From the IMG/VR virus record IMGVR_UViG_3300044728_000234, positions 1 through 40,960 of that record: a DNA stretch of 40,960 bases; one strand, written 5' to 3'. The notes beneath the pieces are model-generated. The model saw only the letters and a program-made list of their open reading frames with translations, had not been told where the DNA came from and made no database searches. Within the stretch, counting starts at the first letter, position 1, and each line of letters starts with the position of its first letter. The stretch comes from a virus (taxonomy: Duplodnaviria; Caudoviricetes). A program made the translations under genes and the position numbers. This document shows, piece by piece, positions 1-40,960 of the stretch.

Positions 1-127
1 CCGGCCAGGAGGGCGCTGGTCGCCGCCTCGCCGGCCTGCGCCCGGACGTCGGAGGCCTGCAGGTCGAGCGAGCGCTGCTTGCCCTCGGCTCCGGCCTCGC
101 CAAAGATGCCGCGCAGCTTCTCGCCCA
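1..127. repeat. Terminal direct repeat, copy 1 (circular-assembly overlap)
   Basis: 1-127 (ccggccagga...ttctcgccca) is identical to 40834-40960; an ORF reads through the junction. Confidence 0.97.
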
Positions 128-593
128 TTGCCGCCAGCTCGAGGTTGCTCTTGCGGAAGGAGAGCTGCCGCTTGGCGCTCTCGCCCATCATCTTGATGTT
201 CTCGATGTCGCTCTCGCCGGCGGCGAGGTTGCCACGGTCGATTGCGGCCAGCGAGTCCTGCCCGGTGGCAATGCCGCCGCGGGCGATCATGTCGATACTG
301 TTGGACTGGATGAGCCGGCTGATCTCGTTGCGCCGGGCAAGCTCCTGCTGGGCGGTGCGGATGCCGACCTCGGCGGAGGTGACGTCGGTCTGGGCGGCCT
401 GCAGCTGGGCCGCGCCGATCCGGACCTCGGTGCCCATGCTGGCGAGATTGGCCTCGATGGCGGCCTGTCGCTTGGCCTCGCCGATGCTGGCGGCAGCCCG
501 TCCGCCGGCGGCGCCTGCCGCACTCGCCTGTGCGGCGGTCTGGGCCACGGTCATGGCCGCCATGCCGGCCATCATGGCGATCTGGAAGCTCAT
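1..593 (-). CDS. Internal virion protein (T7 gp14-like position), 5' part; ~234 aa across the circular junction
   Basis: ATG at 593 abuts the tail tubular B stop; MSFQIAMMAGMAAMTVAQTAAQASAAG..., Ala/Gly-rich; continues in frame through the overlap to TAG at 40722-40724; missing from the ORF track. Confidence 0.8.
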   Translation of the reverse strand, partial: MSFQIAMMAGMAAMTVAQTAAQASAAGAAGGRAAASIGEAKRQAAIEANLASMGTEVRIGAAQLQAAQTDVTSAEVGIRTAQQELARRNEISRLIQSNSIDMIARGGIATGQDSLAAIDRGNLAAGESDIENIKMMGESAKRQLSFRKSNLELAAMGEKLRGIFGEAGAEGKQRSLDLQASDVRAQAGEAATSALLA

Positions 594-2519
594 CTAGACC
601 TCAACCTCGGTTTGTATGGTGGTGAGATTGAAGGGCAGCGGCAGCGGCGCGGTGATGACCGGGGCCTCGTCGGCGCTGACCCCGAGCAGCCACGCCTTGA
701 ACTTGCCGGTGTAGCGGTCGGGCGCGACGCCGGGGTCCTCGCTGGCGTTCGAGGTCGGCAGCTCGTTGCCGTTGACGCGGGCGCTCAGCGTCTCGACGAG
801 GGCCAGCGTTACCGACACGTTGCGCTTGGGCAGGCCCCAGCTCACGCCGTCGGGCAGCTGGACTTCCTGGACCAGCGGCTGGATCAGCGGCGTGAAGGAG
901 TGGCCGATCTCGATCTCGCTGATGGCTGTGTCGACGGTGATCATGCCGGCGCTGTCGACCGTGTACTGCCCGAGGTAGAGGTCGCCCGAGCAGGCATCGA
1001 CGGTGTGGCTGATGTGGTTGGGGAACGGCCCCCAGCTGGTGGTCGGGCTGCCGGCGGCGAGCTTGCTGGCGTAGTCCATGCGGTAGTTGCGGTCGAACAC
1101 CTGCAGGTAGCGCTCGGGCGCGCCGTGGTGCTGGACGACCGCCCAGATCTCGCGTTCGACCACGCCGATCGACTTGTAGAGCCCGTTGGTCGTCCACAGC
1201 ATCCAGCCGCCGACATTCTCGCGCCGCACCTTGCTCAGGACGGCGAGGCTGCCGTCGCCGTTGGTCACCACGGCGAGTGCCTCCTGCGCGGTCTCGGTCT
1301 CGATGGCGACGTCGAGCTCGATCGGCTCGCGGATATAGTCCTTGGCCATGAAGGTAAGAGCGTCGGACGAGTAGGACTGCTGGACGTCGTCGTAGACGAA
1401 CTCGCGGATGGCGTTGGCGGTCCGGCTGATGAAGATCGAGGTCTGGTCGAAGCGCTTGGCGTCGGCGTTGGCGATGCCGTAGGCGCTCTGCTGGCGCAGC
1501 GAGAAGTTGGCCGGGGTCAGCGCGCCGTTCTGCGGCGAGGGAGCATAGAACTCGCCGTCGGCGGTGTAGAGCTGGAGGTGGCGGAACGAGACCATGCGCT
1601 TGATCTCGGCGACGCGGTCCTGGGCTGCGATGAACTTGATGCCGTCGGTCGGCTGGCCGGTGCCGAGCCAGAAGTTCAGCGGGTCGTAGGTCGTCGATCC
1701 CCACACCGTGTTGGGCGTGTCGCGGCCGCCGCCGATGAACAGGCGCTGCTCGTGCAGGGTGGCGCAGCGGGCATAGCCGCGGGCGGCCGAGAACGCCTGC
1801 TCCTGCCAGTCGACCGTGGGATTGGTGTTGGGCAGCACGCCGTTGCAGTTGACCGTGACCTGGCCGGCGTTGAGGTAGGCGGTGACGTAGCACTGGACCT
1901 GATAGACCAGCATCCAGGTCCCGACATGGGCCGGCGTGAAGGCGGCGACATTGCTGGTCAGCGTGATCGAGCCCGGGCCGACGGCCGACGGGGTGACCTG
2001 CGAGTTGCCGGTGAAGAACTTCTGCATCGGCATGCGCGGCATGACGCCGGTGCCGGTGTCGAGGAAGCCCCACTGGATGGTGCCGATCGAGAAGGTGGTG
2101 GCCGAGGTGCGGACGATCTGGCGGGTCTCGAAGTCCTTGTGGAACACGAACATGGTGTCGAACGACTGGACGACGACGATCTCGCGGTTGGCGATCATGC
2201 CGGCGGTCCACGGCTGGCCGGTGTGAGCCTGCACGCCGGTGCGGGTCACCCGGTCGAAGATGTCGAGGCGGCCGGCCGAGAACAGGCAGACGTAGCTCTG
2301 GTTCTGCGAGAAGGTGAAAGCCTCGATCAGGTAGTCGGTGTCGTCGGCAAGGCGGACCAGCAGGGCCATGCCGTGCCGCCGGGTGGCGCCGCCCTGCGGC
2401 TTGATCGAGACGTTCTCGGCGCGGCGCACCGAGTTGCGCCAGACCTGCAGATCAAGTCTGTCCTTGGCGTCGCTCGAGATCGCCCCGCCGGTCAGGTTGG
2501 TCTGCAAAGTACGCAGCAT
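594..2519 (-). CDS. Tail tubular protein B / nozzle (T7 gp12-like), 641 aa
   Basis: N-terminal QTNLTGGAIS...ENVSIKPQGGATRRHG pattern; GYARCATLHEQRLFIGG; synteny after tail tubular A. Confidence 0.85.
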   Translation of the reverse strand: MLRTLQTNLTGGAISSDAKDRLDLQVWRNSVRRAENVSIKPQGGATRRHGMALLVRLADDTDYLIEAFTFSQNQSYVCLFSAGRLDIFDRVTRTGVQAHTGQPWTAGMIANREIVVVQSFDTMFVFHKDFETRQIVRTSATTFSIGTIQWGFLDTGTGVMPRMPMQKFFTGNSQVTPSAVGPGSITLTSNVAAFTPAHVGTWMLVYQVQCYVTAYLNAGQVTVNCNGVLPNTNPTVDWQEQAFSAARGYARCATLHEQRLFIGGGRDTPNTVWGSTTYDPLNFWLGTGQPTDGIKFIAAQDRVAEIKRMVSFRHLQLYTADGEFYAPSPQNGALTPANFSLRQQSAYGIANADAKRFDQTSIFISRTANAIREFVYDDVQQSYSSDALTFMAKDYIREPIELDVAIETETAQEALAVVTNGDGSLAVLSKVRRENVGGWMLWTTNGLYKSIGVVEREIWAVVQHHGAPERYLQVFDRNYRMDYASKLAAGSPTTSWGPFPNHISHTVDACSGDLYLGQYTVDSAGMITVDTAISEIEIGHSFTPLIQPLVQEVQLPDGVSWGLPKRNVSVTLALVETLSARVNGNELPTSNASEDPGVAPDRYTGKFKAWLLGVSADEAPVITAPLPLPFNLTTIQTEVEV

Positions 2520-3140
2520 CTAGTTCACCGGGCCGGGCATGATGCGGTTGGTCAGGAAGCGGCGCTGGCGCATCTTCTTGGGCGTCACCGACTGGGCATC
2601 GCGGTTGCGGGCGCGCACCAGCTGGAGCTCGTAGGAGCCTTCCATCGACTTGATCTGGTTGGAATTGCGGGTCACCGCGGCAGCCAGCATGGCGGCCAGC
2701 CGGAAGATCGCGCACATCTTGAAGGAGGGCGGCCAGAAAGCCTCGGCGACCCGAAAGCTGTACTCGGCAATCAGGCCCTCGTTGGCATCGACGTTGGCGT
2801 AGATGCGGTCGCCCATGACCTCGTACTTCACCACGTTGTCGCCCGAGCGGCAGGTGTGGATGTAGAACGGCGTGCCCTGCTCGAACGACGGTATGTGGAA
2901 GGCCGTCTCGTAGCGGTCGAGCGGCGGGTCGGGGTCGACCTCGAGGAGCTGCTGGCCGGTGCAGAACTTCCAGCGATGGGCTTCCGAGAGGTCGGAGACC
3001 ATCATCTCGTAGAGTGCCGAGCAGGCGACGACCTCGTCGCGTCCGAGCTCGGAGAATGACTGGAGCGGGCGCATGCCCAGCAGGACCATGGCGGCGGAGG
3101 CAACTTCCTCCGGTGTCTGGGGCAGCGGCAGATGCGACAT
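2520..3140 (-). CDS. Tail tubular protein A / adaptor (T7 gp11-like), 206 aa
   Basis: VASAAMVLLG..., HRWKFC, WPPSF...IFRLAAMLA pattern; size and position. Confidence 0.8.
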   Translation of the reverse strand: MSHLPLPQTPEEVASAAMVLLGMRPLQSFSELGRDEVVACSALYEMMVSDLSEAHRWKFCTGQQLLEVDPDPPLDRYETAFHIPSFEQGTPFYIHTCRSGDNVVKYEVMGDRIYANVDANEGLIAEYSFRVAEAFWPPSFKMCAIFRLAAMLAAAVTRNSNQIKSMEGSYELQLVRARNRDAQSVTPKKMRQRRFLTNRIMPGPVN

Positions 3141-3151
3141 CGGTCACCTCG

Positions 3152-3183
3152 CAAAGAGGGGCGGCCCGACAGCCGGACCGCCC
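3152..3183 (-). terminator. Probable intrinsic terminator after the capsid genes
   Basis: Minus-strand GGGCGGTCCGGC/GTCGGGCCGCCC stem with G-U pairs followed by CTCTTT; same position as T7 Tphi; U-tract is weak. Confidence 0.55.
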
Positions 3184-3196
3184 AGTCCCCTCGCTG

Positions 3197-3451
3197 CTAA
3201 GTGTACGACACGCTCTTGAGCAGGGTGACGGTCGTGCTGTTGGACAGCAGCACGGAGGCATCGAAGTGGGCCTCGGTGCCGCCGACCACGGCACGGACGT
3301 GGATGAAGTCACCGGGCACGAGATCGGCGTACATGGTGAGGAAGTAGTTGGCGGCCTGGATGGTCGCCACCGCGTCGGTCGACGAGTACGTCCAGTACTT
3401 GCCTGCACCACTCGAACCGACGAGGTGCATGTTGGAGCGAACGAGAGCCAT
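3197..3451 (-). CDS. Small virion protein (possible capsid decoration), 84 aa
   Basis: AAGGAG RBS; directly follows major capsid; beta-rich, TIQAANYF...LVPGDFIHV. Confidence 0.65.
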   Translation of the reverse strand: MALVRSNMHLVGSSGAGKYWTYSSTDAVATIQAANYFLTMYADLVPGDFIHVRAVVGGTEAHFDASVLLSNSTTVTLLKSVSYT

Positions 3452-3461
3452 CAGTATCTCC

Positions 3462-4283
3462 TTATGCGACCTTGAGGGACGCCTTGACGATGCCGTTGCC
3501 GTCGATGACGCAGGCGTTCATCTGCATCTTGTTGAGCGCCCACCACGCGGCACGGGTGCCTTCGTAGGTGATGCTCGAGTTGACGTCCTGACCCACGGCA
3601 TGGCCGATTGCCGAGCGGTGGAAGACGAAGTTGGTGGTGTTGGTGGCGCGGGCGTAGCCCGACCACGGCATCCACATGATCGACATCCAGCGCTTGGCCT
3701 GGGTGCCCCGCGGGAACGGCAGGTCGGCCTCGCCGACATACTGGCTGTTGGAGAACTGCTGGATGGCCAGCAGCTTGCCCCACTGCTCCCAGCCGATGAT
3801 GCCGTAGCGTTCGCCGTCGTCGGGCACCTCGGCATTGCCCATCTGGACCATGACGGAGGTCGCCCAGGCGAGCGAAGCGCCATTGGTTGTTTCATCGGCG
3901 GTGAGCAAAGCGTCGGTCGTCATGACATTGATGATCTGGTCGTCGGTCTTGCGGCCGAGCGCGTAGGCACCGGCGTTCATCGAGGCCTGCATCTCGTCGT
4001 GGTTGATGCGCAGCTCGTCGAGCTCGTCGATGAAGTCGCCGGCGTACCAGTCCTCGACCACCACCGAGACCTTGGTGTGGGCGTTGTTCATCGGCGGGAT
4101 GACGCCGTGGCGCGCCTTCTGGGTGGCGTTGCCCGTTCCGTACTTCTGGAACGTCGTCTTGTTCTTCACGCCGGAGCGCGAACGCACGCAGGCGCGGAAG
4201 ATCGAGCCCTTGCGCTGGTAGGCTTCGTGCACGCCGGCTTCGAACTCTTCGACGAAGGCGACGTCAATTGTCGGGGTTGGCAT
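3462..4283 (-). CDS. Major capsid protein, 273 aa
   Basis: IDVAFVEEFEAGVHEAYQRKGS; WYAGDFIDELDELR; AYALGRKTDDQII, typical of BPP-1/T7-like podovirus capsids; follows the scaffold. Confidence 0.9.
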   Translation of the reverse strand: MPTPTIDVAFVEEFEAGVHEAYQRKGSIFRACVRSRSGVKNKTTFQKYGTGNATQKARHGVIPPMNNAHTKVSVVVEDWYAGDFIDELDELRINHDEMQASMNAGAYALGRKTDDQIINVMTTDALLTADETTNGASLAWATSVMVQMGNAEVPDDGERYGIIGWEQWGKLLAIQQFSNSQYVGEADLPFPRGTQAKRWMSIMWMPWSGYARATNTTNFVFHRSAIGHAVGQDVNSSITYEGTRAAWWALNKMQMNACVIDGNGIVKASLKVA

Positions 4284-4403
4284 TGGGAACCGTCCTGATC
4301 AGAGAATTGATCGGTCGACGGTTGCTCCCCAGTACGCGGGCGGGTGCGAGTTGTTCCCGGAGGGCTCGTAAGAGGCTTGTGGGGCCGTGGCCTGGAGGTC
4401 TTT

Positions 4404-5369
4404 CTACCTCCCGGTACCGTTCTTTGACAAGGCGCGATAGCCGGCCCGCACGCGGGCGACGAAGGAGGGATCGACGCGGCCCTTCTCGCCGGTGTAGCGC
4501 GGGTCGCCCTGCATCTTCTTGAGCTCGTCGCGGCCCAGGGTCTCGCGGGGGATCGCCGTGGTGTCGTCGGTGATCTTGGGATGCCCCGCCAGCTCCATGA
4601 TCTCCTCGATCGCGGTGATCAGGCCGGCGGTTGCCGGCATGGTGGCGAAGGTCGCGTAGGTCTGCTCCGAGACGTTGCCCTTGAGGAAGCCGTCGACCCG
4701 GGCGTGGCGGGCGTCGGCGTTGGGCCCGAGCTTCTCGGCCTCGGCGCTCCACTTGGGCAGGGCGGCAATCTGGCGGGCGACATAGCCCCTGACATTCTCG
4801 TCGAACTGCTTCTGGGTCCACTGGTTGGCGTGGGCGACCTCACGGACGTAGTTCAGCATCGGGTCGTCGGTGATCATCTGGATCTGGCGGTCGCCGAGGA
4901 CGAACTTCTCCTCGACCTTGTAGTCTGCCGGGGTTGCCGGGGCGGCGCGGGTGCGCTCGTCCATGTAGCTGCGCTCGACCTCGGCGCGGACCTCCGAGTG
5001 CTTGCGCATCAGGGCGGAGTCGGCCTCCTTGTAGCTCTTGGTGAGCTTGGCGAAGTCGGGCCGGCCGGCCTTGTCCAGGAACTTGTCGGGGACGCCGAGC
5101 GGGTTCAGCCGTGCCCGTTCGGCAGCGGCGTCCTTTTGGCCTCTGGTGTGCTCGTCGCCGGCGTCGGTGTCGCTTTCGCCTGCAGTACGGTCAGGGCCTC
5201 CACTGCCCGGGCTGCCCTCCGCAGCTCGGCCAGCGCCCGGGCCGCCTGCTGGACTGCCCGGGTTGCCGCGAGTGTCCGCTGCTGGAGCGCCGCCACCATC
5301 CGCTCCCGGTCCTGCGGTGCCAGTATTGCCAGTGTCCTGCGCGCCATCGCTGCCTCCCGTGTCGCTCAT
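4404..5369 (-). CDS. Capsid scaffolding protein, ~321 aa
   Basis: Start moved to ATG 5369 (AGGAG RBS); low-complexity N-terminus, VPDKF...LTKSYKE, C-terminal MQGDPRY; upstream of MCP. Confidence 0.75.
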   Translation of the reverse strand: MSDTGGSDGAQDTGNTGTAGPGADGGGAPAADTRGNPGSPAGGPGAGRAAEGSPGSGGPDRTAGESDTDAGDEHTRGQKDAAAERARLNPLGVPDKFLDKAGRPDFAKLTKSYKEADSALMRKHSEVRAEVERSYMDERTRAAPATPADYKVEEKFVLGDRQIQMITDDPMLNYVREVAHANQWTQKQFDENVRGYVARQIAALPKWSAEAEKLGPNADARHARVDGFLKGNVSEQTYATFATMPATAGLITAIEEIMELAGHPKITDDTTAIPRETLGRDELKKMQGDPRYTGEKGRVDPSFVARVRAGYRALSKNGTGR

Positions 5370-5370
5370 G

Positions 5371-5610
5371 TCAGGGCTCCTGGGTCTGGCCGACGCGGCG
5401 GGTTCGCACCGTGCCACTGGGGCCGATAGTGCCCATGGTGCGGGTGTCGACGATCGTCATGTTGAGCGGGATGATGGCCGAGATCCCGGTGGTCTGCGGC
5501 CGGCGCGGGACCTGTCCCATGCGGGTGATGACCTGGGGCTCGGCGTAGGGCAGCTTCATGGCGATGTTGCCGGGGCTCTCGGCCAGTCCCTTGCGGGTAT
5601 AGAGGCTCAT
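5371..5610 (-). CDS. Hypothetical protein, 79 aa
   Basis: AAAGGA RBS; ATGA overlap with upstream gene; tiles the operon. Confidence 0.55.
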   Translation of the reverse strand: MSLYTRKGLAESPGNIAMKLPYAEPQVITRMGQVPRRPQTTGISAIIPLNMTIVDTRTMGTIGPSGTVRTRRVGQTQEP

Positions 5611-5906
5611 GGCTCGTTTCCTTTCGCGGTTCGCTGGACAAGCAGGCCGACCAGCCAGCGCTGGCCTTCCTTGTGCATCAGGGCGTTGGGCTCGACCTTT
5701 TCATCGAAAGCCACGTTCATGGTCAGGTTGCGCAGGTAGGCGAGCAGGCGCTGTCCGTCGGGCGTGCCCAGCACCTTGGCGCACAGCAGGTTGATGTCCT
5801 CGTCGGTCGAGCCGGTGTAGATGCGGCCGTCGGCCGCCTTGCGGGCATTATTGACGCTCGGCAGCTCGCGGTGCGGCATGCGCGGCTTGTAGGCGGCATC
5901 GCTCAC
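5607..5906 (-). CDS. Bbp19-like head-associated small protein, 99 aa
   Basis: LGTPDGQRLLAYLR...LMHKEGQRWLV motif; lies between portal and scaffold. Confidence 0.7.
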   Translation of the reverse strand: MSDAAYKPRMPHRELPSVNNARKAADGRIYTGSTDEDINLLCAKVLGTPDGQRLLAYLRNLTMNVAFDEKVEPNALMHKEGQRWLVGLLVQRTAKGNEP

Positions 5907-7639
5907 CCGGCTGCCCGCATGATGTCGGACTGCATCTGGGCCGCGCCCTCAGGTCCGGCCGGGCTGGTCGCCTGTGCCGCCTGCATGCCGGCCTGGGCCT
6001 GCGCCATCTGCGCCTTGATCTCCTCGTCGCTGCGGATCAGCGACATCGGCACGCCGTTGCGCTTGGCGAGGTAGGGGATGGTGGTCTCGCGCTTGAGCGT
6101 CATGCCGGCGGTGTTGGGGCCGAACAGACCGTCCATCTGGGCGCCCCACTGCATCAGCTCGTTGAGCTCGATCTGGTCCTGCCCGCGCAGCAGGGGCGAG
6201 CGGACGATCAGGCGCAGCATCTTGCCGTCGACCCGCATGCCGATGGCGTCGAGGATGCCCTGCTTCTCGAAGATGTGGATGGTGCGGTTGACGTGGTGGA
6301 CGAGGCACTCGTGGACGATGCGTGAGCCGGGGGCGGATAGGTCGCGGGCGATCTCGGCGAGGCGGGACTGGATCTCCATGGCCGAGCGCGGGGTCTTGCC
6401 GGGGGCGTCGAGCTCGTCGATGAACAGGCCCTTCTTGATGTTGGTGCGCTGGTCGCTGAGGATCAGCTGGGCGACGTCGAACTGGGCGGCCGACTGCAGC
6501 GGCTCGATCTTGCCCTCGCGGCTCTTGGGGATGAAGGTGCCGGGGGCCAGCGTGACGTTCTCGGGGTTGAACACGCCGTCGTCGTCGTAGGTCCAGACGC
6601 CGCCCAGGGCGAGCTCGGCGTTCTCGAGGATCAGCTGGACGGTGAGGTTGCAGGTCTTGATGGCGGGCATGACCAGCATGATGGCGCCGCGGCCCCACGC
6701 ATCGACCCCGACCTTGGACCACCGGGTGGTCGACCACGGGCATGAGCCCATGCCTACAAGGTCGTTCTCCCAGATGATGCCGTCCTTGTTGTATTCGGGG
6801 ATCACCACCAGCTGCTTGTAGCGGTACTCGGTCTTGCTGCTGTTGTCCCACGTCGCGGTGTGGACCTTGAGCTCGCGCCGCGGGTCGGCCTTGAGGTCGC
6901 GCATGAAGCGGTCGGGGAAGGTCGCGACGTTCCTGAACTCGGCGTGGACGTCCTCGATGGGCTGCTTGTCGCGCCACTGGAACCAGCCCTTCACCTTGCC
7001 GCCGGCGCCCGGCAGGATGGCGATGTGGGTCATCGGCACGGCCTTGAAGGTGACCTCGCCGGGGTATTCGCCGGGCTCCTGTGCGAGGTTCATGGTGCCG
7101 ATCGAGAAGTCGATCATGCCTTCGCTGATCTCGGTGCCGAAGTTCGAGTTCTGCCACGCCGTGTGGATCATCTCGGTCAGCATCTGGAGCTTGGACAGGC
7201 CCTCGACGCCCCTGAGGTGTTCGGGCACGTCGTGTCCGTAGGCGAGGCTGAAGATCTCGCCGGCTTCGGGGAAGAAGCCGCTGGTCAGGCGCGAGGCCAG
7301 CCGCGGGACACCGACCACGGCGGTCTCGTCGTAGATGAAGTCGGTGGTGCTCTGGCCGGGTGCGCTGTCGAAGAAGGCTTCGCGGTTGGGCAGCACGAGG
7401 TCGTAGATCGACTGCCACATGGGGATCCACGGCTGGCGGCGGCGCATCGCCTCCTGCTGGTATTTCTCCCACGTCTTGTAGAGGTCCCTGTCGGGCGGGG
7501 TCTTCACGGATGGCGTGATTTCGGTATCGACGTAGTCCTTCTTGGGAGCCGCTTCGGCCTTGCGCCGTGTCCGCTTGGGATAGGGCGGCTGGGGCGTCGG
7601 GCCGGGAGCGCCGTTCTGGGGAACGCGGGTTGCCATCAA
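5903..7639 (-). CDS. Portal / head-tail connector, ~578 aa
   Basis: WQSIYDLVLPNR, IYDETAV, RLASRL, RWSK...WGRG, SAMEIQSR motifs of T7 gp8-like portals. Confidence 0.9.
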   Translation of the reverse strand: MMATRVPQNGAPGPTPQPPYPKRTRRKAEAAPKKDYVDTEITPSVKTPPDRDLYKTWEKYQQEAMRRRQPWIPMWQSIYDLVLPNREAFFDSAPGQSTTDFIYDETAVVGVPRLASRLTSGFFPEAGEIFSLAYGHDVPEHLRGVEGLSKLQMLTEMIHTAWQNSNFGTEISEGMIDFSIGTMNLAQEPGEYPGEVTFKAVPMTHIAILPGAGGKVKGWFQWRDKQPIEDVHAEFRNVATFPDRFMRDLKADPRRELKVHTATWDNSSKTEYRYKQLVVIPEYNKDGIIWENDLVGMGSCPWSTTRWSKVGVDAWGRGAIMLVMPAIKTCNLTVQLILENAELALGGVWTYDDDGVFNPENVTLAPGTFIPKSREGKIEPLQSAAQFDVAQLILSDQRTNIKKGLFIDELDAPGKTPRSAMEIQSRLAEIARDLSAPGSRIVHECLVHHVNRTIHIFEKQGILDAIGMRVDGKMLRLIVRSPLLRGQDQIELNELMQWGAQMDGLFGPNTAGMTLKRETTIPYLAKRNGVPMSLIRSDEEIKAQMAQAQAGMQAAQATSPAGPEGAAQMQSDIMRAAG

Positions 7640-7667
7640 GCTCCCTCCGGTCGCTGCATGCTGCGCA

Positions 7668-7973
7668 TCAGCCGCCTACTTTCTGGCGCGGTCCGCCGAG
7701 CAGGCGATAGGCCTCGTTCTGCGGCACCCCGGCGCCGGCATAGCGGCGCAGCTGGTCCTGGGTGTTGGGACTGTCGGCCGGCGCGTCGTAGGTGAAGGAG
7801 CGCGGGTCCTCGGGGGTCGGCTCGAGCGTCTTGGCGGCCGGCGGGGTGTAGAACTCTGCCATCTGCTCGCGGTTCTGGCCCTCGGCCATCTTGGCGGCCT
7901 CGGCGTCGATGTCGTAGACGCCGTTGTCCTTCATCATCTTCTGGGCGACCGCATCGCCGAACGAGTAGCTCAT
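7668..7973 (-). CDS. Hypothetical protein, 101 aa
   Basis: Start ATG 7973 with GGAGG RBS (MSYSFGDAVAQ...); 3' part of track ORF 7668..8285. Confidence 0.6.
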   Translation of the reverse strand: MSYSFGDAVAQKMMKDNGVYDIDAEAAKMAEGQNREQMAEFYTPPAAKTLEPTPEDPRSFTYDAPADSPNTQDQLRRYAGAGVPQNEAYRLLGGPRQKVGG

Positions 7974-7974
7974 G

Positions 7975-8301
7975 TCAGCCTCCAAGCGTGAGCCCGGTGC
8001 CGAGCGGCCGTGAGTCGCCGTAGCCGGTGTAGCCGGCCGACAGGAAGCGCTGGATGCCGCCGCCGACCAGTCGCTGCTGGCGGCGCTGCTCCTCGTCCTT
8101 CTTCTCGGTTTCGGCCTTGGCGGCGACGCCGGCCTCGATGCCTTTGAGCCGCTCGGTCTCGGCGACGGCGACGTCGGTCTGGCGCTTCTGCTCGGCCAGC
8201 ATGGCATTGGAGTAGCGCCGGGCTTCCTGTTCCTGCGGGCTCTGGCCCGGCATGTAGTCGGGCATGCGCTCTGGCGTTCCACCACCGCTCAGGAAACTCA
8301 T
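7975..8301 (-). CDS. Small pre-portal protein, 108 aa
   Basis: MSFLSGGG start, coiled-coil middle, TLGG C-terminus; AAGGA RBS; typical position upstream of portal. Confidence 0.65.
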   Translation of the reverse strand: MSFLSGGGTPERMPDYMPGQSPQEQEARRYSNAMLAEQKRQTDVAVAETERLKGIEAGVAAKAETEKKDEEQRRQQRLVGGGIQRFLSAGYTGYGDSRPLGTGLTLGG

Positions 8302-8801
8302 GGGCTGGTATCCTTATGGAGGGAACCACCCTTATCGACCTTCGGCGGGTCGATGACAACCTTGGCGCCCTTTTCGACCAGCTCGCGCCACAGGCCAAGC
8401 GGGGTCCACGTCCGGTAGCGGAACGGCAGGCCGAGGATCTGGCGGGCGAAGGTCACGCAAGTGAGCGGCCACAGCCCGTTGCCCATGCGCGGCGGCGGCA
8501 GGATGCTCGAGCCCGGCCAGTGCAGCATGGCGCCCTCGGCGATGACGCGGCGATGGAAGACGGCGACCTGGTGCTCGTCGAGCAGCACGGTGACGGCTCC
8601 CATGAACGACCACTCGACGTAGAGCCAGCGGCTGGCGCCGATGTGGACGCTCTCGTAGGGCCTGAGCAGGAAGATGTGCTGGAACGGCGGCTTCATGGCG
8701 AACGGCCGCATCGTCCAGTGCTGCCAGCACGGCACGAAGCAGACCTGCCACGGCTGCTTCCACGGCCTGAGCGGGATGCCGGGCGTGATCCGCGGCGGCA
8801 T
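8298..8801 (-). CDS. Hypothetical protein, possible permuted papain-like (NlpC/P60-type) enzyme, 167 aa
   Basis: FQHIFLL (His) precedes PLTCVTF (Cys), followed by WTPLGLW; ATGA overlap downstream; function is inference. Confidence 0.55.
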   Translation of the reverse strand: MPPRITPGIPLRPWKQPWQVCFVPCWQHWTMRPFAMKPPFQHIFLLRPYESVHIGASRWLYVEWSFMGAVTVLLDEHQVAVFHRRVIAEGAMLHWPGSSILPPPRMGNGLWPLTCVTFARQILGLPFRYRTWTPLGLWRELVEKGAKVVIDPPKVDKGGSLHKDTSP

Positions 8802-8832
8802 CAGGCTCGCTGCGCTCGCCGCATGCTTCGCA

Positions 8833-9000
8833 TCAGCCCCGGATCGGCGGCCCGAAGACCTGCCAGCCGAGCAGGGCGAACAGGATGAACAGGAAGACGG
8901 TGCTGACGATCGCCCCGCCCGGTATCCAGCCCATGTGGGCGCCGACCAGGGAGAGCAGCCAGAGCAGCATCATCACCCAGTAGATCAGTCCGCGTGTCAT
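8833..9000 (-). CDS. Small two-TM membrane protein (holin-like), 55 aa
   Basis: MTRGLIYWVMMLLWLLSLVG...VFLFILFALLGWQVFGPPIRG; GGAGG RBS; ATGA overlap with terL stop. Confidence 0.7.
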   Translation of the reverse strand: MTRGLIYWVMMLLWLLSLVGAHMGWIPGGAIVSTVFLFILFALLGWQVFGPPIRG

Positions 9001-10622
9001 GGCCGTCCTCCATAGCGTGCGAAGCGGCCGGAGCCGCGGGTCCGTTCGGCCATGCGGGCCAGCGGATGGCTCTTGCGGCCGATGGTGACGACGCGGCCGG
9101 GATTGCCGCTGGTCAGCACGGGCTTCCACTCGCCGGCGCCGATGTTGGCGTACTGGTCGGCGTCATGGATGTGGGAGAAGCGGTTCTTGTTGGGCTTGCT
9201 GTCGTAGAGGCCGGAGCGGATGCCGCCGACCGGCTTGTAGTGGTAGGCGCCGCGGGCGCCGGCGATGTAGGTCTTGCAGGTCGGGCTGACGAGGAAAGCC
9301 GGCCCGTCGGCCGTCACCATGCTCATCAGGGCAGCGGTAGCCTCAATTCTAACCAGCGGATCATTCGTTGGAGCAGCCTTTGCAGGAACCCCGTTAGCCC
9401 GCAGGATCTGGGAAGGAGCGTCATCGCTGGTCTCCTTGAGGTCGTCGCCCGAGGGGTCGCCATAGATGTCGAGCCGGAAGTGCTCCCACTTGAGGCGGAC
9501 CAGCTCGCGCTTGATGGCGAGCGCGAAGGTCTTGGTGGAGACGCCCGAGAGAACAAGTTCATGCAGCAGTCGCATCTGTCCGCCGACCTTCTGCTTGAAG
9601 GCGGCGGCGGGCGTGCGGCCGTAGTCGAGGCCGACGATGATCGGGATGCCCTCGATGGGAGCCAGCCGTTCCCGGGCAACATGGATGGCGTCGTTCCACT
9701 CCTTCTCGTAGACCGCCTTGCCTGCGATCAACGTCGCGTAGCGATTAAGGATGTAGATGTTTATCCACGTCCGGCTTTTGCCGGCGATCATCTGCTTGTA
9801 GTAGGCCTCGCCGAGGATCGGGTTCTCGCGCTCGTCGTTGATCTCGTAGTGGTCGAGCGTGTCGCCTTCGAAGATTTCCAGCATGGCCGGCGGCTGGGTG
9901 AAGAACGACCATGACGGGGGTTTCACATACAGACGCAGTTCTTCCTGGTTCATCCAGTCCGGCGGGTCCACGTCTCCGGCAATGATTGGGATCCAGTGCT
10001 CTTCGCCTGGCGAGTTCGTGTCCATGATGATGCCGGACCATGTCGGCCCGCCCATCGCCGGGTCGGGGTATCGTCCTACGCGGCCCGTGAGGGCGTCGAG
10101 AATATCCTTCTGGACCTCGCGTGCTTCGTTGATCATCGCGCCGGTGACCTCGAGCGACAGCAGCTTCTTGATGTCATCCGGTCGATCGAGCGCCAGAAAG
10201 ATCACTTCAGCGTCGACACGCGTGTTGTCGGGCATCAGGTAATTCAGGTGGTGCACAAATGGCGGTGACCAGCTGAACGAGCCGAGCTGCTCGGGCACCC
10301 AGCGCAACCACGTCTTGACGGTGGTTAATTTAAGTTCCGGGAACGTATTGCGGACGATGACCCAGCGCGTGTAGCGGGTCGCCGATTCCACTTCCCCGGT
10401 CGGGGAATAGACGACGTAGGGCTTCTGCTGCTGGGCGCGTTTGAGGATCTCGTGCACGCACAGCACGGTCTTGCCCGAGCCGAACGGCCCGCGGATGCAG
10501 CGCACAAAGTCGTCGCAGTCCATGAACGCTTGGCCCACAGGCCCCGGCGGATGGAACGTCGCCGGGGGCGGGACAGGCGTGGTGTTGCCCTTGGCCTTGC
10601 GGCCGGCAGGCGAGCGGGCCAT
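8997..10622 (-). CDS. terL: Terminase large subunit, 541 aa
   Basis: Walker A GPFGSGKT, Walker B AMINEA, IIMDTN coupling motif, nuclease GLDYG...DPSG...HIHDADQY. Confidence 0.93.
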   Translation of the reverse strand: MARSPAGRKAKGNTTPVPPPATFHPPGPVGQAFMDCDDFVRCIRGPFGSGKTVLCVHEILKRAQQQKPYVVYSPTGEVESATRYTRWVIVRNTFPELKLTTVKTWLRWVPEQLGSFSWSPPFVHHLNYLMPDNTRVDAEVIFLALDRPDDIKKLLSLEVTGAMINEAREVQKDILDALTGRVGRYPDPAMGGPTWSGIIMDTNSPGEEHWIPIIAGDVDPPDWMNQEELRLYVKPPSWSFFTQPPAMLEIFEGDTLDHYEINDERENPILGEAYYKQMIAGKSRTWINIYILNRYATLIAGKAVYEKEWNDAIHVARERLAPIEGIPIIVGLDYGRTPAAAFKQKVGGQMRLLHELVLSGVSTKTFALAIKRELVRLKWEHFRLDIYGDPSGDDLKETSDDAPSQILRANGVPAKAAPTNDPLVRIEATAALMSMVTADGPAFLVSPTCKTYIAGARGAYHYKPVGGIRSGLYDSKPNKNRFSHIHDADQYANIGAGEWKPVLTSGNPGRVVTIGRKSHPLARMAERTRGSGRFARYGGRP

Positions 10623-11200
10623 TACCCGCGGTAGATTTCGCCAGCCGGCGGATCGGCTTTGACGGCGAGGGCTTCGGGCGGCGGCGGCGCTTCGGGGCCG
10701 ACCACCGCCTGGTAGCGTGCAGTCTCCATCAGGCAGGCCGAGACGATGGCGATCTCCTTCACGTCACTGTCGCCTTCGTCGCCGCCCAGCACGACCTGTT
10801 CCTGCGCGGCCGCAAGGGCTGCATCGAGGCCGGTCCAGTCGAGCGGGTCCATCAGCACGCCATCGAGGCCAAGATGGATGTCCTCGGTGCCGACAATCGT
10901 GTGCAGCTGGGCAACCCGGGCGGTCTCGATCTCGACCATCCTGACCGCATCGGTCCTGAACTGCGCGCCCTCGCCGCCCTTCAGCTTGCGGGCGTCATCG
11001 ACGGTAAAGCCCGGCAGCAGGTCGGTGTCGGCAAGGTGGCGGGGCTGGACGACGACGCTCAGCGCGTCGGGCAGCATGAAACGCTCGGCCCGCAGGCGGC
11101 GCTTCTCGAGCTCCTCCGGCGTCGGCGGCTCGGTCGGCAGCGGGGTCGGTACGGGTACAGGATCAGGATCAGGCTCGTAGTGCGTCTTCTGCTTGGACAT
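10622..11200 (-). CDS. Hypothetical protein, ~192 aa
   Basis: Start ATG 11200 with AGGAG RBS; TAATG overlap with terL. Confidence 0.65.
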   Translation of the reverse strand: MSKQKTHYEPDPDPVPVPTPLPTEPPTPEELEKRRLRAERFMLPDALSVVVQPRHLADTDLLPGFTVDDARKLKGGEGAQFRTDAVRMVEIETARVAQLHTIVGTEDIHLGLDGVLMDPLDWTGLDAALAAAQEQVVLGGDEGDSDVKEIAIVSACLMETARYQAVVGPEAPPPPEALAVKADPPAGEIYRG

Positions 11201-11861
11201 CGAGATCTCCTGTGAGCGACCAGCGCTTGAGCTCGGCCAGCGCTGCGGCAGCCTTCGCAGTATCACCGCGCTCGGCACAATTCAAAGCCTCGATCAGATG
11301 GTCATGCAACTCCTGCACGCCCTTCTTCCTCGGCAGCCCGTCCCGCGTCAGCACGATGCCGCCCTGCATGGCGAGCTGCTTGAGCTCCTCGATGCGCAGC
11401 GCCTCGTCGTTGACCAGCCCGCGCACGGTCTGCCGGAGATAGACCTGCTGCTGCTCGGCAGAGGGGACCTCCTCGGCCAACCGGGCCCGCGCCTCGTCGC
11501 GTGTCGCGGCCGGCTCGAGCGCCGAGACCTCTTTTGCCCGCTTCTGGCGCTTCTCGTTGATGTCGAGGCCCATCGACAGGCGGGCAATCTCGGTGCGCGC
11601 CTCGGCGATCGCCGCCTTGCTCGCACCGGGCTGAACCGGCCCGGTCGTCTCGCCAAGCGCCACCTTCAGAGCCTCGGCACGCTTCTCGGCGTCGCTCTTG
11701 CCCGAAGCAGGCACCTCCTTCTCCCCGTCATCGTACAAAATGCTGCCATCGGGCATCTTCCAGCCCTGCCGAACCCCCAAAGTCACCCGAGCCGCCCCCA
11801 CAACAGGTGGCTCGCCATTGGACATCGGGATCGTCGTCGGAGAAGGTGCCTGCGCCATCAT
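11169..11861 (-). CDS. Hypothetical helical protein, ~230 aa
   Basis: AGGAG RBS; tiles the late operon. Confidence 0.6.
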   Translation of the reverse strand: MMAQAPSPTTIPMSNGEPPVVGAARVTLGVRQGWKMPDGSILYDDGEKEVPASGKSDAEKRAEALKVALGETTGPVQPGASKAAIAEARTEIARLSMGLDINEKRQKRAKEVSALEPAATRDEARARLAEEVPSAEQQQVYLRQTVRGLVNDEALRIEELKQLAMQGGIVLTRDGLPRKKGVQELHDHLIEALNCAERGDTAKAAAALAELKRWSLTGDLDVQAEDALRA

Positions 11862-12148
11862 TCAATCTCCTGGCGCTTCCTGCGCCTGTATTCGGGAGCC
11901 GGATCGGGCGTCGAAGCCGGCTCGCCGAGCTGGCGGCTCTGATATTCGTTGTAAACAGCGTCCATCACGCCCTTGCCGCCAGCGTGGTAGTCCCACTCGT
12001 CAGACTTGGCCTTTCCAGCCTTCGACTGCCGGTCAATCTTCCCGGAATCCTCGGAACTGCCCTCATCGGACGGCAATTCATCCCGGCGCCGGCGCGAAGC
12101 CTGCGGATCACGCCCGGCAGACGGCGAAGACTCGGAATAATAGCTCAT
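11858..12148 (-). CDS. Hypothetical hydrophilic protein, ~96 aa
   Basis: ATG 12148 immediately after the upstream stop; low complexity. Confidence 0.5.
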   Translation of the reverse strand: MSYYSESSPSAGRDPQASRRRRDELPSDEGSSEDSGKIDRQSKAGKAKSDEWDYHAGGKGVMDAVYNEYQSRQLGEPASTPDPAPEYRRRKRQEIE

Positions 12149-12149
12149 G

Positions 12150-12335
12150 TCAGCCACCCTTCTCGTCAACCAGCCGCTTGATCAGCCTCTCAGCCGTCTC
12201 AGGCAGCAAGGATTCAATAATCTGGTCAGCCTCACGGTCATTCTGAAGCTCGACCGGATGATATTTCAGGTGAATACGCCTCACGATTGTACGAAGTCGC
12301 TGCAAATCTACCGGACTTAGATCTACCAGGCGCAA
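12150..12335 (-). CDS. Small hypothetical phage protein, 61 aa
   Basis: TTG start; amphipathic helical sequence LQRLRTIVRRIHLKYHP...EADQIIESL. Confidence 0.55.
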   Translation of the reverse strand: MRLVDLSPVDLQRLRTIVRRIHLKYHPVELQNDREADQIIESLLPETAERLIKRLVDEKGG

Positions 12336-12540
12336 GGGTCACCAAAAATCATATCAAGAACCGTCGGTTGCAATGGGTGCACACCGGGAAATTACTAAAT
12401 CACCTGTGAGAGGGCCTCCCCCGAACCCGAGACCCCCGATTTTAGAGGCACCCCCTCGATCGGTGGGTCGAGAGCGGGTCCCATCTGGAGAGATATATGC
12501 GTGTGTGTGCTGGCTGCCTGCGGCGCTATGACCTTGTTCA

Positions 12541-13065
12541 TCATGGTGTGCGCGGCTTGGCAGCCTCGTTACTGAACGTGAAAGCGTATGAGGCTTGTGA
12601 TGTGGCAGCTACACGCTGCGATTGTCCAAGCCCTGCTCTCTCCATGAGATCCTGTGCTGCCTCGAGTGCCACGCGTGCATCCTTGTGGCTGCACAGTGCC
12701 TCTAATGTTCGCGTTGCCGTTGTGGCCGCGGTGCCAAGCATTGCCCGTGCGAGCCTTGCAATCAGCTCCTGTCCTGAAGGCGAGGCGATGATGTTGTAGG
12801 CGTTGGCCCTGCTCATCTTCAGTTGTCGCGCCAGCGATGCAACATTCTGGTTCGTGTTGACCCGCAGCGTGATGAGGGTGACGGCTGCGTCACCCAGCTG
12901 GCATCCCGGCATTTGCTGGAGTTGAGCATGAGCAACTGCTGTTGCAGTTGCCATTGGGACGATTGGTGTGTCTGGGCCGGCTGGGCGTTTCAGGCGTCTT
13001 TTCTCGCCATTCCTTCGCGGAGATCTCTTCTCTGCTGGTAGAGTGTCGAGAGCAGGTTGCGCCAT
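12541..13065 (-). CDS. Putative terminase small subunit, 174 aa
   Basis: HTH-like NVASLARQLKMSRANAYNII; C-terminal VALEAAQDLMERAG resembling TerS oligomerisation helices; upstream of terL. Confidence 0.6.
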   Translation of the reverse strand: MAQPALDTLPAEKRSPRRNGEKRRLKRPAGPDTPIVPMATATAVAHAQLQQMPGCQLGDAAVTLITLRVNTNQNVASLARQLKMSRANAYNIIASPSGQELIARLARAMLGTAATTATRTLEALCSHKDARVALEAAQDLMERAGLGQSQRVAATSQASYAFTFSNEAAKPRTP

Positions 13066-13283
13066 GGCGTTTGCCTTGGGTCATTGGGGTGCAGCTGTCT
13101 GATCTTTTCTTTGCCGTCTTCTATTCTGCGGGTCAAGGTGCTGATCTCGCTGTAGAAAGCGGCTCTGGTTGCCCAGTTTGGCTTCATTGGGCCGATCGGC
13201 TTGGCAGGCTGTCTGGCTGTGTATGCCCAGCCTGACTGCTTTGTTCGTCTAGCTCTTTCGTAGTTGAGCTTGGCCACAATCAT
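12990..13283 (-). CDS. Basic hypothetical protein, 97 aa
   Basis: First ORF of the minus-strand unit; overlaps the TerS candidate by 76 nt; weak RBS. Confidence 0.4.
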   Translation of the reverse strand: MIVAKLNYERARRTKQSGWAYTARQPAKPIGPMKPNWATRAAFYSEISTLTRRIEDGKEKIRQLHPNDPRQTPWRNLLSTLYQQRRDLREGMARKDA

Positions 13284-13313
13284 TCTGACCTATCATGGAT
13301 TTCTGTGGGATGT

Positions 13314-13331
13314 GAGGTATCTGGATACCTC
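13314..13331. promoter_or_regulatory. Perfect inverted repeat GAGGTATC-TG-GATACCTC, possible operator
   Basis: 8-bp arms with a 2-nt spacer, 30 nt upstream of the first minus-strand ORF. Confidence 0.35.
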
Positions 13332-13480
13332 TCCCCTGTTTTATTTGCTGGGTTCTCGCCCCCGTTGGGGGCGATGCGTTCCTCGCTGCGCTGCGGTACG
13401 CCCAGTCCCGCAGGCGGGCCTGGCTCGGCACAAGGCCTCGGCATGATGCGGGCCTGTGCCCGCGTATGTTGATGAGCGAC

Positions 13481-13963
13481 GCCGTCTCCCGAGAGAGTTC
13501 GGCCCTACCTTGCCCGCGGTGCCCCCAGACCATTGCCATTCGGGTCCATCTCTCATCGAGGCCCTTTGTTCCCGTCGTGCGGGTACGGGTTTGTATGTCG
13601 CCTTGCCGCACGGGCCCAAGAGAGGGCATCCGTCTGGCAGCACCGCAGCGCAGGGTGGATGCGGGTGGCGAGATCGCCGGCCATTGGGGTGCTCTGCCAA
13701 ATCGTTGCGCGCTGCTTCAAGCAACCGGATGTCGCACACTGCGCTGCGCGCTGCCCCGCTACGCGGGTCACCGTATGCAACATCCGCTCGCTTGATGCTG
13801 CCAGCCGGACGCCCTCGGGGCCCTTAACGGCAAGGCGCCATACAAACCCTTACGACCTACGCCGAGAACAAAGGACCTCGCTGAGAGACGGACCCGAACG
13901 ATAGGCATGGCCTAGGGGCACCACAGGCAAGGTAGGTCCGAACTCTCCCTCTTGGGAGACGGC
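13481..13963 (-). repeat. Long imperfect inverted repeat (strand-biased fold-back element)
   Basis: 13481-13642 aligns to the reverse complement of 13796-13963; inner stem 13717-13741/13771-13795; side branch 13645-13715. Confidence 0.92.
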
Positions 13964-14174
13964 TTTCCGAAAGAATCCGACCGATGAGCCCGCCACCTGC
14001 GCTGTGTCAGAGACACGCAGGCGTTGGCCATGCACCGCACATGATCGGACAAAGGCAGCCGAAGATCACACTAACCAGCACCGCCATGACTGCTTGGGCG
14101 AATACGCCCTTCGCATAGCGACCATTCAGCCTCGATCCGACTGTGAACCTTCCATCCAACCTGTGGAGACTACC

Positions 14175-14705
14175 ATGACTGCTTCAACACTGATGACTGT
14201 GCTCGTCTGCGGCGGCCGCGACTACACCGACCGCGAGCGTATCTACAAGCTCCTGACCTTCAACCGCGAGAAGATCGGCGTGATCGTCCACGGCGGAGCA
14301 GCCGGGGCCGACACGCTGGCCGGCGACTGGGCCGCTGCCAACAGCGTCGCCTGCATGCGCGTCCCCGCCGAGTGGGGCAAGTTCGGCAAGAAGGCCGGCT
14401 TCATCCGCAACGAGAAGATGCTCTCGCTCGCCAAGCCCGACCTCGTGGTCGCCTTCCCCGGCGGGGTCGGCACCGCGATGATGGTGCGGCTGGCGAAGCA
14501 GGCCGGCGTGCGGGTGATCGAGGTGCCCGGCCCGACACCCTCCGCTCCCGCGCCTGTGAAGGCGCAGATCGAGGCCAAGAAGCCGGCGATCGCACCGAAG
14601 CGTCCCGTGCGGGCCAACGGCTCGCCCGCCATCCAGCCGTCCCGCGACCAGCTGATCGACCGCAACATCGCAGCCGGCATCGAGCTGGGTGCGATCCCGA
14701 TCTGA
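14175..14705 (+). CDS. SLOG-family protein (YspA/DUF2493-like), 176 aa
   Basis: VLVCGGRDY, IVHGGAAGADTLA, AGFIRNEKML, VVAFPGGVGTAMMV; start at ATG after the repeat RBS. Confidence 0.85.
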   Translation: MTASTLMTVLVCGGRDYTDRERIYKLLTFNREKIGVIVHGGAAGADTLAGDWAAANSVACMRVPAEWGKFGKKAGFIRNEKMLSLAKPDLVVAFPGGVGTAMMVRLAKQAGVRVIEVPGPTPSAPAPVKAQIEAKKPAIAPKRPVRANGSPAIQPSRDQLIDRNIAAGIELGAIPI

Positions 14706-14772
14706 ACGGCGAGGGGCACCCGAGAGGGTGCCCCAGCCTCATCTGACTTCTTTCCAACCTGTGGAGAATGTG

Positions 14773-14958
14773 ATGTTTGACCGCAAGACCTTGGAGCTGT
14801 TCGAGCAGCTCGCCCGCCCGATGCACGCCATCGCCGCGCAGATGCGCGACGACGGCTGCGACCGCGACATGATCGAGCGCATGTACCAGCGCGAGATCAG
14901 GGGCCTCCCGGCCCACCTCCAGCGCGACTTCTGCGCCTACATGGACGAGCCGGGCTAG
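14773..14958 (+). CDS. Hypothetical early protein, 61 aa
   Basis: ATG after repeat motif; genome-typical codon usage. Confidence 0.7.
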   Translation: MFDRKTLELFEQLARPMHAIAAQMRDDGCDRDMIERMYQREIRGLPAHLQRDFCAYMDEPG

Positions 14959-15009
14959 CGCCCAGCCTCGTCCCTGACTGTGACTTCCTTCCAACCTGTG
15001 GAGCTACCA

Positions 15010-15441
15010 ATGCTGACCGTCGACATGATCCTCGCCATGAGCGAGCAAGAGCTGCGTGCCAACTACACCAAGGCCGACCTCGTGGCCTGCATCACCAACG
15101 CCGGGACGTTCCTCGCCCTGGCCGAGGCTGACCTCTGCCAGACAGTGCCCGACGACGATCAGGACATCGACGTCGAGATGGAGAGCGAGGGTGTCGATGC
15201 CTGCACCGACCTGTCCGAGCTTGAGAACCGCTTCGATGCCATCAACGCGCAGGCCAACAACCTGCGCTGGCAGCTCGACATGGCCTCGCGCATGTTCGCC
15301 GAGGCACCTGCCGACCTGCCTGCGGCAGATCGCCAGATGATCGCCGACGAGCTGCAGCACGGCTACGCCGAGCTGGCGCTAGTCGACGCCGAGATCGACG
15401 ACCTCGAGCGCGAGATCGCCGACCACATCAAGTATTCCTGA
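15010..15441 (+). CDS. Highly acidic coiled-coil early protein, 143 aa
   Basis: ATG after repeat motif; Asp/Glu-rich. Confidence 0.75.
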   Translation: MLTVDMILAMSEQELRANYTKADLVACITNAGTFLALAEADLCQTVPDDDQDIDVEMESEGVDACTDLSELENRFDAINAQANNLRWQLDMASRMFAEAPADLPAADRQMIADELQHGYAELALVDAEIDDLEREIADHIKYS

Positions 15442-15461
15442 TCCAACCTGTGGAGACCGAC

Positions 15462-15701
15462 ATGACTGACGACTTCTTCAACTCCTTCCAGCTGCAGCCC
15501 AGCATCAAGCACGACGGTTGGTTCATTTGGTCAGGCGACGTCAAGCTCGAGATCAGGCCGGTGTCTGACGAGCTGCACTGGCTGCTGACCATGCGCGACG
15601 TCGAGGAGCCGCTGGGCGCTGGGACGTGCAGGAGCCGAGGCGGCGCGCTGCGTGCCGCCAGCCGCTGCATGGAGCGTCAGCTCGACGACAACTGCCGCTG
15701 A
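15462..15701 (+). CDS. Hypothetical early protein, 79 aa
   Basis: ATG after repeat motif. Confidence 0.7.
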   Translation: MTDDFFNSFQLQPSIKHDGWFIWSGDVKLEIRPVSDELHWLLTMRDVEEPLGAGTCRSRGGALRAASRCMERQLDDNCR

Positions 15702-15768
15702 GGATGAGAGGGGCGGCCAAGAGGCCGCCCCAGCCTCGTCAATGATTTCCAACCTGTAGGAGACTCTC

Positions 15769-16038
15769 ATGGAAACTCTGGCTCTTGTCGGCGGCGTGCT
15801 CGCCGCCATCGTGTTCGTGTCCGAGCGGCTGGCCTTCGCCATCATGCTCTACATGCTGATCAGCTGGGTGTGGCGAGCGACCGCCCTGCCCCGCGCCCTC
15901 ATCGCCCGCGCACTGCGCTGGCTCGAGCGCGAGGTGCTGACCTTCGTCGGCCAGATCAAATGGGTGCGCGAGGCGGTGCAGTACTGGTGGATGATGCGCA
16001 CCCTGCGTCGCCAGTTTGCCGTCGGTGCGACACCCTGA
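15769..16038 (+). CDS. Membrane protein, 89 aa
   Basis: Hydrophobic N-terminal ~35 aa then Arg-rich tail; ATG after repeat motif. Confidence 0.7.
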   Translation: METLALVGGVLAAIVFVSERLAFAIMLYMLISWVWRATALPRALIARALRWLEREVLTFVGQIKWVREAVQYWWMMRTLRRQFAVGATP

Positions 16039-16122
16039 GGATGAGGGCGGCCTGGCGGCCGCCCAGCCTCGCCCATGCGTTGCGTAGCGTAAGCGTACTC
16101 ACTTCAACCTGTGGAGACTACA

Positions 16123-17226
16123 ATGACGACTGCTATGACCGTTGCCATGACGGAGGCTTACTTCGCCAAGCCTCCGGAGAGCGATATCATGATCATCGCC
16201 GACGGCGTCGAGGTGCTCGCCTCGCCCAACCCGTGGCGCTGGGACAAGGCCTTCGGCCTGTTCATCAACGAGCGCACCGGCGAGGGCCGCCTGCCGACCG
16301 GCGAGAACCGCCCGGTCGACAAGTCGGGCTACAACGCCAGCGTCGGCGAGATCAACGCCGACGTCTACGTCCATCAGGTCGACGCCCGCGAGCGCGAGGG
16401 CGGCATCGGCCTCGAGGGCGACGTCGCCAAGATCATCTACGTCGACGGCGTATCGCGCCGTCTGCGGGGCGACGGCGCACAGTGGAGGCTGGCGCAGAGC
16501 CACCTCAAGCGCGACGAGCAGGCTCGCCGGATGAAGAAGTTTCATCCGTCGATGACCGACGTGAAGCCGGCGGATTTCATCTCCGCCGAGGACCGGGCGA
16601 GGTTCCACGAGGAGGCCAAGAACATCATGGCCCAGCTGTGCAACCTGACCCGGTTCCTGCCGAGGTGCGAGATCATGGCCGTGAAGCAGCCGACGAGGCT
16701 TCTCGAGATGGTCGAGCGCGAGATGTGGTCGATCGAAGGTGCCAATCGCGAGAAGACCGCCGCGATTGCCGCCGAGTACCGCGCCACCGGCGGCGGCGTG
16801 CCCGAGATCCACTCGAGCCAGATCCACCGCCTGCAGCAGCAGAAGCAGGGCTTCAGCTTCCAGTACGCCTACTGCCAGATGCTGTTCGCCGCATGGCGCG
16901 AGAGCTACGACGAGATCATGACCGAGCATGAGGGCCTCGCGACCTCGCTGCCCGGTGCCGAGTTCGACGGCAATACGTGGAACTACGTCAAACTCCGCGA
17001 CCGTGTCGAGCGTCGCAAGAAGCTCGCCAAGGAGACCGACCGGGCGTGGCAGACGCAGAAGGCCATGCTGCTCAAGCTGTCCATGCAGGACTACCACAAG
17101 TGGTTGTATGGACGGACGACCTACGAGCCTCGTCAGGGAGGCGTGGACGCGGTCGAAGCGACGCCACAGGTGGCGCAGCCGATGACGGGTTGGGAGATCG
17201 ACTCCGACCCCGTCGATCGGGAGTAG
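16123..17226 (+). CDS. Hypothetical early protein, 367 aa
   Basis: ATG after repeat motif; strong GC3 bias; no family recognised. Confidence 0.8.
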   Translation: MTTAMTVAMTEAYFAKPPESDIMIIADGVEVLASPNPWRWDKAFGLFINERTGEGRLPTGENRPVDKSGYNASVGEINADVYVHQVDAREREGGIGLEGDVAKIIYVDGVSRRLRGDGAQWRLAQSHLKRDEQARRMKKFHPSMTDVKPADFISAEDRARFHEEAKNIMAQLCNLTRFLPRCEIMAVKQPTRLLEMVEREMWSIEGANREKTAAIAAEYRATGGGVPEIHSSQIHRLQQQKQGFSFQYAYCQMLFAAWRESYDEIMTEHEGLATSLPGAEFDGNTWNYVKLRDRVERRKKLAKETDRAWQTQKAMLLKLSMQDYHKWLYGRTTYEPRQGGVDAVEATPQVAQPMTGWEIDSDPVDRE

Positions 17227-17227
17227 A

Positions 17228-17395
17228 TGCGGCGGGCCGCGGGGTGGGGGTTAGCCACGCCCGCGGCGGGTGGGGGGCTTCGCTCCGGGAGGGGCTGGCC
17301 CCCCACTTCTACCGCAAGGCCTGGGCTCGCGCTACGCGCTCGCCCGCTTGAGGCGGGGCAGGAGAGGGGCTGATTAGCCTCAACCCGGAGGACAA
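17228..17395 (+). other. Hairpin-rich intergenic element
   Basis: Stems gccgcggg/cccgcggc, gtggggggc/gccccccac and ttgaggc/gcctcaa; contains CGCTACGC and GCTTCGC. Confidence 0.6.
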
Positions 17396-17623
17396 ATGGC
17401 TCGCAAACGCAAAGTCTGGCGCTTCCAGCGCAGCGCCCTCGGCGACGTCGTGTCGGCAATGACGCACGACCGCCAGTACGCCGTGCACTTCGAGCTCGAC
17501 GAAGTGTGGGAGCTGAACTTCGACGACAAGCTGACCTTCTACGCCGAGGCCGTGGTGGTCGGATCGCTCGAGAAGCCTCGCCTGAGAATATTGAAACTGG
17601 TGACAGAAGGAGAGTGGATATGA
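17396..17623 (+). CDS. Hypothetical protein, 75 aa
   Basis: GGAGG RBS; ATGA overlap with next gene. Confidence 0.65.
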   Translation: MARKRKVWRFQRSALGDVVSAMTHDRQYAVHFELDEVWELNFDDKLTFYAEAVVVGSLEKPRLRILKLVTEGEWI

Positions 17624-17937
17624 AGACGATCCCGCAGGAGGCGCTGCTGCGCGAGCACCTGGTCGCGTCGAGCGGCTGGGTACGCGAACAGCTGCGCCGT
17701 GCCGACCTGGGCTGCAACTTCAGCCTCGAGATCAAGATCGAGGGGCCGATCCAGACCGGCGATGCCAAGCTGACCTACAAGCTCGACCACACCAAGAACT
17801 ACGACTCGAGCGTCAGCGGCAATTCGCTGGCCGAGGTGACGTGGGAGCTGCTGCGGCGCTCGGGCTGGAACGAGCAGCACCGCGGCCTGCTGCTGGAGTG
17901 GAACGGCGCTGCCGCGCCGAGCCTCGCTGGAGAGTGA
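17620..17937 (+). CDS. Hypothetical protein, 105 aa
   Basis: ATG 17620 (MKTIPQEALL...) with AAGGAG RBS. Confidence 0.65.
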   Translation: MKTIPQEALLREHLVASSGWVREQLRRADLGCNFSLEIKIEGPIQTGDAKLTYKLDHTKNYDSSVSGNSLAEVTWELLRRSGWNEQHRGLLLEWNGAAAPSLAGE

Positions 17938-17981
17938 GTAAGCCCAGGGCAATCACGCTTTGGGATGGCAAGGAGAGCTAA

Positions 17982-18425
17982 ATGTTCAAGGAAATCACCT
18001 GCATCGGCAACCTCGGGAATGATCCCGAGATTCGTCACCTGCCGAGCGGCACCACCGCCGCCAGCTTCTCGGTCGCGGTCAACGACCCGCCCTACACCGA
18101 CAAGTCGTCGGGCGAGATCGTCAAGAACGTGACGTGGCTGCGCGTCGTCGCCTACCAGACCGGCGAGACCGGGCTGGTCACCAACCTGATCCAGAAGTGG
18201 CTGCGCAAGGGCCAGCTGGTCTACGTCAAGGGCGACCCGATCCTGCGCAAGTACACCGACAAGGAGGGTCACGAGCGCACCGCGTTCGAGATCAAGCTCG
18301 GGCCGCAGAGCACCATCAAGATGCTGGGCGGTGAGAAGACCAACGGCCACGCCAAGGCCGAGCCCAACGGGGTTGCGCCGTCGTCCGATCCGGCCGACAT
18401 CAACCTCGGCGATATTCCAATCTGA
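17982..18425 (+). CDS. ssb: Single-stranded DNA-binding protein, 147 aa
   Basis: IGNLGNDPEIR, FSVAVN, TWLRVV, LRKGQLVYVKG; acidic C-terminal GDIPI (DDIPF-like). Confidence 0.93.
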   Translation: MFKEITCIGNLGNDPEIRHLPSGTTAASFSVAVNDPPYTDKSSGEIVKNVTWLRVVAYQTGETGLVTNLIQKWLRKGQLVYVKGDPILRKYTDKEGHERTAFEIKLGPQSTIKMLGGEKTNGHAKAEPNGVAPSSDPADINLGDIPI

Positions 18426-18429
18426 GGAA

Positions 18430-18677
18430 GGGTGCATGCGTGGAGGGCGCGCTGCTGCGGCAGTGGTCAGCCCTCCGCGGCGCATGCATCTGCGCGGGCG
18501 GAGACGGCTCGGTAACGGCAGCTGCCGCTCGCGCACCCATCAGTCAGGGGTGATTTCGGTTCTAACCTGACTTCGGCCGCACCGGGCAGCGTCCACAGCG
18601 CGGAGCCTGCGGCCGATCCGGCCAGCTTCCCCACGAAGCGGCCGGCTGGGAACCACTGGCGTCCGGGTGTGGTTCCC
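18430..18677 (+). ncRNA. Candidate structured RNA (six tandem hairpins)
   Basis: Six adjacent stems with plus-strand G-U pairs filling the intergenic gap after ssb. Confidence 0.55.
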
Positions 18678-18696
18678 GCTTCTATCGGAGATTGCC

Positions 18697-19200
18697 ATGA
18701 CAATGCGATCGGTATCGCCCGATGTCGTGCCGTTGACCTACCAGATCCCCCACCGCGAGCGCCTGGCCGCGCTGCTGCAGGCCGGGAAGGCCGGGGGGCT
18801 GATTAGCCTCAATCTGGCGACGTGGTGGGCGATCAAGCGAACCGGCCACGAGCAGGGCACCGGCTGCCTGATCGGCCACTACGTCAAGCTGGCCAAGCCC
18901 CGCCACCTCGAGGTCGTGCCCGTCAACTTCCTCGAGCAGGCCAAGTCGCCGCTGCACTACGAGGAGCTGTTCGCCAAGCTGCCCAACCGCGACTGGCGGC
19001 ACCATGAGCTGCACTACCACGGGCCCGACGTCGAGGCGTGGGGACTGAGCGCCCTCTGCCTGTACTTCCAGATCAGGCCATGGGACGCCAAGGCGCTGTT
19101 CTACCCGGCCGGCTACCGTGGCCGGACGGCGATCGACCCAAGCCTCGTATTGGGCAAGCTCGAGCGTTTCGTGAAAGTAGAGAACCAACAACAGGAGTGA
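18697..19200 (+). CDS. Hypothetical protein, ~167 aa
   Basis: GGAG RBS before ATG 18697; GTGCLIGH motif; YF..I....AKALFYP..Y. Confidence 0.65.
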   Translation: MTMRSVSPDVVPLTYQIPHRERLAALLQAGKAGGLISLNLATWWAIKRTGHEQGTGCLIGHYVKLAKPRHLEVVPVNFLEQAKSPLHYEELFAKLPNRDWRHHELHYHGPDVEAWGLSALCLYFQIRPWDAKALFYPAGYRGRTAIDPSLVLGKLERFVKVENQQQE

Positions 19201-19202
19201 GC

Positions 19203-20057
19203 ATGGACGTCCACGTCCCCACCTACGACGGCCTGATGGAGAAGTACGGCTTCATCCCGTTCAACCACCAGAAGCCCAACTTCTTCCCGGCCGGCATCCA
19301 GCAGGTCTTCGATGCCGACGGGGATGTGATCCCCGGCTACAAGGCGGTCTACCGCCAGGACACCGGCGACACGCTGGCGATCCACTCGGACAAGTACTCG
19401 ATGGTGCCCTACGAGGAGCATTTCGAGATATTCGAGCGGGCGATCAGCGAGAGCAGCCTGAAGGCCGGCGACATGCGGATCGCCACCGACTTCCAGGACA
19501 ACGGCGCGAAGATCTTCCGCCAGTACCTGTTCCCGCAGCACACCATGATGCTCGACACCCGGACCGGCACGCACCCGATCGCGCTGCGCATCTATATGTT
19601 CGACAGCTACGACGGCTCGACCGCATGGCAGGGCAGGGCGGGGTTCTTCAACTTCGTCTGCGCCAACTCGGCGATCTACGGGCAGGAGGTCGACAGCTTC
19701 CGCTTCAAGCATATGGGCGATATGCACGAGAAGGTCGGCCATGCGGCAGTCATGCTGACCAGTGCGGCCGAGAAGTTCATCGCCAACTTCCCGCGGCTCC
19801 AGCGCTGGCCCCAGGTCAACCTCGACCCCTTCATGTTCACCGAGGTGCTCGAGGGTCTGCCGCAGGGCAACAAGACGCTGAGCGACGAGCTGGTTGCCCG
19901 CTTCGCCCGCGAGGCCGGCGGCAACCTGTGGGACGCCCACCAGGTGCTGACCAGCTGGGCGACCCACGGCATCCCGGCCAAGACGCAGGCAACCCGCCAG
20001 AAGCGCGTTGCCAGCCTCGTAGAGAGTGCGGTGTGGCGCCATTACGAAGATGCCTAA
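19203..20057 (+). CDS. DUF932-like protein, 284 aa
   Basis: AVYRQDTGDTLAIHSDKYSMV, FDSYDGS, FVCANS, FKH, GNLWDAHQVLTSWATH; AGGAG RBS. Confidence 0.75.
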   Translation: MDVHVPTYDGLMEKYGFIPFNHQKPNFFPAGIQQVFDADGDVIPGYKAVYRQDTGDTLAIHSDKYSMVPYEEHFEIFERAISESSLKAGDMRIATDFQDNGAKIFRQYLFPQHTMMLDTRTGTHPIALRIYMFDSYDGSTAWQGRAGFFNFVCANSAIYGQEVDSFRFKHMGDMHEKVGHAAVMLTSAAEKFIANFPRLQRWPQVNLDPFMFTEVLEGLPQGNKTLSDELVARFAREAGGNLWDAHQVLTSWATHGIPAKTQATRQKRVASLVESAVWRHYEDA

Positions 20058-20403
20058 GATGGGTCCACACCAGCTCTCAGCTGTCGAGGCTCTGGAATTA
20101 TTCTCGATTCCGGAAGCCTTAACCGGCTGTTGGCTATGCTGGAATGGAATTGCGGGCCAACGCTATCCCCGCATTTCCTTCCAGCGCAAACGCTGGCTGG
20201 CACATCGCCTGTCGTGGACGGTTCATCGCGGACCAATTCCAGATGGAATGATCGTGAGGCACAGCTGCGACACGCCTGCCTGTGTAAACCCCGACCATCT
20301 TCTGATCGGCACCCAGGCTGACAATGTGCATGACCGAGATCGGCGAAATCGTCGGATCTATTATCGTAACGGACAGAGATGGGGAAAAGCCCCAGGGAGG
20401 TAA
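20050..20403 (+). CDS. HNH endonuclease, ~117 aa
   Basis: TGCWLW-like, AHRLSW..HRGPIPDGMIVRHSCDTPACVNPDHL..GTQADN..D; lower GC than neighbours. Confidence 0.85.
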   Translation: MPKMGPHQLSAVEALELFSIPEALTGCWLCWNGIAGQRYPRISFQRKRWLAHRLSWTVHRGPIPDGMIVRHSCDTPACVNPDHLLIGTQADNVHDRDRRNRRIYYRNGQRWGKAPGR

Positions 20404-20405
20404 TT

Positions 20406-20777
20406 TTGGGTCTCGACCAATTCGCCTACCGGCTGAGCAGGAAGCCGAACAAGCCGGTCGACTTCGACATCGGGGAGGGCGGCAGCGAGACGATTTACCA
20501 GTGGCGCAAGCACCCCGACCTGCAGGGCTTCATGGAGACCCTGTACTACATGAAGGGCGGCACGCGGGAGGTCTTCAACTGCTCGCCGGTGCTGCTCGAG
20601 AAGGAGGATCTCGACCTGCTCGAGCGCAAGACACGGGATCGTGAGCTGCCCAAGACCGAGGGCTTCTTCTTCGGCGAGAGCAGCCCCGAGGATGACGAGG
20701 AGGTCTATCGGTTCATCGCCAAGGCCCGGCAGGCGATAAAGGAGGGGTCCTGGATCGCCTACGACTCGTGGTGGTGA
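20406..20777 (+). CDS. Conserved-looking phage protein, ~123 aa
   Basis: TTG start after GGAGG gives MGLDQFAY...WRKHPDLQGFME...FNC...GFFFG...YDSWW. Confidence 0.75.
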   Translation: MGLDQFAYRLSRKPNKPVDFDIGEGGSETIYQWRKHPDLQGFMETLYYMKGGTREVFNCSPVLLEKEDLDLLERKTRDRELPKTEGFFFGESSPEDDEEVYRFIAKARQAIKEGSWIAYDSWW

Positions 20778-20875
20778 GGGGGCGGGGACCGGCGCCCCGG
20801 TCGGTCCCCGCCTTCTGGTGCTGGCTGGCGGCACTCGCCGTGGTCGTGCTGTGCAGCGTGGAGTTCCCGCCATAG
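20774..20875 (+). CDS. Possible 33-aa membrane peptide
   Basis: GTGA overlap with upstream stop; FWCWLAALAVVVLC hydrophobic run; overlaps a GC hairpin at ~20778-20815. Confidence 0.25.
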   Translation: MRGRGPAPRSVPAFWCWLAALAVVVLCSVEFPP

Positions 20876-20902
20876 AGTGCCTCAGCACCCAGCGAGGACA
20901 GC

Positions 20903-22786
20903 ATGACCGTCAGCAGCCCGTGGCGCATCCGCAAGCCCCGCCAGCAGACCAACCTGGTAGCCCTGCTGCAGGCCCGCAGGGCGGCGGCAAGGACGGTGGG
21001 GGTACCGCCGGCAGCCCCACCCCCACCTGTCATCCTGCCGGCGCCACGGCTGCTGGCGCCCACGCCTGCCCCGCAGATAGTGCCGCTGAGCTCGCTGAAG
21101 GACTTCACCGGGTCGGGCAACCGGATCATGGATGTGCGCGACATCGTCGCCTTCCCCGAGACCAACGACACGCTGGCGACCCGCGACGGCAGCCCGATCT
21201 CGGCCCTGCGCTTCGTCGACAGCGAGGGTACTCCCGTGCTGATGGGTGGTCCGGGCACGCCCGGTCCTCCCGGAGAGCCCGGTCCGCCGGGCCCGGCCAG
21301 CACGGTGCCAGGACCGCCCGGTCCCAAGGGTGACACCGGCGATACCGGGCCCACCGGCAGCCAGGGCATACAGGGCATACAGGGCATCCAGGGCGTGCCG
21401 GGAACGCCGGGAGCCACCGGCTCGACCGGACCTGCAGGACCCGGCGTGCCGGTCGGCGGCACTGCCAACCAGGTCCTGAGCAAGATCAACAGCACCGACT
21501 TCAACACCCAGTGGACGACGCCATCAACTGCGACCGGCACGGTGACCAGCGTCGCCGTGGCCTCGGCCAACGGCTTTGCCGGCACGGTGGCGACGCCGAC
21601 CGCGGCCGCCAGCATCACCCTGTCGACCACGGTGAGCGGCCTGCTCAAGGGCAATGCCACGGCGATCTCGGCGGCCACGGCCGGTACCGACTACATGACG
21701 CCGGGCAACGTCTCGGCAGGCTACCAGCCGCTCGACGCCGACCTGACGGCGCTGGCCGGGCTCAACGCCACGGCGGGCCTGGTCGAGCAGACGGCGGCGG
21801 CAGCCTTCACCAAGCGCCTGATCGGCGTTGCCAACACGACCGACATCCCGACGCGGGCCAATGCCGATGCGCGCTACGCGCCGATCTCGATCACCGGCAC
21901 GGTGACCAGTGCCTCGGTGGTCTCGGCCAACGGGCTGGCCGGCACGGTGGCCACTGCCGGGACGACGCCTGCGATCACGCTGTCGACGACCGTGACCGGC
22001 ATGGTCAAGGGCAACGGCACGACGCTGAGCGCCGCGGTTGCCGGCACCGACTACACGACACCGGCCAACGTCACGGCATCGCTCGGCAGCTACCTGCCGC
22101 TCGCCGGCGGCACGCTGACCGGCATTGTCACCGGCACCCGGCATGGCCTGGGAACAGCGCCGCTGGCCAACACCCGGCTGATGATCATGGGCCAGACCAC
22201 GTCGGCCGATTACCTGATCTACGCGATCGACAGTGCCTCTGCCGGGAAGTTCTCGCTGCAGGACAACGGCAATGCCTTCTTTGCCGGAACGATGGGCGCA
22301 CTGAGCTATTCCAACCAGGCCGACGCCAGCAACTATGCCTTCGTCGCCGCCCGCTACTCGCCGGGCTACGGCCGGGCGGTGATGAACACCGGAGGGGCCT
22401 ACGGGCTCGACTGGCAGGTCAACGGCGTCAACGCGATGCGCCTCGATCCGACGGTCATCAATTTCTACCAGCCTGTGGAAGCCGCCGGCTCGGTCAGCCA
22501 GACCGCGGGCGCGACGTTCTATCTCGGGACCACGGCGGGGACCAACACGATCACGGTCACGGCAACGCCGGCCTATACCGCCTACACGGCGGGGGCGATG
22601 TACAACTTCAAGGCTGGCGGCACCAATACCGGGGCGGCGACCATCGCCATCAACGGCATGGCTGCCAAGGCGATCGTCAAGCGGGCCTCGACGGCGCTGG
22701 TCGCCAACGACATCCTGACCGGCGGCATGTATCAGCTGGTCTACGACGGCACCTCGATGCACCTGATGAACCCGGCGGTACCGTAG
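20903..22786 (+). CDS. Collagen-repeat fibre-like protein, 627 aa
   Basis: Gly-X-Y run ~21245-21445; internal ~57-aa duplication; YLPLAGGTLTG and TNTGAATIAING fibre motifs; GAGG RBS. Confidence 0.85.
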   Translation: MTVSSPWRIRKPRQQTNLVALLQARRAAARTVGVPPAAPPPPVILPAPRLLAPTPAPQIVPLSSLKDFTGSGNRIMDVRDIVAFPETNDTLATRDGSPISALRFVDSEGTPVLMGGPGTPGPPGEPGPPGPASTVPGPPGPKGDTGDTGPTGSQGIQGIQGIQGVPGTPGATGSTGPAGPGVPVGGTANQVLSKINSTDFNTQWTTPSTATGTVTSVAVASANGFAGTVATPTAAASITLSTTVSGLLKGNATAISAATAGTDYMTPGNVSAGYQPLDADLTALAGLNATAGLVEQTAAAAFTKRLIGVANTTDIPTRANADARYAPISITGTVTSASVVSANGLAGTVATAGTTPAITLSTTVTGMVKGNGTTLSAAVAGTDYTTPANVTASLGSYLPLAGGTLTGIVTGTRHGLGTAPLANTRLMIMGQTTSADYLIYAIDSASAGKFSLQDNGNAFFAGTMGALSYSNQADASNYAFVAARYSPGYGRAVMNTGGAYGLDWQVNGVNAMRLDPTVINFYQPVEAAGSVSQTAGATFYLGTTAGTNTITVTATPAYTAYTAGAMYNFKAGGTNTGAATIAINGMAAKAIVKRASTALVANDILTGGMYQLVYDGTSMHLMNPAVP

Positions 22787-22834
22787 CCTTCAAGCCTCGG
22801 CAGGTCGTTTTGTCTGTTCACCCATGGAGGACTT

Positions 22835-24499
22835 ATGTCCCAGATAATGATGCTCCCGCTGGAGAACCTGTCGATTACGGCGACCAACGCCCGCAAGGAC
22901 CACGTTGCCGACAAGGCGATGATCGCCTCGCTCAAGAGCCAGGGCCTGCTCTACCCGATCCTGGTGGAGAAGATGGATGGTGGGCCGGGCTACGACGTGG
23001 TCGACGGCGCTCGCCGCCTGACCTGTATCCGGAAGGGCATCGAGGATGGCGAGCTCGATGCTGGCGTCTTCGACCGCATACCGTGCCTGGTGGGCAATGG
23101 CGATGGCCGCCATCTTGGCCTCGAGCAGAGCTTGCACGCCAACCTGCACATGAGCATGCACCCGCTCGACGAGTGCGAGGCCATCCTCACCCTGTCGAAG
23201 ATGGGCGAGATGGGCGACGACATCGGCCTGCGCTTCGGCCAGGACGGGAAGTGGGTCGACCAGCGCGTCAAGCTGGCAAACCTCGCCGACGAGGTGAAGG
23301 CACTGTTCCGTGACGGCACGATCAGCCTGGGCATGGCGATGAAGTTCACCCTGGGCGACCACGCCAGGCAAAGGGCGTTCCTGAAGCAGCACCACAAGGA
23401 AGGCTTCACCGCCCACATGATCGAGCCGGCGATGACCGACAAGTGGGTGAGCTACGAGCACGTCAACTTCGACCTCGACCAGTACGACGGCCCGCAGGAG
23501 CGCGACCTGTTCGGCGAGAACATCTGGCTGCTCGACCGCAAGAAGGTGAAGGAGCTGCAGGACAAGTGGGCAGCCGAGGAGGTCGCCGCACTGGAGAAGG
23601 AAGGCTACGACAAGGTCGAGATCCTCGATCGCGAGGACTGGCAGACCCTGCAGAACACCGTCGAGGTCACCGGCAAGATCGGCAAGGAGGACCGGGCGAG
23701 GCTGAGGTGCTTCCTCAAGGCCGACCTGCATGGCTTCATCACGGTCCACAAGAACCGGATCGGCCGCAAGGCGGTCGACGACAAGGGCAAGATCAAGAAG
23801 AAGGTGCACTCGGCCGACGAGACGCCGGCTGAGAACGTCAAGCCGATGCTGTGCACCGAGCTCACCGTCGCCCAGCAGGAGATCGTCAACGCGCTGGCCT
23901 CGAGCAGCCTGTTCGCCCAGGTCATGGAGGGTGACGACCTGCTGGCCGAGTACCTGGTCATTTCCAACCAGTTCGGCGGCCAGTGGACGGAGCAAGCCGC
24001 GGCGCTGCGCCATAACGGCACGGTCAATCGCTGGGAGCGCCTGAACAGGGACTATCCCAACGAGCAGCTGATTAACGGAGCCGAGATCGGGCCGTGGGAC
24101 GAGAACGATCCCAAGGTCGTGACCTTCGCCGACTATCTCGACATGACCCATGAGCGTCGCCAGGAACTGTTCCGGGCTGCCGTAGCGTCGATGATCTTCG
24201 TGCCCTACGGCCAGCAGACGACCAGGCTGAAGGGTGCCCCGGAGCTGGCCAAGTACGACTGGCTGAAGCCGGGCGGCGACTTCTTCAAGCGCTACCGGAC
24301 CGATCAGCTGATCGACTACCGCCGGCGCTCGGGCGACAAGGAGGCGGGCAAGACTGCCAAGCCCAAATCCGCACACGTCGCCGACTGCGTAGTCGCAGCC
24401 GACGGGCCGCATGCCTTCAAGCTCAACCTCTACCCGAAGAAGATCCAGACGGAGCCGAAGCGGGAGAAGAAGATGACGGGCGGCGTTCCCGAAGCCTAG
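22835..24499 (+). CDS. parB: ParB/RepB/Spo0J-like protein with long C-terminal extension, 554 aa
   Basis: MIASLKSQGLLYPILV, VVDGARRL, SLHANL, MHPLDE, IGLRFG...VDQRVKLANL; GGAGG RBS. Confidence 0.8.
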   Translation: MSQIMMLPLENLSITATNARKDHVADKAMIASLKSQGLLYPILVEKMDGGPGYDVVDGARRLTCIRKGIEDGELDAGVFDRIPCLVGNGDGRHLGLEQSLHANLHMSMHPLDECEAILTLSKMGEMGDDIGLRFGQDGKWVDQRVKLANLADEVKALFRDGTISLGMAMKFTLGDHARQRAFLKQHHKEGFTAHMIEPAMTDKWVSYEHVNFDLDQYDGPQERDLFGENIWLLDRKKVKELQDKWAAEEVAALEKEGYDKVEILDREDWQTLQNTVEVTGKIGKEDRARLRCFLKADLHGFITVHKNRIGRKAVDDKGKIKKKVHSADETPAENVKPMLCTELTVAQQEIVNALASSSLFAQVMEGDDLLAEYLVISNQFGGQWTEQAAALRHNGTVNRWERLNRDYPNEQLINGAEIGPWDENDPKVVTFADYLDMTHERRQELFRAAVASMIFVPYGQQTTRLKGAPELAKYDWLKPGGDFFKRYRTDQLIDYRRRSGDKEAGKTAKPKSAHVADCVVAADGPHAFKLNLYPKKIQTEPKREKKMTGGVPEA

Positions 24500-24953
24500 C
24501 CGCCATCTCGAGACGGCGCATGGCGATCTGGACGACGGCGAGCTTGTCGCGCCGCCGCTCGAGGTCGTCATTGGCCATCTTGCACAGCGCACCGGGCGTC
24601 GGCAGCTTGTGCCACGTCTCGGTCGACAGGCAGCGCACCATCGACTTGCGCAGCAGGTCGGGGGGATACTGCACCATCACCATGACATAGCCGGCAGCGA
24701 CGTCAGGCTCGGGTTTCCTGCACCCGATTATTCTCACCACCTGTAAAAGGATAATCTGGGCCTGCACCTCGCTGATCGGCCTGAGGTGTTCACGTATCGC
24801 CTCGGCCAGCATCGGAAGCTGGTGGTCCTGCGGGCTTGGCTCGATGTCGAGCAGCCTTGGCACCCTTGAGACGGCGTCGGCGTGTGCGAGCAAGTTTAGC
24901 CACAGCACGTTTCTCCCGGGCACGTTCGGTGTTGACGGTGTGAGCTCGTTCAA
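24423..24953 (-). CDS. Hypothetical protein, possibly replication/helicase-loader related, ~176 aa
   Basis: TTG start; QYPPDLL...WHKLPTPG helical pattern; overlaps both neighbours. Confidence 0.5.
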   Translation of the reverse strand: MNELTPSTPNVPGRNVLWLNLLAHADAVSRVPRLLDIEPSPQDHQLPMLAEAIREHLRPISEVQAQIILLQVVRIIGCRKPEPDVAAGYVMVMVQYPPDLLRKSMVRCLSTETWHKLPTPGALCKMANDDLERRRDKLAVVQIAMRRLEMAARLRERRPSSSSPASAPSGSSSGRG

Positions 24954-25416
24954 TGTCTGCCCCCTTTGTGATCCAGTAGTGACCGATCAGGATTGCCTCG
25001 GCCGGTCCATCGGTCAGGGGCTCGCCCTTCAGGCCGGGATAGAGCAGGCGGGCGTGGTAGATCGCCGCCGCCTTGTCCGGTCCCAGGTCGAGCGCCTTCT
25101 TCCAGACCCGTGGATGCACGACATGGATCGAGGCTAGGGATCGCAAGGACAGCACCAGGCCGTAGTTGAGGAAGCTGGTGGCGGTTGCGACGGAGGACTG
25201 ACCGGGCATCGGCGTCTGGTACTCGGTAACAACTGCATAGGCTTCATAGGCCATGGCGAGCTTCTTCAGCTCGAGCACGTCGACCTGCTTCCTGGGCTTG
25301 CCGGTAAGCGACAGGCTGGTCTTCCACACCGGCAGCGGGCCCCACTCCATCAGGCCGCCATCATCGAACAGGGCGTAGCCGCCCTTCAGGCCGGGGTCGA
25401 TGGCGATCAGCCTCAT
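24790..25416 (-). CDS. RuvC-like Holliday junction resolvase, ~208 aa
   Basis: Start ATG 25416 (ATGA overlap); IAIDPGLKGG, VVTE, F..YG, VHPRVWKK, DGPAEAILI. Confidence 0.8.
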   Translation of the reverse strand: MRLIAIDPGLKGGYALFDDGGLMEWGPLPVWKTSLSLTGKPRKQVDVLELKKLAMAYEAYAVVTEYQTPMPGQSSVATATSFLNYGLVLSLRSLASIHVVHPRVWKKALDLGPDKAAAIYHARLLYPGLKGEPLTDGPAEAILIGHYWITKGADIERAHTVNTERAREKRAVAKLARTRRRRLKGAKAARHRAKPAGPPASDAGRGDT

Positions 25417-25625
25417 TGCTTCCTCAGTGCGACCTTCAGCCCGAGGGCGCGTGCCCAGCGGTCGAGGTTGAGCGCGGTCGGGTTGCGCCGGCGGCTCTCC
25501 CACTTGGCGACCATGCGCTCGCTGACACCGAGGCGTTCCTCGAGGTCACGCTGGCTCATGCCGAGGTGTTCGCGACGCTCGATCAGTTCGCCGATGCGAC
25601 GGTTGAACGGTTCGGTGTTACTCAT
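25413..25625 (-). CDS. XRE/Cro-family HTH regulator, 70 aa
   Basis: RREHLGMSQRDLEERLGVSERMVAKWESRRRNP; start ATG 25625. Confidence 0.85.
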   Translation of the reverse strand: MSNTEPFNRRIGELIERREHLGMSQRDLEERLGVSERMVAKWESRRRNPTALNLDRWARALGLKVALRKQ

Positions 25626-25660
25626 GGTGTACTTATGTCCCTGCTGTAGTATGCTGAAGT

Positions 25661-25888
25661 ATGGCACAAAAGGGAATAGGGTCACCTGACATCTACTGCA
25701 CCGAGGTTCAGAAGAAAGCCCACAACACCGCTTGGTTGGCCCACAGGCAGCCTTTTCCTTGCGAGGTATGTGGAGCGACAAAGACCGTGCGGCATCACGA
25801 CGATTACAGCAGGCCACTAGACATTCGCTGGCTCTGTCATCCGTGTCACCGTGCATGGCACAAAAGTAACAAAGCCTCGAACAGGTAA
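25661..25888 (+). CDS. Small HNH/zinc-finger protein, 75 aa
   Basis: CEVCG...HHDDYSRPLDIRWLCHPCHRAWH; lower GC. Confidence 0.7.
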   Translation: MAQKGIGSPDIYCTEVQKKAHNTAWLAHRQPFPCEVCGATKTVRHHDDYSRPLDIRWLCHPCHRAWHKSNKASNR

Positions 25889-25908
25889 GTGTTCAACCGG
25901 AGTAAGTC

Positions 25909-26766
25909 ATGGCCCTCAGCGAAGAGCAGATCGAGAACAGACGCAAGTATATCGGCGGCAGCGATGCCAGGACGATATTGCAGGGCGACGCCGACGCATG
26001 GGCGATCCTGCGCGCCGAGAAGGTCGACGGCGTGCGCCCGATCTTCCCGCAGGCCCAGCAGCTTCTGATGGACATGGGCAGCGCGATCGAGCCGCTGACC
26101 CTGCGCGAGTTCGACAAGAAGGTGCCGCTGATGTTCGAGCCGCCGCCCCACATGGTGTGGAAGGAGGACCCGATCCTCGCCTTCAGCCCGGACGGCATCA
26201 CCGAGCAGGACAGGCTGGTCGTGCAGTGCAAATTCCACACCGGCGACCAGAACATCCTAGACCTTGCCGAGACCTACAAGGCCCAGCTGATCCACGAGAT
26301 GGTGTGCTCCAACACCAGCCGGATGTGGCTCGCCGTGATCTTCGGCCACTACGGGCGCTTCCAGCACATGGAAGTCAAGTTCGACGACGAGCTGGCCGAC
26401 GTCTACCTGCTGCGCGCCATGCAGTTCAAGGAGTACCTGCGCAGCGGCAGCCTGCCCGCCGGCATGGAGGCCACTGTCGTCCCCGAGCTCAAGGTCGAGC
26501 GCAAGCGTGACCATGTGTGGCCGACCGGGGACAACGAGGTCGCGCCGATCTGCCGCGAGATCATCGACAACATGACCCAGGCGACGATCTTCAACGAGTC
26601 GCTCGATGCCATCAAGAAGCTGATCAAGCGCAAGGAGTACGCCGACTGCGGCAGCCTCACCTGGAAGGATGCCGAGGGCTATGGCGTCACCTTCAAGGTC
26701 GACGGCCGCGGCGCGGTGCGATACCACCTCGCCTTCCCGGCACGGACCAAGAAGGCACGGGTGTGA
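25909..26766 (+). CDS. YqaJ / lambda-exonuclease-like protein, 285 aa
   Basis: RRKYIGGSDA, MGSAIEP, FSPDG, QCK, Y..QL.HEM. Confidence 0.85.
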   Translation: MALSEEQIENRRKYIGGSDARTILQGDADAWAILRAEKVDGVRPIFPQAQQLLMDMGSAIEPLTLREFDKKVPLMFEPPPHMVWKEDPILAFSPDGITEQDRLVVQCKFHTGDQNILDLAETYKAQLIHEMVCSNTSRMWLAVIFGHYGRFQHMEVKFDDELADVYLLRAMQFKEYLRSGSLPAGMEATVVPELKVERKRDHVWPTGDNEVAPICREIIDNMTQATIFNESLDAIKKLIKRKEYADCGSLTWKDAEGYGVTFKVDGRGAVRYHLAFPARTKKARV

Positions 26767-27008
26767 TCGACGCTTTCGCCCTCAGCGACCCACCGACCAT
26801 GCGCGAGCTCGCCGAGCTCGTCGACACGGTGATCAACCCTGGCCCGGGCGAACGCATGGAGGGCTTCCTGCTGATCAGGTTCCGGCACGGCGAGGTCAAC
26901 AAGCCTCGCTACATCACGAGCTGCCCGGCAGAGCAGACGAAGTACCTGCTCAGGCTGCTGCTGGCCCAACTCGAGGGACGCATCACCGGGGAGGAGGGCA
27001 ATGTCTGA
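26763..27008 (+). CDS. Hypothetical protein, 81 aa
   Basis: GTG start overlapping the exonuclease stop; GFLLIRF...YITS...LAQLEGR. Confidence 0.6.
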   Translation: MIDAFALSDPPTMRELAELVDTVINPGPGERMEGFLLIRFRHGEVNKPRYITSCPAEQTKYLLRLLLAQLEGRITGEEGNV

Positions 27009-27237
27009 AGACCTCGTCAAAAGACTGCGCAACGCTTCGGTATACGAGCAATACAAAGCCGTCCTGAGCGACCTCGGTGACGAGGCTGCCGACGAGATCG
27101 AGCGGCTGCGGGCCATCGTGAGTATAGGCATCGAGGTACGCACCCGTCAGACGGCCTACTTCAAGAGCCGCACGAAGGAGGACCTTATAGCCAGCAAACA
27201 AGCCGAGGATGCTTTTGATAAGGCCGCCAAGCCATGA
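27001..27237 (+). CDS. Small protein with EAADEIERLRA module, 78 aa
   Basis: GGAGG RBS; paralogous to the next gene. Confidence 0.7.
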   Translation: MSEDLVKRLRNASVYEQYKAVLSDLGDEAADEIERLRAIVSIGIEVRTRQTAYFKSRTKEDLIASKQAEDAFDKAAKP

Positions 27238-27479
27238 CCGACATCGTGGAACGTCTGCGCGGGTCGGCTAATGCGCTTCAAGAACATATAGACCGCCTGT
27301 GGCGTCCTGACATTGATAACATTCGCGAAGCCGCCGACGAGATCGAGCGGCTGCGGGCGGCGCTGCACGCAATAGCTGCGGGCAACGTGAAAGATGAAAT
27401 ACCAGAAGAAGATTTTGGGTGGCTAGCGGCTGAACTCCAGACCATGGCGAGACGCGCACTCGGAGAGAGCGAAGGATGA
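27234..27479 (+). CDS. Small protein with EAADEIERLRA module, 81 aa
   Basis: ATGA overlaps at both ends; MTDIVERLR start. Confidence 0.7.
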   Translation: MTDIVERLRGSANALQEHIDRLWRPDIDNIREAADEIERLRAALHAIAAGNVKDEIPEEDFGWLAAELQTMARRALGESEG

Positions 27480-27799
27480 CCCAGCACGACCTGTTCTGGA
27501 AGGGCTACACCGGCGAGCAGCTGAAGAAGGCGGCGCTCGACAAGTTCGAGCTGCACGAGACGGTCTGGCTGTCACGCGCCCGACTGGCGATGTGCAACCT
27601 GCTGTCCGATGGCCAGCGCGAGGTCTCGAGCGACGACGTGTGGCGCTACTGCCCGCCACCGGCCGACGCCCACCCGTCCTGCATGGGCTCGATCTTCAGG
27701 CAGCCCTGCTTCATCACCGTCGGCTGGATAGCCTCGACACGACCGAGTGCCCACGCACGGGTAATCCGTACCTACAGACTGAGAGGCGACAATGAGTGA
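27476..27799 (+). CDS. Hypothetical protein (possible winged helix), 107 aa
   Basis: VSSDDVW...MGSIF...STRPSAHARVIRTY; coupled overlaps. Confidence 0.7.
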   Translation: MTQHDLFWKGYTGEQLKKAALDKFELHETVWLSRARLAMCNLLSDGQREVSSDDVWRYCPPPADAHPSCMGSIFRQPCFITVGWIASTRPSAHARVIRTYRLRGDNE

Positions 27800-28514
27800 C
27801 GAGAACCCGCTGGTCGAGATCGAGAAGATCGCCGACAAGAACCTGTGGCTGTGGCGCCTCAACGAGACGACCCCGCCGTCAAAGACCAAGCCGGTGTCGT
27901 TCGGCCGCAAGTTCACCGCTACCGACACCTACTACCAGATCAAGCGGGCCACCGAGACGTTCGGCCCGGTTGGCATCGGCTGGGGCTGGGAGACCGAAGA
28001 CGAAGTTGTCACCGCCGAGGGCAAGGAGGGCAGCGTTTCCTTCGCCAAGTGCAAGGTTTCGCTGTGGTACCGTGACCCCAGAAACCCCGAGGTGATCTGC
28101 CGTCCCGGTCCCGTCATCGGGACCAACACCATGTTCCTCGGCGGCAAGCCGGACGACGACGCCTTCAAGAAGGCGACGACCGATGCCATCACCAAGAGCC
28201 TGTCCTATCTCGGGTTCAGTGCCGACATCTTCATGGGCCTGTACGACGACTCCAAGTACGTCGACAAGCTGCGCCAGCAGGAGAACACCAAGGCCGATGC
28301 CACCGGCAGCAAGCTCCCAGAGATCCTCACCAAGGCGATCGCCGAGCTGCCCAAGGCGCGTGACGTCAACGAGCTCGGCATCCTGTGGAAGTCGATCCAG
28401 CCCGACCTCAAGGCGCTCGACACCGCCCAGCTCGACTTCATGAAGGCGCGGTTTGCCAGGCGCAAGAGCCAGATGGCACCATCGCAGGATGATCCGTCCC
28501 CCGCGCAAGCCTAA
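27792..28514 (+). CDS. Rad52/Sak-like single-strand annealing protein, 240 aa
   Basis: ATETFGPVGIGWGWE; DDDAFKKATTDAITKSLSYLGFSADIF; near the YqaJ exonuclease. Confidence 0.8.
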   Translation: MSDENPLVEIEKIADKNLWLWRLNETTPPSKTKPVSFGRKFTATDTYYQIKRATETFGPVGIGWGWETEDEVVTAEGKEGSVSFAKCKVSLWYRDPRNPEVICRPGPVIGTNTMFLGGKPDDDAFKKATTDAITKSLSYLGFSADIFMGLYDDSKYVDKLRQQENTKADATGSKLPEILTKAIAELPKARDVNELGILWKSIQPDLKALDTAQLDFMKARFARRKSQMAPSQDDPSPAQA

Positions 28515-29103
28515 GCGACAGTACACCCGCCGCTGGTATCGCCAGTCAGGCAAACGGGTCGACCAGACAGGCGCCATCAACGGGCGCCTGCTCTGCATGG
28601 AATGGCTCGGCGTGTGGCGCGGCAAGCACTGGTGGCGGGCCATCTGCGACTGCGGCAAGGAGATCGAGACGCGCTGGCGCCGGGACATCAAGTCATGCGG
28701 CTGCCAGAAGGAGGAACAGGACCGCCTGCGCAACTTTGAGACACAGCGGTCGGACGGAAGGTGGGGGCTCAATAACGTGAAGAGGCTCAGACTGGCGGAC
28801 GGCACCTACACGACGATCAAGGAGCTCGCCGCGAAGCTCGGCGTCTCGATCTACACCATGCACAACAGGGTGAACCGCTGGCCGCAGGAACGCTGGCTCG
28901 AGCCGGTCAGGCCGGTTGGCCGCGGCAACTGGCGGCGCAGGAACCCGGTGCGGAAGGTCAAGACCGAATGGGCCACGAAGAAGAAGAGCCCTCACTCCTA
29001 TGCCAATCTCAAGCTCACCAGATCATCACCAGGAAAAGCGCCTGCACAAACAGGTGCATCACCGCCAGGATCAGAGCCAGACCCCACGCCGTCTGAGGCC
29101 TGA
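28489..29103 (+). CDS. Zn-ribbon + HTH DNA-binding protein (homing-endonuclease-associated modules), ~204 aa
   Basis: WRAICDCG...KSCGC; TIKELAAKLGVSIYTMHNRV; no HNH core seen; start uncertain. Confidence 0.6.
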   Translation: MIRPPRKPKRQYTRRWYRQSGKRVDQTGAINGRLLCMEWLGVWRGKHWWRAICDCGKEIETRWRRDIKSCGCQKEEQDRLRNFETQRSDGRWGLNNVKRLRLADGTYTTIKELAAKLGVSIYTMHNRVNRWPQERWLEPVRPVGRGNWRRRNPVRKVKTEWATKKKSPHSYANLKLTRSSPGKAPAQTGASPPGSEPDPTPSEA

Positions 29104-29158
29104 CTAGCACCACCACGATCGCGATCGTGAAGCAGATCAGGACCAGCCAGCGCAGCAT
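29015..29158 (-). CDS. Small two-TM protein (holin-like), 47 aa
   Basis: MLRWLVLICFTIAIVVVLVRPQTAWGLALILAVMHLFVQALFLVMIW; below the ORF-track cutoff; weak RBS. Confidence 0.45.
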   Translation of the reverse strand: MLRWLVLICFTIAIVVVLVRPQTAWGLALILAVMHLFVQALFLVMIW

Positions 29159-29171
29159 CTGCCGGCACGGC

Positions 29172-29288
29172 TCAGTCTTCGAGAAGGTGGATCGAGCAGA
29201 CGAAGTAGGCGTAGTCGGCTTCCCACAGTCCGAAGTATTTGTTCCTGCACGGGAAGCCGAGGATCATGGCGTGGTAGCGCGACAGCAT
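29172..29288 (-). CDS. Small hypothetical protein, 38 aa
   Basis: AGGAGG RBS overlapping the tailspike stop; MLSRYHAMILGFPCRNKYFGLWEADYAYFVCSIHLLED. Confidence 0.5.
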   Translation of the reverse strand: MLSRYHAMILGFPCRNKYFGLWEADYAYFVCSIHLLED

Positions 29289-29297
29289 GGCGTCCTC

Positions 29298-31559
29298 CTA
29301 TCCGACTTCGATCTCGCCGCTGATGGTGAGGGTAACGCCGTCAGCGCCGGGATACGTGCCGTCGTACTTGATGACGGAGAAGGAGTTCTGGCTGTAGTCG
29401 ATGACGCCGTAGCAGGCCACGCCGGTGCCGGAAATCTGTCCGGAGACCGTCTGGCGGGCGGCAGCACCCCATGAGCCGGGCAGCCTGACGATCAGGGCGC
29501 CGGCGGCGGTACCATTCGTGCCGATGTTCACCGTGGCCTGCACCTTCAGGCGCTTGCCGAACCAGCTGTAGCGTCCGCTCGACGTGTAGGAGGTAAGCGT
29601 GCCGCTCTGCGCCGTGACTGTCGGCGTGTAGGTCTGGATATAGCCTGGCGCGTTGCTCTGGATGGTCGTCGCGTTGGCCGGGCCGGTGATCTGATAGCCC
29701 ATGGTGGTGATGTCGGACAGCGACACCCACTCGTCGGCGTCGATCTTGATCAGATCGCCGGTGTTGGCGAAGTCGGAGCCCGAGATGTTCGAGAACATCG
29801 CCCGCGCCCCGCCAGTGACGTGGATCTTGGGCTTGGTGTAGTTCGGCGGCACCGGCGACGCCGCGCAGAGGATGTGCGCGTTGTTCAGCAGCAGCGTGGT
29901 ATTACCGCCGGCGCTGGCAGCGAGCTTGATGTGGGTGCGGTCCATGGTGTGGCTGGTGCTCATCATGTTGGTGATGTTCACGTTGACCACGCCAACCGAG
30001 GATGCACTGGCCGGAGCGCCCAGCCGGATCGCCTCGAGGCCGGCGCCCGGCCCCATGCTCAGGAAGCGCAGGTAGAGGCCGGTGAAGTTGACGTAGCACC
30101 AGCTCGTGTTGCTCTCCGACACGATGTCGATGACACGGTCGGTGACGTCGCCCGGCGTGACGTAGAGGTTGCTGACATTCCAGGTGCCCTGCGAGATCAC
30201 GATCCCCGAATCGTCGAGCATGATGTTGGTCAGGTTCCCCATGTAGTAGGCGACCGAGGGGGTGACCGAACCCTGGTGTATCCAGATCGCCCGCGGCATC
30301 TGGATGGCGAAGAAGTCGTTCAGCAGCAGGGTATCGCAGCGCCCGACCTCGAGGCCGATGGTCTGGCCATCCTTCATCACGTCGAACAGGTTGTTGTAGG
30401 GCGACTCCAGGCAGCCAAAGGCCCACAGATGGAAGCGGCTGAAGTGCATGACGTCGAGGACCTCGTCGATCTTGACCGAGGTGTGGAAGCATGAAGCTTC
30501 GAGGCCGTCGATGAAGCAGCCGCCCGTGCTGTAGCCGCCGCCGCACATGCTGATGCCCTTCCAGCCGCGCACGATGCGGATGTTCTGGATCACGGTGCGC
30601 GGGGCGGCGTCAGCCATGATCGCCCACGGGTACTGGATGACGCTGGCGCGCACCGAGACGTTGGGCTGGATGAACTCGATGGTGAAGTCCTTGAGCGTGC
30701 CGGGATTGCCGTCAGGCCAGTTGGGGGCAACCTCGGGGCCGATGCGAATCACCCCGGCTTCGAGCATGTTGAACGAGCCGTCGACGACGATGCGGCTGCA
30801 CATCTTGGTCTCGCCGAAGATGCCCGAACCGTTCGGCACGACCAGCATGCTGGTGACGAGGTAGCGGCCGCACGGCAGGAAGATGGCGTGGCCGGTGCCC
30901 AGTGCCGCTTGCAGGGCCTCGGTGTCGTCGGTGATGCCGTCACCGACAGCTCCCCAGTCGAGCACGTTGACGAGGCCCGACAGAGGGGTCGACGGGATGG
31001 TCGGAGGCTGCGCCTCGATCTCCTCGAGGGTGCGCGTCGACTGCGTCAGGTTGCCGGTGGCGTCCCACGCCAGCAGGCGGCCGCGCCGGGTGACTGCCGG
31101 GCTGGCAATGGTGTTGAAGCCGTCATGCGCCTCGGCCTCGGGGATCTTGAGCGCCTGCAGGTCGTTGGTCGCCTGGTCGGCCTCCTGCTCCTGCAGCACC
31201 ACGGTGATGCGGTTGAGCTCGGCGTTGAGCGCGAGCCGGCTGAAGAAGCCCTGCAGCGGGAAGTTCGACAGCCTCTCGATCGTCGTGCTGCCGTAGCGGG
31301 CGATGGTGGCGTTGGCGGTCGGCAGGACCAGGGTGATGGTGCCGCTCGAGAAGCTGCCGTCCTCGGTGGCCACGCCAACCAGCTCGTAGTCGGCGCCGCG
31401 CACCAGCACCTCGGCATGTCCCTGCCCGGTGAACTTGCGGGTGACCACCACGTCGGCCAGCGAGAAGAAGGGGAAGTCGACGGCAAACGGGCCGGTCGAT
31501 GGCGTGCTGCCGACATAGCTTGCGGTATAGCGGTCGTTGACCGGGATCGTCTGCTGCAT
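29298..31559 (-). CDS. Tailspike / tail fibre with beta-helix (pectate-lyase-like) domain, 753 aa
   Basis: T7 gp17-like N-terminus (FAVDFPF...ALNAELNRI...QE); VNVLDWGAVGDGITDDTEALQAAL; beta-helix-type repeats. Confidence 0.85.
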   Translation of the reverse strand: MQQTIPVNDRYTASYVGSTPSTGPFAVDFPFFSLADVVVTRKFTGQGHAEVLVRGADYELVGVATEDGSFSSGTITLVLPTANATIARYGSTTIERLSNFPLQGFFSRLALNAELNRITVVLQEQEADQATNDLQALKIPEAEAHDGFNTIASPAVTRRGRLLAWDATGNLTQSTRTLEEIEAQPPTIPSTPLSGLVNVLDWGAVGDGITDDTEALQAALGTGHAIFLPCGRYLVTSMLVVPNGSGIFGETKMCSRIVVDGSFNMLEAGVIRIGPEVAPNWPDGNPGTLKDFTIEFIQPNVSVRASVIQYPWAIMADAAPRTVIQNIRIVRGWKGISMCGGGYSTGGCFIDGLEASCFHTSVKIDEVLDVMHFSRFHLWAFGCLESPYNNLFDVMKDGQTIGLEVGRCDTLLLNDFFAIQMPRAIWIHQGSVTPSVAYYMGNLTNIMLDDSGIVISQGTWNVSNLYVTPGDVTDRVIDIVSESNTSWCYVNFTGLYLRFLSMGPGAGLEAIRLGAPASASSVGVVNVNITNMMSTSHTMDRTHIKLAASAGGNTTLLLNNAHILCAASPVPPNYTKPKIHVTGGARAMFSNISGSDFANTGDLIKIDADEWVSLSDITTMGYQITGPANATTIQSNAPGYIQTYTPTVTAQSGTLTSYTSSGRYSWFGKRLKVQATVNIGTNGTAAGALIVRLPGSWGAAARQTVSGQISGTGVACYGVIDYSQNSFSVIKYDGTYPGADGVTLTISGEIEVG

Positions 31560-31598
31560 GGCTCACCTCTCGTGTTACGAGGCTGGCTCTACCTCGTC

Positions 31599-34500
31599 CT
31601 ACAATCCTGCCGGCCTGCGCCGGGGCTCCTTGTTGACGCCAAAGACCGATGGCATCAACCCGTCCTTCTCCAACAGCATGTCCATCACCGGGTCCATGAA
31701 GGGATGGTTCTGGAGCGGCACGACATTGCGCCAGTCGCGGTAGGTCTGGGCTGTCGGATGGCCCGACAGCGCCGCGTTGGCGACGCTCAGGATCCTTGCC
31801 GCCTGCCCGGCTGCCGGCCCGCCCACCGCGCCGGCGACCTGGCTGAAGCGCGGCTGGACCGGCGAGGCGGCACCCATCATCGGCTTGATGCCAACCGAGT
31901 TGCCCGACAGCATGGTGACGGCGCGGTCGACGTCGCCGAACCAGCCGAGGATCGAGGAGCGGTCGACCGCATCGGCGATGATCGCCGGGAACGGCTTGTC
32001 GGTCGTGCTCTTGCCGTAGAACAGCTGGCTGCGGATCTCGTTCAGAATGGCGGCCGAGGCGACCATCATGCCGGCGCCGTACCAGAACTTCATGCCGTCC
32101 TCCTGCAGGCCCGACAGCAGCACCCGGTTCATCGCCCCGAAGGCGAAGTTCTTGTACTGGGTGAGCAGGCCGCCCAGCTCGGTCGACATGACGAGCGGCG
32201 TGTCGGCGATGCCGGGCGTTGGCACGGTGCGGTTGGTCATCTGGTTCATGCCGCCGCGATAGGCCTGCTGGGCCGCCTTGTCGCTCCACGCCTCGGAGTT
32301 GGCAATGATCAGGGTTTTGCCGCCGCTCGTGAACTCGTGCTTGTGGATCTTGAGCTGCAGACCGATGCGACGCGCCATTGCCTCGTCGATGCCGACGGCG
32401 GCAAAGCGGGCAAGGTCCTTGGCCGACAGCTTGCCGGTGAACTGCTGATCGCCGCGGGCGGCAACCTCGGCCTCGTGCTCGGCAATCTCCAGACGCAGGG
32501 CCTGGGCGCGGTCAAGCCTGGTGCCGATCTGGCGCGACCCGGTCAGGGCGGCAAGGTCCTGCTCGGCCTTGGCGATCGCTGCCTTCAGCTCGTCGTCTGC
32601 AAGCGTGGCAAAGCGCGGGTTGAGCCTGCTCGCATCCATGACGGTGCGGGTCTCGGTCAGGCCGAGGAAGACCTTGTTGACGCGCCCGCCGATGACAAGG
32701 CTGGCCAGCTCCTTGTCCATCTGGTTGACGTGGTTCAGGCCGTTGGCGACGAACATCCAGCTGTTGGCCTGGTTCATGCCGCGCTCGAAGGCAGTGCGGC
32801 CGGCGAAGATGTCGCCGTTGTCGGCAAAGCTCAGCGCTCGCGTGTTCAGCTGCAGCTCCATGCCAAGGCCGGTGTGCTCGAGCTCCTCGCGGTTGAGCCG
32901 CAGGATCAGCGCACGCTGCTCGTGCATCAGGGTACGCAGGCCGTAGCCGAAGAAGGCGTCGGCGCCCTCGGTGACCAGTGGCCGCACCAGGTCGCCCAGC
33001 GCGGTGATGCCCGACATGCCCATCAGGGTGAGGTTGTTGAACTGCTTGGCCATGCGGATAGTGCGGCTCTGCCAGCGCTGCGGGTCGGGGCTGGCGCCGT
33101 AGGTGCCGTAGAGGCGGTCGCGCATCGCCTGCACATCGGCGATCGCGCCCTTCATCATCGCCGTCAGCTCCTTGGCGCGCTCGGTCGGCTCGGTCGCTCC
33201 CTTGTTGGCGGCAATGATCTGCTGGCGATACTCCTGCTCGATCTCGGCGATCTCGTCGGCGAGGTCGAGGCTGCCGAACTTTGTCTTCATCTCGATTGCC
33301 GTGCCCATCTGCTTGATGTGATAGCGCATCAGCACCTCGGCGTCCTGCTCGAGGAACTCCTGGATCAGCTCGTGCGGGATGTTGAGGCTGCGGGCCTGCA
33401 CGCTCGACGGGTTGGCAACGCCATGAAACAGCGCCTTCTGGTCGCCGCGCTCGTAGATCGGGTTCTGCTTGGACAGCAGCGTGTGGATCTGCTTGGCGAT
33501 GCGCACGGCATCTTCCTGCGCGAGCTGGCCGCCGTTGAGAGCGTGCTGCGACTGCAGCCAGTCGCTGATCACGGTGACGAACTTCTCCTCGCCGTCCATC
33601 AGCTTGTCGACGCGGTAGACGGTTGGGCGGAAGGATGGCGCGCTGCCATTGAGCTGCGGGCCGTGCGCCTTGAGCTCGTCGAGCTGGTTCTGGGTCCGCC
33701 TGAACTTGTACTGGGCGTCCTCCATGCGGACCATCAGGGCTTCCTCGGCCTGGCGGATGCGTGCCGGGTCCCAGCGCTCGAAGGCCGCCTTGCGCTTGAT
33801 CTCGTCGGCTTCCTTCTTGATCGCCTTGACGCCTGCCTGCGCCAGGTCGATCGCCTCCTTGTAAGCCTCGTCGAACAGGCCAAGCTCGATCGCCTTCTCG
33901 CGCACGACATTGTAGAGGCGGCGATGCTCGGCGGCGGCGCGGGCAACGTAGGACGAGGCCTTGTCGCCGAAGTTGTCGACATCGGCACGGTCGAGCGCGA
34001 GACCGACGCGCTCCTTGAACTGGGCGAAGCTCAGGCCCTTCTCGCCGGTATGGACGACGTCCGAGATCGCAGTGCCGACCTGGGCGGCAACGCGGGCTGT
34101 GTCGCTGCGCCCGGCCACGCTGGGCGGCGCCGGCTGGCTGACATTGGCCAGCGCCCGCCGGTAGTCGATCCATGCGTCCTGCGTGGCGCGCTGGACCTGC
34201 ACCATCGGCCGGTTCCAGTTGACCTGGATCAGCACCTCGACCGGCTGGCCGACCTGGGAGAGGCCGAGCTGGTTGCCCTTGGTCTGCAGGCCCGAGGTCG
34301 AGACCAGCTTGGTGGTGGTGTCCATGGCGGCGATCGACTCGCCGCGGAAGATGCGGGAGACCGGGGTCAGGCCCCAGTTCTCGATGCCGAGACCCGATGG
34401 TGCCATGCGGCCCTGGTCGAGCAGCACCTGCCGCTGGTTGATCTGGCTGGCCGGGTTCTGCGCCGCGCCGACGCTGGACAGGCCGTCGACCTTGAAGGTC

Positions 34501-36653
34501 TCGCCGGTCAGGTGGAACTCCTTGGCTCCGTCCTTGCCGGTCGGCAGCACCACCCACTCCCGGTTGGCGTCGTCGAACAGGCGCTGGCCGGTGCCGAAGT
34601 CGGCGGCGCGCACCACGCCGGCGCCGTTCGGCATGGTGGCGTCGCCGTCCTTGACCTCCGGCCCGCCGCGCACGAAGGCATGCGGGCCGCGACTGGCGTT
34701 GTCGCCGAGGTTCAGGTCCTGGACCTGCCTGGCAGTCAGCTGGACGGTCTCGAGCTCGCCGACATCGAACTCCTGGTCGATCAGGCGCTTGCCCTTGGGA
34801 GCCTTGTCCGGAACGTCGAGGAAGCCGGGACCGCCGCCAACCGACTTGCCGTACCCCTTCGGCCTGTTGTCGCTGACGAAGTCCCAGACCTTGCTGTGTT
34901 CGGTTCCGCCAACGCGCCACAGGTAGCCGTTGCCTTCCATCAGCTCCTGGCCGAGGCGGAAGTCGCTAGCCCTGGGGCCGGTGTGGTGGAGGATCGCGTT
35001 GCTACGCGTGTCGCCACCGCCGCCCTTGGTAATCGGTCGGCCAGTGGCGTCCAGCTCGGCGCCCTCGTCATGTGGCATGACAATGCGCTCGCCGGTTCTC
35101 TGGCCATGAGCGATGGCGTCGGCTTCGGCCTTGTTGCGCGCATCCATCTTGCGCTTGGACGCCCACATCGACTCCGGCAGGCCCGCGACGTCGGGGCCAG
35201 GTCCGGTTGGCAGATCCGCCTGCAAAGGTGGGGCCTTACCAGCCGCTTGACTGCTCGGCTCGCCGGCTTTGTTGACGAAACCTCGCCTTTCAACAGGCTT
35301 GGGAACGAAGACCTCGCTGACGCCGGTCGTCTGGTCCATGCGGAAATGCTGGCCGGGCGGAAAGACCTCGTCGGGTCCGACGGCACGCCAGGTTCCGGCA
35401 GCGGTTTCTTCCTTCGGGCTGGCGAGGGCCTTGTAGGGGTCGGCCCTCGCCTCGGTCTTGACCATGTCGCCGTAATCGGTGGCGAGGCTGCCCGCCGGGA
35501 AGTCGCCGGAGTGCTCGCCGGCAACAGGCTCGCGACGGATGCCGCCCGGCTGGTCGGGCGCGCCGTAGCGCGGCGCGTTGGCAGGCTTCAGGAAGTCCTG
35601 CTGGCGGACCTCCTCGGACAGCTTGCGGGCAACCCGGCGAGCGGCGAGGCCGGCATAGAGGCCGAGCGAGCCGGCGATCACCGAGGGCAGGATGATGTCG
35701 GCCGTGACGTCGCCCGGCAGGGTCGGGTCGATCGAGCTCATCAGCGCCTGCTCGGCGATCATGGCTGCCGCATTGATGGCGCTGACACGCAGCCCGTCGG
35801 CGATGCTGCCGTAGACCGCCCTGCGGCCGGCGATCAGGCCGAACTCGGGTCCGGTCAGCAGCCCCTTGGCGCCGCGCATGCTCAGGCTCAGCCCCTTGAT
35901 GCCAAGCGATCCGGGGAGGAGGTTGACGGGATCGCCGATCAGGCTGCCGGCAATCTCGCCGGCACCGGCTGTCCAGCCGACGATGCCCGAGGCACGGTCG
36001 AGCCACTGCGTCTCCTGCTGGCGTTTCTTGTAGTAGTCGATGATCAGGCGTGACTGCTCCCGCGACCCCGAGGTGAAGAACATGTGCATCTGGTTGTCGA
36101 GGCCGGCTTCCCTGATCTGCGGGTCGTTGAACTGGTCGTAGTCCGGGTCGGTGGTCTCCTGGGCGGCCTTGTAGAGCGCGCCGTAGTTCATCAGCCGGTT
36201 GACCACGGTGCCGATGAACGACTCGTCCATGGCGTGCAGGGCGCCGCGCCTGAACTGGTTGACCATGTCGATGCCACCGGCCACGCCGGGCCTGAGCTCG
36301 CCGGCCTGTCCGCGGAACGCCGTGTCGAAGCTCTCGCCGCGGAAGCTCTGGGGGACCGGCGTCATCGCCGTGTGCTTGCGGTACTCCTGGACGTAGGGGG
36401 CGATGAAGTCATGCCGGTAGGTCGGCGGCAGGTTCTGCTGCTTGACGAAGTCCTTGACCATCTGGTCGGCGATCGAGGAGCCGGCGACCGAGGTGGCGAT
36501 CCGCCGGCCAAGGTCGTCGATCGGCTGGTAGGCGCGACCGCCGCCGGGAACGAGGCTGGGGATCTGCCCGGCCGGCACGGCAGCCGGCTGCAGGGGATCG
36601 GGGATGGCGGTCGGCGGGACGACCAGCGGCTGGAGGGGAGGATCGTCAGGCAT
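31599..36653 (-). CDS. Large internal virion (ejection) protein, T7 gp16-like position, 1684 aa
   Basis: Size and position before the tailspike; IGDPVNLLP; C-terminal QYKNFAF...LLSGLQ with hydrophobic helices. Confidence 0.8.
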   Translation of the reverse strand: MPDDPPLQPLVVPPTAIPDPLQPAAVPAGQIPSLVPGGGRAYQPIDDLGRRIATSVAGSSIADQMVKDFVKQQNLPPTYRHDFIAPYVQEYRKHTAMTPVPQSFRGESFDTAFRGQAGELRPGVAGGIDMVNQFRRGALHAMDESFIGTVVNRLMNYGALYKAAQETTDPDYDQFNDPQIREAGLDNQMHMFFTSGSREQSRLIIDYYKKRQQETQWLDRASGIVGWTAGAGEIAGSLIGDPVNLLPGSLGIKGLSLSMRGAKGLLTGPEFGLIAGRRAVYGSIADGLRVSAINAAAMIAEQALMSSIDPTLPGDVTADIILPSVIAGSLGLYAGLAARRVARKLSEEVRQQDFLKPANAPRYGAPDQPGGIRREPVAGEHSGDFPAGSLATDYGDMVKTEARADPYKALASPKEETAAGTWRAVGPDEVFPPGQHFRMDQTTGVSEVFVPKPVERRGFVNKAGEPSSQAAGKAPPLQADLPTGPGPDVAGLPESMWASKRKMDARNKAEADAIAHGQRTGERIVMPHDEGAELDATGRPITKGGGGDTRSNAILHHTGPRASDFRLGQELMEGNGYLWRVGGTEHSKVWDFVSDNRPKGYGKSVGGGPGFLDVPDKAPKGKRLIDQEFDVGELETVQLTARQVQDLNLGDNASRGPHAFVRGGPEVKDGDATMPNGAGVVRAADFGTGQRLFDDANREWVVLPTGKDGAKEFHLTGETFKVDGLSSVGAAQNPASQINQRQVLLDQGRMAPSGLGIENWGLTPVSRIFRGESIAAMDTTTKLVSTSGLQTKGNQLGLSQVGQPVEVLIQVNWNRPMVQVQRATQDAWIDYRRALANVSQPAPPSVAGRSDTARVAAQVGTAISDVVHTGEKGLSFAQFKERVGLALDRADVDNFGDKASSYVARAAAEHRRLYNVVREKAIELGLFDEAYKEAIDLAQAGVKAIKKEADEIKRKAAFERWDPARIRQAEEALMVRMEDAQYKFRRTQNQLDELKAHGPQLNGSAPSFRPTVYRVDKLMDGEEKFVTVISDWLQSQHALNGGQLAQEDAVRIAKQIHTLLSKQNPIYERGDQKALFHGVANPSSVQARSLNIPHELIQEFLEQDAEVLMRYHIKQMGTAIEMKTKFGSLDLADEIAEIEQEYRQQIIAANKGATEPTERAKELTAMMKGAIADVQAMRDRLYGTYGASPDPQRWQSRTIRMAKQFNNLTLMGMSGITALGDLVRPLVTEGADAFFGYGLRTLMHEQRALILRLNREELEHTGLGMELQLNTRALSFADNGDIFAGRTAFERGMNQANSWMFVANGLNHVNQMDKELASLVIGGRVNKVFLGLTETRTVMDASRLNPRFATLADDELKAAIAKAEQDLAALTGSRQIGTRLDRAQALRLEIAEHEAEVAARGDQQFTGKLSAKDLARFAAVGIDEAMARRIGLQLKIHKHEFTSGGKTLIIANSEAWSDKAAQQAYRGGMNQMTNRTVPTPGIADTPLVMSTELGGLLTQYKNFAFGAMNRVLLSGLQEDGMKFWYGAGMMVASAAILNEIRSQLFYGKSTTDKPFPAIIADAVDRSSILGWFGDVDRAVTMLSGNSVGIKPMMGAASPVQPRFSQVAGAVGGPAAGQAARILSVANAALSGHPTAQTYRDWRNVVPLQNHPFMDPVMDMLLEKDGLMPSVFGVNKEPRRRPAGL

Positions 36654-37012
36654 CAGCGCAGCGGGTCCGGCCCGTAGCGGTCCATCGGGTGCATGAAGTC
36701 GCGGTGCAGCGGGTCCTGACCGACGAAGCTCGCGGGATTGCCGAGCGGATTATCCCTGCGTAGCAGCGAGTTCATCATGAGCTGGCTGATGTTCCTGTTC
36801 TGCTGCTGCTCCCAGGTCCAGTCGTAGTTCAGGCTGTCGGGCGGCGGCAGGATGCGGCGGTCCTCGATGTTCTGCGACTCCGGCCCGTCGGAGACCGGAC
36901 GGAACTCGCGGCCGCCGGGCACCCGCGGCAGGCCGATGGTCTGGTCGCGCAGGTTCTGGAACCAGAACTCGGCCATTGCCCAGTAGTCGCTGTCGTACTT
37001 GTCGTCGGCCAT
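36653..37012 (-). CDS. Hypothetical protein, 119 aa
   Basis: Start ATG 37012 (TAATG overlap); stop overlaps next start (TGATG). Confidence 0.65.
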   Translation of the reverse strand: MADDKYDSDYWAMAEFWFQNLRDQTIGLPRVPGGREFRPVSDGPESQNIEDRRILPPPDSLNYDWTWEQQQNRNISQLMMNSLLRRDNPLGNPASFVGQDPLHRDFMHPMDRYGPDPLR

Positions 37013-40000
37013 TACTTCAGCCTCGGCGGTTCTTGCCCGGCCGGGTTCTTCTTGGCCCAGGCGCGCAGCACGTCCTGCGGGATGCCGCTGAGAGGCGTGT
37101 CGCTCTCGGCCGCCTTGCGCAGGGTGGCACGCCAGTCGGGCGAACCCGACATGCCGGTGCTGCGGCGCTCGAGCTCGGCAAGGTTGCGGTCGAGTTCCTC
37201 GGCAAAGTAGGTGTTGGCGGCGGTGCCGGGGCTGGCCGCGGCTTCGATGCGGTTCTTGTTGATGTAGCTCTGCAGCGGAGCCGACACGAAGGTCTCGATC
37301 GCCATGCCCCAGCCCATCAGCGAGTTGGCATCCGGCTTCTTCAGCTTGCCGTCCGGTCCGATCTCGGTCCACGCGTCGTAGAGCTGGGCGGCGGCGGTTT
37401 TCTGCGCCGCCATGGTCGCTGCCGAGAAGCGCGGGTCCTTTTGCGAGTACTTCCCGAGGTCGACAGTCCGGCCGGTGACCGAATCGACCGAACCGAAATG
37501 CAGGTAGCGCGAGCCGTCAGCCTCGGTGATGGAGAAGACCACGGTCTGCGTGGGATCGAAGGGTGGCAGCATCTTGCCGTTGGGTGCCGCCAGCGTCTTC
37601 TGGCGGGCATCGGCGTAGATGAACTGGTTGGCGTAGTCCTGGGCGGCCTTGGCCGATATGTTGGGCACGCCAAGGCCCGCTCCCACGATCGACTGCCAGG
37701 TGCGGAACTTGATGCGGCCGTCCTTGCCGTTCTGATCGGGGACCATCTCGATCAGGCCGTCGTTGAACATGTTGGTCATGACGTCGCGAGCGGCCTTCTC
37801 GGAGGCACCCTGCCGGCCCAGCATGCGCTGGTTGAGCTGGCCGTTGCGGGTCTGCTCGAGCAGGCCGAGCGACACCAGACGGGCCTTCACGTCGTCGTCG
37901 TAGATCACACTCTCGTAGTTCTTGCCGGCAAACAGCGGGATCGCCTGGCCGATGGTGGTCGGAGCGCTCGACTGCGGGCTACCGGCGAAGACCTGGTTGA
38001 CCTCCCTCTCCTTGGCCGTGTCGTTCCAGCCCGAAGTCCACGGGATGCGACCCTGCATGAGCTTGCCCATGAAGGTCGATCCGTTGGCCGTAGGCTGGAT
38101 CTCGCCGGCCAGTTTGGTGAAGGCATCTGCCATGCTCTGGGTCGCCGGCTGGGTGGGCTGGCCCTGCGCTGCCGTGACCGACGTGCCGACCGAGGATTGC
38201 CAGTCCTCGAAGGCGGTCTGGGCACTGGTGTTGAGCGCCAGTGAGAGGTAGGTGGCGTTGTCGCCCAGCGAGTGTTTGACCTCGGACTGCAGCTGGGCAA
38301 CCGTCGGCTCAACGCCCCTGTTGGCCTTGCGCATGCGCTCGCCGATCAGGTCGTACTCGACCCTGTAGACGTCGAGCAGGCCCTGCATCTTGTCCTGGTC
38401 GGGCGAGCGGTTCATTTCCTCGACCGCCCGCTTGACGCTCTCGGGCGTGATGCCGGTCAGCCGCTTGTAGTCGGCGTAGGCCGTCATGTGCTCGGGGTTG
38501 GCCGGATCGAAGCGGATCGGCCGGGCGCGCTCCTTCGAGCCGAAGAACGGGTCGATGTCGCCAACCCTTTCCTCGGGCAGCAGGAAGGGCATCTTCTTCC
38601 TGATAGCCTCGACCTCTTCCGGCGAGGGCGTCAGCCCGGCAGCATTGCGCTGCATGCCGCTTGCCGCCATCCGGCTGACTTCCTGCTCGGTCGCGTAGTT
38701 GATCTTGGCCTGTGCCGAGAGCCTGAGTGCCTGGTCGAGCGGTATGATGCCGTGCGGGCCGATCGTGCTGTTCTTGATCCCGCGATCGACGAAGGCGTCG
38801 ACCTCGGCCGGTCCCGCGACACCGGCCTCGACGGCGCGGGTCAGCAGGTTGAAGTCGTTGCCGATCTGCTGGGCGACCACCTTGTTGAGCGCGTTCTGGC
38901 CGTACTCGCGCTGGCTGACAGTGAGGTCCTTGTAGATCGTCGGGTCGTGCATGATGGTCGACAGCTCGACCCGCGCTGCCTCCTTCTTGTCGGGACCGAC
39001 CATCGGATCGAGGCTCTGGATGGTCGAGACCAGTCCCTGCAGGCGCTTGTCGTTGCTCTCCTGCAGCGCGGACTGGGCCATGCCGGAAGCCTGGGTGGCG
39101 GCGCCAGCGACGCGCATGGCCTGGCTGTCGGAGAGGTTCCTGTCCTGAAGGATGGCGAGGCTTTCGAGCTTCAGCCCGCGCTTGGCCTCGGCCTGGGCAA
39201 TCGGATCGGGATTGAGATCAGCCTCGCGGGCCCGGATGCTGAGGTCGCGGATCTTGGCATCGCCGACGCGCTGGCTATTGAGGTTGTGGCTCTGCGCCAT
39301 CGAGTTGGATTGCTGGATCTTGTACTCGAGCGCCTGCGTCAGCGTCTGCTCGATCAGGTCCTTGTGCACCGGGTCGGTCGCCGCGTAGGCGCGGATCTTG
39401 TTGCGCTCCTCGACGACCTGCGCCGGGTCGATGATGCTGTCGGTGCCGGGCCGGAAGATGGTCGCCTTGATCTGCTCGGCCTTGGCGCCGAGCACCGCCT
39501 TCAGCGCCATGTCGTTCAGCAGCTGGTCGTGCTTGGCCTGCGGCACGCCGGCCTGCGTGCCGGTGGCGTTGGCGCCGATGATGGCGTCTCGCTGGATGAC
39601 GGCATTGGGGTCATTGCTGTTGAGCCACGCCCGCATGCGGGTGACGTCGCCGGCCACGTCGGTGCTCGACATGCCGCCGCCCGGTGCCGGCTGTGCCTTC
39701 CACTGCTCGACGTGGCCCTTGAGCTCGGCCGGCGGCGTTCCCCAGGTGACGCGGGCGGTGCGGTCGGTGTCGATGTGGATGTGGTCGCCGTAGAACCCCA
39801 GGCCGCGCACATGCGGGTTGGCCATGACGCTCTGGATCAGCTGCAGGCGCTCGGGCTCGGGCATGCCCTTGGTGTCGATGTCGGCCGCCGAGTTGGGCCG
39901 CAGGTGCTGGCTGTCGGGCGCGCCGCCGACCTCGGCGTTGCGGGCCGGCGTGCGGTCGAACGAGGCGCGCTGCTGGATCGACGGCGGCAGGCCCTGCATC

Positions 40001-40719
40001 ACCGACGGGATCATGCCGGGTGCCGCCGCCGGTGCCGCACCGGGCCCGCTGAAGATACCCGACATCTTCACCATGTTGTTGGTGATGCCGGTCATCTGGT
40101 CGCCATAGCTCTTGGCCATGACGTCGTTCTTGGCGGCCTGCTGGCTGACCGCGATCTGGCTCAGCGCCTGCCCGCTGATGCCGCGGAAGCGCAGGTCCAT
40201 GTAGGGCCGCTGGTCGTCGGCCAGCCCGGTCAGCATGAAGTCGCGCCGCTTGTCCATCTCCGCCGTGTAGCCGGCGGTATCGTTGGGATACTTCGCCTTC
40301 ATCTCCGCCGAGTAGTTGGCGTAGTCGTTGGCGGCAGACTCGCGATAGACCTGGACAGCCGCCCGGTGGAAGGCCTGGGCGTAGGCCATGGTGTGCAGGC
40401 CGGTCGGGTAGAACGAGCTCGGCGGGATGATCTGGTTGTTGCCGTCGCGCTGGATGATCGCCGGCGCTTCCTCGATCGCCTTCTGCTCGGCGTACTGGTT
40501 GTAGGCCGAGAGCACGCGGTCGAAGCCCGCCGTGGCGGTATTGATCGCCGAGGAATAGAGCTGGCTCATCCGGCTGCCCTGCCGGCTGGCGTCCTGCTGG
40601 GCGACCGCGCTCTGCTGGGCGGCGATCTGGGCGCCCTGCTCGAACACGTTGGTCTGGAGCGGGGCTTCCTGCTGGGTCGGCTGGAGGACGACCTTCTCGG
40701 TGTCGAACTGGCTGGCCAC
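37012..40719 (-). CDS. Internal virion protein (gp15-like position) with an M15-type peptidase domain, 1235 aa
   Basis: GTG start with GGAGG RBS; RTPARNAEVGGAPDSQHL...AADID...GLGFYGDHIHIDT motif. Confidence 0.8.
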   Translation of the reverse strand: MASQFDTEKVVLQPTQQEAPLQTNVFEQGAQIAAQQSAVAQQDASRQGSRMSQLYSSAINTATAGFDRVLSAYNQYAEQKAIEEAPAIIQRDGNNQIIPPSSFYPTGLHTMAYAQAFHRAAVQVYRESAANDYANYSAEMKAKYPNDTAGYTAEMDKRRDFMLTGLADDQRPYMDLRFRGISGQALSQIAVSQQAAKNDVMAKSYGDQMTGITNNMVKMSGIFSGPGAAPAAAPGMIPSVMQGLPPSIQQRASFDRTPARNAEVGGAPDSQHLRPNSAADIDTKGMPEPERLQLIQSVMANPHVRGLGFYGDHIHIDTDRTARVTWGTPPAELKGHVEQWKAQPAPGGGMSSTDVAGDVTRMRAWLNSNDPNAVIQRDAIIGANATGTQAGVPQAKHDQLLNDMALKAVLGAKAEQIKATIFRPGTDSIIDPAQVVEERNKIRAYAATDPVHKDLIEQTLTQALEYKIQQSNSMAQSHNLNSQRVGDAKIRDLSIRAREADLNPDPIAQAEAKRGLKLESLAILQDRNLSDSQAMRVAGAATQASGMAQSALQESNDKRLQGLVSTIQSLDPMVGPDKKEAARVELSTIMHDPTIYKDLTVSQREYGQNALNKVVAQQIGNDFNLLTRAVEAGVAGPAEVDAFVDRGIKNSTIGPHGIIPLDQALRLSAQAKINYATEQEVSRMAASGMQRNAAGLTPSPEEVEAIRKKMPFLLPEERVGDIDPFFGSKERARPIRFDPANPEHMTAYADYKRLTGITPESVKRAVEEMNRSPDQDKMQGLLDVYRVEYDLIGERMRKANRGVEPTVAQLQSEVKHSLGDNATYLSLALNTSAQTAFEDWQSSVGTSVTAAQGQPTQPATQSMADAFTKLAGEIQPTANGSTFMGKLMQGRIPWTSGWNDTAKEREVNQVFAGSPQSSAPTTIGQAIPLFAGKNYESVIYDDDVKARLVSLGLLEQTRNGQLNQRMLGRQGASEKAARDVMTNMFNDGLIEMVPDQNGKDGRIKFRTWQSIVGAGLGVPNISAKAAQDYANQFIYADARQKTLAAPNGKMLPPFDPTQTVVFSITEADGSRYLHFGSVDSVTGRTVDLGKYSQKDPRFSAATMAAQKTAAAQLYDAWTEIGPDGKLKKPDANSLMGWGMAIETFVSAPLQSYINKNRIEAAASPGTAANTYFAEELDRNLAELERRSTGMSGSPDWRATLRKAAESDTPLSGIPQDVLRAWAKKNPAGQEPPRLK

Positions 40720-40721
40720 GA

Positions 40722-40960
40722 CTAGCCTCCGAGACCAAAGGCGTTTGGCAGCTTGGCTTCCTTTGCCATGTCTATGCGGGCACCTTTGCCGCCGCTGTCG
40801 TAGGACAGGCCGATCTGGAACAGCTTGCCGCCGCCGGCCAGGAGGGCGCTGGTCGCCGCCTCGCCGGCCTGCGCCCGGACGTCGGAGGCCTGCAGGTCGA
40901 GCGAGCGCTGCTTGCCCTCGGCTCCGGCCTCGCCAAAGATGCCGCGCAGCTTCTCGCCCA
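40722..40960 (-). CDS. 3' part of the origin-spanning internal virion protein
   Basis: Frame continuous with 593..1; ends ...AKEAKLPNAFGLGG*; its last codons give the GGAGG RBS for the next gene. Confidence 0.8.
   Translation of the reverse strand, partial: GEKLRGIFGEAGAEGKQRSLDLQASDVRAQAGEAATSALLAGGGKLFQIGLSYDSGGKGARIDMAKEAKLPNAFGLGG
40834..40960. repeat. Terminal direct repeat, copy 2 (circular-assembly overlap)
   Basis: Exact copy of 1-127; 127 is a common assembler k-mer size. Confidence 0.97.

What the first reader, a model, noticed from the sequence alone, without database searches (positions are those of the whole stretch)
13481..13963. ~480-nt fold-back whose mismatches all favour folding of the minus strand
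Seen: 13481-13642 pairs with 13796-13963. The stem resumes at 13717-13741/13771-13795 after a side branch (GCAGCGC 13645-13651 / GCGCTGC 13709-13715 enclosing two small hairpins), and the apex holds CCCGC-TAC-GCGGG. By manual alignment the main stem has 14 isolated single-base mismatches plus a few bulges. On the folded minus strand 8 are G-T(U) and 6 are G-A; on the plus strand all 14 are C-A or C-T. Established: G-containing mismatches are the most stable and C-containing the least stable in DNA; strand-specific imperfect hairpins characterise single-strand origins (ssoA, with TAGCG(T/A) in its loop; TAGCG occurs here at the minus-strand apex), Frpo-type ssDNA promoters and attC sites. Inference: a structure selected in single-stranded nucleic acid, either an ssDNA origin/promoter or a long rod-like RNA at the head of the late transcript. 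This is unexpected in a dsDNA podovirus.
Basis: partly seen in the sequence, partly recalled or inferred. Interest (0 to 1): 0.9.

Follow-up and report, generated by a model that had tools for sequence, protein, structure and literature searches.

The report
Giant fold-back mirrors phage's first gene
A large group of tailed bacterial viruses, including a cultured virus of the ocean bacterium Pelagibacter, carries a scrambled mirror copy of the start of its early gene region, so that one strand is predicted to fold into a 250-900-base rod, likely as single-stranded DNA acting as a structure-based switch for early gene expression.

Summary
The fold-back is real (z -14 to -22) and unique in the genome. 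All 16 isolated main-stem mismatches are G-T or G-A on the minus strand, the template for the early genes. It is family-wide: 58 of 111 TerS-anchored loci carry a rod at the early/late divergence, against 1 of 93 controls. They form 26 sequence-distinct clusters and include cultured Pelagibacter phage Hodr. In 23 of 26 the 3' arm is a frameshifted, non-coding copy of the first early gene's leader, RBS and first 50-320 coding bases. Across clusters G-T:A-C is 97:18 and G-G:C-C 23:3, and no perfect run exceeds 18 bp. DNA-type C-GNA-G triloops cap 9 of 26 apices on the folding strand and 0 of 26 on the other. ssDNA is favoured over RNA (about 65:27), but G-A:C-T bias is not family-wide. No positioned sigma-70 promoter or conserved CS-6 was found, so it is not shown to be Frpo or ssoA. 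Best guess: a template-strand DNA fold working like Frpo/N4 hairpin promoters. Rivals: a priming origin, or a self-masked antisense RNA. Not found in Rfam or 10 literature searches.

The parts
13796..13963 (-). 5' arm of the rod on the minus strand; template for the start of the early (plus-strand) unit; the more conserved arm among close relatives
13481..13642 (-). 3' arm: degenerate mirror copy that pairs with the 5' arm through WC, G-T and G-A appositions; more variable in sequence
13717..13795 (-). inner stem (13717-13741 / 13771-13795) and apex
13755..13767 (-). apex mini-hairpin with C-GTA-G triloop (GCGNAGC type)
   Evidence: PMC13037366 passages
13741..13751 (-). second apex mini-hairpin with C-GCA-G triloop; it overlaps the end of the inner stem, so it is an alternative local fold
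13645..13715 (-). side branch; long in the window and L009, reduced to a short hairpin in L171, L014 and L170
13347..13482 (-). 136-nt block just downstream of the rod, 94% identical in L002, whose rod is unrelated; holds a third GCGNAGC motif (13385-13391)
14050..14107 (.). conserved non-coding block between the rod and the first early ORF (91% identical in L009)
12541..13065 (-). terminase small subunit, at the head of the late arm (the start may be 12954)
   Evidence: phrog_2538, E 1.9e-8; P0002
14175..14705 (+). YspA/SLOG-family protein, first early gene in this genome
   Evidence: PF10686
16111..17226 (+). possible distant homologue of the ~150-aa first early gene that the rod covers in distant relatives (weak)
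   Evidence: hhalign probability 2.9, E 0.015; not found by hmmsearch
17982..18425 (+). single-stranded DNA-binding protein; candidate partner (inferred)
   Evidence: PF00436

Best explanation
The element is a selected, one-sided fold-back at the phage's early/late divergence, in which a non-coding mirror copy pairs with the template strand of the start of the early unit, likely as DNA, and it would act as a structure-dependent promoter or switch for early transcription by host RNA polymerase. Shown: the rod, its position, its strand bias, its covariation, its spread through the family, and that in distant members the 3' arm is a frameshifted copy of the leader, RBS and first codons of early gene 1. 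Inferred step 1: the folded molecule is DNA. Inferred step 2: the region opens under negative supercoiling or after end resection by the YqaJ-type or a host exonuclease; the late strand snaps into the rod, while the early strand, whose mirror appositions are A-C, C-C and C-T, stays open and is bound by SSB. Inferred step 3: the 3' arm stands in for the non-template strand, so the polymerase finds a duplex over the early start site and first gene, as with Frpo and, in logic, the N4 template-strand hairpin promoters. Inferred step 4: regular interruptions (no perfect run over 18 bp) keep the long repeat from being cut or recombined as a palindrome.
For: Position is fixed: arms end within about 620 nt of TerS, and the inner end of the stem lies 48-132 nt from the early ATG where the arm overlaps gene 1. 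The more stable strand is the early template in 25 (DNA) or 26 (RNA) of 27 representatives (HTVC010P included). G-T:A-C is 97:18 and G-G:C-C 23:3 in 26 representatives, against 300:255 and 175:102 in 759 chance fold-backs. With G in the 5' arm, G-T, G-A and G-G are about equally common (29, 29, 23). DNA energies predict this (2.86, 2.99, 2.33) and RNA energies do not (1.33, 5.44, 2.89). Late-strand DNA energies fit better than RNA (deviance 44.5 vs 51.5; 294 of 300 bootstraps). C-GNA-G hairpins sit at 9 of 26 apices on the late strand and 0 of 26 on the early strand. At apices there are 8 in 3.4 kb against 3 in 51 kb of control, with no GNRA or UNCG tetraloop on the late strand. GNA triloops are the only GCNNNGC loops that form DNA mini-hairpins, and they occur in G4, RSF1010 ssiA and N4 start sites (PMC13037366). 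The scanned proteins gave no RNA polymerase, DNA polymerase, primase or helicase hit; SSB, DUF932 and YqaJ are present, and Hodr has ArdC.
Against: There is no positioned sigma-70 promoter in the 3' arm: it scores better than the early sense strand in 11 and worse in 9 of 23 (p 0.40). An unpositioned scan was borderline (13 vs 8 of 26, p 0.05), and the consensus scan of the window found none. G-A:C-T, the cleanest DNA/RNA discriminator, is 53:56 raw in 26 representatives (per-site ratio 1.42, p 0.06 in 27), while chance controls are themselves 380:196. It is strong only in the window's own, non-independent clade. The best single-term fit is avoidance of RNA-type pairing on the early strand (deviance 27.1). 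T-T exceeds A-A (53:18), which leans to RNA. No route to ssDNA is shown in a dsDNA phage. 53 of 111 loci lack a long rod, so it is dispensable or replaceable. In the window's clade the rod stops about 200 nt short of the first ORF.
Confidence: 0.38

Rival explanations
1. A self-masked antisense RNA. The late transcript would start inside or beyond early gene 1, so its leader is antisense to the early mRNA. The mirror arm would fold back to shield it, or to time its release, with interruptions limiting RNase III cleavage.
For: G-U and G-G are favoured, U-U exceeds A-A and G-A roughly equals C-U family-wide, matching RNA energies. The model of avoiding RNA pairing on the early strand fits best. 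TerS begins right after the arm in several members.
Against: G-T is no commoner than G-A or G-G at G sites. Apex loops are DNA-type triloops, with no GNRA or UNCG on the late strand. There is no Rfam match. No transcript was shown.
Confidence: 0.27
2. A single-strand origin or self-priming end. The displaced or 3'-terminal late strand would fold and be primed by host RNA polymerase or primosome at the apex mini-hairpins, or its 3' end would snap back and be extended by DNA polymerase, which would also explain how the mirror copy arises.
For: No primase, helicase or polymerase was found among the scanned proteins. Mini-hairpins mark known priming sites. sso function can depend on structure rather than sequence (PMC4595007). 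11 of 80 TerS contigs end within 300 nt upstream of TerS against 4 downstream (counted by hand; weak).
Against: CS-6 occurs in only 4 of 27 apices. No rolling-circle initiator was found, while Hodr and L108 encode DnaT-domain initiator-like proteins that suggest a separate origin. Priming does not need the rod to cover the early RBS and gene start. Contig breaks at hairpins have technical explanations.
Confidence: 0.22
3. A protective fold. The rod would simply hide transiently exposed ssDNA over the first early gene from nucleases, RecA/SOS or ssDNA-sensing defence.
For: The early arm carries SSB, DUF932 or ArdC. Two members without a rod carry dense short-hairpin arrays over the same region (L192, L195).
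Against: It does not explain selection against folding of the other strand or the fixed apex-to-ATG distance. In L192/L195 the GNA-type loops are on the early strand.
Confidence: 0.07
4. A decaying inverted duplication of a promoter-leader (divergent twin promoters), with strand-biased mutation.
For: HTVC010P has an AT-rich, roughly symmetric divergent region that scores 84.5 with no late-strand preference. C-to-T and A-to-G changes on one strand would give G-T appositions.
Against: Compensatory changes at 59 of 193 pairs. The G-G:C-C bias of 23:3 is not a deamination product. Perfect runs are shorter than random in 21 of 26. The mirror tracks each lineage's own gene 1 sequence.
Confidence: 0.06

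Closest known systems
Frpo/ssi single-strand promoters of conjugative plasmid leading regions (PMC11541004, passages read)
   Same: An ssDNA fold-back mimics duplex DNA upstream of early genes on the template strand; neighbours include SSB and anti-defence-type genes.
   Different: Here the host element is a dsDNA tailed phage with no known single-stranded entry. The rod is 250-900 nt and usually covers the RBS and coding start of the first gene. No conserved -35/-10 was found, and there was no meaningful BLAST match to plasmids (one 50-nt chance-level hit).
Coliphage N4 early hairpin promoters (PMC13492108 and PMC13037366, passages read)
   Same: dsDNA podovirus; template-strand hairpin capped by a GNA triloop; the N4 structure depends on supercoiling and SSB.
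   Different: N4 uses a 5-bp stem read by a virion RNA polymerase of about 3,500 aa. Here the stem has 80-300 WC pairs, GNA loops cap only 9 of 26 apices, and no RNA polymerase was detected.
ssoA-type single-strand origins of rolling-circle plasmids (PMC4595007 and PMC10378824, passages read)
   Same: A long imperfect strand-specific fold-back of a few hundred nt with a branched apex.
   Different: CS-6 is absent in the window and present in 4 of 27 apices. No rolling-circle Rep was found. Coding overlap was not described in the passages read.
Integron attC sites (PMC5027507, search listing and abstract start only)
   Same: Imperfect inverted repeats whose unpaired features make one strand the functional one.
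   Different: attC sites are short (recalled) cassette recombination sites. This element is single-copy and much longer, and no integrase was found among the scanned proteins.

Membership tests
Frpo/ssi single-strand promoter | strand-specific fold-back on the template strand upstream of early genes | tested here: met
Frpo/ssi single-strand promoter | -35 and -10 consensus inside the stem | tested here: not met
   positional scan 11 vs 9 of 23, p 0.40; none in the window. Single good cases exist (Hodr). Host consensus is unknown, so a divergent promoter is not excluded.
Frpo/ssi single-strand promoter | sequence similarity to known Frpo/ssi | tested here: not met
   blastn against 72,556 plasmids gave one 50-nt hit, E 0.05
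Frpo/ssi single-strand promoter | host RNA polymerase initiates on the folded single strand | not testable with these tools
   needs in vitro transcription
ssoA single-strand origin | CS-6 TAGCG(A/T) in the terminal loop | tested here: not met
   window has TAGCGG; 4 of 27 apices, 4 late vs 2 early hits
ssoA single-strand origin | replicon with a rolling-circle Rep and double-strand origin | tested here: inconclusive
   no Rep hit among the scanned proteins; many ORFs unassigned
ssoA single-strand origin | converts ssDNA to dsDNA in vivo | not testable with these tools
   needs an sso-rescue assay
N4-type hairpin promoter | GNA-triloop hairpin on the template strand | tested here: met
   two in the window apex; 9 of 26 late vs 0 of 26 early
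N4-type hairpin promoter | virion RNA polymerase encoded | tested here: not met
   the 1684-aa and 1235-aa virion proteins give no polymerase hit in Pfam or NCBIfam, nor the 1684-aa one in PDB sequences; their folds were not predicted
catalogued structured RNA (Rfam 15) | match at gathering score | tested here: not met
   0 matches in the window; best local E 3.9
attC site | R/L boxes, cassette array and integron integrase | tested here: inconclusive
   single copy and no integrase among the scanned proteins; boxes not searched

The most novel reading that the evidence does not exclude
A widespread family of dsDNA podoviruses, abundant in the sea and present in soil, starts infection or replication through a programmed single-stranded state. 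A selected non-coding mirror of the first gene lets the template strand rebuild a duplex on itself while the other strand is kept open: a one-sided cruciform switch that replaces a phage RNA polymerase or primase and is re-copied as the first gene changes.
Probability: 0.35. Interest if true: 0.93.

Novelty: new variant of a known kind. Interest (0 to 1): 0.83.

Why it matters
The phages examined here show no RNA polymerase, DNA polymerase or primase, and how they start and time gene expression is unexplained. TerL and TerS patterns match an estimated 5,400 and 3,100 stored IMG/VR stretches. A 250-900-nt strand-specific fold that mirrors a protein-coding gene would carry single-strand promoter or origin logic from plasmids into dsDNA tailed phages. 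If it is RNA instead, it is a very long, uncatalogued self-masking antisense rod. Either reading can be tested directly, because the cultured phage Hodr and its host Pelagibacter HTCC1062 exist.

Tried and rejected
Rfam: nothing. blastn against phages and plasmids: chance-level hits only. Promoter/terminator scan: none. My early idea that G-A over C-T proves DNA held in the first small set (30:17) but not in 26-27 clusters or against controls, so it was dropped as a family-wide argument. The idea that the 3' arm carries a better sigma-70 promoter was not supported. A separately folded early-leader RNA: weak consensus, -45 kcal/mol over 347 columns. HTVC010P scored 84.5 at its divergence but has no TerS hit and no late-strand preference, and by eye it has an ORF on each side. 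It was dropped (apex count); still include it. No rod was found in the stretches scanned of MEP301, VA-RY-3, Ss1, SI2, Mwe-JY08, RHph_TM3_14A or BcepC6B (73, inside a gene). A 17-nt core pattern gave 12 hits: 2 known homologues and 10 without a fold-back. The first-gene protein has no convincing Pfam, PHROG or Atlas hit; its model is a helical hairpin (pLDDT 83) with no PDB match at E 0.001 or better. Sequencing runs: only contigs. A 358-nt contig of a related element (25 differences over 228 nt) lies in two soil metatranscriptome rows of equal size, probably one data set, at depth 4.9. It shows neither strand nor transcription and is not used as evidence. Four more DNA runs gave only fragments or nothing. 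GC skew did not locate an origin.

Full report
Observation. The window is one complete 41-kb podovirus record with direct terminal repeats. Late genes (TerS, TerL, portal, capsid, tail) lie on the minus strand and early genes on the plus strand. The fold-back lies in the gap where the two arms diverge. Its arms align with 135 matches, 24 mismatches and 12 gap columns. It folds far better than shuffles on both strands and best on the minus strand (RNA -360.5 vs -315; DNA -207.7 vs -173.7), and nothing like it occurs elsewhere in the genome (195.5 vs at most 62). Sixteen isolated main-stem mismatches are all G-T (9) or G-A (7) on the minus strand. The energy gap between strands is not unusual for this genome; the mismatch identities are. 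The apex hexamer is TAGCGG, not CS-6.

Close relatives. L009 carries a homologous rod, 84% identical over 509 nt, while its shared coding genes are mostly 68-81% identical. L171, L014 and L170 carry it too. In a five-way alignment, 59 of 193 predicted pairs show a compensatory change; five related sequences cannot give a significance value. The 5' arm is the more conserved in sequence and the 3' arm follows it. L005 has a largely different rod at the same place. L002, with a TerL identical by tblastn, has an unrelated, shorter rod and different first early genes.

Family. I fetched loci with TerL and TerS alignments and scored fold-backs with Watson-Crick matches only. Of 254 loci, 160 had a TerS hit and 111 had enough upstream sequence; L170 fell just under that cut. 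58 of 111 scored 60 or more (46 scored 100 or more), against 1 of 93 downstream controls (maximum 62). The 111 include the window, Hodr and some duplicate contigs. The 58 collapse to 26 clusters without shared BLAST similarity (HTVC010P removed); they share a gene-1 family, so they are not fully independent. GC content runs from 34 to 66%. Cultured Pelagibacter phage Hodr (OQ414635) has one such rod, at its divergence (229.5; best distant site 44). Seven more distant cultured phages showed none in the stretches scanned.

Architecture. In 23 of 26 representatives the 5' arm is the antisense of the leader, RBS and first 50-323 coding bases of the first early gene, whose ATG lies 48-132 nt from the inner end of the stem. 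The 3' arm is a 70-89% identical copy with 5-42 frameshifting indels, so it is not a gene. Gene 1 belongs to one family of about 150 aa in at least 36 of the 57 elements where it was called; it is a predicted helical hairpin with no known relative. The window, its clade, L002 and L181 are exceptions: the rod covers only non-coding sequence, and in the window it ends about 200 nt before the SLOG gene.

Selection. In 26 representatives, isolated appositions on the late strand give G-T:A-C 97:18, G-G:C-C 23:3, T-T:A-A 53:18 and G-A:C-T 53:56. Chance fold-backs in late genes give 300:255, 175:102, 139:200 and 380:196. The longest perfect run is at most 18 bp and shorter than random placement in 21 of 26. 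The repeat is thus kept, kept interrupted, and kept one-sided.

DNA or RNA. For DNA: G-T is not privileged over G-A or G-G at G sites (29, 29, 23). Late-strand DNA energies fit better than RNA (44.5 vs 51.5; 294 of 300 bootstraps). C-GNA-G triloop hairpins cap 9 of 26 apices on the late strand and none on the early strand; GNRA and UNCG loops are absent from late-strand apices. PMC13037366 (passages and section 4.2 read) states that only GNA loops form these DNA mini-hairpins, that the RNA counterpart tested is much less stable, and that they occur at G4, ssiA and N4 start sites. For RNA: G-A does not exceed C-T family-wide, T-T exceeds A-A, and the best one-term model is avoidance of RNA-type pairing on the early strand (27.1). 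The best two-term model combines that with late-strand DNA (23.8; 151 of 200 bootstraps). These are 12-cell fits and several models were tried. I put DNA at about 0.65 and RNA at about 0.27.

Mechanism. The folding strand is the template for early transcription. The scanned proteins show SSB, DUF932, a ParB-like protein, YqaJ and a Holliday-junction resolvase, and Hodr adds ArdC and a DnaT-domain protein, but none gave a polymerase, primase or helicase hit. Many small ORFs remain unassigned. The likeliest reading is one-sided extrusion, or a resected end, in which the mirror arm replaces the non-template strand over the early start, working like Frpo (PMC11541004, passages) and like the supercoil- and SSB-dependent N4 hairpins (PMC13492108, passages). 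It is not shown to be either: no positioned sigma-70 promoter, no conserved CS-6 (definition from PMC10378824, passages), no virion polymerase. A priming origin (PMC4595007, passages) and a self-masked antisense RNA remain serious rivals. 53 of 111 loci have no long rod.

Novelty. Ten literature searches returned no description of this element, judged from listings and abstract starts. Hodr appears in no held paper (also absent from PMC11094077, passages). PMC8477408 on HTVC010P-type phages has no occurrence of 'inverted repeat', and PMC10504331 on Skadi none of 'hairpin' or 'inverted' (passages). Whether Hodr is HTVC010P-type is not established, and HTVC010P was not hit by the TerL or TerS searches. 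Subscription papers and supplements were not seen. Verdict: real, selected, family-wide and apparently undescribed; mechanism inferred.

Noticed in passing
window 14154-14181, 14752-14779, 15441-15468, 16102-16129: Four copies of a 28-nt leader/RBS motif before successive early genes; similar leaders are seen by eye in L002 and L009.
   Followed up: no
window 20903-22786 (+): A collagen-repeat, tail-fibre-like gene sits in the early arm, opposite in sense to the other structural genes.
   Followed up: no
L192 and L195, 1.5 kb upstream of TerS: Family members without a long rod carry 26 and 21 short perfect hairpins; several loops read as GNA on the early strand.
   Followed up: partly
L002 6037-6339 vs window 13481-13963: A phage with TerL identical by tblastn has an unrelated rod and different first early genes, but shares the 136-nt block next to it: the control region is swapped as a module.
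   Followed up: partly
L117 3506-3994 and 22 aligned relatives (A6): Conserved unknown first early protein of about 150 aa; predicted long helical hairpin; no convincing Pfam, PHROG, Atlas or PDB match.
   Followed up: partly
L173 (Hodr) 13573-14457; L125 5379-6263; L108 3069-4001; L157 4483-5352: A large gene shortly after gene 1 is ArdC in Hodr and DUF932 in three relatives; DUF932 is also in the window's early arm, and DUF4326 in L005 and L002.
   Followed up: partly
window 24423-25856 (-): Small minus-strand island in the early arm: an HTH regulator, a Holliday-junction resolvase and an unassigned 129-aa ORF that by eye resembles helicase-loader inhibitors (recalled, untested).
   Followed up: no
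loci: 11 of 80 contigs end within 300 nt upstream of TerS against 4 within 300 nt downstream; this could be a genome end or an assembly break at the hairpin.
   Followed up: no
L177 (HTVC010P) junction 34636-34892/1-300: Symmetric AT-rich divergent region; an unannotated ORF of about 90 codons appears to span the record junction (read by eye).
   Followed up: no
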